The notes under the pieces are model-generated. The model ran no database searches, was not told where the DNA came from, and worked only from the letters and a program-made list of their open reading frames with translations. Positions 1-64,000 of a stretch of DNA of 64,000 nt are shown here, one piece after another. The stretch lies in IMG/VR virus record IMGVR_UViG_3300008259_002957; one strand, given 5' to 3'. This DNA comes from a virus. Lineage: Duplodnaviria > Caudoviricetes. Position numbers and translations under genes: made by a program. Numbering within the stretch: position 1 is the first letter of the stretch; each line of letters begins with the position of its first letter.

Positions 1-362
1 GTAAACCCAATATCACCCTGACTGCCAGTAAATCCAATAACGCCTTGTGATCCAGTGTACCCAACGTCACCTCGACTGCCAGTAAATCCAAAACTACCTG
101 TAAACCCAACGTCACCTCGACTGCCAGTAAATCCAATAACGCCTTGTGACCCTGTGTAACCTTTAAACTCTTCAGCATAGGTTGTAATGTCAATCCAGGT
201 TCTTGTACCGTCGGTGTCACCTACAAGTATAGACTCATCAACTGTTGGTAGTCCTAGATCCGGTTCTGCATTGGCAAGATTAAGAAAACTGCTTCTGTCA
301 GAATCTAGTTCTGAACCTACAAGTTTCTTTACCTTTCCGCTGACTAGTCTGCTTTTACTCAT
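1..362 (-). CDS. Collagen-like (GYTGSQG repeat) virion/fibre protein, C-terminal part outside window
   Basis: Read by hand: ATG at 362 overlaps the upstream stop (AATGAGTAA); MSKSRLVSGKVKKLVG...EEFKGYTGSQG, then G-X-Y repeats to the window edge. Confidence 0.8.
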   Translation of the reverse strand, partial: MSKSRLVSGKVKKLVGSELDSDRSSFLNLANAEPDLGLPTVDESILVGDTDGTRTWIDITTYAEEFKGYTGSQGVIGFTGSRGDVGFTGSFGFTGSRGDVGYTGSQGVIGFTGSQGDIGF

Positions 363-693
363 TGCTGGTCTCTAATATACTCAAAACTAAATTTACTGCA
401 TTATTTGCACTGACCACTGCTTTTACACTGGCCCCTTCTTCAATAACCAACTTGCCTGTGGTTACTTCTGCTGCATCATTGGGTGGAATTGTAAACTCTT
501 TAAGCATGATATAATCAGTATTGTTTTTTCTAAGAGTAAACGTAACAGTTGCATTACTTGCACTTATATTACTGGCTTGGGCTCCCAACACAATAGTTGT
601 AATGCCACTGGGTGTGGTATAAATAGTTTGTTCTGAAGTTGTCAGCTCAACTGCTCTAGTTTTAAATACGTTTAACGGTAATGCTGTTGCCAT
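355..693 (-). CDS. Hypothetical beta-rich virion-associated protein
   Basis: 112-aa ORF, translationally coupled between fibre-like genes. Confidence 0.7.
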   Translation of the reverse strand: MATALPLNVFKTRAVELTTSEQTIYTTPSGITTIVLGAQASNISASNATVTFTLRKNNTDYIMLKEFTIPPNDAAEVTTGKLVIEEGASVKAVVSANNAVNLVLSILETSNE

Positions 694-696
694 ATC

Positions 697-2961
697 TTAA
701 TCTCCAATTGCCAGTATGTAGGGTGTCATTACGGCAAACAAACTTTTTGTAAATGTTCTACCACTAATAGTACCTGTGTTTCTATTAATTACCAAATCAT
801 TACCAATTCTAAAATCGCCTTTTTGATCAGTTCCTGTGTAGTAGACTCTACCTCCATTAACTTCAATAACTTGATTTTCAGTTATAGGAGTACCACCTAG
901 ATAGGGCAGTGCAGTATTTACATTAGTTCCAGCACCTATCCATTCAAAAGTGTGTCCACTGCTGGTTATTAAACTGTATTGATGGAATGTAACATTTGTA
1001 TTATCCGAAATTGTATTTACTACAGATTCTTCTAATGTGATTGTGCTAGAATAAGCATTTTCAATTAGATTAATAACTACATTAAACAAATTGCCTACTT
1101 CTGTTTGTTCAGTACTTGTTGCTGCGGGTAGGCTAGTATTCTGCGAAACTGAGCCATTTAATGGTGTTACTGCTGTATTGACTACACAGGATTGTGCCAC
1201 TGTTTTAATATAATTGTAAGTGTCGCGTGTGATTAAGCGTTGCACACTAGGTATTGTTAAATATCCGCCCGAATAATATTCGTCTGCTGCATCTGCTGTT
1301 TGACTGTTGCCACCATACAGTACATCGTAGGTAATTGCATCTACAATGAAGTTTATATCTGATCTGCATTTTGTTGAATTGTATGTAAGATTAGGTTCAG
1401 TTTGTGTAATATAAGCAATACCTTCTTCAATTAAAAAGTTTTTATTAGCCTGTAGTATATTTTTTGCTTTAACTTTGTTTTGATTGACACTGGTTGGACT
1501 TGCATATATAATGCTTGGTGCAACTCCTACACCGTTTTCTAAAATATCAATTATAGTTGTTAGGTTTGTGTTGATACGTTGATATTCAGGACCTTGTGAA
1601 CTGTCGCTTGATATTAGATCTAGAACTTGTGTTTTTAGAAAATTTAAACTGGCAACTGTTTCAGTTTTTTGATTTGAGATAACGTTGGCGCTGCTGGCTC
1701 TATAATAACTTTTTCCTGCCAACACACTTTTATAATTGGTACTAAACATCATATCATCCACAGCCGCGTCAATGATCAATCCAACATCTCTACTGCATTT
1801 AAATTGATTGAAATCAAAACTGGGATAAGTTTCATTTAAAAAGTCTATAACATCTACTTGTATTTTACTTTTTGCATCAAGTATGGTTTGTCTAGTGTTT
1901 TTTGCATCTGCGGGTTCATTATTAAAGTTTGGGTATGTAATATCTGTATCAGCACTTTTAATTGCAGTTGCAGTTGCCACAGTATAATAGTCTTCATCAC
2001 CTGCAAATTTTACAGCGTCACCTATGTTTGGTTTGGCTAGTAAGTTGTCTAGCGTAAATGTATCTCCCGAAGTTGCCCCTACTGTTTTAGCAGTATATAG
2101 TGATGTACTTACTCCGTCTGCCTTTAGTGCATAGTTACCAAAACTGCTGTTACTGTTGGTCACACTGCAAAAGCCGCCACTTTCACATAAAAAACCAATG
2201 TCACAGCAGATAGTAAACACAGACACCAACTGTGTATTACCTTGATTCAGCATATGAATGCCTATACCGCCTTGATTATACTGTGTAAACGCATCTACCA
2301 CCATACTTCTTAGGCCGTTTACATGAGCACCATCTACTCTCATACCTGTACCTGTAGTAGTCATGCTGGTGCAGTTTTGAACATATGGGCTGGTATGAAT
2401 CACAGTACCTTGTGAACTATCACTCGGAAATGCTACTGCGGCAGCAGGTGCTTCATGATCCTTAAAGGTCATCTGTTCTAAATAAACACCATTAGTAACC
2501 CAAAACAAATCTTCAGTTTTGTTAGCAGGTCTAACGGTAACTGTTCTTAAATTATCGCCTACAATAGCAACACCTTCTGGAAGTACAATAGGATTGTCTT
2601 CTGTGTAGTCACCGCTTTTTACAAATATAGTTGTGCCTGTTGTAGCAATGCTTACTGCACTTTTGATTGTGAGTTTACTACTGCTAAGATTTTGTCCGTT
2701 ATTAGCATCATTGCCGCTTTTACTTACATAGAGAACATTCTGTACAGCAATATTTCCTACACCTGTAGAACCTACCAAACCTATACTTCCTGTAAATCCT
2801 CTTATACCACCATAGGGCAAACTGTTCCAATTTTGTGTGCCATTGCCAATTTTGAACAATTGAGTATCTGTTTCGAGACCCATTTCTGCTTCCGCAAGAA
2901 TTGGGTTAACACTTGCCCATTCAGATGCTGTACCTCGTCTAAATTGAATTTGTATTGCCAT
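697..2961 (-). CDS. Tail fibre/structural protein with Mtd_N-like N-terminus and beta-helix-like region
   Basis: N-terminus MAIQIQFRRGTASEWASVNPILAEAEMGLETDT resembles the major-tropism-determinant N-terminal (hyaluronidase-N) motif; short G-X-Y stretch; YVSKSGNDANNG pectin-lyase-like motif. Confidence 0.75.
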   Translation of the reverse strand: MAIQIQFRRGTASEWASVNPILAEAEMGLETDTQLFKIGNGTQNWNSLPYGGIRGFTGSIGLVGSTGVGNIAVQNVLYVSKSGNDANNGQNLSSSKLTIKSAVSIATTGTTIFVKSGDYTEDNPIVLPEGVAIVGDNLRTVTVRPANKTEDLFWVTNGVYLEQMTFKDHEAPAAAVAFPSDSSQGTVIHTSPYVQNCTSMTTTGTGMRVDGAHVNGLRSMVVDAFTQYNQGGIGIHMLNQGNTQLVSVFTICCDIGFLCESGGFCSVTNSNSSFGNYALKADGVSTSLYTAKTVGATSGDTFTLDNLLAKPNIGDAVKFAGDEDYYTVATATAIKSADTDITYPNFNNEPADAKNTRQTILDAKSKIQVDVIDFLNETYPSFDFNQFKCSRDVGLIIDAAVDDMMFSTNYKSVLAGKSYYRASSANVISNQKTETVASLNFLKTQVLDLISSDSSQGPEYQRINTNLTTIIDILENGVGVAPSIIYASPTSVNQNKVKAKNILQANKNFLIEEGIAYITQTEPNLTYNSTKCRSDINFIVDAITYDVLYGGNSQTADAADEYYSGGYLTIPSVQRLITRDTYNYIKTVAQSCVVNTAVTPLNGSVSQNTSLPAATSTEQTEVGNLFNVVINLIENAYSSTITLEESVVNTISDNTNVTFHQYSLITSSGHTFEWIGAGTNVNTALPYLGGTPITENQVIEVNGGRVYYTGTDQKGDFRIGNDLVINRNTGTISGRTFTKSLFAVMTPYILAIGD

Positions 2962-2991
2962 GTTAAAATCTCTGCATATTTAATGTATTTA

Positions 2992-5076
2992 TTAGACTAC
3001 ACCGCCAGCATCAATACTGGTAATTCCGCCATAATTACTGTCAGGTTCGCCGCCATCTAGATTTCCAAATGACGCACCAGTTCCGGACGCAGTACTAGAT
3101 ATAACCAATGCTTTAGGATTACTGCTGGTATCAGTTGTAAGAACAATATTATTGCCTGCAACAATTTCTAAAGTATCTAAACCTATAGCAATTAAATCTT
3201 CTTCACCATCTACTTTGATAGTTTTGAAGGTGCTGTTCATACCTATTTTAACTGAGCCTGATCCTAGATCTGTTACATCAAACCCGCTATCAGTGTCAAA
3301 GCGTATAGCCTCGACATTGAGGACAGTAATCTCTCCTATGTTGTTGTCGCTGTCAATCGTACCTACTGTTACAGTAGCACCACTACCAGCATCACCTTTG
3401 CTACCTACAAAGCCAGTATTACCAGGTATGCCTTGACTTCCTACAAAGCCAGTATCACCTTTGCTTCCGGTATAGCCTATTTCTCCATAACTACCTGTAT
3501 ATCCAGTAGAGCCAGTGTAGCCGACACTTCCAGTGAATCCAGTATCACCAAGGCTACCTGTATACCCAATTTCGCCTCGACTTCCTACGAAGCCAACACT
3601 GCCAGTGAATCCAGTATCACCAAGGCTACCAGTGAATCCTATGTCTCCCTGCGATCCAGTATAACCAACGTCACCTCGACTACCGGTGTATCCTTGAATT
3701 CCTCTACTGCCGGTGTATCCTAATATTCGACCAACATTATTCCAGAGTTCTCCGTCATATACCCATAGGTTGCCACTGGCCTGATCAATAACACCATTAC
3801 TGATTTGTGCATTAGGAAATGCAGAGTTTATTATATCTTGAGCGCTGCCTGCACTGGTATTTGCTACGCTCCCTATGATAGAAACACTTTTACCGTCAGC
3901 ACCAGTATCGCCTTTACTACCAGTGAATCCAACGTCACCTTGACTACCGGTATATCCTTGACTGCCAACAAAGCCATTACTACCTGTAAAGCCTTGTGAG
4001 CCAACAAATCCTATATCTCCTTTGCTTCCAGTATAGCCTATTTCTCCATAACTACCTGTATATCCAGTAGAGCCAGTGTAACCTATATCACCAATAGAAC
4101 CAGTGTAACCCATGTCACCTTGACTGCCAGTAAAACCTACTGAACCAGTATAACCCGTGTCACCCTGTGAACCAGTAAATCCTTTACTACCTACAAAGCC
4201 AGTATCACCTTTGCTACCAGTATAACCAATATCGCCTTGACTTCCAGTGTAGCCAATATCACCTTGACTTCCAGTATAACCAATATCGCCTTGACTGCCA
4301 GTGTAGCCAGTATCACCTTGACTGCCAGTATAACCAATATCGCCTTGACTACCTGCAAAGCCAACATCACCTCTGCTACCCACAAAGCCAGTATCGCCTT
4401 GACTTCCGGTATAACCAATATCACCTTGACTTCCAGTATAACCAATATCACCTCGACTACCTACAAAGCCAGTATCACCTTTGCTACCAGTATAACCAAT
4501 CAACCCCTGGCTACCAGTGTATCCAATAGAACCAGTGTAACCTAGGTCACCTTGACTGCCAGTGAATCCTGTGTCACCTCGTGATCCAACGAAACCTCTA
4601 CTGCCTGTGTATCCTTGTGGACCTCTAATTGGTCCTACGTTTTCCCATTCAGACCCTTTCCACACATGCAATTCACTGGCAATTAAATAACTATCGCCTA
4701 TAGTTGCTGTTTGTGGAAGTTGATTAACATTATTAAAACTGCCTAGAATATTAATGTTTGAGCCACTACCAACACCATCGTTGTCTATGCCTATCACACT
4801 GATTTTAATAGTGCCGCTGGGCAAAACTTCTAATGCAAAATTGTCTGTGTCAAAAGCAAGAGTTCCGGTGAATACACTGTTATCGACTGTGCCTGCTGTG
4901 TAATTTTGTACTCTTAAAGAATTTAGCAGGTTACCGCCAGGTGTAACGCCGTCAGAAATTACTATTACTCGTAGATCAGAACTGTAAAATAACTCTCCTT
5001 GGTCGCCAAGAAAAGTTTCTATTTCGGCAGTAGGTTTATAACCGGAAGTGATTTTGAAAAGGCCCGGTAAGGACAT
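2992..5076 (-). CDS. Collagen-like triple-helix repeat protein (fibre)
   Basis: Two long G-X-Y tracts built from GYTGSQGDI/GFVGSKGDT nonamers; visible as 27-bp DNA repeats at about 3390-4620. Confidence 0.85.
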   Translation of the reverse strand: MSLPGLFKITSGYKPTAEIETFLGDQGELFYSSDLRVIVISDGVTPGGNLLNSLRVQNYTAGTVDNSVFTGTLAFDTDNFALEVLPSGTIKISVIGIDNDGVGSGSNINILGSFNNVNQLPQTATIGDSYLIASELHVWKGSEWENVGPIRGPQGYTGSRGFVGSRGDTGFTGSQGDLGYTGSIGYTGSQGLIGYTGSKGDTGFVGSRGDIGYTGSQGDIGYTGSQGDTGFVGSRGDVGFAGSQGDIGYTGSQGDTGYTGSQGDIGYTGSQGDIGYTGSQGDIGYTGSKGDTGFVGSKGFTGSQGDTGYTGSVGFTGSQGDMGYTGSIGDIGYTGSTGYTGSYGEIGYTGSKGDIGFVGSQGFTGSNGFVGSQGYTGSQGDVGFTGSKGDTGADGKSVSIIGSVANTSAGSAQDIINSAFPNAQISNGVIDQASGNLWVYDGELWNNVGRILGYTGSRGIQGYTGSRGDVGYTGSQGDIGFTGSLGDTGFTGSVGFVGSRGEIGYTGSLGDTGFTGSVGYTGSTGYTGSYGEIGYTGSKGDTGFVGSQGIPGNTGFVGSKGDAGSGATVTVGTIDSDNNIGEITVLNVEAIRFDTDSGFDVTDLGSGSVKIGMNSTFKTIKVDGEEDLIAIGLDTLEIVAGNNIVLTTDTSSNPKALVISSTASGTGASFGNLDGGEPDSNYGGITSIDAGGVV

Positions 5077-5104
5077 TAGATCCCTCGCTAAATTAATATA
5101 GTAT

Positions 5105-5398
5105 TTAGCGTGTTAATCCGGCTAGAGTTCTTAAGTTTTTGATGTTGTCCGGTTGATCTGTGTCGTCTTCTGCACCAACGTCTTCGTCGTCGATCATTTT
5201 ATCTATAACTGGAGAATTTTTACCTAGTTCGGCTTTTTTTAGTTCTAATTCTTGTTGCTGCGGTGAGATCATAACTGGATTTTGGTCCAACTCATCGTCA
5301 TCATCGCTAGCATCTTTGCCAGCAACGTTTACTCGTGGTTTAACACCATCTAGGTCGATTGTGATTGGAATGTTTATTGTGATCTCATCCATACGCAT
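5105..5398 (-). CDS. Hypothetical acidic protein
   Basis: 97-aa ORF in a co-oriented late cluster; TAAATA-like motif upstream. Confidence 0.65.
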   Translation of the reverse strand: MRMDEITINIPITIDLDGVKPRVNVAGKDASDDDDELDQNPVMISPQQQELELKKAELGKNSPVIDKMIDDEDVGAEDDTDQPDNIKNLRTLAGLTR

Positions 5399-5406
5399 AT
5401 TATTAT

Positions 5407-6735
5407 TTATCTCTGTTCAATCCAAGTCATTGCGGCTAGAGCGTCTTTGTTAGTATTAGGGCAAGCCATAGCCAGCGTCAGTGTATCACTAACTGTTCCC
5501 ATACTGCCACGGCCGAGTTGATATTCTGTGCTTTGATCCAACCTAATACCAGTGCCGCCGCCGCCTGCAATAACGAATCCACTGTCAATATCTATGCCGC
5601 CGGTATAACTAGTAGCACTGACATCATACTGTGTGAATGCGTTGGCGTCAGGCATGTTTACAAAGTTAGCACCAGTTAGTGTAGCATTACGAACCAGTTT
5701 ATAAAACACTGATGTGTTGTCTACGGTGGCCGCTTGGAAGAATGTGGGCAATACAATACCTTTGAGTGCAGAACTTTTTAATCTAATGCTGAGTATAGGA
5801 TAGAAGGTGTTGGAACTGGCCATGGTCCTACCAGTAATAGGACTGGTAATGTTCTGTGCAATACCCATTTTAGTTGGGGTACCTTCTGATATAAGACTGT
5901 TGGATCCTTGATAGAGATAGTGTGTGCCTGCCACCCCTGTGAGATTTTCAATCTCTAATCTGATAGGCAGGAAAGGCGTTGAACTCCATGGTACAGTGGA
6001 TATGTTTCCGTGATTAAAGGTGTGTATTATGTGTGTAGATCCGTTGATCACAAAACCTACAACAACCTGTCCAGCACCATACCACTCGTAATCAAAACTC
6101 ACCATCTGTACTTTGGTGGGGTCAGCAGTGATACCATCTACTCCTAACCCATCTAATTTATCGCCGTTCCATTGACTGCGAGGAATACGATTTTCAACCA
6201 AACTGCCCGATGTGCTGGTGCGTACCACCACGTTGTATTCAGGCAATCCGTCGTTGCCGATTACTCCTGCATCTTCAAAGTAAAAGCCGTTGTTATCATC
6301 ATATAGCCCAAAGCGTCTACGTATACCTACGACTGGTGTTTGTAATCTAACTGCATAGGTCAGTGTGCTACTTCGTCCTGGAATGTATCGCATCACATTG
6401 CGAGTCTGTCGAATAACCTTTGCTCCTTGTGTGCTGTCCACTGCCATGTCTATCCAGTTGGTATTACTATTCCAAGTGGCAGATCCGCCCGAGGCAGTGC
6501 TTTCATCCCAAACATCTGTCTCTTTACCGTATTGGAATGTGTTGAAGAAGTCAGTGGTGTAGTTGGATACCTTCATACGATTCTTGCTGGTGTAACCTGC
6601 TTGGCTGTCTATGGTCCTCAGGGTTGGTCTACCTTCAGTATCATACTGCATACTCATAGTTAGATCGTTGGTGTTGGGTTCGTAACTGTGAATGTAGTTT
6701 GTGCTGTTGGGATTTAAATTAGGCATTAGGTCCAA
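5407..6735 (-). CDS. Hypothetical virion structural protein
   Basis: 442-aa beta-rich ORF with genome-typical codon usage. Confidence 0.7.
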   Translation of the reverse strand: MDLMPNLNPNSTNYIHSYEPNTNDLTMSMQYDTEGRPTLRTIDSQAGYTSKNRMKVSNYTTDFFNTFQYGKETDVWDESTASGGSATWNSNTNWIDMAVDSTQGAKVIRQTRNVMRYIPGRSSTLTYAVRLQTPVVGIRRRFGLYDDNNGFYFEDAGVIGNDGLPEYNVVVRTSTSGSLVENRIPRSQWNGDKLDGLGVDGITADPTKVQMVSFDYEWYGAGQVVVGFVINGSTHIIHTFNHGNISTVPWSSTPFLPIRLEIENLTGVAGTHYLYQGSNSLISEGTPTKMGIAQNITSPITGRTMASSNTFYPILSIRLKSSALKGIVLPTFFQAATVDNTSVFYKLVRNATLTGANFVNMPDANAFTQYDVSATSYTGGIDIDSGFVIAGGGGTGIRLDQSTEYQLGRGSMGTVSDTLTLAMACPNTNKDALAAMTWIEQR

Positions 6736-7142
6736 GGTCTCCCTAGAACTAATCCACCTACGTTAGGGTTGTCAACTATATTGTTACCTGAATATCGTGT
6801 AGGCAGTTGTGTAATATCATAAGTATCTGATCTTTTTAATGCTGCAATGTCTAGTTTCTGTAGCTGTCTTGATTCTCTGCTACCAGTTTGATTAGGTGTG
6901 CAAAGTATAGTATCCCCATCAACAATTCCTAAGTCAGCTACACTAGTGGTACTATCTCCATATACAATACTTAATGTATCACTTGGATTGCCGAGTTTGC
7001 TGATTGTATAATAGTTGGTGTCTAATCCTTCATCTGCGGCTATTGCAATGATAAGGTCGTCTATGGTTGTGGTATCATCAAACCCTGTGATACTGCCATA
7101 TGCTCCTGTAAGTCCTTTGTAGGTTAGGTCAATGCTGGCCAT
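6726..7142 (-). CDS. Hypothetical protein
   Basis: 138-aa ORF coupled to both neighbours. Confidence 0.65.
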   Translation of the reverse strand: MASIDLTYKGLTGAYGSITGFDDTTTIDDLIIAIAADEGLDTNYYTISKLGNPSDTLSIVYGDSTTSVADLGIVDGDTILCTPNQTGSRESRQLQKLDIAALKRSDTYDITQLPTRYSGNNIVDNPNVGGLVLGRPWT

Positions 7143-7444
7143 TATTCATACCCTCTCGGATCTTTGACTCTTATATCTTTAGGATGCTTGATTCCGTTTG
7201 GTCCACCACCAACATCAGTTGTAACGCTGGCTACATCTGTAACTGTTTCATTTGGTGTATTGCTATATTCTGTAGGGGCATTTCTATTTGCCAGCACCTG
7301 ATGTATCTGTCGAAATCTAGATACCAACTCTCCGTCTGCGTTGGGTGTAGGCAACAGTTCAGGTGAAGACTGCGTATGACCCCGACCACCGTCTACTTGA
7401 TCAATCAAATCCAATACACTTCTAATTATGTCTGTTGCTCTCAT
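7142..7444 (-). CDS. Hypothetical protein
   Basis: 100-aa ORF; overlapping start/stop codons. Confidence 0.65.
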   Translation of the reverse strand: MRATDIIRSVLDLIDQVDGGRGHTQSSPELLPTPNADGELVSRFRQIHQVLANRNAPTEYSNTPNETVTDVASVTTDVGGGPNGIKHPKDIRVKDPRGYE

Positions 7445-7674
7445 TGTATACCGCCTAGTCGCTTGATAGTGTCTAATTCGTCTGACTGTTTGTTCTTGTT
7501 CATGTAAGCGAGAATGTTTTCGTAGTCGTCCATGGTTACCACACGGTCTTGGCTAATACGTGTGACTATTTCAGTAACAAAATGCAAACTTACATCGTCT
7601 TTGATATCTTCACGTGCTAGTTCCATTAAACGCAAGAACAGGGCTACATTCAAACGTATGACATCATCTTCCAT
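7441..7674 (-). CDS. Hypothetical protein
   Basis: 77-aa ORF with GGAG RBS and ATAAATA upstream. Confidence 0.65.
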   Translation of the reverse strand: MEDDVIRLNVALFLRLMELAREDIKDDVSLHFVTEIVTRISQDRVVTMDDYENILAYMNKNKQSDELDTIKRLGGIQ

Positions 7675-7842
7675 AACAATTCTCCTATACTTTATTTATG
7701 GTTAAATACTGCATGTGGAAACGTATTGTAAATTTTTGGAACGAATGGGCAGAAACCTACAATGATCTGTTCAGTGGAAATTTGATTTATTTAAATTCCT
7801 ATGATGGCAACATCGTTTGGGTTCTTGACATGGAAGAAGACA

Positions 7843-9045
7843 GTGATCAATCTAGATCCGTTCAATCAGAAAATCAATGAACTAAAAAGCCAAGGCAAGT
7901 ATCGCGTGTTCAACTCCATAGTTAGAGAACGCGGTAAGTTTCCACGATCAATTTGGTATGGTCCTTATGCTATCAAAGAAATAGTCAATTGGTGTAGCAA
8001 TGACTATCTAGGCATGGGCCAACATCGCGTTGTAACAGACGCAATGCATACTGCACTTGATCAAACAGGTGCAGGATCCGGCGGTACTAGAAACATATCC
8101 GGTACCAGTTCGTATCATATAGCACTAGAACGTGAACTCGCCACACTGCATAGCAAAAGCGGGGCATTGTTGTTTTCTAGTGCCTATGTCGCAAATGAAT
8201 GGAGTCTGGTTGCTCTAAGCCAAATCGTTCCCGACATTGTGTTTTTGAGTGATAGCAAAAATCACGCAAGCCTCATACAAGGTATCCGACACAGTGGTGC
8301 AGCCAAAGTGATTTGGCAACACAACGATATGAGTGACCTTGCTGCTAAACTGGCCCAGGTCGTCGCACAAAACCAAACCCCCTGCATAGTGTTTGAGTCT
8401 GTGTATAGCATGGACGGTGATGTAAGCCCAATAGCAGACATTTGCGATCTCGCCCAGCGTTACGGTGCAATTACCTATATTGATGAAGTCCATGCTGTGG
8501 GATTGTATGGCCAGCATGGAGCAGGGTACCTGGAACACCTAGGTCTTCAAGATCGAGTAGATATTGTCAACGGAACGCTGGGCAAAGCATTTGGTGTATC
8601 AGGTGGATACATAGCAGCCGATTCAGTGGTCATAGACGCTGTTCGACTGTTGGCCAGTGGATTTATTTTCACCACCAGCATATCCCCTGTCATTTGCGCT
8701 GGTGCGTTGGCCAGCGTTAAATGGTTAAAGGTTCACAACGAAATTCGCATCCAACATCAGGCGCAAGCACTGAAGTTTAAAAACAGTTTGCTTGACGTGG
8801 GTGTAGAAGTTTATGATAAAGCCTGTACCCATATCGTGCCCGTAATGATTAAAAATGCTGAACGTTGTAAACAGTTGTCCGATAGGCTATTAGATGAATA
8901 CGGGATCTATGTACAATCTATCGGATACCCAACTGTGGCAGTAGGCGCAGAACGATTGCGTTTTGCTCCTACTCCATTGCATACCGACGGTATGATAGAA
9001 GATTGCGTCCATGCAGTCAGAAAGGTCATTGATGAAATTAAGTAA
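7843..9045 (+). CDS. hemA: 5-aminolevulinate synthase (PLP-dependent, class II aminotransferase family)
   Basis: Motifs [56 protein letters not shown]; likely GTG start at 7843 (ORF open from 7801). Confidence 0.92.
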
Positions 9046-9448
9046 AGCACTGTGGTTTGCCACTGGCATACTCTCCATAGGAGTTGCATTTATAGGAGTT
9101 GTGGTTCCGGGTATTCCGTGGAGCACACCCACTGTGATTGCTGCCTACTGTTTTGCTAAAAGTTCGGATCGTATGCACAATTGGCTGCACAATCATCCAC
9201 GCTTTGGACCATTCCTACGTGGGTGGAGTGAAAAACGCATATTCCCTAGACGACTAAAATACCTCATGCTGGTAACCATGAGCACCAGTTTGTTGATCAC
9301 AGGGCTGCTAACCGGCAACTTGAATGCTGTGCTGTGGACCGGAGGCTTTATGGCCTTTGTAGCCGGCTGGGCTTGGAGATATCCAGATTCAGAAGAGGAA
9401 TACCAACGCCGTGTAGACGCTGGCGAACCCATTGCTTGGTTGCGTTAA
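9032..9448 (+). CDS. YbaN/DUF454 family inner membrane protein
   Basis: [45 protein letters not shown] matches the YbaN pattern. Confidence 0.85.
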
Positions 9449-9975
9449 GCAATCACGTCGTCGAGACCCAACCACTGATACCAACTGTCGTGCTTGACAT
9501 CAAACGGCATCTGCTTGCGCTTGCGAACCAATTCATAGTAGCCCGGCTGATAAGGCTTGTAATGTGGCTTCATACGGCTGAAGTTGGCTTTGCGACTGTT
9601 GCAAGGAGCACAGGCTGTGATGATGTTGTCCCAACGAGTCTTACCACCTTTTGACAGTGGAATCACGTGGTCCATGGTAGCAGTCTTGTTGCTCACACGA
9701 GTGCTGCAATATTGGCAAGTGTAGAGGTCACGTAGATACACGTTGCTCTTGGAGAAGCGTGGTGTTGTGTTTCTACGTAGGTAATCACGTAGCATGATTA
9801 CTGCTGGGACACGGGTTTCCCAACGGGCCGAATGCACAACCCAATCATCGTACCATTCCAATACGTCACACTTGTCGTGGTACATATATAGAATTGCTTC
9901 TTTCCAGCTTACCGCACTTAGCGGCACTAAACTAACTGGCTGGCCGTCTGCGTTAATAAGCAATGTGTCTGACAT
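9445..9975 (-). CDS. HNH endonuclease (McrA-like)
   Basis: RDLYTCQYC...TMDHVIPLSKGG...NIITACAPCNSRK. Confidence 0.9.
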   Translation of the reverse strand: MSDTLLINADGQPVSLVPLSAVSWKEAILYMYHDKCDVLEWYDDWVVHSARWETRVPAVIMLRDYLRRNTTPRFSKSNVYLRDLYTCQYCSTRVSNKTATMDHVIPLSKGGKTRWDNIITACAPCNSRKANFSRMKPHYKPYQPGYYELVRKRKQMPFDVKHDSWYQWLGLDDVIA

Positions 9976-9992
9976 GATTTTCTTCTTTCTAG

Positions 9993-10337
9993 TTACTGTG
10001 GTTCAAAGTTTATACCTGTTAATATTTCACATGCTACACCATCTGGGTACAGCATAGCCACGGAAACCGTTCCGGTCTCTTGATTTGATAATACAGTGAG
10101 AACACCTATTGCGTCAACTACTTTTTGTTCATCTAAGATAAAACTATAGCCTTGACTGAAAAACAATGGCGTCTCACCGTAGACTGCTTTTCTTTCTGCA
10201 AGATATGCTGTGCCGCTGGGACTGCACACCCCATACATGGTAACCGGCATCAATGTGCTGTCCAGTTCTGGTTCTGCTGTTTGTGCCAACACCGCTCCTG
10301 GAAGAAACACTGCTAGTACTGCTGTTTTTATATTCAC
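9993..10337 (-). CDS. Hypothetical exported protein
   Basis: Signal-peptide-like N-terminus MNIKTAVLAVFLPGAVLAQ. Confidence 0.6.
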   Translation of the reverse strand: MNIKTAVLAVFLPGAVLAQTAEPELDSTLMPVTMYGVCSPSGTAYLAERKAVYGETPLFFSQGYSFILDEQKVVDAIGVLTVLSNQETGTVSVAMLYPDGVACEILTGINFEPQ

Positions 10338-10346
10338 TGCCTTCTC

Positions 10347-10874
10347 CTAAAAATAACGTGCAATGGTTTGACTGGCCACCGATTCTATTGCTGCTGTCCA
10401 CTGCGGTTCACCTGACAGTGAAAACACTATATCAGGATCAAGATTCGCCACCAACCAAGCACCACGGGCAATTTCCATATCCAACTGTCCTGGAGCCCAA
10501 ACCGAAGCCCCCACAGTCAATCTAAAGTACACAGGATCCACACCTCCGGCCAACTTCTCCAACATGATTTCGTCGGAACTGACATTCAACCCTGTGCCGG
10601 TGTGCAGAGTATTGGAACTGGCAAACTCTTCGGAATGCAACATCATCACAGCCGAAGTGTTCACAGGACCACCTGCATAGATAGCATGAGCAGTTACTGA
10701 AGCACCAAATCCACGTTCCTGTGCAAGATGTGCAAATGTGATCTCAGTTGGACGAGTTAGAGCAACACCGGCTGTACCTTTAGAGTTTTCTTCGTAGATG
10801 AATACTGTGCTCTTACTAAAAAATCCTAAGTTTACAGTGGGTCTAGCAATTAAAAATTTACCGACCCTGCTCAT
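10347..10874 (-). CDS. YqgE/AlgH (DUF179) family protein
   Basis: GKFLIARP...GVALTRP...YAGGPV...WAPGQLDMEIARGAW. Confidence 0.88.
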   Translation of the reverse strand: MSRVGKFLIARPTVNLGFFSKSTVFIYEENSKGTAGVALTRPTEITFAHLAQERGFGASVTAHAIYAGGPVNTSAVMMLHSEEFASSNTLHTGTGLNVSSDEIMLEKLAGGVDPVYFRLTVGASVWAPGQLDMEIARGAWLVANLDPDIVFSLSGEPQWTAAIESVASQTIARYF

Positions 10875-10876
10875 GT

Positions 10877-11122
10877 CTAACTCCAGTCCGGGAGGGGTCC
10901 GCCATAGCGTCGGCCCTTGATCTTTCTACCTGAAATATTTTGACGCTTCTTACCAATGGTGTGCCGTACTTTACTGTCACGACTGCGTAGGCCTTGACTC
11001 CTGCAACTGCTCAATGCACTGGCGCCAAGACTGCTGTCACTGCGAGGGCTGAGACACAGTTCACGGCTGGCCTTCCACTCTTCAATATCATCTTCACGGG
11101 TTAATACTTCAAGTATTTTCAT
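10877..11122 (-). CDS. Hypothetical basic protein
   Basis: 81-aa ORF; late-promoter-like ATAAATA upstream. Confidence 0.6.
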   Translation of the reverse strand: MKILEVLTREDDIEEWKASRELCLSPRSDSSLGASALSSCRSQGLRSRDSKVRHTIGKKRQNISGRKIKGRRYGGPLPDWS

Positions 11123-11132
11123 ACAGTATTTA

Positions 11133-11351
11133 TCATCTGTATCTGTCCGCAGGTGCCCCAGATTCGGACACTGATTCCTGTGGCAATCTAAAGGTCAAGG
11201 CCTTGCGTGGACCACGAGTTGTGTTCAGTGAGATCTCGCCGGTCTTCTCAAAATATTCAATCTTGGTAATGGTGGCTGGCTGAAGATTTGGGCCAACAAG
11301 AATAGTCTGCCCTAGTTCTAGGTCTAGGGTGATACGATTAAGTGTACTCAT
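11133..11351 (-). CDS. Hypothetical protein
   Basis: MSTLNRITLDL...; ATG at 11351 with GGAG RBS. Confidence 0.6.
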   Translation of the reverse strand: MSTLNRITLDLELGQTILVGPNLQPATITKIEYFEKTGEISLNTTRGPRKALTFRLPQESVSESGAPADRYR

Positions 11352-11377
11352 GGGAGATCTCCTTCTGTGGATATACA

Positions 11378-11389
11378 TATTTATAAATA
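11378..11389. promoter_or_regulatory. Overlapping divergent T4-type late promoters
   Basis: Palindrome TATTTATAAATA gives TATAAATA on both strands, between divergent ORFs. Confidence 0.6.
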
Positions 11390-11394
11390 CCGTT

Positions 11395-11718
11395 ATGCTG
11401 TTCATTAAAAATATTCCCATAAGTTCACCTCCATGGCGTGTGCAAAATATACGCAGAGGAATCATCTTTGACCAAGACGATAGACACATAGCCACTGTGC
11501 CCAAAGCCGGTGAGATACCTTTCCCGGAACGCAGTGCAAACCTAGCCGTGATCTGTGCTGCACCAGAACTGCTGGCAGCACTGAGAGAAGCAGCCTATCA
11601 CTTGGAAAACGCAGGCGTGCCACTGAATCAATCCTACTACGACTTGATCAATAGAGCCAGCGAGGGTGTTCCCCCACTGACGAGAAAACAACCCCAAGGC
11701 CCCGCTGTTAGTGGTTGA
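11395..11718 (+). CDS. Hypothetical protein
   Basis: MLFIKNIP...ANLAVICAAPELLAAL. Confidence 0.6.
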   Translation: MLFIKNIPISSPPWRVQNIRRGIIFDQDDRHIATVPKAGEIPFPERSANLAVICAAPELLAALREAAYHLENAGVPLNQSYYDLINRASEGVPPLTRKQPQGPAVSG

Positions 11719-11750
11719 CCAAACTGTGCCGCGGCGTATATAATCAGTGC

Positions 11751-11993
11751 ATGAACGATACTACCACACTGTCAATACGCTTTCACACCCATGAACTGCA
11801 CAGGGACAGTATAAAACAACACCTCAATCAACTTATAGGCAATCTCATAGATCCTCAAGACTTCCGTGTGGAGTATGACTATAGCATGACCCGAAGTGAG
11901 GGACAGGAATACACCTGGAGACTGCACATACTCACCGCCATCAGCGAACACCGTGTGGATCTAATTCGGTTGGCCATCAGTGAATACCTATGA
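11751..11993 (+). CDS. Hypothetical protein
   Basis: ATG downstream of TTGACC-N17-TATAAT-like promoter at 11715. Confidence 0.55.
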   Translation: MNDTTTLSIRFHTHELHRDSIKQHLNQLIGNLIDPQDFRVEYDYSMTRSEGQEYTWRLHILTAISEHRVDLIRLAISEYL

Positions 11994-12184
11994 AGTTCAC
12001 GGAGGAACGAATTCTCAAAATCCGAGACAGTGGTTATAGTTGGGCAGAATATCACTGGGACTCAGGATCAGAACTATGGTGCTATCGCAGATGCAGCGAA
12101 GGCTTTTTCGCTCGCTATGACCTACCCAGTAGATTCACAGAAGCAGAACGATTGCTGTGCACAATCAAACTCAGCGACCTATAA
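11990..12184 (+). CDS. Hypothetical protein
   Basis: ATGA-coupled 64-aa ORF. Confidence 0.5.
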   Translation: MKFTEERILKIRDSGYSWAEYHWDSGSELWCYRRCSEGFFARYDLPSRFTEAERLLCTIKLSDL

Positions 12185-12964
12185 CTGATCGCCCACAATC
12201 TCCCAAGCCAACCCTGACTGCAACTCTGCTCTGCTGAACTGCGAATAACTGAGATGTGCCAGCCACGCAGTCAAGTGATCCGGATCCACTGGCTGAAGAT
12301 CTTCCACACTGTCCAGACCCTGACTGTACAAACTGGAGACTGCACTCTCACCTAGTGCTACCACAGGAATTGAATGTCGTGCAGCTTCCACCAATGCTAC
12401 ACTACTGTAGCCAACTACACAAAATGCATCCTCACGTAGGTAATCCACGAAACTGTTGTAAATCAATCTATCACAACGATGCGGCGGACGCTGTCTTATA
12501 CGCACGGGTCTTGAACTGACCTGAGCAATACGACCAACAGTTTCTTCAATCCACGACGCTTGTGATCCTAAATCCCATCTATGACAGGCTTTCTCATCCG
12601 GCGGTACCAACACTATACTACTACCTTGTGGTATCGCTGTAGTATCCACAGTTAAACGCTGCAACCTATCTAGTGGTCTCGGTACTATACTGGTCAAGTT
12701 TTGATAACTGTTTTTGCTGAGTCTGAACAGGCTTTTGTGCTTGCCTGAGTCCCCGAAGTATGCACTGTCTGTGTTGTAAAATGATAACCCATGAGCAGCA
12801 CAATGATCATGTAGACCACGCTTATAACCGCCAGACCAAGCACGATCATGTACTGTATCCGCCAGCATGGTCCCCACATCAACAAACTCTCCACCGGAGC
12901 CGCGACAGAAGTCACTGACACCATAGTCATTGCCTGAACGATCTACACAGATAAAATTAAACAT
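12179..12964 (-). CDS. Capsule-biosynthesis-like / glycosyltransferase-like protein (paralog of 48299-49174)
   Basis: YNTDSAYFG..LFRLSKN, IVLVPPDEK, RPVRIRQRP, SSVALVEAARHSIPVV, WLAHLSYSQFSRAELQSGLAW align with the 48.3-kb ORF; TATAAATA upstream (12970-12977, minus). Confidence 0.7.
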   Translation of the reverse strand: MFNFICVDRSGNDYGVSDFCRGSGGEFVDVGTMLADTVHDRAWSGGYKRGLHDHCAAHGLSFYNTDSAYFGDSGKHKSLFRLSKNSYQNLTSIVPRPLDRLQRLTVDTTAIPQGSSIVLVPPDEKACHRWDLGSQASWIEETVGRIAQVSSRPVRIRQRPPHRCDRLIYNSFVDYLREDAFCVVGYSSVALVEAARHSIPVVALGESAVSSLYSQGLDSVEDLQPVDPDHLTAWLAHLSYSQFSRAELQSGLAWEIVGDQL

Positions 12965-12991
12965 GCAGATATTTATAATCTGGCCCCGCTG

Positions 12992-13285
12992 TTAACTGCC
13001 CAACAATGGATCATCCGCCCAACGTATAATACAATAGTCTAATAAACTTCTAGCATGAGCAGCCGAAATTCTAAACCATTCCCCGCGAGTTCTATACGGA
13101 CCCAACTCAAAATGCACTTTACGCTCTAATAGACGAACACGCGATCGATCTACCCGTACCGTATAATACACACGCAATGGCAGAGGATATCCTGTTTGTA
13201 AACTTCTACATCTACTCTCAGGATCCGTACTATAACCTATCTTAACCACACTCTCAGAAACATCACACACTATATACAAAAACAT
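12992..13285 (-). CDS. GIY-YIG-like T5orf172/MUG113 domain protein
   Basis: FLYIV...VKIGYSTDPESRCRSLQTGYP...LERKVH...RGEWF. Confidence 0.85.
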   Translation of the reverse strand: MFLYIVCDVSESVVKIGYSTDPESRCRSLQTGYPLPLRVYYTVRVDRSRVRLLERKVHFELGPYRTRGEWFRISAAHARSLLDYCIIRWADDPLLGS

Positions 13286-13376
13286 AATAGTATATAGTAA
13301 TTAAAAGGCCCCGCTGTTAGGTTCTGTAAACACACACTCTAAACTATACTGTTACAGCAAACCCATGGCCCCGCTG

Positions 13377-13562
13377 TTAGGTTTTGCGTTTAGACTGTTT
13401 AGCGGATAACTCTGCTACGCTGGAGACTAGACTGCGGCAATCGCCACACACAAATCTTTTTCTCAGTATACGAAAGATCTCTTCCGCAGATCCTGCACCA
13501 GTGAAGTTCACTGTGTCCCGAATCTCATCTACTGTGAGGTTGTTGCACACGCATACTCGCAT
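13377..13562 (-). CDS. Bfd-like [2Fe-2S] ferredoxin
   Basis: VCVCN...CGDC (CxC...CGxC) spacing of bacterioferritin-associated ferredoxin. Confidence 0.75.
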   Translation of the reverse strand: MRVCVCNNLTVDEIRDTVNFTGAGSAEEIFRILRKRFVCGDCRSLVSSVAELSAKQSKRKT

Positions 13563-13873
13563 AATACTATATATCAGGGAGATGGTATAAGCCTGTGATA
13601 CCGCTGTATAAAGAGCGACTGTATAGAATGAAACGATTGGTGAGAAAGCGAATAAAATGGTTTGAAAAGGTTTGGAGAGAAACTGAAAAGTATTTACACA
13701 TAGCCTCTCAGGACCTCAGCCAAAGGTTTAAAAAACTGTTATAACCGTATGATCATAATAGAGCAATCAGAAAAAACCACGTCATACGGTGTCTAACGAC
13801 ACGCCGATCGGACCCTGATGACAAGCCTCTCTAATAGGATCAATGGGTCAGCAGCGGGTCTAACTACGCAGTA

Positions 13874-14473
13874 TAAGTGTTTGATCGTGTTGGATTTTTT
13901 TATACAGTGAGATCACGGGCTTATAAGTCATTGATCGTGTTGAACTTTTTCTACTATACAATTCAAGGGGTTACTAAGTCATTGAAAAGATTCGGAAATT
14001 TTTTCTTGTTTGATTTCACAGACTTAGGCGGAATGGTATTTGTCAATGAGTTTAAATGGTTACATTCGGGGTGGTGGTGGTGCTAAGTCATTGAAAACGT
14101 TGTGGGGAGGTGGAGACTGTATACTGTGGCGGAATTGTGGGGTGGCACAATGGGGCAATTTGGTGGATGGTTTAACGTTAAACCAATTTGGCAGGATGGT
14201 TTAGTGTTAAACTATCGTGGAGGAAATGGTTTAATGTTAAACCTTCTCCCGCGGGTGGTTTAGAGTTAAACCTTACAACCGGAGGTTGTGAGATGGTTTA
14301 ATCATTAAACCATAGGTTCAGGGTTCGGCGACCCTCGCGTTCCCTACTCGGTGCGTGTCCGCACACCTTTCCTGGCCTCACTTACAGTATAACACATCTT
14401 GCCCCGAACGCAACCAGAAGTGATCTAACAAAATCAATGACTTACAAAATAAATTTTTTTTCTAAGTCGTTGA
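13874..14473. repeat. TAAGT(C/G)(A/G/T)TTGA repeats
   Basis: Direct copies at 13874, 13924, 13975 (about 50-bp period), 14084 and 14463; inverted copy at 14434-14444. Confidence 0.85.
14169..14311. repeat. Array of five palindromic GGTTTA-N4/5-TAAAC(C) elements
   Basis: Starts at 14169, 14198, 14228, 14257, 14295; the first copy GGTTTAACGTTAAACC is a perfect palindrome. Confidence 0.9.
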
Positions 14474-14556
14474 GATTGTTGGAGACTTTGTGCTTGCATA
14501 TACGTGTAGACAGTGTATAACTAACACATAGAGGGACATACAAGAGGGAACACACA

Positions 14557-14745
14557 ATGACATTCCATCAACAAGTAGCCAAGTTCGTAGCCAACAACCT
14601 CAACCGAGACGCAGACCGCTATGAACAGATCTGGAGCATCAAGAGCGCACTGCTCGCACACGGTTATCAACTGCTGGCAACAGACAGAGAGACCATTGAC
14701 AGTGTGCTAGACGTTCTGTTCAGAGAACACAATTTCTCAGCATAA
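14557..14745 (+). CDS. Early hypothetical protein
   Basis: Own promoter cassette and GAGGGA RBS. Confidence 0.75.
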   Translation: MTFHQQVAKFVANNLNRDADRYEQIWSIKSALLAHGYQLLATDRETIDSVLDVLFREHNFSA

Positions 14746-14811
14746 ACCGGTTGACAGTGCCCTGCTCATGTGCTATTGTATATGAGTAGGGCAACACAAG
14801 AGGGAACGAAG

Positions 14812-15096
14812 ATGGGATACTTTCTTTACGATCGGCACGACACTCGCATCGTCAGCAAGGAGTACAAGACTCACGCCGCCGCTCAAGCTCAACTGACTCG
14901 GATGGGCAAGGGTCAATTGCAAACAGATCCTAATCATCCAATCTACTGTTACGGCGTCGCAGAGAAAGAGTACTACTTCCGTCACATTGAGCGCAAGGTT
15001 GTGCGAGTTAACTTGATGAGCGGTGTTGAGTACGAGGAGAGTGTGAACACGCCGTTGGCTTGCTCGCCTGCTTCGGAAACCTACTGGAGCATGTAG
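14812..15096 (+). CDS. Early hypothetical protein
   Basis: MGYFLYDRH...; ends TPLACSPASETYWSM; own cassette. Confidence 0.8.
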   Translation: MGYFLYDRHDTRIVSKEYKTHAAAQAQLTRMGKGQLQTDPNHPIYCYGVAEKEYYFRHIERKVVRVNLMSGVEYEESVNTPLACSPASETYWSM

Positions 15097-15162
15097 AAAC
15101 TGGTTGACACGGCCAGCGGGTCGTGTTATAACTGTGACATAGGGCAACACAACGAGGGCACG

Positions 15163-15354
15163 ATGGAAAGCAAACCGTTCTACGTCAAGCAAGACTTTGT
15201 CAAACTCCTGCGTCAGAAGCGCGGCACAGAATACACCATTGGCTGGTTGGCTATGGCTTACTCCATGCCGCCCGTGCCCGAAGCACAGGAGATGGAGATC
15301 ATCCAAAAGGAAATCCCCGTCCTGCAGGCTTTGCCGGACTACGACGGCATCTAA
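15163..15354 (+). CDS. Early hypothetical protein
   Basis: Own cassette, GAGGGC RBS. Confidence 0.75.
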   Translation: MESKPFYVKQDFVKLLRQKRGTEYTIGWLAMAYSMPPVPEAQEMEIIQKEIPVLQALPDYDGI

Positions 15355-15426
15355 GAGGTTGACAGCACAGACTAGACGTGCTATAACTAACACATAGAGC
15401 AACACAGTGTAGAGGGAATATACACA

Positions 15427-15837
15427 ATGGGAACTCGTTCAACTATTGGGATCCAGAACGCAGACGGCACTGTCACTGGCATCTACTGCCACTGGGACGG
15501 CTACTTGAGCCACAACGGCCGAATCCTTGCTGAGAACTACACGGACGAAGACAAGGTGCGTAAGTTGATCGGTCTTGGCGATATCAGCAGCCTGGGACCG
15601 CACATTGGCAATCAGCACGACTTTGACAATGCTCCTACGCTGTCGTGCAATGCTTACGGTCGCGATCGTGGCGAGAAGGATGTTGCTGCTCGCACTCTGC
15701 ACAACTGGCGTCAGTTCTGTGCTGAGAACGGGCAGGAGTATGACTACCTGTTCACTCCTGGTGCTGGCTGGCAGGTTCGCACCTACAACGGCATCTACGA
15801 CCTTGCTCGTGCATTGGCAACAGAAACCGTAGAATAA
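15427..15837 (+). CDS. Early hypothetical protein (widespread phage family, MGTRSxIG...IYCHWDGY)
   Basis: Recognisable N-terminal motif; own cassette. Confidence 0.85.
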   Translation: MGTRSTIGIQNADGTVTGIYCHWDGYLSHNGRILAENYTDEDKVRKLIGLGDISSLGPHIGNQHDFDNAPTLSCNAYGRDRGEKDVAARTLHNWRQFCAENGQEYDYLFTPGAGWQVRTYNGIYDLARALATETVE

Positions 15838-15900
15838 TGGTTGACACAGCCCTGCTCATGTGCTATTGTATATGAGTAGGGCAACACAAGAGGGACTGAG

Positions 15901-16140
15901 ATGTACAAGATCTATGGCGACTATGGTTACACCAGCGAATGCCTGCTGCATGAAGCTGACACTCGTAGCGAAGCCCTGCGTTGGGCAGACCGTTACACTG
16001 CCGACGACTTTGGCGGCTATGCTGTGATTGATGTTGCGGTTCACCTCAGCAACGGCGAATACAGCACCATCCAGACCTACCGTGCAGAAGACTACGAGTA
16101 CGAAGGCGATGACGATTTTGCGCTGATTGATGAATTCTAA
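15901..16140 (+). CDS. Early hypothetical acidic protein
   Basis: Own cassette. Confidence 0.75.
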   Translation: MYKIYGDYGYTSECLLHEADTRSEALRWADRYTADDFGGYAVIDVAVHLSNGEYSTIQTYRAEDYEYEGDDDFALIDEF

Positions 16141-16209
16141 GGTTGACAACCACTGTAGATGTGTTAGTATGTGTGAGTAGAGAGAAACATAGCAGAGAGG
16201 GAACACGCT

Positions 16210-16575
16210 ATGACCAACGCTATCGCAATCCGCAACGAAATGCTGGAACAGGCTGCAACCGTTGCCACGGACTATGTTCGTGAGTGGACTGCTAAGACGG
16301 GCGGCAATGCCTACGGTGAACCCATGTATTGCGGCTTCGCTTGGGTCACTGTATATCCTCAGCACAAAGGCAACACCCGCGACGGCAAAGCTGAGCGCAA
16401 GGTGCTGGAAGACATGGGCTTCCGCAAAGACTGGACGGGCAAGGCTTACGAATACTGGAACCCCAGCAAGTGGGGCGGGCAGAGCATGGATGTAAAGGAA
16501 GCAGGCGCTCGTGCTGCCGCTGACGTGCTTCGCAAGTATGGATTCACTGCCTACGCTGGTTCGCGAGCAGACTGA
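16210..16575 (+). CDS. Early hypothetical protein
   Basis: CGFAWV...GGQSMDVKEAGARAAADVL; own cassette. Confidence 0.8.
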   Translation: MTNAIAIRNEMLEQAATVATDYVREWTAKTGGNAYGEPMYCGFAWVTVYPQHKGNTRDGKAERKVLEDMGFRKDWTGKAYEYWNPSKWGGQSMDVKEAGARAAADVLRKYGFTAYAGSRAD

Positions 16576-16646
16576 GGCAGAAAGAGGTTGACAGGGCGGC
16601 AACGCCCTGTTATAACTAACACATAGGGCAACAAGGAGACGACGAG

Positions 16647-16880
16647 ATGGCACGTTCGATTCGCGAAATTACCAACCGTATCTATGAAGCCGTTGACGAA
16701 GGCGTGCTGACTTGGCAGCAGATTGCCGAAGCCGCTCTGACGTATATGAGCGAAAGCGATGTGGCTGACATGGCTCACAACGAAGAGTTCTTCATGTATG
16801 AAGACGAGGAAGAAGACGAGGAAGAGTGGTCGCCCTACACCGCAGACTTCAATGACAAAGGTTCCATCCACCACTACTGA
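16647..16880 (+). CDS. Early hypothetical acidic protein
   Basis: Own cassette. Confidence 0.75.
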   Translation: MARSIREITNRIYEAVDEGVLTWQQIAEAALTYMSESDVADMAHNEEFFMYEDEEEDEEEWSPYTADFNDKGSIHHY

Positions 16881-16953
16881 TTTTGGTTGACACACCCCTA
16901 CTTGTGTGCTATAACATACGAGTAGGGCAACACTGCTAGAGGAGCACAAGCAG

Positions 16954-17349
16954 ATGGCATACGGTGATTTCGTTACTGAGGTTGGTGAAACGGTTGGTAT
17001 TGTTCGTCAACATCGCCACGGCACGATCTTGATGAGCCGCTTTGGCACTGTAACCAAAGTCAACGGACACGGACACATCTTTGTCCAGTGCGAAGACCGG
17101 GAGTATCGCTTCACCAAGACGGGAGATGCTTACAAAGACTCCTACGGTCCTAGTTTGATGCAGGCTGCTAAACTGCGTATGATCCAGGAGAGTGAGACTC
17201 GTCGCAAGGAGCAGGTGCGTGTGGCTCGTGCTATGGAGCAGACGCTCAAGGAGGGATACTCCTATGCGGGTCGCTTCTTCCCCACCGCAGAGCGTATCGC
17301 GGCTCTGAAAAATCTTTTGTCAGAGTTGGAAAATCTGGTTGACCATTGA
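16954..17349 (+). CDS. Early hypothetical protein
   Basis: Own cassette; 3' end runs through the next -35 box. Confidence 0.75.
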   Translation: MAYGDFVTEVGETVGIVRQHRHGTILMSRFGTVTKVNGHGHIFVQCEDREYRFTKTGDAYKDSYGPSLMQAAKLRMIQESETRRKEQVRVARAMEQTLKEGYSYAGRFFPTAERIAALKNLLSELENLVDH

Positions 17350-17395
17350 GTCAACCAGTGCTATAACTAACACATAGGGCAACGAGGAGCACACG

Positions 17396-17581
17396 ATGAA
17401 CGACGCAAGAGCAGAACAGTGGCAGCGGCTGATCGACCTGCTTGACGAAGCAGATGCGATTCAGCAGAAACTGCTGGGCGACGAGGATGCTGCGGCGTGC
17501 TATGAGTTCCACAATCAGTTGAACAACATGGCCGACGAGTTCACTGACTTGGCCAACAAAGATGGCTACGAAATCGGTTGA
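17396..17581 (+). CDS. Early hypothetical protein
   Basis: Own cassette; TGA stop lies within the next TTGACA. Confidence 0.75.
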   Translation: MNDARAEQWQRLIDLLDEADAIQQKLLGDEDAAACYEFHNQLNNMADEFTDLANKDGYEIG

Positions 17582-17642
17582 CACTGTAGACTAGACGTGC
17601 TATAACTAACACATAGGGCAACACAGTAGAGGGAACTACAAG

Positions 17643-17912
17643 ATGCTGACACTGGAACACACCGTCCGTTCGTACGCCGGCAAGCCTGGCTGCATGTGCG
17701 GCTGCAACGGAGTCTACAACGAAGGCGACCGTGCTCGCAAGATGGCGCTGACGGCGCTGCTGAAGAACCCAGAGGTTCGCTTGCAGGCTTGGAAGCCCAG
17801 CGATGATGCTGGTTGCTTGTTTGTTGAAACTGATACTCGCAACCGTGTGCTGTACCTCACTGAAGCAGGTGTAGCCGCTGCCCGTGCTATGGGCGTGAAA
17901 GAGGAGAAATAA
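17643..17912 (+). CDS. Early hypothetical protein
   Basis: YAGKPGCMCGCNG motif; own cassette. Confidence 0.75.
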   Translation: MLTLEHTVRSYAGKPGCMCGCNGVYNEGDRARKMALTALLKNPEVRLQAWKPSDDAGCLFVETDTRNRVLYLTEAGVAAARAMGVKEEK

Positions 17913-17913
17913 G

Positions 17914-18156
17914 ATGTCTGTTATGGAACTGTTGAAGACTGCTTTTCCGCGCACCAAGAGCACCAAGCACACTGCGTTCTGCGAACGTATCCCAATGGTG
18001 GTTTTTGAACTTGTGGAAGAGCAAGTGCGGACTGAGATGCGGGCAAAAGGTTATGTCACTCGCTATCGTGGGCCGCGTGTGAGCAATAACACCTACGGCA
18101 ATCCTACAACCACTCGGCGCTGCGACGCAACTCATGTTCTGCTCTATCGCAAATAA
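17914..18156 (+). CDS. Early hypothetical protein
   Basis: Second cistron with GGAG RBS. Confidence 0.7.
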   Translation: MSVMELLKTAFPRTKSTKHTAFCERIPMVVFELVEEQVRTEMRAKGYVTRYRGPRVSNNTYGNPTTTRRCDATHVLLYRK

Positions 18157-18217
18157 TGGTTGACACAGGTCACGATTCGCGCTATAACTAACACACAACG
18201 AGGCAATGGAGGGTAAC

Positions 18218-18772
18218 ATGCCGAACTGGTGCAATAACTCAATTGAAATCGAAGGTCCTGTAGAGAAGATTGCTGCACTGTGGGCTGAGGCTTCCGCTGG
18301 CGGCGAAGGCGCGGCTCTGCTCAATGCTCTGTGTCCGATGCCAGCAGAACTCTTAGAAGGTGAAGCCTGGTATGGCTGGCGTGTGGCACACTGGGGAACC
18401 AAGTGGGACATTGACATGCAAGGTCTCGAGTTTGTTGACAACGAACAAGGTCGTGCCTGTATCACAGGTTGGTTTGATTCGGCTTGGAGCCCGCCTGTTG
18501 ATGCGTTCCAGTCTTATGCTAATGAGAATCCTGATGTAGACATGGAACTCAAATACTTCGAGCCCGGCATGTCGTTTGTAGGTGTTTGGGATAGTGAAGG
18601 TGGTGATGCCTATTGGGATGGCGTTGGCGAGTTGCTGGACACCACTGAAGAGCAAGACGCTGTTCTGTTTGAACTGTTGGAACACTTTGATGTGGCCGGT
18701 TGGTTCGAGACTGACGAAGAAGAGAACCTTGAGATCGACCTTGACGGCGGTGTGAGTGCCATCAACGAATAA
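18218..18772 (+). CDS. Api92/YubB-like ferredoxin-like domain protein (DUF1281-like)
   Basis: MPNWCNN...WYGWRVAHWGTKWD...FDSAWSPP...YFEPGM. Confidence 0.85.
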   Translation: MPNWCNNSIEIEGPVEKIAALWAEASAGGEGAALLNALCPMPAELLEGEAWYGWRVAHWGTKWDIDMQGLEFVDNEQGRACITGWFDSAWSPPVDAFQSYANENPDVDMELKYFEPGMSFVGVWDSEGGDAYWDGVGELLDTTEEQDAVLFELLEHFDVAGWFETDEEENLEIDLDGGVSAINE

Positions 18773-18841
18773 TAATGGTTGACACACCCCTACTCGTGTG
18801 CTATAACATACGAGTAGGGCAACGCTGCTGAGGAGCACACG

Positions 18842-19117
18842 ATGGCACGTAAGACGATCGAAGTTGGCAAGATACTGCGGATGGCTAACACCTTCCTTGC
18901 TGCAACTAACACCCGCGACGACGAGCGTGAAGGCGTGTGTGCGCTGCTGGAGGCTGTGCTGTTTGAGTCGGGCAACTATGAAGGCTTCCGCTATTTGGAA
19001 GGCAGTGACTATCCGGAAGAAGTTCCAAGCGGTAGCCGCCGCTTCTACTTCGCAAGCAAGACTGTGCTTGCAGATGAAGCAGAGGAACTTCGCAACGTCA
19101 ACCGCATCCGTGTGTGA
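18842..19117 (+). CDS. Early hypothetical protein
   Basis: Own cassette. Confidence 0.75.
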   Translation: MARKTIEVGKILRMANTFLAATNTRDDEREGVCALLEAVLFESGNYEGFRYLEGSDYPEEVPSGSRRFYFASKTVLADEAEELRNVNRIRV

Positions 19118-19127
19118 GGAGAACCGC

Positions 19128-19292
19128 ATGAACCCTTTGGCTTTTTTTGCAATGGTAGGGTTTGTACTGTTGCTGATCGTCAGCACCGCAGCCTACACCT
19201 TTTCCAAATGCGGCTGGTATGCCTTTGCACTGGGCAAAGGTGCTGGGATGGCTGCCGTCACTGGCATGTGCGATAAACTCAACGAGGAATAA
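19128..19292 (+). CDS. Small membrane protein
   Basis: MNPLAFFAMVGFVLLLIVS..., GAGGAG RBS. Confidence 0.6.
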   Translation: MNPLAFFAMVGFVLLLIVSTAAYTFSKCGWYAFALGKGAGMAAVTGMCDKLNEE

Positions 19293-19293
19293 C

Positions 19294-19413
19294 ATGGACT
19301 GGACTATTGAAGAATACCTAGCGTTCGAACAGCACCTGTTGGAACAAGCAGAAAAAGATGCAGACGATTATGAGATTCCGGTTGACGAACCTGTCTACTG
19401 GTGCTATAACTAA
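19294..19413 (+). CDS. Small acidic protein overlapping the next promoter
   Basis: MDWTIEEYL...VDEPVYWCYN; GAGGA RBS; last codons encode the -35 and -10 boxes. Confidence 0.5.
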   Translation: MDWTIEEYLAFEQHLLEQAEKDADDYEIPVDEPVYWCYN

Positions 19414-19440
19414 CACATAGGGCAACAAGAGGACCACAAG

Positions 19441-19722
19441 ATGAACAACTTTGCAACCGCCATCACTGCAATCCACAAGATGGACAACGACGAACTGAAC
19501 GCTGTGGTTCGTGCAATCAAAGACCGCCGCACCTATCTTGCTCGTCAGCAGGCTGTGACCTTTGCTGTGGGCGACCGTGTGTCGTTCGCTGCTCGTGGTA
19601 TGCAGGTGCTGGGTACCGTTACCAAGATCAACATCAAGACCGTCCAAGTTCGTCAGAGCAACACTGCTACGGTTTGGAAAGTCCACGCAAGCCTGCTCCG
19701 GCCAGTGAAAGAAATGGCTTGA
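19441..19722 (+). CDS. Early hypothetical protein (SH3/KOW-like C-terminus)
   Basis: FAVGDRVSF...GTVTKINIKTVQV...WKVHASLL. Confidence 0.8.
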   Translation: MNNFATAITAIHKMDNDELNAVVRAIKDRRTYLARQQAVTFAVGDRVSFAARGMQVLGTVTKINIKTVQVRQSNTATVWKVHASLLRPVKEMA

Positions 19723-19775
19723 CAGGTTGCTGTATACGTGCTATAACTAACACATAGAAACACAAGAGGGACACG

Positions 19776-19964
19776 ATGAAAGATTACATGACACTGATCG
19801 CAGTCATTGACCGGTTGGGCGATATTGCAGAACTTCCGTCAGCTAAGATCCGCGAAGCACTGGATCAATACATTGCTCAGTTGGAAACAGAGGTTGCTTA
19901 TGTTGAACGAGAGATGGAACGTGAACACCAGATCGATGTGATGTTCGAGAACGTGCCAGTATAA
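19776..19964 (+). CDS. Early hypothetical protein
   Basis: Own cassette. Confidence 0.75.
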   Translation: MKDYMTLIAVIDRLGDIAELPSAKIREALDQYIAQLETEVAYVEREMEREHQIDVMFENVPV

Positions 19965-19967
19965 ATA
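19960..19967 (+). promoter_or_regulatory. T4-type late promoter for the tRNA cluster
   Basis: TATAAATA 6 nt upstream of the first tRNA. Confidence 0.6.
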
Positions 19968-19973
19968 GACAAC

Positions 19974-20049
19974 GCCCGGTTAGCCCAAAGGTAGAGGCAA
20001 CAGACTTAAAATCTGTCAAGCGTCGGTTCGACCCCGACACTGGGTACCA
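19974..20049 (+). tRNA. tRNA-Leu(UAA) with short variable loop
   Basis: Hand-folded cloverleaf: acceptor GCCCGGT/ACTGGGT, anticodon arm ACAGA-CTTAAAA-TCTGT, T arm GTCGG-TTCGACC-CCGAC, ACCA end. Confidence 0.9.
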
Positions 20050-20055
20050 AACATT

Positions 20056-20132
20056 GGGGGATTAGCTCAATTGGTTAGAGCGTCGGACTCATAATCCGCA
20101 GGTTATCGGTTCAAGTCCGGTATCCCCTACCA
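20056..20132 (+). tRNA. tRNA with CAU anticodon (Ile2 or elongator Met)
   Basis: TAGCTCAATTGGTTAGAGC D arm, CTCATAA loop, GGTTCAAGTCC T arm, CCA end. Confidence 0.92.
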
Positions 20133-20134
20133 TA

Positions 20135-20211
<77 letters not shown>

Positions 20212-20229
20212 ACTTTACAAGAGAGCAAG

Positions 20230-20637
20230 ATGAGTTACACTGAAAAGACTATGGTCGCTGGTGAAGCAGAGATCATCTACACCACCTTCTCCTACTGGAA
20301 CTTGGTGTTTGGGTTTGGCATTGGCCTTGCCCTTGCTCCGATCACCCTTGGTTTGAGTATGCTGTTCGCACTTGCGGCTGTGCTGGATCACTACTTCACA
20401 GAGTATTCCATTACCACAAGGCGTGTGTTGACCAAGCGTGGTGTGATCCGGCGGCGGGTGAGTGAAGTGAACATCCGCAAGGTCGAAGGTGTTTCGGTGC
20501 GTCAAACGGTGCTGGGACGCATCTTGGGTTATGGTGATGTGATCGTGCGTGGCACTGGCACAGAGCATTTGACCATCCGGATGGTGCAGGCCCCGCTGTT
20601 AGTGAAAGTTTCTATCCAGAATCAGGTTGACAAGTAA
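20230..20637 (+). CDS. Bacterial PH-domain (bPH_2) membrane protein
   Basis: TM segments, then EYSITTRRVLTKRGVI...IRKVEGVSVRQTVLGRILGYGDVIVRGTG. Confidence 0.85.
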   Translation: MSYTEKTMVAGEAEIIYTTFSYWNLVFGFGIGLALAPITLGLSMLFALAAVLDHYFTEYSITTRRVLTKRGVIRRRVSEVNIRKVEGVSVRQTVLGRILGYGDVIVRGTGTEHLTIRMVQAPLLVKVSIQNQVDK

Positions 20638-20682
20638 GTGTGTCTGTCGTATAGTATACAAGTAGGCAAAGAGGGAAGCAAC

Positions 20683-21684
20683 ATGTCTAACGTTAAATTT
20701 CTTGATGGTACTTTTAAACTGCGCGGCAAAGATGTAGATATGTCGGGCATGGTTCTGCCCATGTTGGAAGGTTTTAAGGTTGGTGTTCGTGGCGGCTACG
20801 TGACTGTGGATGGTAAGGCAGTCCCTGGGTTTCCTGATCGTGCGATTAAGGTGTATGTTGCAGGTGCAGGCTCGGTTGAAGAGACCGAAGACTCCGTGGC
20901 CGCCACTGCCAGAGAAGAATCCGACGAAGAAGTGATTGAACGACTGCGTGAACGCTTTGATATGCTGTCGGACATGACCAGAGCAGTCAAGCGCGGCGAA
21001 GTACGTGCTATGATCGTAAGTGGTCCTCCGGGCGTGGGCAAGAGCCACGGTGTTGAAGAAGTTCTTGATCGCTACAAGATGATGGAGACTCTTGGTGCTG
21101 CCAAGACTCACGAAGTTGTCAAAGGTGCTATGAGTGCGTTGGGTCTCTATGCCAAACTGTTCAAGATGAGTGCTCCAGGCAACATTGTTGTGTTTGACGA
21201 CTGTGACAGTGTGTTCTCAGACGAACTGAGCCTGAACATCCTCAAGGCTGCACTGGACTCAAAGAAGACTCGTACTATCCACTGGAACACTGATAGCCGA
21301 CTGTTGCGTCAAGAAGGTATTCCAGGTTCGTTCAAGTTTGAAGGTAGTGCTATCTTCATCACCAACTTGAAGTTCGACAAGGTCAGAGGTAAACTGCGTG
21401 AACACCTTGCAGCATTGGAATCACGCTGCCACTATATCGACTTGACCATTGACACTGATCGTGAGAAGATGCTGCGTATCCAACAGATCGTTCGTGACGG
21501 CATGTTGGATGAATATGAGTTTGACGAAGAAATGCAACAGGAGATTGTTGACTTCGTTGATGTGAATAAGAAGCGACTGCGCGAACTTTCCCTCAGGTCC
21601 GTGCTCAAGGTCGCCGACTTGGCAAAGGCCTTTCCTACCAAATGGGAAGCCGTTGCCGAAAGCACTGTGATGCGTCGAGACTGA
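20683..21684 (+). CDS. P-loop (AAA-like) ATPase conserved in T4-like phages
   Basis: Walker A GPPGVGKS, Walker B VVFDDCD, IFITN, ALESRC. Confidence 0.85.
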   Translation: MSNVKFLDGTFKLRGKDVDMSGMVLPMLEGFKVGVRGGYVTVDGKAVPGFPDRAIKVYVAGAGSVEETEDSVAATAREESDEEVIERLRERFDMLSDMTRAVKRGEVRAMIVSGPPGVGKSHGVEEVLDRYKMMETLGAAKTHEVVKGAMSALGLYAKLFKMSAPGNIVVFDDCDSVFSDELSLNILKAALDSKKTRTIHWNTDSRLLRQEGIPGSFKFEGSAIFITNLKFDKVRGKLREHLAALESRCHYIDLTIDTDREKMLRIQQIVRDGMLDEYEFDEEMQQEIVDFVDVNKKRLRELSLRSVLKVADLAKAFPTKWEAVAESTVMRRD

Positions 21685-21699
21685 CTCCGCATCACAGTA

Positions 21700-21840
21700 T
21701 GCTACACGGACCGCCCTCATCCGTGTAGCAGCCCAGGTAGACAGTGTGCCCTCGCTGGTCTACCGACTACGGAGAAGCGTCGCCCTCACGCCCTCTCCAC
21801 AGTGCCCTAGCAGGATGCCCTCCCTGCTAGGGCTTTTTTA
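21700..21840 (+). ncRNA. Candidate cuckoo-like sRNA: four hairpins, each with GCCCUC in the loop
   Basis: Stems 21700-21710/21720-21730, 21736-21746/21753-21764, 21771-21780/21788-21798, 21804-21814/21823-21833; ends in a U-tract. Confidence 0.75.
21804..21840 (+). terminator. Rho-independent terminator (also the last hairpin of the candidate sRNA)
   Basis: GCCCTAGCAGG-atgccctc-CCTGCTAGGGC-TTTTTT. Confidence 0.9.
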
Positions 21841-21923
21841 TTGCAATCGCAGTCTTAGAGGTTGACAGGGCGGAACTGCTGTGCTATACATAACAAGTAA
21901 GCAACGCATAGAGGGAATACACA

Positions 21924-22223
21924 ATGCGTAAAGTTACTGTCCTCCGCAAGTTCCAAACTGTTAAAGCAATGCGCGACTGTATTGCTGCTTATACTGCAAA
22001 TGTTTTTGCAGACGAACTGCGCGAAGCTGCTGTTGCAATGTATGCAAATGACATTGCGAGAGCTGTTGTTGCGCTTAACGAGTTTATTAGAACGAGTGAC
22101 GCTGTTGCATTGCACAAGCGTATTATGTATTGGGACACAGACGTGCGGGAAGCATTTGTTAGCGTGTTGCACTACATAGAGCAAGAGCAAATGGTGCCTG
22201 CTACGGAGTTTGCTGTGCTGTAA
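21924..22223 (+). CDS. Early hypothetical protein (largely YC-free)
   Basis: Own cassette; no TC/CC between 21954 and 22197. Confidence 0.75.
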   Translation: MRKVTVLRKFQTVKAMRDCIAAYTANVFADELREAAVAMYANDIARAVVALNEFIRTSDAVALHKRIMYWDTDVREAFVSVLHYIEQEQMVPATEFAVL

Positions 22224-22290
22224 CAACGAGGAGTTGACAGCACAGTCTATCCGTGCTATACAATACAAATAGGGCAACAAGGAGCACACC

Positions 22291-22491
22291 ATGTCTAATG
22301 CACGTCTTGCAGAAATTGCTGCAAAGCACAGCGCAGCAATCCACGTCTACAAAACCACAGGAGAAATTGACAGCACGTCAGATCTCTACTTTGAAGTATA
22401 TGAATATTTCGCAAACGAAATGGACTCTAAAGTCCGCCGCAGTGCTGCACGCCAGTTTGACTACATAACAGAAAAAATCCGCAGCCTGTAA
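22291..22491 (+). CDS. Early hypothetical protein
   Basis: Own cassette. Confidence 0.75.
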   Translation: MSNARLAEIAAKHSAAIHVYKTTGEIDSTSDLYFEVYEYFANEMDSKVRRSAARQFDYITEKIRSL

Positions 22492-22558
22492 GAATGTGGT
22501 TGACACAGCCCTGTAGATATGCTATAACGTATGAGTAGGGCAACAAAGGACAACACCA

Positions 22559-22738
22559 ATGATCAAGATTACTATTCCAGCAGTGTCGGTTCGCGAAGCA
22601 GTCGACATCCGCGACAGAATTCAGGGCGTGATCCTTGTGAAGGGTGAGACGGCTGTGATTGGCGATGGCGGTGTTGTGATCACCACAGACAATCCTGTGC
22701 GTGTGTGCCTTGAACTGCAAGGCGATGGCTTCATCTAA
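22559..22738 (+). CDS. Early hypothetical protein (59 aa, not in the ORF track)
   Basis: Read by hand: MIKITIPAVSVREAVDIRDRIQGV...LQGDGFI*; own cassette. Confidence 0.7.
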   Translation: MIKITIPAVSVREAVDIRDRIQGVILVKGETAVIGDGGVVITTDNPVRVCLELQGDGFI

Positions 22739-22893
22739 CCCCGGCCAGGCGGGCTAAGTCATTGAAAACAATGGCAAATTTTTCTCGCACAAAAATGCTA
22801 AGTCGTTGTTTTTAAACGAATCATTTTGCTTGCAAACTGTGCTGCATAGTGTATAACTGTACTTGTAAGCAACACAGCAGAGGGAAACACGCT

Positions 22894-23100
22894 ATGCAAA
22901 ACACAGTTAAACTTGTGGACGTTGAGTATAACTATAAAAGCGAGCTTTGCGCTACGCTTACAAACAGCGTTAAAGCTGTGCGCTGCGAGGACGTGCTGTA
23001 TTTGGACTTTGTAAGCTATGCTGCAATGTGTGCAGTATACGAGGAGTGGTGCGAGCTTGCGGACGCGGGCGAAGAGGGTTATTTTTACGTAGCAGCGTAA
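22894..23100 (+). CDS. YC-free island ORF 1
   Basis: MQNTVKLVDV...; GAGGGA RBS; no Pro. Confidence 0.75.
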   Translation: MQNTVKLVDVEYNYKSELCATLTNSVKAVRCEDVLYLDFVSYAAMCAVYEEWCELADAGEEGYFYVAA

Positions 23101-23198
23101 AAAAACTTGCAGCACACAGCACTTTTTAGTTGACAAGTGCTGTGTGCTGTGCTATACATAACTTGTAAGCAACACAGCACAGCAGAGGGAAACACGCT

Positions 23199-23486
23199 AT
23201 GCAAAACACAGTAGCAAATACAGCAAATACTAATTACGTTTTTGTAATGCTTGATGACGCTACAAACGCAATTGTACTGCGTATTAATAAAACTGTTGAC
23301 GTTTTTTGTAATAGTGCAAACGACATAATTGCTGCATTTAAACAATATAATATTACGGACTGCGACACTATTATGTGCAGCAGTGACGTGGATTTTGCTA
23401 CGGAGTTTGACTATGCGTACGACAGTGCAGTACACGACATGCTTGACGAAGCTTTTGACGCACTAAATTTTAAACAATACGTTTAA
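23199..23486 (+). CDS. YC-free island ORF 2
   Basis: MQNTVANTAN...; no Pro, Gly or Trp. Confidence 0.75.
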   Translation: MQNTVANTANTNYVFVMLDDATNAIVLRINKTVDVFCNSANDIIAAFKQYNITDCDTIMCSSDVDFATEFDYAYDSAVHDMLDEAFDALNFKQYV

Positions 23487-23576
23487 AAAAACAGCAGCAC
23501 ACAGCACTTTTTACTTGACGAGTGCTGTGTGCTGTGCTATAACTTACACACGGGCAACACACGAGAGGGACTGCAC

Positions 23577-23768
23577 ATGACACGCGAAGAACTGTTTGCT
23601 AAAATTGCTGCAATTGCTGCTGACGCATACGACAGCACGGATGCTGACGAAGTGCAAAGCTGGGATGCATACGAAGCAGCGAAACAGATTGTTATTGCAA
23701 TGCAGACGGTTGGCTACGACATAACATATATGTTGGAGCAAATTGAGGAAGACGCTGACGAAGCGTAA
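23577..23768 (+). CDS. YC-free island ORF 3 (acidic)
   Basis: MTREELFAK...; no Pro. Confidence 0.75.
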   Translation: MTREELFAKIAAIAADAYDSTDADEVQSWDAYEAAKQIVIAMQTVGYDITYMLEQIEEDADEA

Positions 23769-23864
23769 CACAAAAAAAACTTGCAGCGCACAGCACTTTT
23801 TACTTGACGAGTGCTGTGTGCTGTGCTATACATAACTTGTAAGCAACGCAAGAGGGAACACGCT

Positions 23865-24152
23865 ATGCACACAGTAATTGCAGAATTTTTGCAGTGTTTT
23901 GCAGCATATATGCAGCATGTAGCCGCGCTAGCGGACGACACGGAACTCGAGCCCGCGGATGCGGAAGACGCTGTTAAAATTGCACAGCAACTTCCTTTGC
24001 TGTATGCAGTTGTTTACAGTCCCCGTGCAGCACAATGCGCTGCGCTTGATGCGCTAGAAGTCGACTGCATTAACATGCTCGACACCAACGTGCGCGATTT
24101 CTTTGCTAACCTGTATACTGTTAACGCACTGTTCCGCAGCAACGAGTTGTAA
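23865..24152 (+). CDS. Island-edge ORF 4
   Basis: MHTVIAEFL...; same promoter family as the island ORFs. Confidence 0.7.
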   Translation: MHTVIAEFLQCFAAYMQHVAALADDTELEPADAEDAVKIAQQLPLLYAVVYSPRAAQCAALDALEVDCINMLDTNVRDFFANLYTVNALFRSNEL

Positions 24153-24239
24153 TAAAAACTTGCAGCACACAGCACTTTTTACTTGACGAGTGCTGTGTGC
24201 TGTGCTATACATATTGCATAGGGCAAACAGGAGGGCAAG

Positions 24240-24380
24240 ATGAAGATTCAAATTAAAGCCGAAGACATCCAGCGCCGCGATCCGGTTGCTCGTGCATTGG
24301 CAGACAGTCGGTTCCAGCCTCGCACTGTGCGTGACAGAACCAAATACACCCGCAAACAGAAACACCGCAAAGCCTACTAA
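24240..24380 (+). CDS. Small basic ArfA-like protein (46 aa, not in the ORF track)
   Basis: Read by hand: MKIQIKAEDIQRRDPVARALADSRFQPRTVRDRTKYTRKQKHRKAY*. Confidence 0.6.
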   Translation: MKIQIKAEDIQRRDPVARALADSRFQPRTVRDRTKYTRKQKHRKAY

Positions 24381-24404
24381 GGCCCCGCTGTTAAGGAGAT
24401 CGAC

Positions 24405-24581
24405 ATGACTTTCTACCATTACTTCAAGACCGTGTGCCTCTTGCTTGCTAGCCTTGTGGCGTTCATTGCAGTGATTAGCCCCGAGACTGTGGGCAAATGG
24501 CAGGCCCGCAAAGACGTTGCCTACGACAGTATCTGGATCGAATGGATCAGTGACTGTGATTGCACAGAGCCACTGGAGTAA
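24405..24581 (+). CDS. Small membrane protein
   Basis: Read by hand; AAGGAG RBS; one hydrophobic segment. Confidence 0.6.
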   Translation: MTFYHYFKTVCLLLASLVAFIAVISPETVGKWQARKDVAYDSIWIEWISDCDCTEPLE

Positions 24582-24670
24582 GCGACTTTCCGCTTACTGC
24601 GGATAAAACCCGTTGACTCACCTGTAGATCATGCTATAAGTATAATACGAACGACAAAAAGGAGAAACCA

Positions 24671-25270
24671 ATGCGGATGATTCACATCCTCGGCGGCGTC
24701 GCTTCTTCAGCCGTGATCGTTGCAATGGCAGTGGTTTACTTGACGGCAGATGAGGCAAAAGCAGCCGTTGACCCCGTAGAAATCGTATATGTTGACCGAG
24801 TAGTAGAACGAGTGGTGGAGCGTGTGGTGCATGTGCCCATGCCCACCAGACCTGGCCAAGATCCTGAGGCTATCTTTGCTGATGCCGGCACAGAAGACCT
24901 ATACTGTCTAGCACAGAACATCTACTTTGAAAGCAGAGGCGAGAGCAAGGTAGGCCAAGAGTTTGTAGGTTGGGTTACACTGAACAGAGTTCAGAACTCA
25001 GACTTCCCCAGCGAGATCTGCAGGGTAGTGTGGCAGGACAGCCAGTTCTCATGGACACATGACGGCAAGAGCGACCAACCACGAGATGCTGCGGCTTGGG
25101 CAACAGCACAGACCATTGCCCTTGAAGTGGTGCAGGCCTATGGTGTAGAACGTGATCCAACCGAAGGCGCAACCTACTTCCATGCTACCTCAGTCCGACC
25201 TAGTTGGGCCAAGAAGTTCGAACGTGTGGTACAGATCGATAACCATATCTTCTACGTAGATAGAGGTTGA
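24671..25270 (+). CDS. Cell wall hydrolase, SleB/Hydrolase_2 family
   Basis: CLAQNIYFESRGE...VTLNRV...QFSWT...DPTEGATYFHA...V.P.WAK...IDNHIFY. Confidence 0.92.
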   Translation: MRMIHILGGVASSAVIVAMAVVYLTADEAKAAVDPVEIVYVDRVVERVVERVVHVPMPTRPGQDPEAIFADAGTEDLYCLAQNIYFESRGESKVGQEFVGWVTLNRVQNSDFPSEICRVVWQDSQFSWTHDGKSDQPRDAAAWATAQTIALEVVQAYGVERDPTEGATYFHATSVRPSWAKKFERVVQIDNHIFYVDRG

Positions 25271-25325
25271 CACACTGGTTGCCCTGTGCTATACATAACG
25301 TATAGGGCAACACAGGAGACACCAG

Positions 25326-25526
25326 ATGTGGCAAGTAAGAACACAGTTCTCCAAACCTAACGCAGACAATCCTACTGGGCCTTTGGAGTGGAACGCGGTG
25401 TTGGTGGCGACAGAAGCAGAAGCAGAAGCATGGTGGCACACTCGGACCACAGTGAAGAGTTCTGCTCGTAGAGTCTGCACCATGTTCGATCCTGAAGGAA
25501 ATTTAGTTAGAGTCCTGTTCAAATAA
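25326..25526 (+). CDS. Early hypothetical protein
   Basis: Own cassette. Confidence 0.7.
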   Translation: MWQVRTQFSKPNADNPTGPLEWNAVLVATEAEAEAWWHTRTTVKSSARRVCTMFDPEGNLVRVLFK

Positions 25527-25592
25527 CGGTTGACAACCCAGTTGCCCTGTGCTATACATAACACATAGGGCAACACAACAACGAGGCACAAG

Positions 25593-25664
25593 ATGAAACT
25601 TCCGATCCTGCTTTCCGCAATTATGATTGCTGTCGCTGCACATCACTACTTCACTTTCGCCTAA
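25593..25664 (+). CDS. 23-aa hydrophobic peptide
   Basis: MKLPILLSAIMIAVAAHHYFTFA*, directly after a cassette leader. Confidence 0.45.
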   Translation: MKLPILLSAIMIAVAAHHYFTFA

Positions 25665-25676
25665 GGGGGCTGCGCT

Positions 25677-25865
25677 ATGCTGAACTCACAAGAACTCACA
25701 GAGCGTGGTTGGAACATCTATCGTTCCAACAACTGGATTGGTCGTCATCGTGAAACTGGTCGGAAGATCACTGCTGGCACACACCTCACCCTGCTGCACC
25801 TGCTGAACTACGAAGAGTGGCAGAACTCGCAAACTTGGAGCACCGTGCTGGAACAAACTGGTTGA
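25677..25865 (+). CDS. Early hypothetical protein
   Basis: AAGGGGG RBS; stop within the next TTGACA. Confidence 0.65.
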   Translation: MLNSQELTERGWNIYRSNNWIGRHRETGRKITAGTHLTLLHLLNYEEWQNSQTWSTVLEQTG

Positions 25866-25924
25866 CAGCACACCAAACAGATGTTATAGTTAACGCATAG
25901 GGCAACACACTAGAGGGCAAACAC

Positions 25925-26326
25925 ATGTATACCTTTGATGAACAGATTGTTAGCGACCTCCACAAGGACGCTCGCGGCTATCGTCCGGATGAGTACTTCT
26001 GGGAAGAGTGGAGCCAGTGCGGCGACCTTACTCGTCAATCCATGTGGGACAACCTGCTGGAGGAACTGGCAGCGGAGACAGCACGGCAGCGGGACGCTTA
26101 TGCTCGTGCAGAGATCCACTTCCACCAGCGTGTCCAAGGCACTATGTTGGCAGGTGCCGAAGACGAACTCACTGCCATCCGTTGGATCCTTGAGGCCGAA
26201 CAGTTCACTAACTCGGACTTGGCCTACGGTTCGGACTATGTGGCTTGGCACTTTGGACTGCCCTACAAAGGCGAATTTGATCAGCAGATCCAGACTGTGA
26301 TCACGGCTATGGAGTCTGAGAACTAA
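25925..26326 (+). CDS. Early hypothetical protein
   Basis: MYTFDEQIVSDLHKDARGYRP..., a common phage N-terminus; own cassette. Confidence 0.8.
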   Translation: MYTFDEQIVSDLHKDARGYRPDEYFWEEWSQCGDLTRQSMWDNLLEELAAETARQRDAYARAEIHFHQRVQGTMLAGAEDELTAIRWILEAEQFTNSDLAYGSDYVAWHFGLPYKGEFDQQIQTVITAMESEN

Positions 26327-26395
26327 GTGGTTGACACAGTGTAACGGCCGTGCTATACATACGACATAGGGCAACACACTAGAGGGACTACACCA

Positions 26396-26758
26396 ATGAT
26401 GAAGTATGCAATCCTGTTCTCCATCCTTGCTTTTCCAGTGTTTGCACACAGCGGCGGTCTCGATCGCAACGGCTGCCACAACGACAACATCAATGGTGGA
26501 TACCACTGCCATCGTGAATCATCCAACAGCGAAGTTGCTCACAACGACAACAACGACCTTGAACGGCTGTTGATGGGTATCGTGGCTGTTGGTGTTATTT
26601 CTGCTGCGATTGCTCCTCAATCAGAACCTGTGTACCACCAGCCCGCAGTCCGTGCATGTGTGGTTGAAGAAGTAGAGTATACTCCGACTCGCGTTTACGT
26701 GGCAGTGATCGATACTTGTGCTGGACACATCCTAGATCAATATTCCTACAATCGCTGA
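26396..26758 (+). CDS. YHYH-domain exported protein
   Basis: Signal peptide, then HSGGLDRNGCHND...YHCH. Confidence 0.8.
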   Translation: MMKYAILFSILAFPVFAHSGGLDRNGCHNDNINGGYHCHRESSNSEVAHNDNNDLERLLMGIVAVGVISAAIAPQSEPVYHQPAVRACVVEEVEYTPTRVYVAVIDTCAGHILDQYSYNR

Positions 26759-26828
26759 ACTAAGTGGTTGACAACCCTGCTCAAGCCTGCTATACATAAC
26801 ACATAGGGCAACACAAGAGGAACACACC

Positions 26829-27080
26829 ATGAACCTTAACGCACAGAACATCCAGAAGATTCAAGCCATGCTGCGTAACGTTGCAGAAGTAGACCCCAAC
26901 GACATCATCTCCAACCGTGCAAGCCAACTGGCTGTGGACTTGGAACTGGTGCGTGTTCCGTTCCTATACGAAAGCCTTACAGAAGCAGAACGCATGTTGG
27001 TACAGTATGCTATCAGCAAGCGTGACGTGTATGTGTTGCGCCCAGACGCAAGACATGCTGTGAACCTCCAAGCAGCCTAA
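26829..27080 (+). CDS. Early hypothetical protein (last cassette)
   Basis: Own cassette. Confidence 0.75.
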   Translation: MNLNAQNIQKIQAMLRNVAEVDPNDIISNRASQLAVDLELVRVPFLYESLTEAERMLVQYAISKRDVYVLRPDARHAVNLQAA

Positions 27081-27607
27081 TCCGACACTGCGGCCCGACT
27101 CCTTAATGAATGTATACAGAACTTCCGCAGTGTTGGACAACCTGCGGATTTTCTCTTGAGGTCAGGTATGAGAAAATAAAAAATTTTTCTTTGGGGTGGT
27201 CGCTTAACAAACAATATATTGACACACACATACGCTAGCGTAACACCTGGTGTTGCCCGATCACCACCTCAAAACTATAAGTACTTCTCTATAATTTTTC
27301 TCGGCAGATTTTTTTACTCTGGTAGAACCCCTTCAGGGAATCGTATCTCCACAGCCACGCATCGTGCCGCAGTGTATTCCTCTGCTCTGCTTTCACACTC
27401 CGCTAGAGTTTTATGCACTGTGTCTGCAGTCAATCCATTCACAGTCAGTATCAGCAGTATCCACCACATTGTTCACCCTCCAAAAACAACCTCACTGAGT
27501 ATTTAAGTACTCCAGCAAATTTTTTTGCTGCAAAATTTTTTCTCCCGCAGCAACCCCTCCAGCGTAGAGTTGGTTGACACCCAACCAAGGTATGTTATAC
27601 TGTGTGC

Positions 27608-27859
27608 ATGACACGTTGGTTGATCACAGTACACATTTTTAACAACAACGATTATTTTGACTCTGTACAGCGGTCACGTATCTTCAACATACGTGGTCTG
27701 TTCAAGGATTCAGGTTTTGCTGTGATACTCAAAGAAAGTCTATACTACAATCCGCACAGTCAACGTATGTTTTATGTAGAGCATGCCAAGGAGTCTGCCA
27801 TCACCATGTTTTTATTGAAATACAATCTTGCTGGTCATCTAACCATAGAGCAGGTATAA
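27608..27859 (+). CDS. Hypothetical protein
   Basis: Downstream of TTGACA (27574)-N17-TATACT. Confidence 0.55.
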   Translation: MTRWLITVHIFNNNDYFDSVQRSRIFNIRGLFKDSGFAVILKESLYYNPHSQRMFYVEHAKESAITMFLLKYNLAGHLTIEQV

Positions 27860-28232
27860 TGTGGATACTCATTGATTCCCAGGACTACTACACTACAAAA
27901 ACAGAGTTTGAGCAGCGTGAGATTGAATACATCAATCCCTGTCTCAACCTGTTTGCTCCGTACGCAATAGAAGCATTGCAACCTTGTTAGCCTTGCGAGA
28001 TGGTTGTGCGATAGAGTTCTCTGTTGGATTGCAGCGTGTACTTGAAAATTTTACTGTGCATCCCAAGCGTATTGTGAAAATGGTGTAAAATTCGAAACCC
28101 TGTCATACGGCCCCTAGCGGCGTGTCGTTAGACGCCTAGCGACGTGGTTTTGTATTTTCGGTATTTTTATACAGCGATAGTACTACGATGGCTGATCGGT
28201 GTCGGTTGGTGTTGTAAACTGTGAAAATTTTG

Positions 28233-29429
28233 CTACAAATTTTTTGCGCTAGCGCAACCGCTTCGCGGCTGGGGAGGAAAGGCCACAGGGTAGAAGTTGG
28301 CAATTGTGGGCAATTGTGGGTTCATATGTTTGACCAGTTCGCTGTGAAAGTTTTTTACAATCTGTTTTTTTGCCACTCTGCGATAGAGAAGATTTCGATT
28401 GTATTCAGTCAATTGTTTTTGTTCTGCTATGTAGTGTTTCCATTTTTTAATCTGTGCTATTTGTTGGACGTGTTGCACAAACTGTTCAAGTCGTTGGAAT
28501 GTATCTTCTATATGGTCAAACTCCGGTATCTGCAATCTGTATCCTTGATTCACTAGATTACCATAGAATCCCGGTGTGCCAAACACTACAAATGGTTGGC
28601 CCACAGCAATTGACCTATAGGTTTTCTCTGTGGGCATAAATCCGTCAGCAGTATGGGTTGGATGACTTTCCACTACGATGTTTAGGTCGGTTTGTTTGTG
28701 CAACTGTACTATAGCAGTATTTTCGTAGCCCATAAAATCGTAGTCTTGGGGATTGACTTCTGTTTGAGTTTTTGGCAGTGACGGGTTGTTGGTATAAAAA
28801 TTGATTAGATCCCGGTACTCCGGGTGATTGCAGAATCCTGCTCGCAAAACAATCCTGTAGTGATTGTGATCTATACTGCCTTGCCAGTAGGATCCTCGAT
28901 GCATACTAACATGAGAATTTTCCATAAACTGTTGATCTTTGCACAGTCTATAATAGATCAATGCTCGTGTCTCTGTGAATCTTCTGTTGAGATACAAGAA
29001 ACGTTTGTGTTCTAGATCAGTTTCCACTGTGGCAGGCCATGCCTTCACCATTGACGCTGTTACATATTCCCAATAGTTGAATACGCTGACTTTGAATTCC
29101 GGGGCTGTGTTTTGCACCATGATTTTTTGTGGTTCGGTTATTGCAATAAAATGCACACGTTCCAACGGTATACGGTTCTGCGTCAACAGTTTTTTATAGT
29201 TTTCCACAGCGCCTGCGGAGGTGAGTTCTGTTGCAAAAGTTATGATCAATCTTGTTTGATTGTTTTCGCGCAATCGTTCCAGGATCTTTGGTTTAAAAAG
29301 TTCTAGATTGTTGCGTGTTTTGTTTTCAATTTCGTGTTCAGAAACAAATGCCCAAGCAAATTGATCTTGGGAATATTCTATATTAAAAAAACAAGTTAAC
29401 AAATTATGTATTTCTGAATAATAGTTCAT
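28233..29429 (-). CDS. Hypothetical protein, glycan-modification-like (tandem paralog A)
   Basis: KRFLYLNRR...NIVVESHP...FMPTEKTYRSIAVGQPFVVFG; TAATG-coupled start at 29429. Confidence 0.75.
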   Translation of the reverse strand: MNYYSEIHNLLTCFFNIEYSQDQFAWAFVSEHEIENKTRNNLELFKPKILERLRENNQTRLIITFATELTSAGAVENYKKLLTQNRIPLERVHFIAITEPQKIMVQNTAPEFKVSVFNYWEYVTASMVKAWPATVETDLEHKRFLYLNRRFTETRALIYYRLCKDQQFMENSHVSMHRGSYWQGSIDHNHYRIVLRAGFCNHPEYRDLINFYTNNPSLPKTQTEVNPQDYDFMGYENTAIVQLHKQTDLNIVVESHPTHTADGFMPTEKTYRSIAVGQPFVVFGTPGFYGNLVNQGYRLQIPEFDHIEDTFQRLEQFVQHVQQIAQIKKWKHYIAEQKQLTEYNRNLLYRRVAKKQIVKNFHSELVKHMNPQLPTIANFYPVAFPPQPRSGCASAKNL

Positions 29430-30559
29430 TATATTCTTCCCGGTGCTGGTTTTAACCACTGACTCAATTCCGGGTGAAACTGTTGGCTTCTTTGGTGTTT
29501 GCGCTGTTTTAAAACCTTGAGATTGTGTTTTGCATAGACAAGTTCTCTGGAGAGAAATCTGTTCCAATCCGACTCAGAACTGCGGGCCAGTTTCTTTACA
29601 TAATCTGCAAACTGTTCTGCTCTAGTGCAGAGATCCTCCACACTGTCGAATTCGGGTATACTGGAGAATTTATAGCCTTGTGCTTGTAGATTTCGATAGT
29701 AGTGTTGTACACCAAATACCACAAACGGTTGACCTGTGGCCAAGGACCTATAGAGTTTTTCAGTGGGCATGAATGCTGCGGCAGGGTGATTAGGATGACT
29801 TTCCACTATCACACTAACAGATGAATTTTTATAAAAACTCAGCAGTTGATTATTCCGGTCTCCGAAAAAATCGTAGTCGTAGGCTTCTTGATTGTTTTGC
29901 AAAACCGGCAGTGTGATTCTATTGTAAAATTTTTTTATTTTTTCAAAGTATGGTAGATGTTTCAATCCATTCATACAAATTTGAAAATACTGTTCTTCAT
30001 CGATTCTTCTATCCCAGTATGCTCCTCTGTGCATACTGGCATGTGAGTTGTTTTGAAATTCCAAGTCCTTCCACAGTCTATAAAAGATCAATGCACGATC
30101 CGGCGAGCATCTTCTGTTGAGATAGAGAAAACGTTTTTGTGGTAGTGCATTGCTGCGTTGGAACGGCCACGATCTAACAATCAACTGTGTAGCGTGTTCC
30201 CAATAGTTGAATACACTGACTTTGAATTCTGGCACGGCTGCGTTGAACATCTGCTGTTGTGGTTCTGTGGCTACTACAATGTGTATCTGTTGTAGATCAA
30301 TGTTTAAATTTTCAAACAGTGTTTTACATTCCGATGGATATTCAGATCCTACAATTTCCAGTATACTGCTTACAATCAATCTACTGGCGCGGTCTGTGTT
30401 TAGACGTTCGACAACACAACTGTCCAATGTACTGTGGCCGTTTATTATCTGAGTTAGTGCATGTTCACTTATAAAAATCCACTGGAAGTCATCTGTGGAT
30501 TTGGTTACATTAAACAGTTTGTAAAGTCTATCGCCAGGGTCTATTGAGATTGAGTTCAT
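29429..30559 (-). CDS. Hypothetical protein (tandem paralog B)
   Basis: Same motifs KRFLYLNRR and FMPTEKLYRSLATGQPFVVFG; TATAAATA at 30568-30575 (minus). Confidence 0.75.
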   Translation of the reverse strand: MNSISIDPGDRLYKLFNVTKSTDDFQWIFISEHALTQIINGHSTLDSCVVERLNTDRASRLIVSSILEIVGSEYPSECKTLFENLNIDLQQIHIVVATEPQQQMFNAAVPEFKVSVFNYWEHATQLIVRSWPFQRSNALPQKRFLYLNRRCSPDRALIFYRLWKDLEFQNNSHASMHRGAYWDRRIDEEQYFQICMNGLKHLPYFEKIKKFYNRITLPVLQNNQEAYDYDFFGDRNNQLLSFYKNSSVSVIVESHPNHPAAAFMPTEKLYRSLATGQPFVVFGVQHYYRNLQAQGYKFSSIPEFDSVEDLCTRAEQFADYVKKLARSSESDWNRFLSRELVYAKHNLKVLKQRKHQRSQQFHPELSQWLKPAPGRI

Positions 30560-30578
30560 TCAAACTATATTTATAGAC

Positions 30579-32009
30579 TCAACTGTCTCCGAGGTTGCTC
30601 AAGAACTGTCGTAGTTTGGTGCTGTCAACTTCTGCATTGACTCGACCTGCTGGTGTGCCGCGACCTGGATCTGCTGGTTCATCTGGGGCTTTTGGTTTTG
30701 CTGCTGAACGTTTTAGTTGTTCATACACAGAACTTTTCTGCTGCGGCCCTGCACCCGATCCGTCATCTTCCTGTTCACAATCTGTGATACGCAGTGTTTC
30801 AACATTGAAGTCTAGATCTATCTTTGTGCCCACACCCGAACTGCTACGTGTCTTCATAAGTTGCAGTTGATAGCGACCGCGTTCACGCATTGCTCTGCTG
30901 GTAAAGATACCAAACAGGTTATCCGCAGTGTTGATCTTTGAGATACCACCCGAAATGTGGCTGTGGTCAAATTCAATCTCTTCTACTGCGCCTCTGTTGA
31001 GTTGGCTTGCTGTTACAAACACACAGTTCAATTCCATTGCTAGGTTACGCAGTTCTTCACTGACATACTTGTCCTTGACGAATAGATTTTCAGCACTGAC
31101 CTTAACTGAAATTGGCATCATAAGATCCAAGTAGTCCACCAGTATTGCGTCCAAACGCTTCTTGGTTTTGATTTCATATTCTTTGATATAACTGCGTAGA
31201 TCGTTTGCAGTCTTACCGGTGGGCATGTACTTGACCTGCATAGCACCCGACTTCTTGCCGATCATCCGGACTTTCATTTCGACGTCGTCAATGCTCTTGA
31301 AAACATCACGTGTTGGAATATCTGTAACCATACTATCAATACGCATACTAACTAGATTTTCTGACAGTTCGAAAGTTAGATACAGTACGTTCATACCGTT
31401 GAGCGCCCAGTTAACGCCCAGATTAGCCAAGAATAAACTTTTGCCTGCACCCGAACCGCCTGCAAAGATGTTGAGTTCACCTCTGTTGAATCCACCAAAC
31501 AGTTTCTTATCAAGACTGGGCCAGCCTGTGCTTACCTGTCCGTTTTTGTCTTTGATGGCTTCCAATCTTTTTCGAGGATCGCGGAAGTAGTCTGTGCCTA
31601 GATCTTTTTGCAGTCCGATCTGTACTGCTCGCTTAACTAGATCTTCTACTGGACCGTATTCGCCTTTTTCCAGCAGGTCGGCACTCTTTAAGATGGCTGC
31701 TTCCAATGCTTTGTGACGTGCAAAGGTTTCGAACTCAGCAAGCAACCAATCATAGTGTTCTATTTGCAGTTCGCCTGGATTGATCAGTCCAGACTTTGTG
31801 GTAGCATTGACCATTTCAAACGTGGGCATGGCATTGTGATCAGTAACGTAGTCATTGATGAACTTTGCTGCTGGTTGTAGTTTGCGATCAAAACTCTTGT
31901 CATCAAAAACACTTTGACAGCGCACAAACGTTTCTGCGTCTGTGAGCATCATTTCAAGATATAGTTTTTGTATATCGTATCCGTAGTCAGTGTTTTGTCT
32001 GGTTGTCAT
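30579..32009 (-). CDS. DnaB-like replicative helicase (T4 gp41-like)
   Basis: GGSGAGKS, FELSE, LVDYLDLM, TASQLNRG, MKTRSSSG. Confidence 0.93.
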   Translation of the reverse strand: MTTRQNTDYGYDIQKLYLEMMLTDAETFVRCQSVFDDKSFDRKLQPAAKFINDYVTDHNAMPTFEMVNATTKSGLINPGELQIEHYDWLLAEFETFARHKALEAAILKSADLLEKGEYGPVEDLVKRAVQIGLQKDLGTDYFRDPRKRLEAIKDKNGQVSTGWPSLDKKLFGGFNRGELNIFAGGSGAGKSLFLANLGVNWALNGMNVLYLTFELSENLVSMRIDSMVTDIPTRDVFKSIDDVEMKVRMIGKKSGAMQVKYMPTGKTANDLRSYIKEYEIKTKKRLDAILVDYLDLMMPISVKVSAENLFVKDKYVSEELRNLAMELNCVFVTASQLNRGAVEEIEFDHSHISGGISKINTADNLFGIFTSRAMRERGRYQLQLMKTRSSSGVGTKIDLDFNVETLRITDCEQEDDGSGAGPQQKSSVYEQLKRSAAKPKAPDEPADPGRGTPAGRVNAEVDSTKLRQFLSNLGDS

Positions 32010-32068
32010 CTTTTATTTCTTTTATATTGGAAGTGGCTTTTAGGCTACCGCAGTTGCTACAATAACAA

Positions 32069-32096
32069 ATTGTAATACAGTATTTGTAATTGTCAA
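32069..32096 (-). promoter_or_regulatory. Sigma70-type promoter for the helicase gene
   Basis: TTGACA-N16-TACAAT on the minus strand. Confidence 0.6.
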
Positions 32097-32134
32097 CAGC
32101 AAGTGTTTGATTATGTTTCTAGGACAGCAACCCA

Positions 32135-33637
32135 TCAAAACACACGTACTCCGTAGTGTTGTGCAAAATCTCTAGCCTCTCTCCAGGTATTGACCATCGG
32201 CCGACCTTTGATGTTGAGACTTGTGTTCAACAGCATAGGGCAACCGGTCTCTGCATACCACTGTTCCAGTAAACGTCTAAAACCCGGGTTGTCTGCTTTG
32301 CCCACTGTTTGCACTCTGCTGGTACCGTCGTGGTGTACAATTGCTGGAAATTCTTCCGGGTATCTGCAATGTGCAGTGTATTGCATGTAAGGGCCCACGG
32401 GTCCGTCGAAATATTCTTCTGCGTGTTCTTCAAGTATAGCAGGTGCAAATGGTCTAAACTGTTGACGCTGCTTGATGTCATTGACCCTGGACTTGATATC
32501 TGCGCCACGTGGGTCAGCCAGTAGACTGCGATTGCCCAAGGCTCTAGGTCCAAACTCAGCAGCACCATTGGCCACACCTGCAATGCCCACAGTTTTGAGT
32601 TCTTGGATCAATTCTTTTACAGGGTAGGGTCGGTTGATTGTGAACCCTAGATATGGACCCTGCCACTCAATTGGCTGTTGATACTTGGCCAACACTGCAC
32701 CCACACTGGACCCAGAGTCGCCTGGATTGGGCATGATCCATACCCTGTTCCAATCTTTATAGATAGTGCTGTTAGCAGCACAGTTTAGGGCACAGCCGCC
32801 CATTAAAACTAGATTACCCGAAGTAGATTTCCACCTAGCCCAGTTACTGATTATTTTAAGAAAGTACTGATAAACTGCCTGGGTAGCGGCAGCAATGTCA
32901 AAGAGGTCTTGTTCTGTGTTGAGATCCAGTCGCCAACCTCTGCACCCCCGATGAAGATTGTTTTTAAAAACAATCCTAGGACTGTTATCCGGATCAATAT
33001 GTTGAACAAAGTCTTGCATGATGTCGTTGAACAGTCTGTGGGGGTTGCCGTATGCTGCCATACCCATAAGGATATATTCATCCTCGTTGGCTTTGAGTCC
33101 TATACGGTCAGTCATAGCACTGTACCACAGACCAAGACTGTGTGGATAACGTTGTGTATAAATTCGTTTTAGATCCGTGCCCTTGCCTTCCCAAATGCTG
33201 AGAGTTTCGAATTCACCAATACTGTCTAGAACAACGACAGTGGCAGAATCAAAACCACTTGTAAAATATCCAGCACTAGCATGGCTACAATGATGGTCAA
33301 CAAATGATACAGGAGCGTGGATGCCATAGTCAAGCAGATAATTGCGAATATTGTTTTCTTTAGCCTGCCACCCTTGCCCTGCCAGAAGTTGTCGAATTGT
33401 TTTTTTGTATGGTTTTTCATACCAGACAACTTCGTCAGGTTTGCCAAAATTATTGACGGCATATTCAATCAATCCATCTCGAAATATCGAATGACTACAA
33501 TGCAGATTAGGGTCGTTTTTTATACCACTAAATCTTTCACTGTGACTTGCAAATTCTAATTTTAATTTGTTTGCATCTTTATCAAACACTGCTAGTGCAG
33601 CATCGTGACTGTTAGCACTAATTCCCCAAATTTTCAT
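32135..33637 (-). CDS. Carbamoyltransferase (NodU/CmcH family)
   Basis: HDAALAV, HHCSHA, DSIGE, MGMAAYG, GGCALNCAAN, EFGPRALGNRS, FRPFAP, LLNTSLN. Confidence 0.95.
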   Translation of the reverse strand: MKIWGISANSHDAALAVFDKDANKLKLEFASHSERFSGIKNDPNLHCSHSIFRDGLIEYAVNNFGKPDEVVWYEKPYKKTIRQLLAGQGWQAKENNIRNYLLDYGIHAPVSFVDHHCSHASAGYFTSGFDSATVVVLDSIGEFETLSIWEGKGTDLKRIYTQRYPHSLGLWYSAMTDRIGLKANEDEYILMGMAAYGNPHRLFNDIMQDFVQHIDPDNSPRIVFKNNLHRGCRGWRLDLNTEQDLFDIAAATQAVYQYFLKIISNWARWKSTSGNLVLMGGCALNCAANSTIYKDWNRVWIMPNPGDSGSSVGAVLAKYQQPIEWQGPYLGFTINRPYPVKELIQELKTVGIAGVANGAAEFGPRALGNRSLLADPRGADIKSRVNDIKQRQQFRPFAPAILEEHAEEYFDGPVGPYMQYTAHCRYPEEFPAIVHHDGTSRVQTVGKADNPGFRRLLEQWYAETGCPMLLNTSLNIKGRPMVNTWREARDFAQHYGVRVF

Positions 33638-33750
33638 TTGTAAATAAACGGATCTTTCTTACGTAGTTCTTTTAGTTTTTTGCGAAAACGAATTTCATCT
33701 ACAGTCCACGTAATGGGCCATAGTATAATGTTGATTATTTTGCGTACCAT
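33634..33750 (-). CDS. 38-aa peptide coupled to the carbamoyltransferase gene
   Basis: Read by hand: MVRKIINIILWP...KKDPFIYK*, ATGA overlap. Confidence 0.55.
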   Translation of the reverse strand: MVRKIINIILWPITWTVDEIRFRKKLKELRKKDPFIYK

Positions 33751-34718
33751 TTTTTTGCTCTCAATCTAATTTTAAGTGGCGACGACTCTGCTGCCGCTAC
33801 AATACTGTACAGTGTATATAGTCTTCCGTATTTTATCACGGCGTCATTTACGTCTTTGATCTCCGGTGACCATTCAGGCATACTAACACTCCACCCTCTG
33901 GCAATAGCCTGTTCAACCATTCCAGCACCGGTTTCGTCTCTGTCGGGTAAAACTATTGTGTCTTTGTTCAAACGATCAATCAGCATTGCCTGTTGATCAT
34001 TTATCTCTGCTCGCATAACAGCAACTCCGTCAATGTGCAGTGCATCAATAGGACCTTCCACAACAATACAGAATATTTTTTGTGGGCGTTGTTCATCTAG
34101 ATTAAACACAAACCCCGGCTGTGATTCTGTAATGTATTTGGGTTTCTTATCAGGGGTAATAGTTCTAGCAGTCCATCCTACGGTTTTACCTTCATAGTAA
34201 AAAGGAATTACAAATCTATCTCTGTATCCAAGTTCTGAACTCCAATAAAAATTGTAATCAGCATCCAAATGCAATTGACGTTTTGCTAGATATTCTTTTA
34301 TAGGTTCAAGTTTTTGATTGTCAGTGATATCTGTGATCTTGATGCTGTTTGGTGGAAGTTGAACTTCTTCAAAGACAGGCAAGTCTACAAAGCGTTGTTG
34401 TACTTCAATGCCTTCGTTGAGTTTTAACACTTCCAGCGATAACCGGTTAATAACATCGTCAGGAACGTTTAACCAACTCATCAATTGTTTAAACTTATAA
34501 GAAACATTTCTTCCAGGTTGCCAACTGGCCTTGAATCCGCAGTTGAAACAATGATAGGAAAACGTGTCGCCTTCTTCTCTAACACCACCACGCATACGTG
34601 TATCAGCAGACGTACCATTGTGTACACAGCACGGAGCATTGATCGATGTCCATCCGCTGGGCGTGGTTTTACGCTTTGCAGGCATGAAGGTCATTAGTGT
34701 TTCGGACACGATGCTCAT
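33735..34718 (-). CDS. DNA primase (T4 gp61-like)
   Basis: Zn finger CC..H...HCFNCGF; TOPRIM VEGPIDA, PDRDETG, KDVND. Confidence 0.9.
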   Translation of the reverse strand: MSIVSETLMTFMPAKRKTTPSGWTSINAPCCVHNGTSADTRMRGGVREEGDTFSYHCFNCGFKASWQPGRNVSYKFKQLMSWLNVPDDVINRLSLEVLKLNEGIEVQQRFVDLPVFEEVQLPPNSIKITDITDNQKLEPIKEYLAKRQLHLDADYNFYWSSELGYRDRFVIPFYYEGKTVGWTARTITPDKKPKYITESQPGFVFNLDEQRPQKIFCIVVEGPIDALHIDGVAVMRAEINDQQAMLIDRLNKDTIVLPDRDETGAGMVEQAIARGWSVSMPEWSPEIKDVNDAVIKYGRLYTLYSIVAAAESSPLKIRLRAKKWYAK

Positions 34719-34752
34719 GCTACAATAATAACACGACCTATCTAAAAGTCAA

Positions 34753-35538
34753 TCAGTTTCTTAGCAGTATCTTGTCTACAGTTGCAGTTGGGTCTGCATT
34801 AAACTTAAATCTAACATACGAGTAAATGCCGTTGAAATTTACCGGCACAGGTTCTGTTTCGCTGCCAACGAATGTTAGTGTATCAACATCCGACCAGTTG
34901 TTGGCGTTTGACAGTTGATTGTCCAATGTTGCTTGTACAATGACAGTACCAGTATAACCGTTTGAGTATACAGCCGCAGTATGTAGTGTTGAATATTCTG
35001 ATAATGCAATAGCATCTTCGTTGTCACTGCTGCCTACCCAATAGGTGCTTTCTGCAAAAAAGTTTGTAACTTCTGTTGTAGCACGAGGTCCGGGATACGC
35101 ACCTGCATTGATATACATGATACCCGAAGTTTCAAAATTTCTGTTTGAATATGTTAAACTGGTGTTGTTGTTTAAATCTTTGAGATATACGTTGTAGTGT
35201 AGGTATTGTTGTTTAACATCTCGCAACTCGTTGTCTGTGAGGGTAACTTGGAATGTGCCTTTTAGTGGAGATGCAGTTGAGTAGTCGTCAGTTACTGTGC
35301 ATTCTTTTTCCAGTACCATGCTTTGATTTTCGTCAAACAATACTATCCATACACTGTAGCCTGCAAGTGATACACTTTTTTGATCAGCATTTAACAGTTT
35401 AAATTGTATGGTATTATCAATATTTCTATATACTTTTAAGTTTCTAGTATACACAGGTCTATACTCCACTACGAATCCGGCTTCATTAGATACTAGAATT
35501 ATTCTATCGTTAAATAAATATCTAGGGATTAACTGCAT
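34753..35538 (-). CDS. Hypothetical protein
   Basis: 261-aa ORF; ATAAATA upstream. Confidence 0.65.
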   Translation of the reverse strand: MQLIPRYLFNDRIILVSNEAGFVVEYRPVYTRNLKVYRNIDNTIQFKLLNADQKSVSLAGYSVWIVLFDENQSMVLEKECTVTDDYSTASPLKGTFQVTLTDNELRDVKQQYLHYNVYLKDLNNNTSLTYSNRNFETSGIMYINAGAYPGPRATTEVTNFFAESTYWVGSSDNEDAIALSEYSTLHTAAVYSNGYTGTVIVQATLDNQLSNANNWSDVDTLTFVGSETEPVPVNFNGIYSYVRFKFNADPTATVDKILLRN

Positions 35539-35572
35539 ACCGATTCCTCATTACAGATATATTTATGGTAAA

Positions 35573-35941
35573 ATGTTATTAAAAGAAATAGAAGAACAAT
35601 TTCCTTACGTTAGTGTTGTTGCTTATGGCGGCGGCGAATATGTTGGAATCATATCAAATCAAGATCAGTACGTTACAACAATGTTTGTTTATACAAATTT
35701 GAAATCAGATGATCACAAAAAGTTGCTGTTGGATCTAGGCGAAGTATGGTGGTGGGAGTCAAATAGATTGATTCCTATTAACACATTTCTCAGAAGAGAA
35801 ATTGAACCTTTGCGTTATTGTATGATGACCATGAACAGCAAAGATGTTAAGTTAGTCATAGGGCATTGCGTTAATCTTAACAATCTAGCACTGAAACGAG
35901 TAAAACGTAAAAGTGTTCAATTAATTAAAAAACTTAGATAA
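35573..35941 (+). CDS. Hypothetical conserved phage protein
   Basis: MLLKEIEEQFPYVS...WWWESNRLIPIN. Confidence 0.7.
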   Translation: MLLKEIEEQFPYVSVVAYGGGEYVGIISNQDQYVTTMFVYTNLKSDDHKKLLLDLGEVWWWESNRLIPINTFLRREIEPLRYCMMTMNSKDVKLVIGHCVNLNNLALKRVKRKSVQLIKKLR

Positions 35942-36488
35942 TATTTTCGCATAATAAATTTAAATGTACTACAACTGCTGCCGCGTAAGACACAGCATGG
36001 GCCTTTTTAAAGTAGTACTGATCATTCGCTGGCTTTGTCCAAACTTCGCTTTTGATCTTTGCCCAACTTTCATTTAGCAAATATCTTTTAGCCGGTCTAA
36101 TAATAGCCAACGCACATGCCAATTCTTCAATGTTAGTGGGCTTTAACGTTCGTAGAATATCACCATGACCAGATACATGAAACAGTTGATCTACCATTTC
36201 ATTGTGTTGTAACAATTCCCAAAGTGGTTCACGGTTCAGCAATTCAGTTAGGTGTTCTTCGTCTTTAACATCCTTGTAGATATTAACGTTTAGAAAGTCT
36301 AGTTTAAAGTACCCACGTTGATCAGCAGTTTTATAATCAATAGTTGCAACGTTATCCAATGGATTGTGTGGCACCGGAGTAACATAGATTCCGGTGTTGT
36401 GTTTTTTACCAGTTTCTAGTGCAGCCACGTGATGTGTGAGTTTTGACAAAATTATATCGCGGTTTGGAAAGTCAATATCGATATCCAT
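35934..36488 (-). CDS. Miniature DNA polymerase III alpha-like (DnaE, C family) catalytic fragment
   Basis: DIDIDF, KHNTGIYV, GYFKLDFL, AIIRP, FKKAHAVSYA in only 184 aa. Confidence 0.85.
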   Translation of the reverse strand: MDIDIDFPNRDIILSKLTHHVAALETGKKHNTGIYVTPVPHNPLDNVATIDYKTADQRGYFKLDFLNVNIYKDVKDEEHLTELLNREPLWELLQHNEMVDQLFHVSGHGDILRTLKPTNIEELACALAIIRPAKRYLLNESWAKIKSEVWTKPANDQYYFKKAHAVSYAAAVVVHLNLLCENII

Positions 36489-37234
36489 TATAGTTTTGCT
36501 TCTCCTGCAATCTGCTTGACCAGTTCAACATCTTTGGGTTGTCGTTTAAAACGCAAAGACCAGTGTTCTGGATTCATAATATAGTATACCATGGTTAGTT
36601 GTTCGTCGTTAAATTTTGCAAGCATTTCTTTTCCTGACTTGCAGTTTAATATCAGCCACGGCGATATCTTACCGTCTTTGATATCGTATGTTGCTCTGTT
36701 TAACGAAACGTTGTTGAAATAATTATTCCAAGAGTTGTTGTGTGTTTCTGCCCAATCAACCATGGTATTAACGCTACGCTCAAGTGCAGTTTCAACACCT
36801 TCTTTCATGATTAGTTCAACAGCGTATTTTTCATACATTTCTTCTCTGCACCAATGGTCGAGTTTAACGCCACTGGTTACAACATGGTCTATGTACTTTT
36901 CGGGGTATAATGGTCTAACATTGGATAAGAAACTACCAAACTTTACAAACGCATTGTAGAAAGAACTTTTACAAAATTCTTCGTAGGTTTTGATGCCTTT
37001 GTAGCCTGCACTCAGTTGATAGAATCTTACAAATGTTTGATAGCCCAGTTGAACACGCTTTTCGTCTTTTTGTAAATGTCTACGCTTTTGTTCACACATA
37101 TGTACAAGGAGAGTTTGCTCCTTGCTGTAGCCTGTGCCGCAGTATTCGCATACATAGGGCTTAGATGTCAATTTTTTCGTAGCCGTGTTCTTTGGCAAGT
37201 TGTTTGATTTCTTCTTTTGTAGATATTCTAGCAA
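36488..37234 (-). CDS. Hypothetical protein with N-terminal C2H2 zinc finger
   Basis: YVCEYC...LLVHMC. Confidence 0.7.
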   Translation of the reverse strand: MLEYLQKKKSNNLPKNTATKKLTSKPYVCEYCGTGYSKEQTLLVHMCEQKRRHLQKDEKRVQLGYQTFVRFYQLSAGYKGIKTYEEFCKSSFYNAFVKFGSFLSNVRPLYPEKYIDHVVTSGVKLDHWCREEMYEKYAVELIMKEGVETALERSVNTMVDWAETHNNSWNNYFNNVSLNRATYDIKDGKISPWLILNCKSGKEMLAKFNDEQLTMVYYIMNPEHWSLRFKRQPKDVELVKQIAGEAKL

Positions 37235-37631
37235 TTAGTTCAACCTCGTCTAGTTTTTTGTCAGGGTAAAGTTTCATTAAAAATTGTACAGTCTTCGAAC
37301 TGGAATCTGCTTTTCTATCTAGTTTAATCCATGGATGAAATTCTTTTTTTCCTGTATTGCCCGAAATGCATAGTAATTGCCATTGCAGTTTTGGATGATT
37401 TGCTCCCAGCACTGCCCAGTTCTTATTGTAATATTCATTAACTTTAAAGACTGCTAGTTCTTGTTTGTCTCTACTACCTTTAACACTACTAACATATCTA
37501 TTGAGATTCCAAAGGTCGCCTTTGATATCTTTTTGTCCGTTTTCGTCAGAGGCATCCCACAACTCTTTGATGCCCAAGTCAATTGCTGGCATCATGTCGT
37601 CGAAGAGATCTATGTATTTGTTTTTTCCCAT
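37161..37631 (-). CDS. Possible clamp loader small subunit (T4 gp62-like)
   Basis: WNLNRYVS...NEYYN...HPKLQWQLL...HPWIK resembles the gp62 pattern; weak recognition. Confidence 0.5.
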   Translation of the reverse strand: MGKNKYIDLFDDMMPAIDLGIKELWDASDENGQKDIKGDLWNLNRYVSSVKGSRDKQELAVFKVNEYYNKNWAVLGANHPKLQWQLLCISGNTGKKEFHPWIKLDRKADSSSKTVQFLMKLYPDKKLDEVELIARISTKEEIKQLAKEHGYEKIDI

Positions 37632-38284
37632 AATTTCAAGTCCTCCGGTGTGTTAATCTCAATTCCATCAAATTCAACTTCAACAACACCAATTTTGATA
37701 CCGTTTTGAATCCAGCGCAATTGCTCAAGTTTCTCAGTGTCTTCTTCTACAAACTTTTTACTTACATTATAGTATGACTTAGCAATTCTATTATAACCGT
37801 AAATTCCTAAATGTCTATCACCATATGACAACGGTGCTCTTAAAAACCAATGGGCTCTGCTTCTGTTGTGAATCATTTTAACAACGTTTGGATTTTGACG
37901 ATCGTTAACATCCATAGTAGAATATGCTGTTGCAACATCCGAAAATGTTTTTAGTTCTATGTCAATTTTCATTAACATTTCAGCAGTAACATCGGGCATG
38001 TCGCCCTGTACGTTAATGTATCGATCATATTGCAATACTTCGTCAATAACTTCCATACAACGACTAGTACCGTTTTCGTGATCAGTACTGGTCATTATTA
38101 CTCGCTTTTTTGGAAGAATGTCGGCAATTTCTTGGCTATCAGTAAGCACGTAGGTTTCATATCCAAAGTTCCAACATTTATTAAACACGTGATGAATCAA
38201 TGGTTGGCCATTAAGATTGGCCAACATTTTTTTTGGAAACCTAGTACTGGCTAATCTAGCCGGAATTAAAACTGCTGTGGTCAT
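37610..38284 (-). CDS. kdsB: CMP-Kdo synthetase (3-deoxy-manno-octulosonate cytidylyltransferase)
   Basis: IPARLASTRFPKK, GTSRC, INVQGDMP, HLGIYGY, EKLEQLRW, INTPEDL. Confidence 0.9.
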   Translation of the reverse strand: MTTAVLIPARLASTRFPKKMLANLNGQPLIHHVFNKCWNFGYETYVLTDSQEIADILPKKRVIMTSTDHENGTSRCMEVIDEVLQYDRYINVQGDMPDVTAEMLMKIDIELKTFSDVATAYSTMDVNDRQNPNVVKMIHNRSRAHWFLRAPLSYGDRHLGIYGYNRIAKSYYNVSKKFVEEDTEKLEQLRWIQNGIKIGVVEVEFDGIEINTPEDLKLWEKTNT

Positions 38285-38847
38285 TTATATAACACAAATA
38301 CGCCACGGCGATTCTGTGACCATGCAACTTCATTTGAACCTAGTACCGCCGGCCGTTCTTTTCCAAAACTAACTGTTTGGATCCTATTAGCATCAATACC
38401 TTTAGCAACAAGACTATCTTTGAGTGCCGATGCACGTTTTTCTCCTAGGTACAAGTTATATTCTCTTGTTCCGCGCTCATCTGCATGACCTTCGATAGTC
38501 ACAGTATATGCAGGGTAATCCTTCATAAACTTTGCTACTTCGTCAATAAGTGTATTACTTTCAGTAGTAGCAATATATCCATCATAATTGAAGAATGCAC
38601 GAGAATGCCCAATGTCATCTCTGCGTGTCATTTCATCAATAACCGACTGTAGTTCAACCATTTGTTTTTCTAAAACTTCAATCTGTGTTTGAAGTTCTGA
38701 CTTGTGGCCAGTAATGGAATTGTTTAGTTGTGTTACAGCATCGGTGATTTGATCGTTAACATAAGTCTTAATATCTTCTGGTGGTGCAGTTTGTGCAATT
38801 GCTGCGGTGCCTACAAGCATAGCAGCGACAAGTGTAAGTTTTTTCAT
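38281..38847 (-). CDS. Pal/OmpA-family peptidoglycan-binding protein
   Basis: IEGHADERGTREYNLYLGEKRA...VSFGKERP...NRR; signal peptide without lipobox Cys. Confidence 0.88.
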   Translation of the reverse strand: MKKLTLVAAMLVGTAAIAQTAPPEDIKTYVNDQITDAVTQLNNSITGHKSELQTQIEVLEKQMVELQSVIDEMTRRDDIGHSRAFFNYDGYIATTESNTLIDEVAKFMKDYPAYTVTIEGHADERGTREYNLYLGEKRASALKDSLVAKGIDANRIQTVSFGKERPAVLGSNEVAWSQNRRGVFVLYK

Positions 38848-39629
38848 TGTGTTCTCCTGTTGTAATTAAAGTCGTAAATTTCTTTTACTATTTTATCAAA
38901 GTCGTTTAGTTTTATCATGTTTGGACCATCGCTGGGTGCATTGTCAGGATCAGGGTGTACTTCTAAGAAGAAGTTACTAACACCCATAGCACTGGCTGCA
39001 CGACACAGAGGCTGTACATAAGCACGATTCCCACCACTGGAGTTTCCTTGGCCGCCGGGTTTTTGAACAGCGTGTGTCGCATCGAATATCAACGGTACGT
39101 TATAATTATCAAGTATATACTGCATCCCAGTAAAGTCAACCACTAAAGTATTATATCCGAAGCTAGTTCCTCGTTCTGTTATCCAAACTTCTTTTGCAGG
39201 TTCAGTCTTACTTAAAATTCCTGCCACATCCCAAGGTGCAAGAAACTGTCCTTTTTTAATATTAACAATTTTTTTACTCTTACATGCTGCATGAATTAAA
39301 TCAGTTTGTCTACATAAAAAAGCAGGTATTTGTAGTACGTCAACTGCATCGTCATACCCCTCGGTGATCATCATAATATTAGCAGGTGAATGAACATCTG
39401 TCAATGTTTTCAAGTTGGATATGCGAGATTTTAATTCTTCAAAATCTCGCATAGTGGAATGTAAACCTTGTCCACGAATTCCGTTGATGTGTGTTCTATT
39501 TGCTTTATCAAAACTGGCTTTGAAAATATATTCAATACCGTAGTCATCGCAAACTGCTTTACAATGTTGTGCAATTTCTAAACTTTGAGCGTATGATTCG
39601 TGTTGGCATGGGCCGGCAATTATTTTCAT
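38844..39629 (-). CDS. kdsA: Kdo-8-phosphate synthase
   Basis: IAGPC, FKASFDKANRT, QIPAFLCRQTDL, NIKKGQF, ERGTSFGY, FDATHAVQKPGG, SDGPN. Confidence 0.95.
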   Translation of the reverse strand: MKIIAGPCQHESYAQSLEIAQHCKAVCDDYGIEYIFKASFDKANRTHINGIRGQGLHSTMRDFEELKSRISNLKTLTDVHSPANIMMITEGYDDAVDVLQIPAFLCRQTDLIHAACKSKKIVNIKKGQFLAPWDVAGILSKTEPAKEVWITERGTSFGYNTLVVDFTGMQYILDNYNVPLIFDATHAVQKPGGQGNSSGGNRAYVQPLCRAASAMGVSNFFLEVHPDPDNAPSDGPNMIKLNDFDKIVKEIYDFNYNRRTQ

Positions 39630-39630
39630 A

Positions 39631-39888
39631 TTATTTACTTTCTCTACAAATGTAGTAAATCATTTTTAATTTGTCAAGTTCGTTTTTAAGTGTCTGATGT
39701 TTTTTTGCTAGTTGTATCATCTCTTGCCATTCAGAAAATGAAAATATATTTTCCATTGCAAGCGAGTCTGCTGTACCACCTATTACCCATCTTGGTATTG
39801 TATTGTGCGGCGGATCTCTGTATCTAGCATATACTGTACCGTTTACTCGTTCGTAAATAAGTGCTGCACCCGGAATTAATTTTGTCAT
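39631..39888 (-). CDS. Hypothetical protein
   Basis: LIYERVNGTVYAR motif; 85 aa. Confidence 0.65.
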   Translation of the reverse strand: MTKLIPGAALIYERVNGTVYARYRDPPHNTIPRWVIGGTADSLAMENIFSFSEWQEMIQLAKKHQTLKNELDKLKMIYYICRESK

Positions 39889-40679
39889 TTTCGCATACCA
39901 TTAAACACAGTTGTTTTAACTTTTTCGTTATCTTGGTCGATACTGTTAATCAAGTTAAAATTTAAATTATGATCGTTGAGTATTGATATTAATGCTTTGA
40001 CGTCTTTTGGCAAACACATTCCACCGTAACCTCTAAGATTATTATTTACATCTAGATATAAGTCGTTTGATTTTCCAGTAAGTATATAGGAATTTTTAAC
40101 CAAACTATAATCGCAATTAAATTTTTCACAAACTTCGTACATGATATTTGCAAATGTAATTCTAAGTGCTGCATATACATTGTTAAAGTATTTTAAAATC
40201 TCTGCTTCTGTTGGTGTTAGTTGTTTAGAATTTTTTGGTAAATGTCCGTGAGCAGAAATAATCTTTTGATAAACATAAACGTCATTTGTTCCAACAGCCA
40301 ACAGTTGATGATTATTAATAAAGTCGTCTGCTGCACAACGTTCTCTTAAAAATTCTGGAACAAAGCAAATTATTAAATTTGGATATTTTTCAATTACTTT
40401 TTCAGTAAATCCAGGAGTTACAGTACTTCTTATTGCAATAATACCGCTGTATTCTTTTTTATTCAATTCGAAAATAACTTCTTCAACAATCGATGTATTG
40501 CATTTGTTAGAATCGTCTGTGGGAGTTGGAACACATAAAAATATAATCTCAGTATCTAGTACGTTATTGAGAGTTGTATCAAATTTAATGTCATGGCTCT
40601 TAACCTGATGACCCAATAGTGTAAATCCTGCGGCATTTGCACTGCCTACAATACCCATACCAACTATTCCAATTTTCAT
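39885..40679 (-). CDS. UDP-glucose/GDP-mannose dehydrogenase family protein
   Basis: GMGIVG, FLCVPTP, RSTVTPG, PEFLRE, KYFNN, GYGGMCLPKD. Confidence 0.9.
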   Translation of the reverse strand: MKIGIVGMGIVGSANAAGFTLLGHQVKSHDIKFDTTLNNVLDTEIIFLCVPTPTDDSNKCNTSIVEEVIFELNKKEYSGIIAIRSTVTPGFTEKVIEKYPNLIICFVPEFLRERCAADDFINNHQLLAVGTNDVYVYQKIISAHGHLPKNSKQLTPTEAEILKYFNNVYAALRITFANIMYEVCEKFNCDYSLVKNSYILTGKSNDLYLDVNNNLRGYGGMCLPKDVKALISILNDHNLNFNLINSIDQDNEKVKTTVFNGMRK

Positions 40680-41527
40680 AATAAACTTTCTATTGTTTTT
40701 TTTAACCCATTATACAGTGTTGTATACTTTGTAAATCCTGTTAACTTTTGAACCAGTGCAGTGTCCGGACAACGTCTTGTTACACTGCCTTTTGGCGAAG
40801 GATGCACAGTTAACAAATTAGGATCAACACCCATGATTTCCATGATAATTTTTGCAACAGTACTTATTTCAATTTCATCCTGGTGTCCTACGTTGACAAT
40901 ACGATTGCTATGATTTAAAATCAATTGATGAGTCATTTCAATTGCGTCGTCGATATAGCAAAAACTTCTAGTATCATTACCGTTGATATAATACTCTTGT
41001 TTTTTTACACGCTGGACAAATTCTGATACAAAATGATCTTTTTGACCAGGTCCGTAGATATTGAAGTAACGAATAACCAACCAAGGCATGCCGGAGTTAA
41101 TAACAAGATTTTCTCCTAGTGCTTTTGGGATACTGTAACTCCATCTTGGATTTTCGATGTCCTGAAATAATATAGGAACACGCTCGTCAGTGGGTACAGG
41201 ATAAATCCCCGTGTCTACTGCACCATTAAAAATTTCGCAGGTGCTGGCAAACACAAATTTAGTGTTGGTATTCCTGTACCGGTCAACAAGATTAAATGTT
41301 GGCAATGTATTATTAAATGCAACTTCTACGGGCTGTTCATAAAACAGTTTGGTTCCGTTAGTTGCTGCCAGATGTACAACTACGTCAACATCTGGCAAAG
41401 TCTGCACAAAGTTGCAATCTTTTAAATCTTGATGACTTTGAAGATCGCAGCCTATTGCATCAGGGTATACTCTATTATAATAATAACTTCCGATGAAACC
41501 TTGGTGACCGGTAACAAGATATTTCAT
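40676..41527 (-). CDS. NAD-dependent epimerase/dehydratase
   Basis: TGHQGFIG, HLAA, YSIPK (YxxxK), RYFNIYGPGQ, TRSFCYIDD. Confidence 0.92.
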   Translation of the reverse strand: MKYLVTGHQGFIGSYYYNRVYPDAIGCDLQSHQDLKDCNFVQTLPDVDVVVHLAATNGTKLFYEQPVEVAFNNTLPTFNLVDRYRNTNTKFVFASTCEIFNGAVDTGIYPVPTDERVPILFQDIENPRWSYSIPKALGENLVINSGMPWLVIRYFNIYGPGQKDHFVSEFVQRVKKQEYYINGNDTRSFCYIDDAIEMTHQLILNHSNRIVNVGHQDEIEISTVAKIIMEIMGVDPNLLTVHPSPKGSVTRRCPDTALVQKLTGFTKYTTLYNGLKKTIESLL

Positions 41528-41528
41528 G

Positions 41529-42152
41529 TTAACCTATAGTGGTTACGTTTAGTTTTTTCTTTAGGTAGTTTAAGAAGAGACCATACAACGGTAGGAACAC
41601 TAAGAATCCAATTGCAATTTTAATACCCACTTGTGAGTGTGCAACTGAAACCCAGTTTTCAGACATAAATGCATCTGCTGAACCATGGAAGGCTACTGAG
41701 AAGAATGTGTATGTATCAATGATGGTTGCTGCAACAGTTGATATTGCAGGAGCAGCCCACCAATTGTCAGTCCAACGTTCTCTAATGTGTTGGAACACAT
41801 AAACGTCAAGTAGTGTACCAACTGCATAAGCAGTAGCACTGGCAAAGCCGATACGTAGTGCAACACTTTCAGGAGCACCACTTGCTAACACAACTGCGAT
41901 AGAAGCGATAATCGCAAATGGGTAAGCAAACGCAATAGTTGCTCTTGCTGTTTCTTTTCCTAGTAGTCTAACAGTCAAGTCTGTTGCAAGAACTACTAGA
42001 GGGAATGTAAGTGCCGACCAACTAATAACAAAGCCTGCTAGTGTAAATGTGCTACTAACAATTGCGTTCGAAATTGTAATAATAGCAACATGTAATAGTA
42101 CTAATTTAATTAACATTGACCTATCAATGTTTTGTAATAATCCAAACATCAT
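41529..42152 (-). CDS. Queuosine-precursor (preQ0/preQ1) transporter, YhhQ/VUT family
   Basis: ISN, FPLVVLATDLTVRLLG, RIGFASATAYAVGTLLDVYVF, WWAAP, IDTYTFFSVAF. Confidence 0.88.
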   Translation of the reverse strand: MMFGLLQNIDRSMLIKLVLLHVAIITISNAIVSSTFTLAGFVISWSALTFPLVVLATDLTVRLLGKETARATIAFAYPFAIIASIAVVLASGAPESVALRIGFASATAYAVGTLLDVYVFQHIRERWTDNWWAAPAISTVAATIIDTYTFFSVAFHGSADAFMSENWVSVAHSQVGIKIAIGFLVFLPLYGLFLNYLKKKLNVTTIG

Positions 42153-42159
42153 GTTTCCT

Positions 42160-42516
42160 TTATATTTTGGTGCCTATTGTACGACGAACAATGTCATCGT
42201 GGTTAAACTCGGCCCAATATAGTTCAAAGGCGACACCGTCTTCTAAACCTTCAAACTGATGTATCTTGCCGGGCTTGACTTGCGTAAAGTCTCCGGCGCC
42301 GAGTATAGTCTCATCAACTAGACCTTGCTGGTCTGCGTCTTGCCAAACACGGATTAGCATTTTGCCTGATTCAACAAAGAATCCGTTCCATTTAAATCTG
42401 TGTTCGTGTTCGCTGCATTTGTATCCTGCTCGAAATTCTATACGGTGAAATTCCAGTACACCGTTGGCGTGGATAAGTTCGGTATTACCCCAAATCTTTC
42501 CTGCTTTAATTCCCAT
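42160..42516 (-). CDS. Cupin-domain protein
   Basis: KIWG, CSEHEH, VESG, PGKIHQF, ELYW. Confidence 0.8.
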   Translation of the reverse strand: MGIKAGKIWGNTELIHANGVLEFHRIEFRAGYKCSEHEHRFKWNGFFVESGKMLIRVWQDADQQGLVDETILGAGDFTQVKPGKIHQFEGLEDGVAFELYWAEFNHDDIVRRTIGTKI

Positions 42517-43022
42517 TATAGTAATCTCCCAAAATCAATAATTTCGCTCTGTCTGTTGATGTCTTTTACAAAAAATGCACACAACGGATTGTCACCGTTG
42601 GTAATAGGTATACTTAACAGTTGTCCGTTACGCATTTTTGGAAAATACCATTTTACATCATTGTAAAAATTAAGTATTTCTATTCTACCAAACTGTGGAT
42701 AACTTCCGGTTAGTGGGTTAAAAAGAAATGCTTCAAACCCTCTATCATTTAAACTCGTTAAGGGTAATACTTCTAAATCTGATCCTGCGTCACTGCATCC
42801 TACAGCAATACACCAGTCTAGAGGCATGGTAATTTCGTGACCGTTAATTTCTAATACTATTGCAGGACTGTTAAAACTTTCTAGAAAAATTAGTGGGTTA
42901 AAAAAGAAATCCGGATCCAAAGGATTACTGTTATCTAATACTGCAAATCTTACTGTTTCTTCTACGGATTCGGGTAAACGATTTAGTGAAAATGTTTTGT
43001 TCTCAAGTGTTAAAATTCTCAT
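42516..43022 (-). CDS. Hypothetical conserved phage protein
   Basis: 168-aa ORF adjacent to UvsW. Confidence 0.7.
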   Translation of the reverse strand: MRILTLENKTFSLNRLPESVEETVRFAVLDNSNPLDPDFFFNPLIFLESFNSPAIVLEINGHEITMPLDWCIAVGCSDAGSDLEVLPLTSLNDRGFEAFLFNPLTGSYPQFGRIEILNFYNDVKWYFPKMRNGQLLSIPITNGDNPLCAFFVKDINRQSEIIDFGRLL

Positions 43023-43031
43023 TTTTAGTTA

Positions 43032-44489
43032 TTAATTCCAATCAATCTTTTCGAGAGTAAACGGGTATTGAGCTTCTGCGTAATACTTTTTACGTTGAGC
43101 CAGATGCCGCTTCGCAAACTTACAAGTACTTGTAAGATCCCATATCTGTACGAAGTCTTTATCTTTTGCCTTTCTAACGCCTCTGCCTATTGATTGAATA
43201 ACACGTACAAAACTTTTGCCCGGCTCAAACAGTACAAGATTAAATATGCGTGGTATGTTAATACCAACTGCTGCCACGCCATAGGTAGCAATAATAACCA
43301 TGTTGGTAGCGTCTTGTACTTCGTTGTATGTTTCTTTACGGTCTTTGGTTTTTACTGCACCGTTGATAAACACAGAGCCAGGAATAAGTTTTTGTAACTC
43401 TACGCCTGCTGTAATTCTGTCTACTAAAATAAGTGTGTTGCCTGAATCTTTAATTTTTAATAAAAGTTTGCTGATGTAATCTAAACGTTTTTCGTCTGTT
43501 ACAAGATACTTTAATTCTGCCTGATAATCTCTAAATTCTTTGGTGTCAATCAACTGACATATGTTAACATGACATGCAGACAAGATACCCTTGTCTTGTA
43601 ATTCTTTTGCAGTCACAGATCCTATTACTGGACCAAGACTTGCTAGTATACTTTGGAATTCATAATCCTCTTTTGGAATAGTTCCAGTCACTCCCCAACG
43701 TATCGGGCAGTTGTTCAAGTTCTGTGTTAGTATTGCTTTTAATACTTCTGCTTTTGCTTGGTGTACTTCGTCAACAATAACTGCACTTACACCATCTAAA
43801 AACTCGTCCAATCCAAATGTGCTTTCGCCATTCTTATGACGTTTTTCGAGAATGTTAAGACTTTGCCATGTGCATATAGTGTGTGTCTTGCCAAAGTCTT
43901 TTCTGTCACCGTAATATACACCAACATCTAGTCTACAATTTTTGTAGTCATCTTCGGTTTGTTCTACTAGACTTTTGTTAGGAACAATTATCAGTGTACG
44001 TCCGTATGGTTCACAAACTTTTGATAATGTTGCTGTGGTAATTGTTTTACCAGCACCAGTTGACACTTCTTGTAAACTTTGTGGATTCTCCAAGAACCGA
44101 TTGATAACTTCTACTTGGTCATCTCTTAGCCTAACAGGTTCGCCTTCAAATCTGTGTCCTTTTGGCCAACATACGTCTCCCCAAAATTCTTCAGTCACTG
44201 GTGTAAAATTTATATTGATTGGATTTCGACGATCTTCAATTTCAGAAATTGAAATACCATTTTGTTCAAGTATTGGCAGCAACACATCTAAATGATTTAG
44301 ATAGCCCGATCCTCCAATACCAAAAAAGCCAACCTTACCGTCCCATCTGCCTAGTTTAAACTGAGGCATATGGCGTGCATACGGGACATCAAATTTTAAT
44401 GTGTTAGAAAGTTTGCGTCGAACATCAACGTCGAGTCCTTCAAACTTAATATTAACTTCGTCTTCAATAATTAACTTAGTAGTGCCCAT
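43032..44489 (-). CDS. uvsW: SF2 DNA helicase (UvsW-like)
   Basis: STGAGKT, VDEVH, GVTGT, ATYGVAAVGINIP, QSIGRGVR. Confidence 0.9.
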   Translation of the reverse strand: MGTTKLIIEDEVNIKFEGLDVDVRRKLSNTLKFDVPYARHMPQFKLGRWDGKVGFFGIGGSGYLNHLDVLLPILEQNGISISEIEDRRNPININFTPVTEEFWGDVCWPKGHRFEGEPVRLRDDQVEVINRFLENPQSLQEVSTGAGKTITTATLSKVCEPYGRTLIIVPNKSLVEQTEDDYKNCRLDVGVYYGDRKDFGKTHTICTWQSLNILEKRHKNGESTFGLDEFLDGVSAVIVDEVHQAKAEVLKAILTQNLNNCPIRWGVTGTIPKEDYEFQSILASLGPVIGSVTAKELQDKGILSACHVNICQLIDTKEFRDYQAELKYLVTDEKRLDYISKLLLKIKDSGNTLILVDRITAGVELQKLIPGSVFINGAVKTKDRKETYNEVQDATNMVIIATYGVAAVGINIPRIFNLVLFEPGKSFVRVIQSIGRGVRKAKDKDFVQIWDLTSTCKFAKRHLAQRKKYYAEAQYPFTLEKIDWN

Positions 44490-45657
44490 TTGTTCTTGTT
44501 TTTCTAATTAGGCTGAGATCCTCGTCGTAAAACACAACTAAATCAGTTGCATCAAGAGTATAAGTTTGTACAGAATTGTTTGATCTCAAACTAGATAACC
44601 CTAAAACAGCCATTGGCTGCCAATCGCTACGCAGTAGCAGTTTTGGCAGTTTATTCTTACTAATATACACAACTTTAGTACTTTTGTCAAGCCAATTGTT
44701 TAAGTTATTGTCTTTAATGAAATTATTTAGATTGTACTCTGTCTTTTTGTCATTTTCAATTCTAAACAACACAGTCTGCTCTGCGCTGGAATAAACATTG
44801 GACACAGCGTTATATATTGCAGAAACTTGGGTCAATGAGTTTTCCTCGTCCACCAGCACCAGCAAAGGAAAGCGTTGCAGTTGATACAATACTTCAACCA
44901 CTTCGTGTAGTTTGTATTTTGTTGGGCTAACAGCAATCTGTCCATCTTGTCTATACAACATTTCGCCAAGCAGTCCGTTGGGTTGATCAAACTCAAAACG
45001 AGCAATACCGTAACGTTCTCTACGGTCAAAATACATCATAAGATTGCTGCTGTTTAACGGGCCCAGTTCTGATTCCATTAACTCGATTGCAGATGATCTA
45101 AAGTTACGCAGTTCGTTGTTGTATACACCCGGAATAAGATTTGCACTCTCTGCACGAACTTCTTTGATTTTTTCGTAGTGTTCGAGTAAATCGGGCTCAA
45201 TGTAAAAACTTTTTTCTTTAAATTTTTCTACTACTGCTTCCGCAGTTAGTTCGTTGAATTTAAAATAATGCTCGTGAGAACCTTTTTCGTGTTTGTAAAA
45301 ACGTCGTAACTTTGATGCAAGTTCTTCAATCAACACAATAGTTTTTTTGTTAAACGGAAACCGAACAGATATCATTCCGTTGCTGTTAACAGTGACAGTT
45401 TTTGTTCTGTCAACTGAACGTAGAGGCTGACGCAGTGTGTCGAGTGCTGATTCAAAATCGGCAGGTGTTTCAAACTCCAACACTATCTGTTCTTGATATG
45501 CACGTATCTTATTTTTTGCAAGTTCGAACTGAAGATCAGTTAATGCAGTATTACGAGCAATTTGTCGTGCAATACTATAAAGAATACCTTTATCAGAGAC
45601 AGAGGCAATGTCAGATAGTTTTATAAACTCAATGATGTCTTCGATGTTTTTTAGCAT
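44476..45657 (-). CDS. Hypothetical protein
   Basis: 393 aa; TTGACA-N17-TACAAT at 45664-45692 (minus). Confidence 0.7.
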   Translation of the reverse strand: MLKNIEDIIEFIKLSDIASVSDKGILYSIARQIARNTALTDLQFELAKNKIRAYQEQIVLEFETPADFESALDTLRQPLRSVDRTKTVTVNSNGMISVRFPFNKKTIVLIEELASKLRRFYKHEKGSHEHYFKFNELTAEAVVEKFKEKSFYIEPDLLEHYEKIKEVRAESANLIPGVYNNELRNFRSSAIELMESELGPLNSSNLMMYFDRRERYGIARFEFDQPNGLLGEMLYRQDGQIAVSPTKYKLHEVVEVLYQLQRFPLLVLVDEENSLTQVSAIYNAVSNVYSSAEQTVLFRIENDKKTEYNLNNFIKDNNLNNWLDKSTKVVYISKNKLPKLLLRSDWQPMAVLGLSSLRSNNSVQTYTLDATDLVVFYDEDLSLIRKTRTNGHY

Positions 45658-45659
45658 AC

Positions 45660-46520
45660 CTAAATTGTAACATTTTCAAGTTTGGGTGTCAATCTCTTTA
45701 ACGGCAATCCTTGACGTATTTCATCTACTGTCCATTCAGTGTATGCGTAATCGTTGAGCCATTGTGCTCTGTCTGGCTTTGCAGGGTTTTCAATATCAGC
45801 AAAATCTTGCGTTGCAACATCCCATGCTAGACTACCGGGTCCTACGATTGCAGGTATTCCTGCAATAACGCTTTGTGGGCCAGGATTTGAACTCCAACTA
45901 ACTGTTGTCCAAACTCTCGAGAATGCCAAATCAAAATTATCATAAGATCCAGAAATCTGTACAGGATCTTGTCTATACACATTTTTTAATCCGCGTTCGA
46001 TATGCGGCAATGGACAACGAGGATGTGGTCTAAAAATTATTGGACGTTCGGTATATTGTCTAATAGTGTCGATGGTTTCAATTACCCAGTTGCTTATAAT
46101 AGGCATATCTTGCCATTGTAAACTTTTGTTATGTTGTCCGCAAAGTAATACAAATTCGCCGTTGTCTTTCCAATTAGACAATTTTAAACCCAAGCGAGTA
46201 GCACGATTTTCGTTGTTGTTAGTGGGCCCAAAATAAGCATTACGATTGATTCCGTTGATGCCTACTTTCCAAGTTGTTCCTCTATGTATACCACCTATTT
46301 CTAATACTACTACGTTTCTTCCTGTTTTACGATAATAATCCCACACAGGTTTATTTCCCGACATACGCCCATTCCAAAGAACACTCCATATAACAGCAAC
46401 ATCGCAGTGCATGTCGCTTTCACAAACTGTATGCCCTGCTGCTACTAAACTTTGTTCAAATGCTTCAAATACAGGTTTACTGTTTAGTGCGCCATATTCT
46501 TTGAATAGACTAAATTTCAT
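45660..46520 (-). CDS. Capsule-biosynthesis-like / glycosyltransferase-like protein
   Basis: RPIIFRPHP, SSNPGPQSVIAGIPAI, WLNDYAYTEWTVDEIRQG. Confidence 0.7.
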   Translation of the reverse strand: MKFSLFKEYGALNSKPVFEAFEQSLVAAGHTVCESDMHCDVAVIWSVLWNGRMSGNKPVWDYYRKTGRNVVVLEIGGIHRGTTWKVGINGINRNAYFGPTNNNENRATRLGLKLSNWKDNGEFVLLCGQHNKSLQWQDMPIISNWVIETIDTIRQYTERPIIFRPHPRCPLPHIERGLKNVYRQDPVQISGSYDNFDLAFSRVWTTVSWSSNPGPQSVIAGIPAIVGPGSLAWDVATQDFADIENPAKPDRAQWLNDYAYTEWTVDEIRQGLPLKRLTPKLENVTI

Positions 46521-46558
46521 TGGTTAAATACTCCAGTATTATTTAACAAGGATTTAAT

Positions 46559-47395
46559 ATGACAAATATCACTGTGGTTACAACATTTCACCAAGCCGGC
46601 TTGGAGTTATACGGTCAACGATTCTTAGATAGTTTTGCCAAGCGAGTTGACAAACGTATCAAGTTATTGGTTTACACTGAAAATTGTAACCCAGTTAATC
46701 CCGATCCCGATCAAGTTATTATTTTAAATGCTGCTGACTCGTTGACTAAATTAAATGCGTTTAAATCACGTTGGAGAGATGTGCCCAAAGCAAATGGAAA
46801 ATGTCCGTGGCCGGAGCGTAGACCAAGAGATTGGAATAAAGAGTTTAAGTGGAATGCTGTAAGATTTGCCAACAAAGTTTATGCAGTATTTGATGCATGT
46901 AACCGAAGCAGCGATTGGTGTGTATGGATGGATGCTGATACATTTGTACATTCAGATTGGAGTTATGAAGAATTTAAGAGTCTTCTTCCAGACACAAGTT
47001 GGATTACATATGTAGGGCGTGGAAAGGGTTCGCAAACTTGGCCAGAGTGTGGATTTTATGGGTTAAATTTAAAAAATGGTGTATGTCAAGAATTTCTTGT
47101 TGAATTCGAACGTTCTTACGAAGATGCTGACAACGGAATATTTTTATTAGATGAATGGCATGATAGTTTTGTGTTTGGAACAATTTTAAATCAGATGAAA
47201 AATCGTCATCCTAATGTACTTGATTACAGTGCTGAAATGTATCTAACACAAGCAAAAACAGGCGGTGGTGGTCATCCGTTGATTAATACCAAATTAGGTC
47301 AATGGATAGATCACATGAAGGGCGATCGAAAAACATTAGGAAAAAGCAAATCTTCAGATATTATGGTTAAAAGAAAAGAAGGTTACTGGCAATAA
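46559..47395 (+). CDS. GT-A-like glycosyltransferase
   Basis: RFANKVYA, WMDAD (DxD), EWHDS; the only plus-strand gene in this cluster. Confidence 0.75.
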   Translation: MTNITVVTTFHQAGLELYGQRFLDSFAKRVDKRIKLLVYTENCNPVNPDPDQVIILNAADSLTKLNAFKSRWRDVPKANGKCPWPERRPRDWNKEFKWNAVRFANKVYAVFDACNRSSDWCVWMDADTFVHSDWSYEEFKSLLPDTSWITYVGRGKGSQTWPECGFYGLNLKNGVCQEFLVEFERSYEDADNGIFLLDEWHDSFVFGTILNQMKNRHPNVLDYSAEMYLTQAKTGGGGHPLINTKLGQWIDHMKGDRKTLGKSKSSDIMVKRKEGYWQ

Positions 47396-48312
47396 TTTCT
47401 CATATGACGCCAGGCTGAGCCGTCCTCGAGTTCACTAAACTTCCAATGAAACATCGATATTCTTTCTAGCCATTGTTGTCTATCAAAATCTTCTGGATTT
47501 TCTATTTTACTAAAGTCTGTATTAGCAACATCTTTACACTGACTGTTCTCTGGGTCGGTTATAAATCCACGATATCCCTTGATAATAGGTCCTACAATTG
47601 CACTGCTATTATGATTAACCACTGCCCAGGCATTTGATAAATCGGTTTCTAAAGAATTGTTAAAATTACTGATTGATACATTCGGCAAGTTTTTTATTAA
47701 AGTTTTTTTAGGATCTAAATAAGTTTTAGACTGCTTATCTCCGGGATGAGATCTTATTAAAATTGGTCTGTTTGAATATTGTCTAATTTTTTTAATTGTG
47801 TTTAGAGCCCATTGTTGTGTGTCTATACCACTCATGCTCCACCCGCCGTTTCTTTGTAACATCAGCAGTATATGTTTGCCTTGTGTTTTTACGTTTTCTA
47901 TGTTGATGTTACAATCTTTAGATATTTGTTGCCATCTAGCAGGATTTACTTTATCGTCGCAATAGATTCCTGTATTAGGAAAAACTCCGTTGAAACTATA
48001 TCGTAGATATCCGTGAGGATTGATTTTGTTTGAATACAAAAACAAATTTGCATCAGCAACCACCACATACTTTTTGTTTTTTATCTGAGTATCGATTATT
48101 TGTTTTCTTAACTTTAAATGCGGCGAGGAAATATCGTCATAGACCCACCCTTGTATTACACCTACATCTGCAGGTAATACTTCGCCGTTATTTTCTATTA
48201 TTCCTTCGTCGCTGTTTTTTACAACACCGGTAATAAATTTTAATAAAAGTTCTGTTTTTTGTTGATTGGTATTTTTTGCTGGAACAGTTTTAAGATAACT
48301 AACTATCTTCAT
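47383..48312 (-). CDS. Capsule-biosynthesis-like / glycosyltransferase-like protein
   Basis: RPILIRSHPGD, HNSSAIV, WLERISMFHWKFSELEDG. Confidence 0.7.
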   Translation of the reverse strand: MKIVSYLKTVPAKNTNQQKTELLLKFITGVVKNSDEGIIENNGEVLPADVGVIQGWVYDDISSPHLKLRKQIIDTQIKNKKYVVVADANLFLYSNKINPHGYLRYSFNGVFPNTGIYCDDKVNPARWQQISKDCNINIENVKTQGKHILLMLQRNGGWSMSGIDTQQWALNTIKKIRQYSNRPILIRSHPGDKQSKTYLDPKKTLIKNLPNVSISNFNNSLETDLSNAWAVVNHNSSAIVGPIIKGYRGFITDPENSQCKDVANTDFSKIENPEDFDRQQWLERISMFHWKFSELEDGSAWRHMRNYCQ

Positions 48313-49174
48313 TTAATATGCTCCATGCAAATCCATTCTGCATTTCAGTAGAATTAAACTGGCAATAAGACAAGTGTGCTGCAAATCGAACAGTTTCTTC
48401 TTTAGTAGGCAAATATAAACTGTTAATATCTTTGAGTGCAGTATTACATAATACAGAAGCAGCGTTTGGTGCTAATGCAATAGCCGGTACACTGTAAAGT
48501 AATGCTTCTGTTGCTGCAATGCTGTTAAATGTAACCAAGCAGTATGCATCATCTAATGCATCCCAAATTGTATTAGTCGTAACTCTTTCAGAACGATCAG
48601 GTTTAATTCTAACTTCAATTGGACGATCGGTATATGTCTTGATCTCATCAATTGTTTCCTTTAACCAATCGTCAAGATCTTTTTTGTAGTATTTCATTAC
48701 TTTGTCAGATGGCGGACATATTAAAATTTTATTGCCAGTCTGACTGTTTCTGTTTTTGTATTTCCAGTTTAACTTTCTTAGTCTGTCGAGATCTCTGTCT
48801 TTTATAGGTCCTAAGTTTTGTAATGCATTTTTAGTAATACGATGATAGTCTTTTTTTGTACTAGGTTGAATATAGCCAGAATCAACAGCATAAAAATCTA
48901 TTTTATTTTCTAAACAATATTTTATAGCTTTCTGGCCACTGCCGCCTAGTCCACGAATTACCAGGGTGTTGCCGGTGCCTTTTTTTAATTCAAAATTACA
49001 TATACGTCCACCCGACCCCATTATAAATGATTGAAGATAAGGGTCATATTGTAATCCCTTGGCTTCGTAGTTAAATCCATCGGATGCAATTGCTGCAACT
49101 TTTATTCCCATAAACGCATCAACCTCCTTCTTAAAATCTGTGTCATCATAAATCTCATGTTCAGGATCGACCAA
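48299..49174 (-). CDS. Capsule-biosynthesis-like domain; probable C-terminal part of a frameshift fusion
   Basis: RPIEVRIKP, NSIAATEA, HLSYCQF; frame stays open upstream to the A10 run; only a TTG start. Confidence 0.7.
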   Translation of the reverse strand: MVDPEHEIYDDTDFKKEVDAFMGIKVAAIASDGFNYEAKGLQYDPYLQSFIMGSGGRICNFELKKGTGNTLVIRGLGGSGQKAIKYCLENKIDFYAVDSGYIQPSTKKDYHRITKNALQNLGPIKDRDLDRLRKLNWKYKNRNSQTGNKILICPPSDKVMKYYKKDLDDWLKETIDEIKTYTDRPIEVRIKPDRSERVTTNTIWDALDDAYCLVTFNSIAATEALLYSVPAIALAPNAASVLCNTALKDINSLYLPTKEETVRFAAHLSYCQFNSTEMQNGFAWSILNEDS

Positions 49175-49248
49175 CGTATTTAAATATGACTTTAAAATAG
49201 ATTTAACAGTTTTTGTAAATGTTAAATCGTCAATTGTCTTAGGTCTCT

Positions 49249-50004
49249 CTAACTCTTTTGTAAATTTTTTTTTTGAACTTCTAATTCGTTTCTTAAGTAT
49301 AGTCTTTCAACACGATACCATTCGTTAGCATATTCGCAGTTTTCGTATTGTTTAAACCATGGGCCACCTTCTGTATAATGTAATGCTTTAGGTGATCCGT
49401 CTTTGGGTTCTTTATACCATCCTACAAGCCAATTGTATTCGTGACTTAGTTTTCCAATTTCTTCATTGTCGAGCCAACTAAATCTATGCAAGAAGGCACC
49501 GGTTTTATGAGGATCATTTACAAAATCCTTTGTAACCTGTTTATTACTAGGATGTCCGCAGTTTATAAGCATCATGCTTGACCAATTTTTTCTTGGATAT
49601 TGAGTTTGTTTCTGTCCATCCATCTTAACACCTTCTTCGGGTGTATAATCGTGCTGGGCACACATGATGGCGTATTTGTCGTCAGCTTGATCGAATATAT
49701 TTTTTACATCGTCAAGAAATACAAAATCACAATCGATAAACAATGCCCATCCGTCAAAGTTGTTTAGTTCTGGAATTAAAAATCTAGTAAAGGTAAATTC
49801 GGTTGCAGCAAGAGCATCTACATCTCTCCAATACAATCCGTCTTTTCTAAGTATCTTTTGCTTTAATGGAATAACTTCAACTGGAACACTTGCAAGATTT
49901 TCTATACTTAACTTAGCAACTTGATATGCAATATCTTCTCTGCTGTCCCAACCTATGTAAACTCTTAACGGATTAACTTCTACGTTCAATATCACTCTCC
50001 ACAC
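49249..50004 (-). CDS. GT8-like glycosyltransferase
   Basis: IGWDSRE, TEFTFTRFL, FIDCD, YPRKNWSS, YNWLVG, LHYTEGGPWF. Confidence 0.85.
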   Translation of the reverse strand: MWRVILNVEVNPLRVYIGWDSREDIAYQVAKLSIENLASVPVEVIPLKQKILRKDGLYWRDVDALAATEFTFTRFLIPELNNFDGWALFIDCDFVFLDDVKNIFDQADDKYAIMCAQHDYTPEEGVKMDGQKQTQYPRKNWSSMMLINCGHPSNKQVTKDFVNDPHKTGAFLHRFSWLDNEEIGKLSHEYNWLVGWYKEPKDGSPKALHYTEGGPWFKQYENCEYANEWYRVERLYLRNELEVQKKNLQKS

Positions 50005-50746
50005 ACTCTTCGCCGTATTGCACTTCTAAAATGTGGCATAATTCATCTGTACAATTATAGGCCTTGTGCCATACTTTATTTTCTATTATGTAGCCCGAAC
50101 TTAATTCTGACAATGTAATTTTTTGACTGATATTATTGTATTCTGTTTCTAAAATACATTTGCCTTTGAGAACATACCAATGTTCAGATCTTAAAAAATG
50201 TCTTTGCATTGAAAGACTCTTTCCAGGTTCGATAACTAGTTCTTTTACTTTATAGCCAGGCTTGTCGTCAAGCACTCTATACCAACCCCAATTACGCACT
50301 GTCTTTGGATTTTTCCATTCTTCTAGAATCCAACTGCTGCTATTCTTTTTGTCGTCGCCGCCCACGCTCCATGCAAATTCTACCCTTGGATGATTTCCGT
50401 ATTTGATTACTTCAGGTATATTTCCTGGATTTCTGTCGCCGCCATTGGCTACAATTATCTTTGTGTCCATTCCTGTCAAGTCAAGAATTTTTTCTATACA
50501 ATGATTACTGCTGCCAATTTCATCATCTTCAAAACCTAAAACTTGATCAACCATTCTAAGATTTCGAATAATGTTTGTTCTTTCTGCAAAAGGCATAAAT
50601 GGTCTGCCTTTTTTTCTAACTAACCATGCGTCAGAATTTACACCAACCCATAATTCGTCACCTAATTTTTTAGCTTCTTCAAAATAAGAAACATGTCCGC
50701 TGTGTAAAGGGTCAAAGCCGCCTGAAACTAATACTATTGTTTTCAT
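49973..50746 (-). CDS. Bifunctional cytidylyltransferase-like + mannose-6-phosphate isomerase-type cupin
   Basis: SGGFDPLHSGH, ANGGDR, GGDDKKNSSS; C-terminal WGWY...VKEL..PGKSLSMQRH..RSEHW. Confidence 0.88.
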   Translation of the reverse strand: MKTIVLVSGGFDPLHSGHVSYFEEAKKLGDELWVGVNSDAWLVRKKGRPFMPFAERTNIIRNLRMVDQVLGFEDDEIGSSNHCIEKILDLTGMDTKIIVANGGDRNPGNIPEVIKYGNHPRVEFAWSVGGDDKKNSSSWILEEWKNPKTVRNWGWYRVLDDKPGYKVKELVIEPGKSLSMQRHFLRSEHWYVLKGKCILETEYNNISQKITLSELSSGYIIENKVWHKAYNCTDELCHILEVQYGEECVESDIERRS

Positions 50747-50758
50747 AAAAATATTTAA

Positions 50759-51382
50759 TCAACTCCACCCGAATATGTAGTCTTTTCTGATATTGGTGAT
50801 TTCTTTTGCGCCATGGTTTTTTAAATAAGTACCTGCACAATACTCTGTATCAGGATGCTGCTCAACAACAATGATGGGTTTGTATTTTAGAATGGTTTCA
50901 ATACCACCTTTTAATACTTCTAATTCGTATCGTTCACAATCGATTTTAAGAAGGCCGAACTTGGGTAAATTTAAGTCATCTAAACGTTTAATATCAATAG
51001 AACCCTGGCCTGTTTCGCTAACATAACTACTACCAGTGTTTTCTGCATCGTAAATCATTTCTACTTTATTGGTTACGTTGCCCAATGCATATTTGTGTAT
51101 TTCAATGTTTAGTCCTGCTACGTTACGATCCAAACAACTATATACTTGTTCTAATGGCTCAAATGCAACTACGTGATTGAACACTTTTGTTAAAGGTTTT
51201 GACCATAATCCAACATTGGCTCCTACATCAACTGCTATGTTAAAATCAGTTACATACTTATATGCTTCATCTCTAACGTCATCTTGATACTCGGGTGGCC
51301 CGCCATTTTTAATACGTTTAGCGATTAGTCTTTCAAAATGATTGTCGCTGTCTGGCATCCAATAATCATAAACTTTTTTCAT
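50759..51382 (-). CDS. FkbM family methyltransferase
   Basis: DVGANVG, AFEP, YALG, KIDCERYE. Confidence 0.9.
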   Translation of the reverse strand: MKKVYDYWMPDSDNHFERLIAKRIKNGGPPEYQDDVRDEAYKYVTDFNIAVDVGANVGLWSKPLTKVFNHVVAFEPLEQVYSCLDRNVAGLNIEIHKYALGNVTNKVEMIYDAENTGSSYVSETGQGSIDIKRLDDLNLPKFGLLKIDCERYELEVLKGGIETILKYKPIIVVEQHPDTEYCAGTYLKNHGAKEITNIRKDYIFGWS

Positions 51383-52041
51383 ACTACACCTATTAATGCA
51401 TTTTTACTGCCTACATTTTCTAATTCTCGATACCCATAGTTTTTTAATATATCAAAAACAGAATTTTTTTCTTGATTATATCTCAGTGAATGACCTTTTC
51501 TTTCGTACAAAATAACAGGTTTATATTTTTTGATAGTATCAATAGCACCTTGTATAATAAATGTTTCGTATCCTTCAACATCTATTTTTATAAAATCTAC
51601 ATTTTTAAACTCAAAGGAGTCTAGTGTCTTTACTTTAATATTTCCATGCGATGTAGGATCAACATGTGTACTAAATGTTTTATTAGAATCAAAGTTAAGA
51701 GCAACAGTTTCTTCTTTATTTCCTAATCCACAATCATAGATACTGACATTATTTAATTTGAACTTTTTTGCATTTAACTTAAAACATTCATTAACTTCAG
51801 GTACAATTTCAAAACTCGAAACATGATCGAAATATTTTGACATATTATAGGTCATTAAACCGTAATTTGCTCCAATATCAATTGCATGACGAGTTTTTCC
51901 TTTTCCGCAATACTTAAATGCAGTTTCTAGATGATCTTTTTGGTATTCTAAAACATCTTTTAATCCGACTCTGTCAATGGCTCTTGATAAAGTGTTATCT
52001 CCTTTTAAAACACTCCATTCTTGAAAAATATCAATTTCCAA
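51379..52041 (-). CDS. FkbM family methyltransferase
   Basis: DIGANYG, CGLG, KIDVEGYE. Confidence 0.9.
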   Translation of the reverse strand: MEIDIFQEWSVLKGDNTLSRAIDRVGLKDVLEYQKDHLETAFKYCGKGKTRHAIDIGANYGLMTYNMSKYFDHVSSFEIVPEVNECFKLNAKKFKLNNVSIYDCGLGNKEETVALNFDSNKTFSTHVDPTSHGNIKVKTLDSFEFKNVDFIKIDVEGYETFIIQGAIDTIKKYKPVILYERKGHSLRYNQEKNSVFDILKNYGYRELENVGSKNALIGVV

Positions 52042-52052
52042 TGTTGTTTCCT

Positions 52053-52325
52053 TTATTTTTTATTTCTTTCATTTCGAAGCATGTGTTTCTCTTGACGTAT
52101 TTCTTTGCTTTCTTTTTCCCACCACCCGTCGTCGTAGTTGTGTTTATACTGGCGGAGTTTTGCATTCATTTTTTTTGCCATTAAAAATGCTTCTTCAAGT
52201 TTGTTTTCTATGTCTTGTTTAACTTGAGTATCTGGCAAATTATCGTATATTAAATCATAAAGTTCTCTATGCACTTCGCATATAGTTCTAAACTTTTGCG
52301 TTTTATCAGTTTTAAATCCTGCCAT
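52053..52325 (-). CDS. Hypothetical protein
   Basis: 90-aa ORF with GGGG RBS. Confidence 0.65.
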   Translation of the reverse strand: MAGFKTDKTQKFRTICEVHRELYDLIYDNLPDTQVKQDIENKLEEAFLMAKKMNAKLRQYKHNYDDGWWEKESKEIRQEKHMLRNERNKK

Positions 52326-52334
52326 AATAACCCC

Positions 52335-52790
52335 TTATAAGGTAGCATCTTCCATGCCGGCTACTCTTAACTTTACTACATTAGTTATCTGCCACTGTTT
52401 TTGGTCTAACGCTTTTAAAACACCTAACCATTTGTTTCTAATAAGTGCAAATTCGTTAATAACTTTTTCGTAATCAACTACGTCTGCTTCGCCGTCGACA
52501 TACTTTTCTACGTCTCGACTGCTTAATGCACGTTGATAGTTTTCAAGATATTTTTTAAAGAAACTACTACGAAGACGTCTTAGTTCAATATTAAGATATT
52601 CTAGTATTGCTTCAATTTCTTGTAGTTGATTAAATCTGTGTTCGACAATACCAGGCATTTCTGCGGCTGCTCGTTCTATATTGCCTTTTAGTTTAACTTC
52701 GAGACGAGCTGTTGCCAACTCGTCTTCGAAATATATGATAGCATTCGGTATCTCTCCGATGTCTCGAGATACTTTGCTGTACCAGCCCAT
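52335..52790 (-). CDS. uvsY: Recombination mediator (UvsY-like)
   Basis: FKKYLENYQRALSSRDVEKYVDGEADV...KALDQKQWQITN; next to UvsX. Confidence 0.85.
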   Translation of the reverse strand: MGWYSKVSRDIGEIPNAIIYFEDELATARLEVKLKGNIERAAAEMPGIVEHRFNQLQEIEAILEYLNIELRRLRSSFFKKYLENYQRALSSRDVEKYVDGEADVVDYEKVINEFALIRNKWLGVLKALDQKQWQITNVVKLRVAGMEDATL

Positions 52791-53008
52791 TATTCATCCT
52801 CTTCGTCGTCGTCTGCGTCAAGATCTAAATAATAGTTTATAGCATAATCTAGATATTTGTCATTACCTAAAAGTTCTTTAAAAGTAATGTCATCAATACC
52901 ATAATCAGCAAGCAAGTCTACAAACTTTTCTGCTGCTATATCTATTTGTTTTTTATCAAGATATTCTTTAAATAAACTCCAAATATCAGCAATTTGGGCT
53001 TCGTTCAT
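52790..53008 (-). CDS. Hypothetical acidic protein
   Basis: 72-aa coupled ORF. Confidence 0.65.
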   Translation of the reverse strand: MNEAQIADIWSLFKEYLDKKQIDIAAEKFVDLLADYGIDDITFKELLGNDKYLDYAINYYLDLDADDDEEDE

Positions 53009-53014
53009 AGTTAA

Positions 53015-54088
53015 TTACTCCTCGTTATCAACAACTGCTTCTTTGTCAGCATCTTCGATATTTACCGAAATTGCTTTTTTATTAGGCATATCGTCCATAA
53101 CGCGGTCTAGTAAATCACCTGACCAATTTTTGCGATATTCAAGAAACACTTCGCCGTCACTGGTAACATACTGATAACGGTTTCCAATTTTCTCCAGCAA
53201 ACCTTTTGTTTCAAACATGTCAAACAATCCGCTGTAAGGGTCCATTCCTGTTTCGTATGGAATTTTAACCTGTACACTTTCAAACGGTTTAGCATATCTT
53301 GTTTTCATAATCTTACAGGCTGCTCTAATACCGTTGACTGTTGATGTTTTGTTGCCATCTTCGTCTTCTTTGAGTTTGAGTTTTTTCATTGCTACAACAA
53401 TACTACTTGCATAGATAAAACCTGCACCGCCGGAAATCTTGTCATCCGGATCAAACATGTCTTGACTTGCATAAGTGTGATTGGTAACAACCATGCCTAC
53501 GTTATAACTGCCAAACATGTTAACACAGTTTGTAACCAATGCTTTAAGTGCTTTGGCCTTACGACCCATGTCACCTTTCATGTCACCTGCTTCGAACTGG
53601 TTAAGTTCTGTAGGCGACATAAGCATACCCAAACTGTCGATTACAAACAATACTTTTGGACGATCTTTTTCGTCCATTGTTTTGTAATCTTTCATAAACA
53701 GCGAAATAGTTTTAGCAACATCGTCAATCATTGCCATGTTAAGTTTTAGCAATTTATCTTCGCTGGTATCTACACCTAGAGCGTGTAGCCATGTTTCGTC
53801 GAGTGCGTTTTCGCTGTCAATTAGAACAACAAAGATACCTTGCTCTTGTGCATTTTTTACAATGTTACCAGAACAGAAATAACTCTTGCCCGAGCCTGAT
53901 TCACCTGCAAACACACTAACCTTTCCTAGTGGAATACCTTTTTTAAAGTCTCCACTGATCAAGTAGTTAAGTGCATAACTGCCTGTTGAAATCCAGTCTG
54001 TAGGATCGTGAAATCCTGCACTCATTCCGTCAATAGACTTTGTTAGACTATTGCGAAATTTTGTTGGGTCAAATGTTTTGGTTGCCAT
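53015..54088 (-). CDS. uvsX: RecA-like recombinase (UvsX)
   Basis: ISTGSYALN, AGESGSGKS, IDSENALD, VIDSLG, TNHTY, SGGAG, KTRYAKP. Confidence 0.95.
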   Translation of the reverse strand: MATKTFDPTKFRNSLTKSIDGMSAGFHDPTDWISTGSYALNYLISGDFKKGIPLGKVSVFAGESGSGKSYFCSGNIVKNAQEQGIFVVLIDSENALDETWLHALGVDTSEDKLLKLNMAMIDDVAKTISLFMKDYKTMDEKDRPKVLFVIDSLGMLMSPTELNQFEAGDMKGDMGRKAKALKALVTNCVNMFGSYNVGMVVTNHTYASQDMFDPDDKISGGAGFIYASSIVVAMKKLKLKEDEDGNKTSTVNGIRAACKIMKTRYAKPFESVQVKIPYETGMDPYSGLFDMFETKGLLEKIGNRYQYVTSDGEVFLEYRKNWSGDLLDRVMDDMPNKKAISVNIEDADKEAVVDNEE

Positions 54089-54291
54089 TAACTATCTCTC
54101 TTGATGGTTAACGTATCGCGAATTAAGTCAACAAGGTCGTCTTCGGTTGAACAAAGAATTTTTGCTGTAGACCACTCGTCTTCGCTGTCTCTACCTGTTG
54201 CTTCAATCATGAAGCCGTTGTCGTACATACTTATAATAAACGTTTCGCCTATTTTATTGAGTTTGTCACTGATTTTTGTAATTTTAGCCAT
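54088..54291 (-). CDS. Hypothetical protein
   Basis: 67-aa coupled ORF with GGAG RBS. Confidence 0.65.
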   Translation of the reverse strand: MAKITKISDKLNKIGETFIISMYDNGFMIEATGRDSEDEWSTAKILCSTEDDLVDLIRDTLTIKRDS

Positions 54292-54304
54292 AATTATCTC
54301 CTAT

Positions 54305-54334
54305 GAAAAAGTAGTAGGGGATTTCTCCCCTACT
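54305..54334 (-). terminator. Rho-independent terminator after the SSB gene
   Basis: AGTAGGGG-atttct-CCCCTACT with U-tract on the minus strand. Confidence 0.75.
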
Positions 54335-54336
54335 GA

Positions 54337-55323
54337 TTAACCTTGATTTTGACGTGCTCTAATCTTTGCAAGAATGTCTTGTGCGCCGCTAGCGGATGGC
54401 ATTGCTGCTTCTGGCTTAGGTGCTTCCATTTTTACTGGAGCCGGAGCAGGCTCATCTTCAAAAGGGATATCGTCGTCACGTGATGCTTTGCTTGCACTGC
54501 TTGCACTGCTGTTCATAGGATCGCCAGTCTTTGCTGCAAGACCTGCTGGACGGAAATATTGGCTCCAACGATCTGGATCGTAAGGTTCTCCATCTACGCT
54601 AGCCTCAAACATTTCAGTAAGAACTTTTAGTTCTACTTCGGTTGGCTTCTTAGGAAGGAAATCAGAAAGATTAAATAGACCGTTGTTATTAATTGCTTTC
54701 ATCTCTGCATCAGTTAGCGGACGAGTACGACGTGCCCAATTACTTGCACCGTAGTCTGCATAGCCACCTTTGCTTCCTTTGCTTAGACGGAAATCAACAC
54801 CACCGGTATAGTCTGTTGGAAGATCTTCCAAATCAGGATCCATCAATGCTGCTTTGATTAGTTGGAAAATTTGTGGGCCGATAATAAAGCGACGAATCGG
54901 ATTTTCCGCAACCGAATCTTCTTTTAGCGGATTGTCTGTAACAAAACCTTGGAAGATATAACTACGCTTTTTCCAGTACTTGCGTCCTAGTTCTTCAAGT
55001 GCCGTATCTTTGAACCAACCGCGAACGTCTGCCAGAATAGGGCAGTTTTCGCCATACATTTCCATGCAAGGAACCTGTACTTGTACCGGACGCGAATCCG
55101 TTTCTCCTTTAACTCCAGCAAATGGGAGTTTAATCATAAGGCGTTCTGCCCAGAAGAATGTGTTGTTGGTATTACCGTCTGGAAGGAAACGCAATGTTGC
55201 TGTTTGACCTTCTTGCATATTCCAAAACGGGTAAATTGCGTTATCGCCACCTGTATTAGAATTGCCTGCCGAACGTGTTTCTTGTTCTTTAAGTTTTGCG
55301 CGAATTTCTGCTAATGATGCCAT
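54337..55323 (-). CDS. Single-stranded DNA-binding protein (T4 gp32-like)
   Basis: LRFLP, CMEMYGENCPI, GPQIFQLI, DYTGGVDFRL, GYADYGASNW; acidic C-terminus. Confidence 0.9.
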   Translation of the reverse strand: MASLAEIRAKLKEQETRSAGNSNTGGDNAIYPFWNMQEGQTATLRFLPDGNTNNTFFWAERLMIKLPFAGVKGETDSRPVQVQVPCMEMYGENCPILADVRGWFKDTALEELGRKYWKKRSYIFQGFVTDNPLKEDSVAENPIRRFIIGPQIFQLIKAALMDPDLEDLPTDYTGGVDFRLSKGSKGGYADYGASNWARRTRPLTDAEMKAINNNGLFNLSDFLPKKPTEVELKVLTEMFEASVDGEPYDPDRWSQYFRPAGLAAKTGDPMNSSASSASKASRDDDIPFEDEPAPAPVKMEAPKPEAAMPSASGAQDILAKIRARQNQG

Positions 55324-55429
55324 AGTTTTTGCCTCCTATAAATGTTGCCTATGTGCTTAGTGCCTATAATGTGTAGCACATTGTTAATACTACACAGTTT
55401 TATTTATCTTGTCTACTGAAAAATGTCAA

Positions 55430-55470
55430 AAAAATGAATAAGTTAGCAGATTAATAACCTGCTAACTTTT
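55430..55470 (-). terminator. Terminator hairpin at the end of the 55.4-57.8 kb gene
   Basis: AAGTTAGCAG-N9-CTGCTAACTT. Confidence 0.65.
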
Positions 55471-57793
55471 TAATGATTTCCATTTGTGGATATGGTGAAT
55501 TTTGAAGTTCTTCGGCCTGTTTAGCCATTACAGTGCTTTCAATTTTTTTCATGAATTGTGCGGCGGGTTTCACAAATTGGTCGCCGTAATCTTTTTGCAC
55601 CGCGGTCAATACCGCTGTTTCGCCTTTGGGGAATTTACCTGATTCTCTATCAAAATAACTTAGAATAAATTCACTTAGTGGTATTTCGGGTTTTTTTGGA
55701 GTCATGCTCATTGGCGACATAGTTGAGTCTGTGGGTGGTGAGTATTCTGTTTCTGCTTCGTCTCTTATTGAGTCAAGATACTGCATCACCGGATACAATG
55801 TGTTTACAATTTGATTTGCAAATTGTGCGTTGCTACTTGAACCTGGCTCACGTTCCATGCCTTTGGCAACTTTACGCAATTCCATCATTGCCTTAATAGC
55901 GTCCTTTGCATTGTTGTCGATGTTTTGAAATCCTTTGGTCTTGGCTTCAATGAAGTTGTATACTTCCCATACATCATTAGCATATTCACCGGCTAAATTG
56001 CCTTCATAACTGCTTTGGCCTAATTCAATTGACTTACTGATTTTACGCAAGTTGCCTAAAACTGATATAGCATCTTTGTTTGTGTTGATGTATGCTTCAC
56101 CAAAAGTTCTACGATATGAATTACTAGCCATCGAACCTTTTGAGCCTATAACTGCATTACCGTCGCCTGACAGCATAAGATCGTACATCAGTTTGATTAC
56201 ATCCATAGGAGTTCTTTTGCTTGCTATTGTTCTTTTAAACCATGCTACTTTTTCTGGTTTCATTGGTCTACGAGATTTAGTAGTGATAAGTTCTATTGCT
56301 CTACGCTTAACATCATCTACGTTATTCATCTTTTGTAGTTGTCTTAGATCGTCGGCTGTAAAGTTATCATCTTCTGCTTCGCTAACTTTTACGCAGTTGT
56401 CTACACGTTTGCCACCTTTCATTTTGGTGCCCATACGCTTGTAGCCTTTCCAGCATACTTTGCCGTCTACGCCTTTTTGCTTTTCTTCGCTGAGTGTACG
56501 CCAACTCGGATTGCCACAATCTTCGCACACGTGATCACTAAACTGACCCATTGTATCTTCAAACGCTTGCTCTAGTTCAAACTCTTCTCTAGTAGTGTGA
56601 GGTCTTGGCACCCTACCACTCATAGGACTGTATCCTTTGTCTTTCTTAGGAGATGGCTTAAATACGTCTGCTTCGGGTTCTTTGTTATCGGCAGAAGTTC
56701 TACGGTCAGACCTGCGATCCAACCTACGAGCAGCACTTAATGCCACAGCCGCACGGGCAGCACCTGATATTTCATCGAGATCATCTACTTCTTCTGCTAC
56801 TAGATCTTCTGGGCCAAGTTCTTTGGCCTTTGTTGCTTCGCCTACTAATTTGTAAATGTACGGAAATACGTCTTTGAGTTCTTCGTTAAACTGCTTGATA
56901 GTAAGTTGATCTATCCAATTCTCAGAAACGTCATTGGGTACTTCTTCTACAACCTGTACTGTAAAGTTTGCGGCTGCTTCTCGATAATATGCTTCTTTTT
57001 GTAGGTGATGAATTTCTTTTTTAACAGCCTGGATGCGTTCATTAACTGTGTCCATATAACCTGCAAGTGTTTCAGCCATCACTGTGCTTCTACCCATGTA
57101 TGTTTTGAACTTTTGTAATTTTACTGCTTCTTCACTGAGGCCTGCAACGTACTTGCCGAAATCGTCATAAGCATTACCGCCTTCACTAACGTGACGAGCC
57201 ATTGCTCTAGCACCTGCTAGGTGACGGAATGGATATTTAAAACGTTCACCTTCTGGAGATTCAATATAAATTGCACCGATTTTTTGTGAACGGCTACCTA
57301 CTGATTCAACGTTGATTGGTTGAGTATGCTTAATTGCTAGGCGTGCGTTTCCGATACGCTGATAACTTGTTTTGTTTGTGCCATACATTCTTGACTCGGC
57401 CATTGGTTCTTCTCCGGGGCGATTTGTTGCTAAAAATTGATAGTCTCTTCTGTTTAGATTTGACTTATTAATATCTCGTACATCAAATGGCATCATTCTT
57501 TTCTTAGCAAAGATTCTCAACTCTTTAAGAAAATTATACCAGTTGCCTTGTACTACTTCGTCCTTACCTTGTACTAGATCTTTTCCTACTACTACAACAA
57601 CACCGTTTTTTTCATCTAAACTAACATTTACTTTACCAAGTTCATTGCCGGAATCGGTAAATGCAAAATCAAAGAAACGTGCATCAGATGGAACATTTGT
57701 AATATTTCCATCTCGGTCGCCGATAGTTACGCTAGGAAATCTTCCGCGAATCTTTTGAAATAGATCATTTGCTACACTACTAAGGTTCTTCAT
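55451..57793 (-). CDS. Large hypothetical late (virion-associated) protein
   Basis: 780 aa; ATAAATA upstream; contains a CWKGYKRMGTKMKGGKRVDNCVK module. Confidence 0.75.
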   Translation of the reverse strand: MKNLSSVANDLFQKIRGRFPSVTIGDRDGNITNVPSDARFFDFAFTDSGNELGKVNVSLDEKNGVVVVVGKDLVQGKDEVVQGNWYNFLKELRIFAKKRMMPFDVRDINKSNLNRRDYQFLATNRPGEEPMAESRMYGTNKTSYQRIGNARLAIKHTQPINVESVGSRSQKIGAIYIESPEGERFKYPFRHLAGARAMARHVSEGGNAYDDFGKYVAGLSEEAVKLQKFKTYMGRSTVMAETLAGYMDTVNERIQAVKKEIHHLQKEAYYREAAANFTVQVVEEVPNDVSENWIDQLTIKQFNEELKDVFPYIYKLVGEATKAKELGPEDLVAEEVDDLDEISGAARAAVALSAARRLDRRSDRRTSADNKEPEADVFKPSPKKDKGYSPMSGRVPRPHTTREEFELEQAFEDTMGQFSDHVCEDCGNPSWRTLSEEKQKGVDGKVCWKGYKRMGTKMKGGKRVDNCVKVSEAEDDNFTADDLRQLQKMNNVDDVKRRAIELITTKSRRPMKPEKVAWFKRTIASKRTPMDVIKLMYDLMLSGDGNAVIGSKGSMASNSYRRTFGEAYINTNKDAISVLGNLRKISKSIELGQSSYEGNLAGEYANDVWEVYNFIEAKTKGFQNIDNNAKDAIKAMMELRKVAKGMEREPGSSSNAQFANQIVNTLYPVMQYLDSIRDEAETEYSPPTDSTMSPMSMTPKKPEIPLSEFILSYFDRESGKFPKGETAVLTAVQKDYGDQFVKPAAQFMKKIESTVMAKQAEELQNSPYPQMEIIKKLAGY

Positions 57794-57806
57794 TATATGT
57801 TATTTA

Positions 57807-59390
57807 TCAAAAACTACTGCTTATAAAGATCGGCATTGGCATTTCATAGTCGTCTTCGGTTTCGATTTGGACAAATGTATTATATATTGTTGGGTCCCAA
57901 TCTTTGATAATTGTAATCATTCTTAAAGACAACATCATTGCACTTACAAGATCGTCTGTTTGTCCTTGCTTGGCTTGAAAACTACTGCCTGTGGCAATAA
58001 AGTTTTTAAGTTCGGAGATAAGAGGTTTACTTCTAACCAACAGTTGATCGTTTTCAATCATTGTTTTTAATCTAGCACATACAGTTACTTTTGAACTATG
58101 TGTTGTGTTAAAGCCTTTTCTAAACTTTCTAACATGACCTTTTCTTATTGGCTCGCTAATAAAAAGCCCAGGAATATTTTCTTCACCAAAGTCGTTGATA
58201 ACAATTAGCGCGGCTTCTCCTAGTCCGTTGTTTTCTACACTCCAGTATATGTTAGAACCTCCGGATTTTGTTTCGTCAGCAATATATTGACAAATATCTT
58301 TTAGCACTCTAATTTGGCCAGGAATTGCAGTGGTGTTATGTTGCCATTCTGCAACTTGTTCGTAGGTCGGTAATTCGATAACCTGTATTGCTGCGTAGTT
58401 TCCGCCGGTACCCATAGCAGGGTCTAATGCTACAACATAACTGTATTTTGGATTAGGTTTTTTATACCAACGAGTTTGCCCCATGTTTATTATAGGACTA
58501 ACGCCCTCCATTTCAGCAAGTTTAATACTGTTAACTAGTGTTTCGTCATAGATTAAGAATTCACAGCCATATTCACGACGAAACTTTTCTTCACCGATAC
58601 GACCAAGTTCGGCTTTTTTCCATTCTTCGTCGCGGTCTGGATGTTCGTCCCAGTATGCTCTAAATGCATGAAATCCGTTTACACCTACTTCACTTTCGTT
58701 GCCATATTCGTCAAATTTTAGTTCTGCTTGTTTCCAAATTGTAGCAAATGTATCTTCGTCGCTGTTTGGTGTACTAGTGATAATTGCTCGGCCACCTGTT
58801 GCAAGTGTAGGCGAAATTGAGGTCCAAAACTCTTCTGCAATGTTGGGCTGCACGAACGCAAATTCGTCACAGTATAGCAATGAAATACTCATACCACGTC
58901 CTGTGTTACCAGTAGTTGTTTGGCTTACAATACGTGACCCGTTTTCAAATTCAATAAAGCCTTTGGCATAACCAGTTGCACCTGCACGAATGTGATCCGG
59001 ACAAGTTTCGTAAACATAACGAACACGTTGCATGATTTCTTGTGCGCCGGTATATTTGTGTGCTGCAATAAGAATGGTTTGATCTGGGTGAAACATTGCA
59101 TACCAGCAAAGATAAATTGCAGCACAAGTTGTTTTTCCTGTTTGTCGAGGCATCATGTTAATGTTAAAACGAAAACTATGATAACTGTGCAATAATCTTA
59201 ACTGATATTCATAAGGTTCAAACAGCAACTTACCTTTAACAGGATGCTGAATGTAAGCAAAGTGTTTTGCAAAGTGCAAATAACCTTCTTCAGGATCCAT
59301 ACATTTGAGTAAATCCTCAATTTGATTTTCTGTATATGTTTCTTTTTGGTTGGCCTTCTTAACTAAGACCCCGTCTAAACTTTTTCCCAT
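57807..59390 (-). CDS. Terminase large subunit (T4 gp17-like)
   Basis: PRQTGKTT, LYCDEFAF, ITSTPN, FRREYGC, ALDPAMG, DDLVSA. Confidence 0.95.
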   Translation of the reverse strand: MGKSLDGVLVKKANQKETYTENQIEDLLKCMDPEEGYLHFAKHFAYIQHPVKGKLLFEPYEYQLRLLHSYHSFRFNINMMPRQTGKTTCAAIYLCWYAMFHPDQTILIAAHKYTGAQEIMQRVRYVYETCPDHIRAGATGYAKGFIEFENGSRIVSQTTTGNTGRGMSISLLYCDEFAFVQPNIAEEFWTSISPTLATGGRAIITSTPNSDEDTFATIWKQAELKFDEYGNESEVGVNGFHAFRAYWDEHPDRDEEWKKAELGRIGEEKFRREYGCEFLIYDETLVNSIKLAEMEGVSPIINMGQTRWYKKPNPKYSYVVALDPAMGTGGNYAAIQVIELPTYEQVAEWQHNTTAIPGQIRVLKDICQYIADETKSGGSNIYWSVENNGLGEAALIVINDFGEENIPGLFISEPIRKGHVRKFRKGFNTTHSSKVTVCARLKTMIENDQLLVRSKPLISELKNFIATGSSFQAKQGQTDDLVSAMMLSLRMITIIKDWDPTIYNTFVQIETEDDYEMPMPIFISSSF

Positions 59391-59405
59391 AAAATATTTA
59401 GCAAT

Positions 59406-59431
59406 AAAAAAAGCGCCTCTTGGCGCTTTTT
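59406..59431. terminator. Bidirectional Rho-independent terminator
   Basis: AAAAAAAGCGCC-TCTT-GGCGCTTTTT. Confidence 0.8.
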
Positions 59432-59432
59432 G

Positions 59433-60239
59433 TTACTTTTTAAATGGTGCTTTTTTCTTATCAGCAACAGCCTTTTTCATCGGCTCTTTTTTGTTGCCAT
59501 CTTTGTCCATATCAAGGAAGTCTGGTTTTGCTGCTTCGTTGGCTTTGGAACGTGCTTCACTGTCTTTCTTCATATCGCGTATTTTTTTATCATAGGCTAG
59601 ATCGAGACCGCTATCTCTCTTTTTTACAGTTTTTTTGTCTCCACTGTCTAGGGCTTTATCAAGGCTGGCATTTGCTGCCTTAGTATACGATTGTCTAGTT
59701 TTACTTGATACTTCTTTAACAGGTGCTTTCTTCTTGTCAGCAACTGCTTTTTTCATTGGCTCTTTTTTGTTGCCATCTTTGTCCATGTCTAAGAAATCTG
59801 GCTTTGCGTTCTTTTCGTTCAATGCACGATACAAACGATCTTTGATCGATTCAACAGACATTGGGTTATCACCTTTTGCTGCTGGTTTATACATATTCTT
59901 TTCACGATTAATACCGCCGCTCAAATCTTTGGTCATAAACTTATGGTCAGCATATTCTTCGTCTGGCTCGTTGATAAATTCTTCATCAGTTTCGTATTCT
60001 GCTTCCATTGCATCCGCAGCCATTGCCATTGGCATTGCTGCCATTGCAGGTCTTGCTTCACCGGATTCGATGTTTGCCAATGCACGAAGCATCTGTGCCA
60101 TGTCGTGTGCTGTTGGTGCAGATAAGTTTACGCTAACTGGAGTAGACGGTGCAGACGACGGCATAGGACCACACTCAGTTACTTTAGATTTATTCTCGAC
60201 AGCGTCAAGTTTTTTCAAAATGTCTAACATATTGCTCAT
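59433..60239 (-). CDS. Hypothetical late protein with duplicated KPDFLDMDKDGNKKEPMKKAVADKKKAP module
   Basis: Two identical 28-aa segments in the translation. Confidence 0.75.
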   Translation of the reverse strand: MSNMLDILKKLDAVENKSKVTECGPMPSSAPSTPVSVNLSAPTAHDMAQMLRALANIESGEARPAMAAMPMAMAADAMEAEYETDEEFINEPDEEYADHKFMTKDLSGGINREKNMYKPAAKGDNPMSVESIKDRLYRALNEKNAKPDFLDMDKDGNKKEPMKKAVADKKKAPVKEVSSKTRQSYTKAANASLDKALDSGDKKTVKKRDSGLDLAYDKKIRDMKKDSEARSKANEAAKPDFLDMDKDGNKKEPMKKAVADKKKAPFKK

Positions 60240-60784
60240 TTTTTGTTTCCTAATACACTTTTGGAGTTTTGTGGATCATTGTTAGATTCTACTTTGAAGC
60301 CACTTTTTTCACTGCTTTCCTTACGAGCAGTTTCTAATTCTTTTAATAGATCCATTACACGAGTAGTACCTACACTGCCTTGTGCCGAAACACCGCCCAT
60401 ATCCTCTTTGGTTAAAAGAGTTTCATATTCGGTATTTTCTTCTACACTTTGATGTCTTTCTACCGGACTGTCTGGATTTCTAACTATAACATGACTACGT
60501 GGCACGCTGCAAGAATGACCGATGTATTCTTGTAGTATTGCTTCTGTCGTTGGATACACAAGATCTACATCAAAGTATGTAACTTCTGTATTTTCTAAGT
60601 TTGGAAAATCTAGCGGACGTTCTTGTATTGGTGTTTTTTTGCCTGCTGAAAATGTTTCTACACCGAACTTTTCTAACATTGTCTTTAAACGATCATTGAT
60701 GCCTTCTGGAAGTTCTCCAGCAAGCCCTATTTTAAAACTATATGTTTTTTTAGATTCGACTAAAAAATCTTGAAATTTTTTCAT
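60236..60784 (-). CDS. Hypothetical late protein
   Basis: MKKFQDFLVES start typical of T4-like head-associated proteins. Confidence 0.7.
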   Translation of the reverse strand: MKKFQDFLVESKKTYSFKIGLAGELPEGINDRLKTMLEKFGVETFSAGKKTPIQERPLDFPNLENTEVTYFDVDLVYPTTEAILQEYIGHSCSVPRSHVIVRNPDSPVERHQSVEENTEYETLLTKEDMGGVSAQGSVGTTRVMDLLKELETARKESSEKSGFKVESNNDPQNSKSVLGNKK

Positions 60785-60804
60785 TGTTAGGATCCTATTA
60801 TAAC

Positions 60805-61302
60805 TTATTTATCTTTGTTTATTCCTTTAAGGCGTTCTAGCAAACTGTTTCTGTCAGAAACAACATAGCCTTCACCTTCTGTAAAATTGCCATCATTGAT
60901 TGAATCTTTGTCTTGCTTGTCTTTTTTAAGTTGTAATTCAACCATTTTAAGTTTTTTATCTAGTTTTGCAATCTTAGCATTTAAACTGGTTTGCAACATA
61001 GAGTTAGCAACTTCAAAAACTCTGCCGCTGTAACGTGCTTCCACATTCATACCTAGATCCATTAGGTCTTCATATGCTTGCATTGCTTTGTCAGACACCT
61101 CGTTTAGTTCAATATCGGCCATTTGTCCAAGGCCGTCAACTGCGGGAAGTGCAGCCGCAATCTTATCAAACTCAGCAATTTCCCTAAAGGCTTTGTCTTG
61201 TGCTCGTAGAGCGTCGGGGTCTGATTTCTTTTCTTTAACTTTTTCTTCTTTGATCAATTCTTTTGATTCAGGAAGGTTAAGTAAGTCTTCTAATTTTTTC
61301 AT
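60805..61302 (-). CDS. Probable terminase small subunit (gp16-like)
   Basis: Helical protein with RVFEVANSML (cf. PRAYEVA) and C-terminal DRNSLL; close to the large subunit. Confidence 0.55.
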   Translation of the reverse strand: MKKLEDLLNLPESKELIKEEKVKEKKSDPDALRAQDKAFREIAEFDKIAAALPAVDGLGQMADIELNEVSDKAMQAYEDLMDLGMNVEARYSGRVFEVANSMLQTSLNAKIAKLDKKLKMVELQLKKDKQDKDSINDGNFTEGEGYVVSDRNSLLERLKGINKDK

Positions 61303-61331
61303 AATAGTATCCCATTAAGTACTACTATTAT

Positions 61332-61769
61332 TTATCGTCTAGATCCGTTGTGGAATAGATCATTTTCATTTATAATTCTAAAGTTAATGCCATTTTGTCT
61401 GCACCAGGATCTTGCAGCATCCCATTTAATAGAATTGAGTATTGCGTGTGCTTGATTTGTTTTATTTTTTTTGGCTTCTGCTAAACTAGTTTGGTTCATC
61501 GGTTTGACTTCAATCAGTTCAGCCTGTTGTTTACCGTCAGCATCAGTATATGCAATAAAAAAGTCTGGAACATAAATTGTATTTTTTCCAGTAAAAGGAT
61601 TTTTGTAAGGAATCTTAATTGCTTCACTTGCCCATTTGTTAATGCTTGGATTGTTATCACAGAATTGCATAAACGCAAATTCCCAACTACTGCGATATGT
61701 TGGATTTCTTTTACCAACATATTTGTCAGGATTCTTAACAGTGTATTTTCCTTGCGCCCACTTAGCCAT
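61332..61769 (-). CDS. Head completion nuclease (T4 gp4-like, TnsA-type fold)
   Basis: KNPDKYVG, YRSSWE, WASE, YVPDF, IEVKP, KWDAA. Confidence 0.9.
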   Translation of the reverse strand: MAKWAQGKYTVKNPDKYVGKRNPTYRSSWEFAFMQFCDNNPSINKWASEAIKIPYKNPFTGKNTIYVPDFFIAYTDADGKQQAELIEVKPMNQTSLAEAKKNKTNQAHAILNSIKWDAARSWCRQNGINFRIINENDLFHNGSRR

Positions 61770-62137
61770 TAGTATAGTATATTTCTTGCTTCTACTTTGT
61801 CGTAGTTAACTTCTGCTTTGTAACCAAGTTTGCTAAGTTTAGATCTGTTTGCATTTAAGATAGCAGTAACCAAAGTGCTTAGTTTAACTTTGTCAAACCC
61901 TTCTAGAGTATCTAATAAAGAATTAACATTAACTCCGTCAGCCTTTGCCTGTTGTAATAATATAGTAGATACACTAATTGCTGCTAATTCGTCGAATCCT
62001 CTTTTTCTAAAAAAGCCAATCACTGAATCAACTTGACTACTGGAATAAGCAATTTCGCTTGAGAAATATCTATTGAACAACAATCTTGTTGCTTTAGAAC
62101 TATCGTTGTTTTCTTGTATATTTGTAATACTTGACAT
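61769..62137 (-). CDS. Hypothetical protein
   Basis: 122-aa coupled ORF. Confidence 0.65.
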   Translation of the reverse strand: MSSITNIQENNDSSKATRLLFNRYFSSEIAYSSSQVDSVIGFFRKRGFDELAAISVSTILLQQAKADGVNVNSLLDTLEGFDKVKLSTLVTAILNANRSKLSKLGYKAEVNYDKVEARNILY

Positions 62138-62146
62138 TGCTATCTC

Positions 62147-63223
62147 TTAAAATGATTTTCGTTTTGTTTCGGTAACTGCTGTTGACGCAGGTTTTTTAGG
62201 AAACAATAAATTACCTATTGAATTACTTAATACAGATTCAAGTATTCCGCTTGCTTCTTGCTTGACACCTGCTTTAGATAAATTTTGATAATTGTTGAGT
62301 GTGTTTGCACCGTTAATAATTCCAGCAAGTATGTTGCCTTGTGAAAAACTGTCTATGGTATTGTTTAATCCTGCAATAACACCGCCGCGACCAAATATAC
62401 TTGTGGTGCCGCCGCCTATTGTAGATAGAGGACTAGGTGTTTTATCGTAGTGTTCTTGAGCAAAATTTTGTGGAACATTTCCTACTTCAACATAACCTCT
62501 TGAGTATTGTACCGATTCGTATGAAACACTCAATCTATTAATACTAAATTCGGAATTTTCCTGACTTACTGCATCATGCTCAAAGTTGTCAATATACGGA
62601 TTAATCAGTGTAAAACAAGTATAGGATGCTCTTGCATTTCTTGGATGCAATTGATAAATTTGTATGCTATTAAAGAACGTATAACGTTTGTTTGGTTTGT
62701 CTAGGCCAAATCTATATCGCTGTGAATCTGTATTCCAATATATTGGATTTATACCATTAACACCCTTTAAGTATGCAGGAACAGTAGTTGACGGAGTTCC
62801 GTCGGTTTCTCTTCTAGTATAATTACTGTCATTGTAGTAATATCTAAAATAACTTTCCCAGAGTAAAGATGTTAATCCTGCGTTGTCGTCATGAAATTCT
62901 ATAGTTACTGGTTGATATTGCACACCGGTTTGAATAATCTTTTTTCTGTTGTATTGGTTAACTGTTTGTGTTTGCATACGATATTTTGGCAAGTCTGAAC
63001 TTCTTGCTAAAATGTTAATTTCACTTCGGTAAGGATATAACGTATCACTGATTGCATAAGGATTAATATTTAATACAACATGATAGAGATGTTTAAACTT
63101 TGGAGCAAGACGCATGTTGTTGTCAACATAAAGTCTTGCCGCATGTTGGTAGTCTCCTAAGTTGCCTTTAGGATTTTGTACAGAGTTAAAAAAGTTATCA
63201 AAAAAACCGTTGAATATCGACAT
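62147..63223 (-). CDS. Tail-tube-like baseplate/tail initiator protein
   Basis: DLPKY...QYNRK...YQPVTIEFHDD resembles the gp19/gp54 fold; directly downstream of the tail tube gene. Confidence 0.65.
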   Translation of the reverse strand: MSIFNGFFDNFFNSVQNPKGNLGDYQHAARLYVDNNMRLAPKFKHLYHVVLNINPYAISDTLYPYRSEINILARSSDLPKYRMQTQTVNQYNRKKIIQTGVQYQPVTIEFHDDNAGLTSLLWESYFRYYYNDSNYTRRETDGTPSTTVPAYLKGVNGINPIYWNTDSQRYRFGLDKPNKRYTFFNSIQIYQLHPRNARASYTCFTLINPYIDNFEHDAVSQENSEFSINRLSVSYESVQYSRGYVEVGNVPQNFAQEHYDKTPSPLSTIGGGTTSIFGRGGVIAGLNNTIDSFSQGNILAGIINGANTLNNYQNLSKAGVKQEASGILESVLSNSIGNLLFPKKPASTAVTETKRKSF

Positions 63224-63261
63224 ACTGTATTTATCTATTCGATTAAGTGCATAGATAATAG

Positions 63262-63287
63262 AAAAGGAGGAATAATATCCTCCTTTT
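63262..63287 (-). terminator. Terminator after the tail tube gene
   Basis: AAAAGGAGGA-ataata-TCCTCCTTTT. Confidence 0.75.
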
Positions 63288-63310
63288 CATGGCAATCATT
63301 TTATTTGTTA

Positions 63311-63937
63311 TTAGCGGCCAGCGCCAGTTGCGGCAGTGCTTACATTACGTCCGACTGTTGTGCCTAGGCCAGTGCCAGTTGGAGTTTGTACAGCGTTGTC
63401 GTATTGCATAGTTAATGCAATTGTTACTGGTTCGCTTGTTGCATAGTTTAGTGTATTATAGTTTGCTTCACTAATGTAGCAACCATAGCACTCCCAAGTT
63501 TCAAGAACAGTAGGTGTAAATGCACCGTTGCCGCCATCTAGAATTTCGATACGAGTTAAGAACTTGTAGTCAATACCTGATGCAGCACTTGCTTGTTCCA
63601 TGAAATCAAATTGCTTTTGTAGTTGTTCACCAACAAGTTTTTGAACGTTGTTGTTAACATCTTCACGTAAGTTAAGTGTTAGTGGGTTCCAAGTATGCTT
63701 ACCTGCTAGGTTTACTTTTGAGTTGTAAACATGAACTTCCATGTTTTCAAATGTTAAGTTTGGTCTTGTTACATCCATAACCTGCTTTGTAAGTTCAGTT
63801 GTTGGAGTACTGACACCAAAGTTTTCAAGCGTAACACGAAAGCGGTATTGAAGTTTTGGCATTAGCAAACCTTGACTGCTTGCGCTGTCGTTGGTTGCTA
63901 GTGGAACAGTTAGTTTTGTTAATGATGAGATTGCCAT
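63311..63937 (-). CDS. Tail tube protein (T4 gp19-like)
   Basis: PKLQYRFRV, RPNLTFE, AGKHTWNPLTL, LETWECYGC, YDNA; ATAAATA at 63962-63968 (minus). Confidence 0.88.
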   Translation of the reverse strand: MAISSLTKLTVPLATNDSASSQGLLMPKLQYRFRVTLENFGVSTPTTELTKQVMDVTRPNLTFENMEVHVYNSKVNLAGKHTWNPLTLNLREDVNNNVQKLVGEQLQKQFDFMEQASAASGIDYKFLTRIEILDGGNGAFTPTVLETWECYGCYISEANYNTLNYATSEPVTIALTMQYDNAVQTPTGTGLGTTVGRNVSTAATGAGR

Positions 63938-64000
63938 ATATTATTAACTCCTTATTACAAGTATTTATCAATTGTAGGGGGTATCTTTCAACCCCCTATA

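What the first reader, a model, noticed from the sequence alone, without database searches (positions are those of the whole stretch)
22822..23923. 1.1-kb island with no TC or CC dinucleotide on the coding strand (no GA or GG on the template strand)
Seen: I checked every line, and between the TC at 22821-22822 and the CC at 23923-23924 every C follows a purine. This holds in three complete ORFs, the start of a fourth, their promoters, and across codon junctions, so it is a nucleotide-level effect and not codon bias. The proteins therefore have no Pro, and Ser is encoded only by AGY. GA is abundant on the same strand, so the depletion is strand-specific. A second YC-free run spans 21954-22197, and the edges look eroded. 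Neighbouring early genes prefer ATC/TTC/ACC/GCC. Inference, three alternatives: (a) G in a GR context is hypermodified and these genes must be read by host RNA polymerase from an unmodified template; the window encodes a preQ0/preQ1 transporter, and preQ0 at GA/GGC has been reported for coliphage CAjan (recalled, verify); (b) the mRNA or displaced strand evades a YC-specific nuclease, deaminase or ADP-ribosyltransferase; (c) transcription-associated C-to-T erosion. Under (a) or (b) these small acidic ORFs are prime candidates for first-expressed anti-defence or take-over factors.
Basis: partly seen in the sequence, partly recalled or inferred. Interest (0 to 1): 0.9.

Follow-up and report, generated by a model that had tools for sequence, protein, structure and literature searches.

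The report
Phage early genes purged of pyrimidine-C
A few early genes of this freshwater jumbo phage and its relatives have been recoded by natural selection so that their sense strand has no TC or CC, which suggests that something unidentified attacks or reads exactly those two-letter sites.

Summary
The + strand has no TC or CC from 22822 to 23922. About 102 would be expected at the neighbours' density, and the next longest runs are 244 and 114 nt.

The window is part of a freshwater jumbo myovirus distantly related to Pseudomonas phage PA5oct. The island is four sigma70-type one-gene cassettes.

The same purge occurs in about 15 related metagenomic contigs, always on the sense strand whichever way the gene points. 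About 23 kb of island DNA holds only 28 YC. One small protein family (ORF B) is YC-free in 11 loci down to 34% identity, although its synonymous sites are saturated.

Selection causes this, not C-to-T erosion: forbidden codons are replaced mainly by A-ending codons. Window and nearest relative differ by 57 substitutions, none creating YC (P about 1e-6).

The 7-deazaguanine idea is not supported. Relatives with islands have no TGT/DpdA, and one complete genome also lacks QueC.

Rho, the one known reader of YC in RNA, is possible. But T4 and T7 early genes show no purge.

My best reading is evasion of an unidentified YC-directed, single-hit activity on the mRNA or the displaced DNA strand. Some relatives' cassettes also lack GA/GG.

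Other first-stage notes of this scan report similar islands in other genomes.

The parts
22822..23922 (+). YC-free island: no TC or CC on the + (sense) strand
   Evidence: 0 YC against about 102 expected. All 214 C follow a purine.
22755..22810 (+). Two copies of the 'opening' element (TAAGTCATTG at 22755, TAAGTCGTTG at 22799) just upstream of the island. The same element opens the whole early array at 13.87-14.47 kb.
   Evidence: (families D7, D8, D11). It is also found upstream of islands in L078, L080, L082 and L083.
22830..22857 (+). First island promoter: -35 TTGCAA (22830-22835), 16-nt spacer, -10 TATAAC (22852-22857). From 22822 to about 22877 the DNA is free of GR as well as YC.
   Evidence: Sequence read. 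GA-less -35 boxes are enriched among purged cassettes: 17 of 49 against about 20 of 345 (not phylogenetically independent).
22894..23100 (+). ORF A, 68 aa, acidic, no Pro, YC = 0
   Evidence: No Pfam or PHROG match.
23099..23176 (+). 78-nt cassette junction repeat, copy 1: A-run, then a roughly 15-bp inverted repeat whose loop holds the -35 box (TTGACA 23130-23135), then -10 TATACA (23153-23158). Further copies lie at 23484-23561, 23773-23850 and 24152-24229.
   Evidence: (family D4, 81-100% identity) and the sequence.
23199..23486 (+). ORF B, 95 aa. It is the hallmark island gene family and is YC-free in all 11 loci found.
   Evidence: dN/dS is 0.13-0.55 with dS up to above 2. The AlphaFold model (pLDDT 74) is a small alpha/beta fold with no significant PDB match.
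23577..23768 (+). ORF C, 63 aa, very acidic and helical-looking, YC = 0. Homologues in G001 and L004 are also YC = 0.
23865..24152 (+). ORF D, 95 aa. Only its first 58 nt, shared with the cassette 5' repeat, are YC-free; the rest has 17 YC. The island's right edge (23923) lies inside it.
   Evidence: (D5, D6). The nearest relative G001 has a different gene here, so ORF D is probably a recent replacement.
21924..22223 (+). Semi-purged ORF (99 aa) holding the second YC-free run, 21954-22197. Its G001 orthologue has 9 YC at other positions.

Best explanation
The island is a run of early, host-RNA-polymerase (sigma70-type) one-gene cassettes. Long-continued natural selection has recoded their sense strand so that it contains no 5'-pyrimidine-C-3' dinucleotide.

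I read this as transcript-level 'stealth'. The mRNA, or the identical non-template DNA strand displaced during transcription, offers no site to an activity that acts on single YC sites. That activity could be a nuclease, an ADP-ribosyltransferase, a deaminase or similar, encoded either by the hosts of this phage clade or by the phages themselves for shut-off. The proteins from these cassettes could then still be made while that activity is present.

Shown: the purge is real, sense-strand-specific, bounded roughly by transcription units, near-perfect, clade-wide and maintained by selection.

Inferred: that the selective agent acts on RNA or the displaced strand, and that it acts site by site. 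Its identity is unknown.
For: 1. Sense-strand rule whatever the orientation. Minus-strand genes in relatives are purged on the minus strand (L014 4316-4711; G001 211403-211705).

2. The purge includes leaders, cassette junctions and codon junctions. In L014 it stops about 40 nt after the stop codon, just past a hairpin.

3. Selection, not mutation bias. GCC, ACC and GTC are replaced mainly by GCA, ACA and GTA, while GAC, GGC and AGC rise. Window versus G001 shows 57 substitutions; 21% of random substitutions would create YC and none did (P about 1e-6). L079 versus L083 shows 152 substitutions (P about 2e-16).

4. Near-perfection points to a cost per site. There are 28 YC in about 23 kb of islands from 12 lineages, several of them inside conserved motifs. 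Gene-level YC density is bimodal.

5. The purge belongs to the cassette's context, not to the protein. Orthologues are purged in some lineages (L015: 1 YC; L004: 3) and normal in others (11-16 YC), and purged and normal cassettes sit side by side.

6. A second, separate sense-strand rule exists. Some cassettes lack GA/GG only (L007 4140-4409; L005 1313-1564), and some lack both classes (L079 9788-10306, G001 211192-210830, G002 369269-369628). This is easier to explain by two RNA-level readers than by one duplex-DNA rule.

7. Precedent. CmdT blocks phage translation by ADP-ribosylating GA dinucleotides in single-stranded mRNA (PMC11618068). DarT2 modifies TNTC in single-stranded DNA (PMC11543638).

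8. ORF B is a real gene under purifying selection.
Against: No YC-specific RNA- or ssDNA-targeting enzyme is known, and I found none in the relatives; only a few families were searched.

A sporadic host defence would not obviously give such uniform selection across a diverged clade.

GA is also partly avoided at codon junctions of YC-purged genes (0.14 against 0.29). GA-less -35 boxes are enriched at island-opening promoters. Both could instead point to a duplex-DNA rule.

In G001, L085 and L086 the purge starts 100-200 nt upstream of the first island promoter, inside the preceding gene.

There are no expression data. Metatranscriptome contigs were uninformative.
Confidence: 0.45

Rival explanations
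1. Rho evasion. Each of the six clefts of Rho's primary binding site binds one 5'-YC-3' dinucleotide of nascent RNA. A YC-free transcript could not load Rho and so could not be prematurely terminated, even when it is poorly translated.
For: This is the only known, universal factor whose RNA specificity is exactly YC (PMC5314796; also PMC6144790 and PMC12360218). Removing single YCs measurably lowers termination in vitro. It explains the sense-strand rule, the inclusion of untranslated junctions, the retention of C after purines, and the clade-wide constancy, since every host has Rho. The antisense RNA stays YC-rich, which is a good Rho target.
Against: Rho loading is cooperative over 60-90 nt, so a near-zero YC count over 1-3 kb exceeds what would be needed.

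The cassettes are 45-176 codons long, and most have their own promoter.

The early genes of T7 (YC 0.091 per nt against 0.10 in later classes; longest run 98 nt) and of T4 (YC/C 0.29-0.68; longest run 97 nt) are transcribed by a Rho-exposed host polymerase yet show no purge.

It does not explain the GA/GG-free cassettes or the partial GA avoidance.
Confidence: 0.17
2. Template-strand rule. A guanine followed by a purine is modified or damaged in the DNA, either by the phage's own hypermodification or by a DNA-targeting enzyme. A modified G on the template strand blocks host RNA polymerase, so genes that must be read from such DNA carry no GR on the template strand.
For: 7-deazaguanine insertion at GA/GGC is real in CAjan, and at GA alone in phage iggy. 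The window has a YhhQ-type transporter. First-stage notes report folE, queE, a QueC-like gene and a large radical-SAM island elsewhere in this genome (unchecked). Some islands in relatives are free of GR on both strands, GA is partly avoided on the sense strand, and island-opening promoters often use GA-less -35 boxes (TTGCAA, TTTACA). A single duplex rule would be parsimonious.
Against: No TGT/DpdA match in five island-bearing relatives, even at E<=10. The complete G002 genome has islands but no QueC.

About 65% of purged cassettes, and nearly all of the roughly 345 normal early cassettes, keep consensus TTGACA with its GA. That is hard to reconcile with a modification that disturbs polymerase.

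Cassettes purged of GR only on the sense (non-template) strand exist.

7-deaza modifications do not alter Watson-Crick pairing (general knowledge).
Confidence: 0.2
3. Neutral mutational erosion: transcription-associated or APOBEC-like C-to-U deamination at YC on the exposed strand, without selection.
For: The TC/CC context matches APOBEC3-type deaminases (general knowledge). The islands have lower GC than their neighbours (0.43 against 0.51).
Against: In four-fold codon families the lost C-ending codons are replaced by A-ending codons, not T-ending ones (GCT 0.30 to 0.29, ACT 0.30 to 0.25). The GC-to-AT shift is strand-symmetric. ORF D sits behind an island-type promoter with a normal YC density. 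The proteins are under purifying selection.
Confidence: 0.02
4. Foreign origin: the island was imported from a donor with this composition and merely retains it.
For: The island is preceded by a second copy of the array-opening element. Cassette content differs between close relatives.
Against: Within-clade orthologues differ in purge state. Substitutions that accumulated after divergence still avoid YC. Synonymous sites are saturated, yet the purge persists. No donor with this composition was found.
Confidence: 0.03

Closest known systems
[quoted passage not shown]
   Same: A dinucleotide-specific, single-hit attack on phage mRNA. It would select for transcripts that lack the dinucleotide. 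GA/GG-free cassettes occur in relatives, and GA is partly avoided in the YC-free genes.
   Different: The specificity is GA, not YC. No CmdT-like enzyme for YC is known. CmdT is triggered late, by capsid protein, whereas these are early genes.
Rho utilisation sites: YC dinucleotides bound by Rho's primary binding site (PMC5314796)
   Same: Exactly the same dinucleotide class, read in RNA in a strand-specific way.
   Different: Here YC is absent rather than enriched. Rho binding is cooperative. The early genes of T4 and T7 are not purged.
dPreQ0 (7-deazaguanine) DNA modification at GA/GGC in coliphage CAjan, and at GA in Pseudomonas phage iggy (PMC7544227, PMC10484667)
   Same: The sequence context, G followed by a purine, is the complement of YC. 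A YhhQ transporter is present in both.
   Different: No DpdA/TGT in relatives that have islands. The purge is on one strand only, and promoters keep GA. No motif-free islands are reported for CAjan in the passages I read.
Motif avoidance as immune evasion. Examples: restriction-site avoidance in phages, CpG suppression in vertebrate RNA viruses against ZAP, ACA-less mRNAs and MazF (all from general knowledge, not checked here)
   Same: Sequence is recoded to remove the recognition unit of a hostile factor while the protein is kept.
   Different: Here a whole class of two dinucleotides is removed completely, on one strand only, in a subset of genes. The cost is the loss of Pro and of four Ser codons.
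Host-takeover arrays of small early genes, each with a strong host-type promoter (T4 immediate-early genes, SPO1 host-takeover module, T7 class I; general knowledge)
   Same: Same architecture: many small ORFs of unknown function, each behind a near-consensus sigma70 promoter.
   Different: Of the arrays named above, only a T4 early block and the T7 early region were checked; they show no dinucleotide purge.

Membership tests
Phage 7-deazaguanine (DpdA) DNA modification system | A DpdA (tRNA-guanine transglycosylase family, PF01702) gene | tested here: not met
   No match in G001 (93% complete), G002 (100%), G003, G004 or G005, even at E<=10. The controls matched in 14 of 14 genomes. The window's own full genome is not held.
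Phage 7-deazaguanine (DpdA) DNA modification system | preQ0 synthesis genes (FolE, QueD, QueE, QueC) | tested here: inconclusive
   For QueC (PF06508) there are only weak hits in G001 (22.9 bits) and none in the complete G002, which nevertheless has islands. First-stage notes report folE, queE and a QueC-like gene elsewhere in this genome (unchecked). YhhQ/Vut_1 is confirmed in the window.
Phage 7-deazaguanine (DpdA) DNA modification system | Modified G in virion DNA at GA/GGC | not testable with these tools
   This needs LC-MS or long-read kinetic data on virion DNA.
Rho-resistant (rut-free) transcript | The RNA lacks the YC dinucleotides needed by Rho's primary binding site | tested here: met
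   There are 0 YC in 1101 nt. Rho's specificity is taken from PMC5314796.
Rho-resistant (rut-free) transcript | Transcription is insensitive to Rho, and a YC-restored version is sensitive | not testable with these tools
   This needs termination assays. Indirect comparators (T4 and T7 early genes) show no purge.
APOBEC-like / transcription-associated C-to-T hypermutation footprint | YC replaced by YT, with excess T-ending codons on the affected strand | tested here: not met
   A-ending codons replace the forbidden codons and T-ending shares are unchanged. The composition shift is strand-symmetric.
T4-type host-DNA/RNA nucleases (DenB endonuclease IV; RegB) | A homologue encoded by the phage clade | tested here: not met
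   The T4 DenB protein gave no match at E<=1. PF10715 (RegB) gave no match. Neither search had a positive control, so the absence is weak evidence.
Mobile, repeat-bounded cassette array | Repeats at cassette junctions | tested here: met
   Four copies of a 78-nt junction repeat at 81-100% identity. This describes the architecture but does not explain the purge.

The most novel reading that the evidence does not exclude
The YC-free cassettes, and the rarer GA/GG-free ones, are the footprint of undescribed dinucleotide-specific activities that inactivate mRNA or single-stranded DNA. These could be a host immune enzyme family or a phage shut-off enzyme. The recoded genes would then be the phage's protected counter-measures or take-over factors. 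If so, the sequence rule could be used as bait to find the enzyme and as a genome-scan signature for similar conflicts.
Probability: 0.4. Interest if true: 0.92.

Novelty: new variant of a known kind. Interest (0 to 1): 0.85.

Why it matters
Phage genes that give up proline and four serine codons, over kilobases and across a diverged clade, imply a strong and specific selective agent that reads a two-base unit on one strand.

If the agent is Rho, this would be the first natural example I know of where transcripts are made invisible to Rho by recoding, and it would give a design rule for Rho-proof genes.

If it is an unknown nuclease, ADP-ribosyltransferase or deaminase, the islands point to a new layer of bacterium-phage conflict and mark the phage genes that matter most in it.

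Either way the pattern is a cheap, alignment-free signature that can be searched for in any genome.

Tried and rejected
DNA similarity to GenBank phages: no match in near or distant mode. No whole genome is held for the window.

Island proteins: no Pfam or PHROG family. ESM Atlas gave no usable lead. The ORF B model (pLDDT 74) has no significant PDB match, only weak RNase-H-like topology hits.

'The purge keeps the mRNA unstructured': rejected. Purged genes fold slightly more strongly than GC-matched normal genes (residual -0.03 kcal per nt, P = 0.001).

'Islands purged on both strands are a by-product of a YC-free but highly structured RNA': not supported. They fold little or no better than dinucleotide shuffles (z = -2.7 and -0.45).

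'Purged cassettes all have GA-free promoters': rejected as a general rule. 31-32 of 49 have TTGACA or TTGACG. GA-less boxes are enriched but mostly belong to one orthologous promoter.

Phage-encoded Rho-like RNA-binding domain: none found. RegB: none. T4 DenB homologue: none.

Metatranscriptomes: two river RNA runs hold only scattered low-depth contigs of the early region and none in the island, so they are uninformative.

PA5oct, the closest cultured relative: only short YC-free runs (244 nt at most) in the 40 kb around its ATPase homologue.

Literature searches for a described strand-specific dinucleotide purge in phage early genes found nothing.

Full report
1. THE OBSERVATION

A recount confirms it exactly. 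On the + strand the last pyrimidine-C (YC) before the island is the TC at 22821-22822 and the next is the CC at 23923-23924.

The island has 214 cytosines. 108 follow A, 105 follow G, and none follows T or C. At the YC density of the neighbouring + strand genes (0.093 per nt) about 102 would be expected, giving Poisson P about 5e-45.

The same strand keeps GA and GG, but at a reduced density: 0.084 per nt against 0.136.

2. WHAT THE REGION IS

The window belongs to a jumbo myovirus. Its large terminase is 54% identical to that of Pseudomonas phage PA5oct. No DNA-level match exists in GenBank phages.

The sequence is found in lake and freshwater metagenomes from about 15 studies.

From about 13.5 to 28 kb, the + strand carries an array of small genes. 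Each sits behind a near-consensus sigma70 promoter (TTGACA, 17 nt, TATAAC or TATACA, with TG upstream) and a conserved leader.

The island is four such cassettes:
- ORF A, 22894-23100
- ORF B, 23199-23486
- ORF C, 23577-23768
- the first 58 nt of ORF D, 23865-24152

They are separated by four copies of a 78-nt junction repeat. Each repeat holds an A-run and a roughly 15-bp inverted repeat that encloses the -35 box.

The island is preceded by two copies of a TAAGTCATTG element that otherwise marks the start of the whole array. Its first promoter has a GA-less -35 box, TTGCAA.

The purge covers 356 nt of non-coding DNA, where about 17 YC would be expected. It also covers all codon junctions. It is therefore a nucleotide-level rule. 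The absence of Pro and of TCN serine codons follows from that rule.

3. IT IS A CLADE-WIDE, SENSE-STRAND PROPERTY

I searched IMG/VR with the neighbouring ATPase (37 loci) and with an ORF B family alignment (11 loci).

About 15 related contigs have YC-free runs of 400-1700 nt. Examples: L003 1212-2933, L014 1980-3475, L086 3919-5087, L085 4562-5527, and G001 212665-213627.

In two near-complete relatives that I fetched whole (G001, 330 kb; G002, 372 kb), all long runs lie in the early module.

The purged strand is always the sense strand, including for genes on the opposite strand (L014 4316-4711; G001 211403-211705).

Pooled, about 23 kb of island DNA from 12 lineages holds 28 YC. Several of these lie in conserved motifs such as GGCCCCGCTG.

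Across 850 ORFs, gene-level YC density is bimodal. 22 ORFs are at exactly zero, there is a shoulder at 0.01-0.03, and the main peak is at 0.07-0.08.

4. SELECTION, NOT EROSION

In purged genes the forbidden C-ending codons are replaced mainly by A-ending codons:
- GCA rises from 0.40 to 0.56
- ACA rises from 0.39 to 0.63
- GTA rises from 0.30 to 0.43
- GCT and ACT do not rise
- GAC, GGC and AGC increase

This is the opposite of a C-to-T deamination footprint.

The window and its nearest relative G001 differ by 57 substitutions across ORF B and ORF C. 21% of random substitutions would create a YC, yet none did (P about 1e-6). For L079 against L083 there are 152 substitutions (P about 2e-16).

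ORF B homologues down to 34% identity have 0-1 YC. Their dN/dS is 0.13-0.55 with saturated dS, so this is a real protein whose synonymous sites have turned over while staying YC-free.

One orthologous family is purged in two lineages (1 and 3 YC) and normal in four (11-16 YC). In L004, purged and normal cassettes alternate. The purge therefore belongs to a cassette's expression context, not to the protein.

ORF D sits behind an island-type promoter with normal YC content. G001 has a different gene at that position, so ORF D looks like a recent arrival.

5. A SECOND RULE

Some cassettes in relatives lack GA and GG as well as TC and CC. Examples are L079 9788-10306, G001 211192-210830 and G002 369269-369628. 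Their predicted products have no Asp, Glu, Gly, Pro or Trp, and they have no Shine-Dalgarno sequence.

A few cassettes lack GA/GG but keep YC (L007 4140-4409; L005 1313-1564).

In YC-purged genes, GA is about two-fold depleted at codon junctions (0.14 against 0.29), whereas GG is not.

These regions fold no better than shuffled controls. Purged mRNAs are not less structured than normal ones.

6. WEIGHING MECHANISMS

(a) 7-deazaguanine at GR. The CAjan precedent is real and the window encodes YhhQ. But island-bearing relatives have no TGT/DpdA even at E<=10. The complete G002 genome lacks QueC. Most purged cassettes, and nearly all normal ones, keep a consensus TTGACA box containing GA. A generic template-strand lesion model remains possible. 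It is favoured by the doubly purged islands and by the enrichment of GA-less -35 boxes at island-opening promoters (17 of 49 against about 20 of 345, though mostly from one orthologous promoter). It is disfavoured by cassettes purged of GR on the non-template strand only.

(b) Rho. Its primary binding site binds exactly YC dinucleotides in RNA, which makes it the only known reader that fits. However, loading is cooperative over 60-90 nt, the genes are short and mostly have their own promoters, and the early genes of T7 and T4 show no purge.

(c) A YC-directed single-hit activity on mRNA or on the displaced strand. This best explains the near-perfection, the per-cassette mosaic, the sense-strand rule and the independent GR rule. 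It has precedents in CmdT (GA in mRNA) and DarT2 (TNTC in ssDNA). No such enzyme is known, and I found no Rho-like, RegB or DenB homologue in the relatives.

(d) Neutral erosion and foreign origin are contradicted.

7. VERDICT

Alternative (b) survives, (a) is not supported and (c) is refuted.

I put about 0.45 on evasion of an unidentified YC-directed activity on RNA or the displaced strand. I put 0.2 on a template-strand G(R) modification or lesion, 0.17 on Rho evasion, and the rest on other or unknown causes.

The functions of the island proteins are unknown.

I found no description of such a purge in the literature I searched.

Other first-stage notes of this scan describe similar islands in other genomes. 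I could not check whether those genomes are among the relatives analysed here.

Noticed in passing
L079:9788-10306; G001 211192-210830 (= L076 about 8060-8600); G002 369269-369628 (L033:15779-16138): Cassettes in relatives are free of GA, GG, TC and CC at once. Their ORFs (119-172 aa) would encode basic, low-complexity proteins with no Asp, Glu, Gly, Pro or Trp, and they have no Shine-Dalgarno sequence. Coding status is uncertain in G001, where three overlapping frames are open.
   Followed up: partly
L007:4140-4409; L005:931-1630: Sense-strand genes that are almost free of GA/GG but keep normal or half-normal YC. This is the reverse purge and is rarer and shorter.
   Followed up: partly
window 13874, 13924, 13975, 14084, 14463, 22755, 22799, 26324, 26761: The motif TAAGT(C/G)NTTG recurs at the start of the early array and just before the island. 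It also lies upstream of islands in L078, L080, L082 and L083. It may be a regulator binding site or an insulator.
   Followed up: partly
L085:5525-5535; L086:5085-5095; window 11698, 12982, 13307, 13367, 20589, 24381: The GC-rich motif GGCCCCGCTG(T/C)TA is one of the few places where CC survives inside otherwise YC-free islands of relatives. It is therefore probably functional.
   Followed up: no
window 20063-20200: Contigs from many unrelated organisms in four runs pile up here (depth up to 283), with loose ends that look like tRNA flanks. A tRNA gene probably sits inside the early array.
   Followed up: no
window 23865-23922: ORF D looks chimeric. Its first 58 nt belong to the repeated cassette 5' end (ATGCA...) and are YC-free, while the rest has normal composition. 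G001 has an unrelated gene at this position.
   Followed up: partly
window 41529-42152 (-); 32135-33637 (-); 10347-10874 (-); 9445-9975 (-): A YhhQ/Vut_1 transporter (PF02592, 85 bits), a NodU/CmcH-type carbamoyltransferase, an AlgH-like DUF179 protein and an HNH endonuclease are encoded in the window.
   Followed up: partly
L087:35830-36073 (PA5oct gp099 region): The closest cultured relative has one 244-nt YC-free stretch (141 nt of it also GR-free) covering a 70-aa gene, with the same GCA/TGC-rich look. It may be a weak counterpart of the islands.
   Followed up: no
window 23199-23486 (ORF B) and the A2 alignment: The ORF B family has invariant D56, S61, S62, D65, F66, E69, D75 and H79 (core IMCSSxxDFAxE) and a beta3-alpha-beta-alpha-alpha model. 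There are only weak RNase-H-like topology hits and no convincing catalytic motif.
   Followed up: partly
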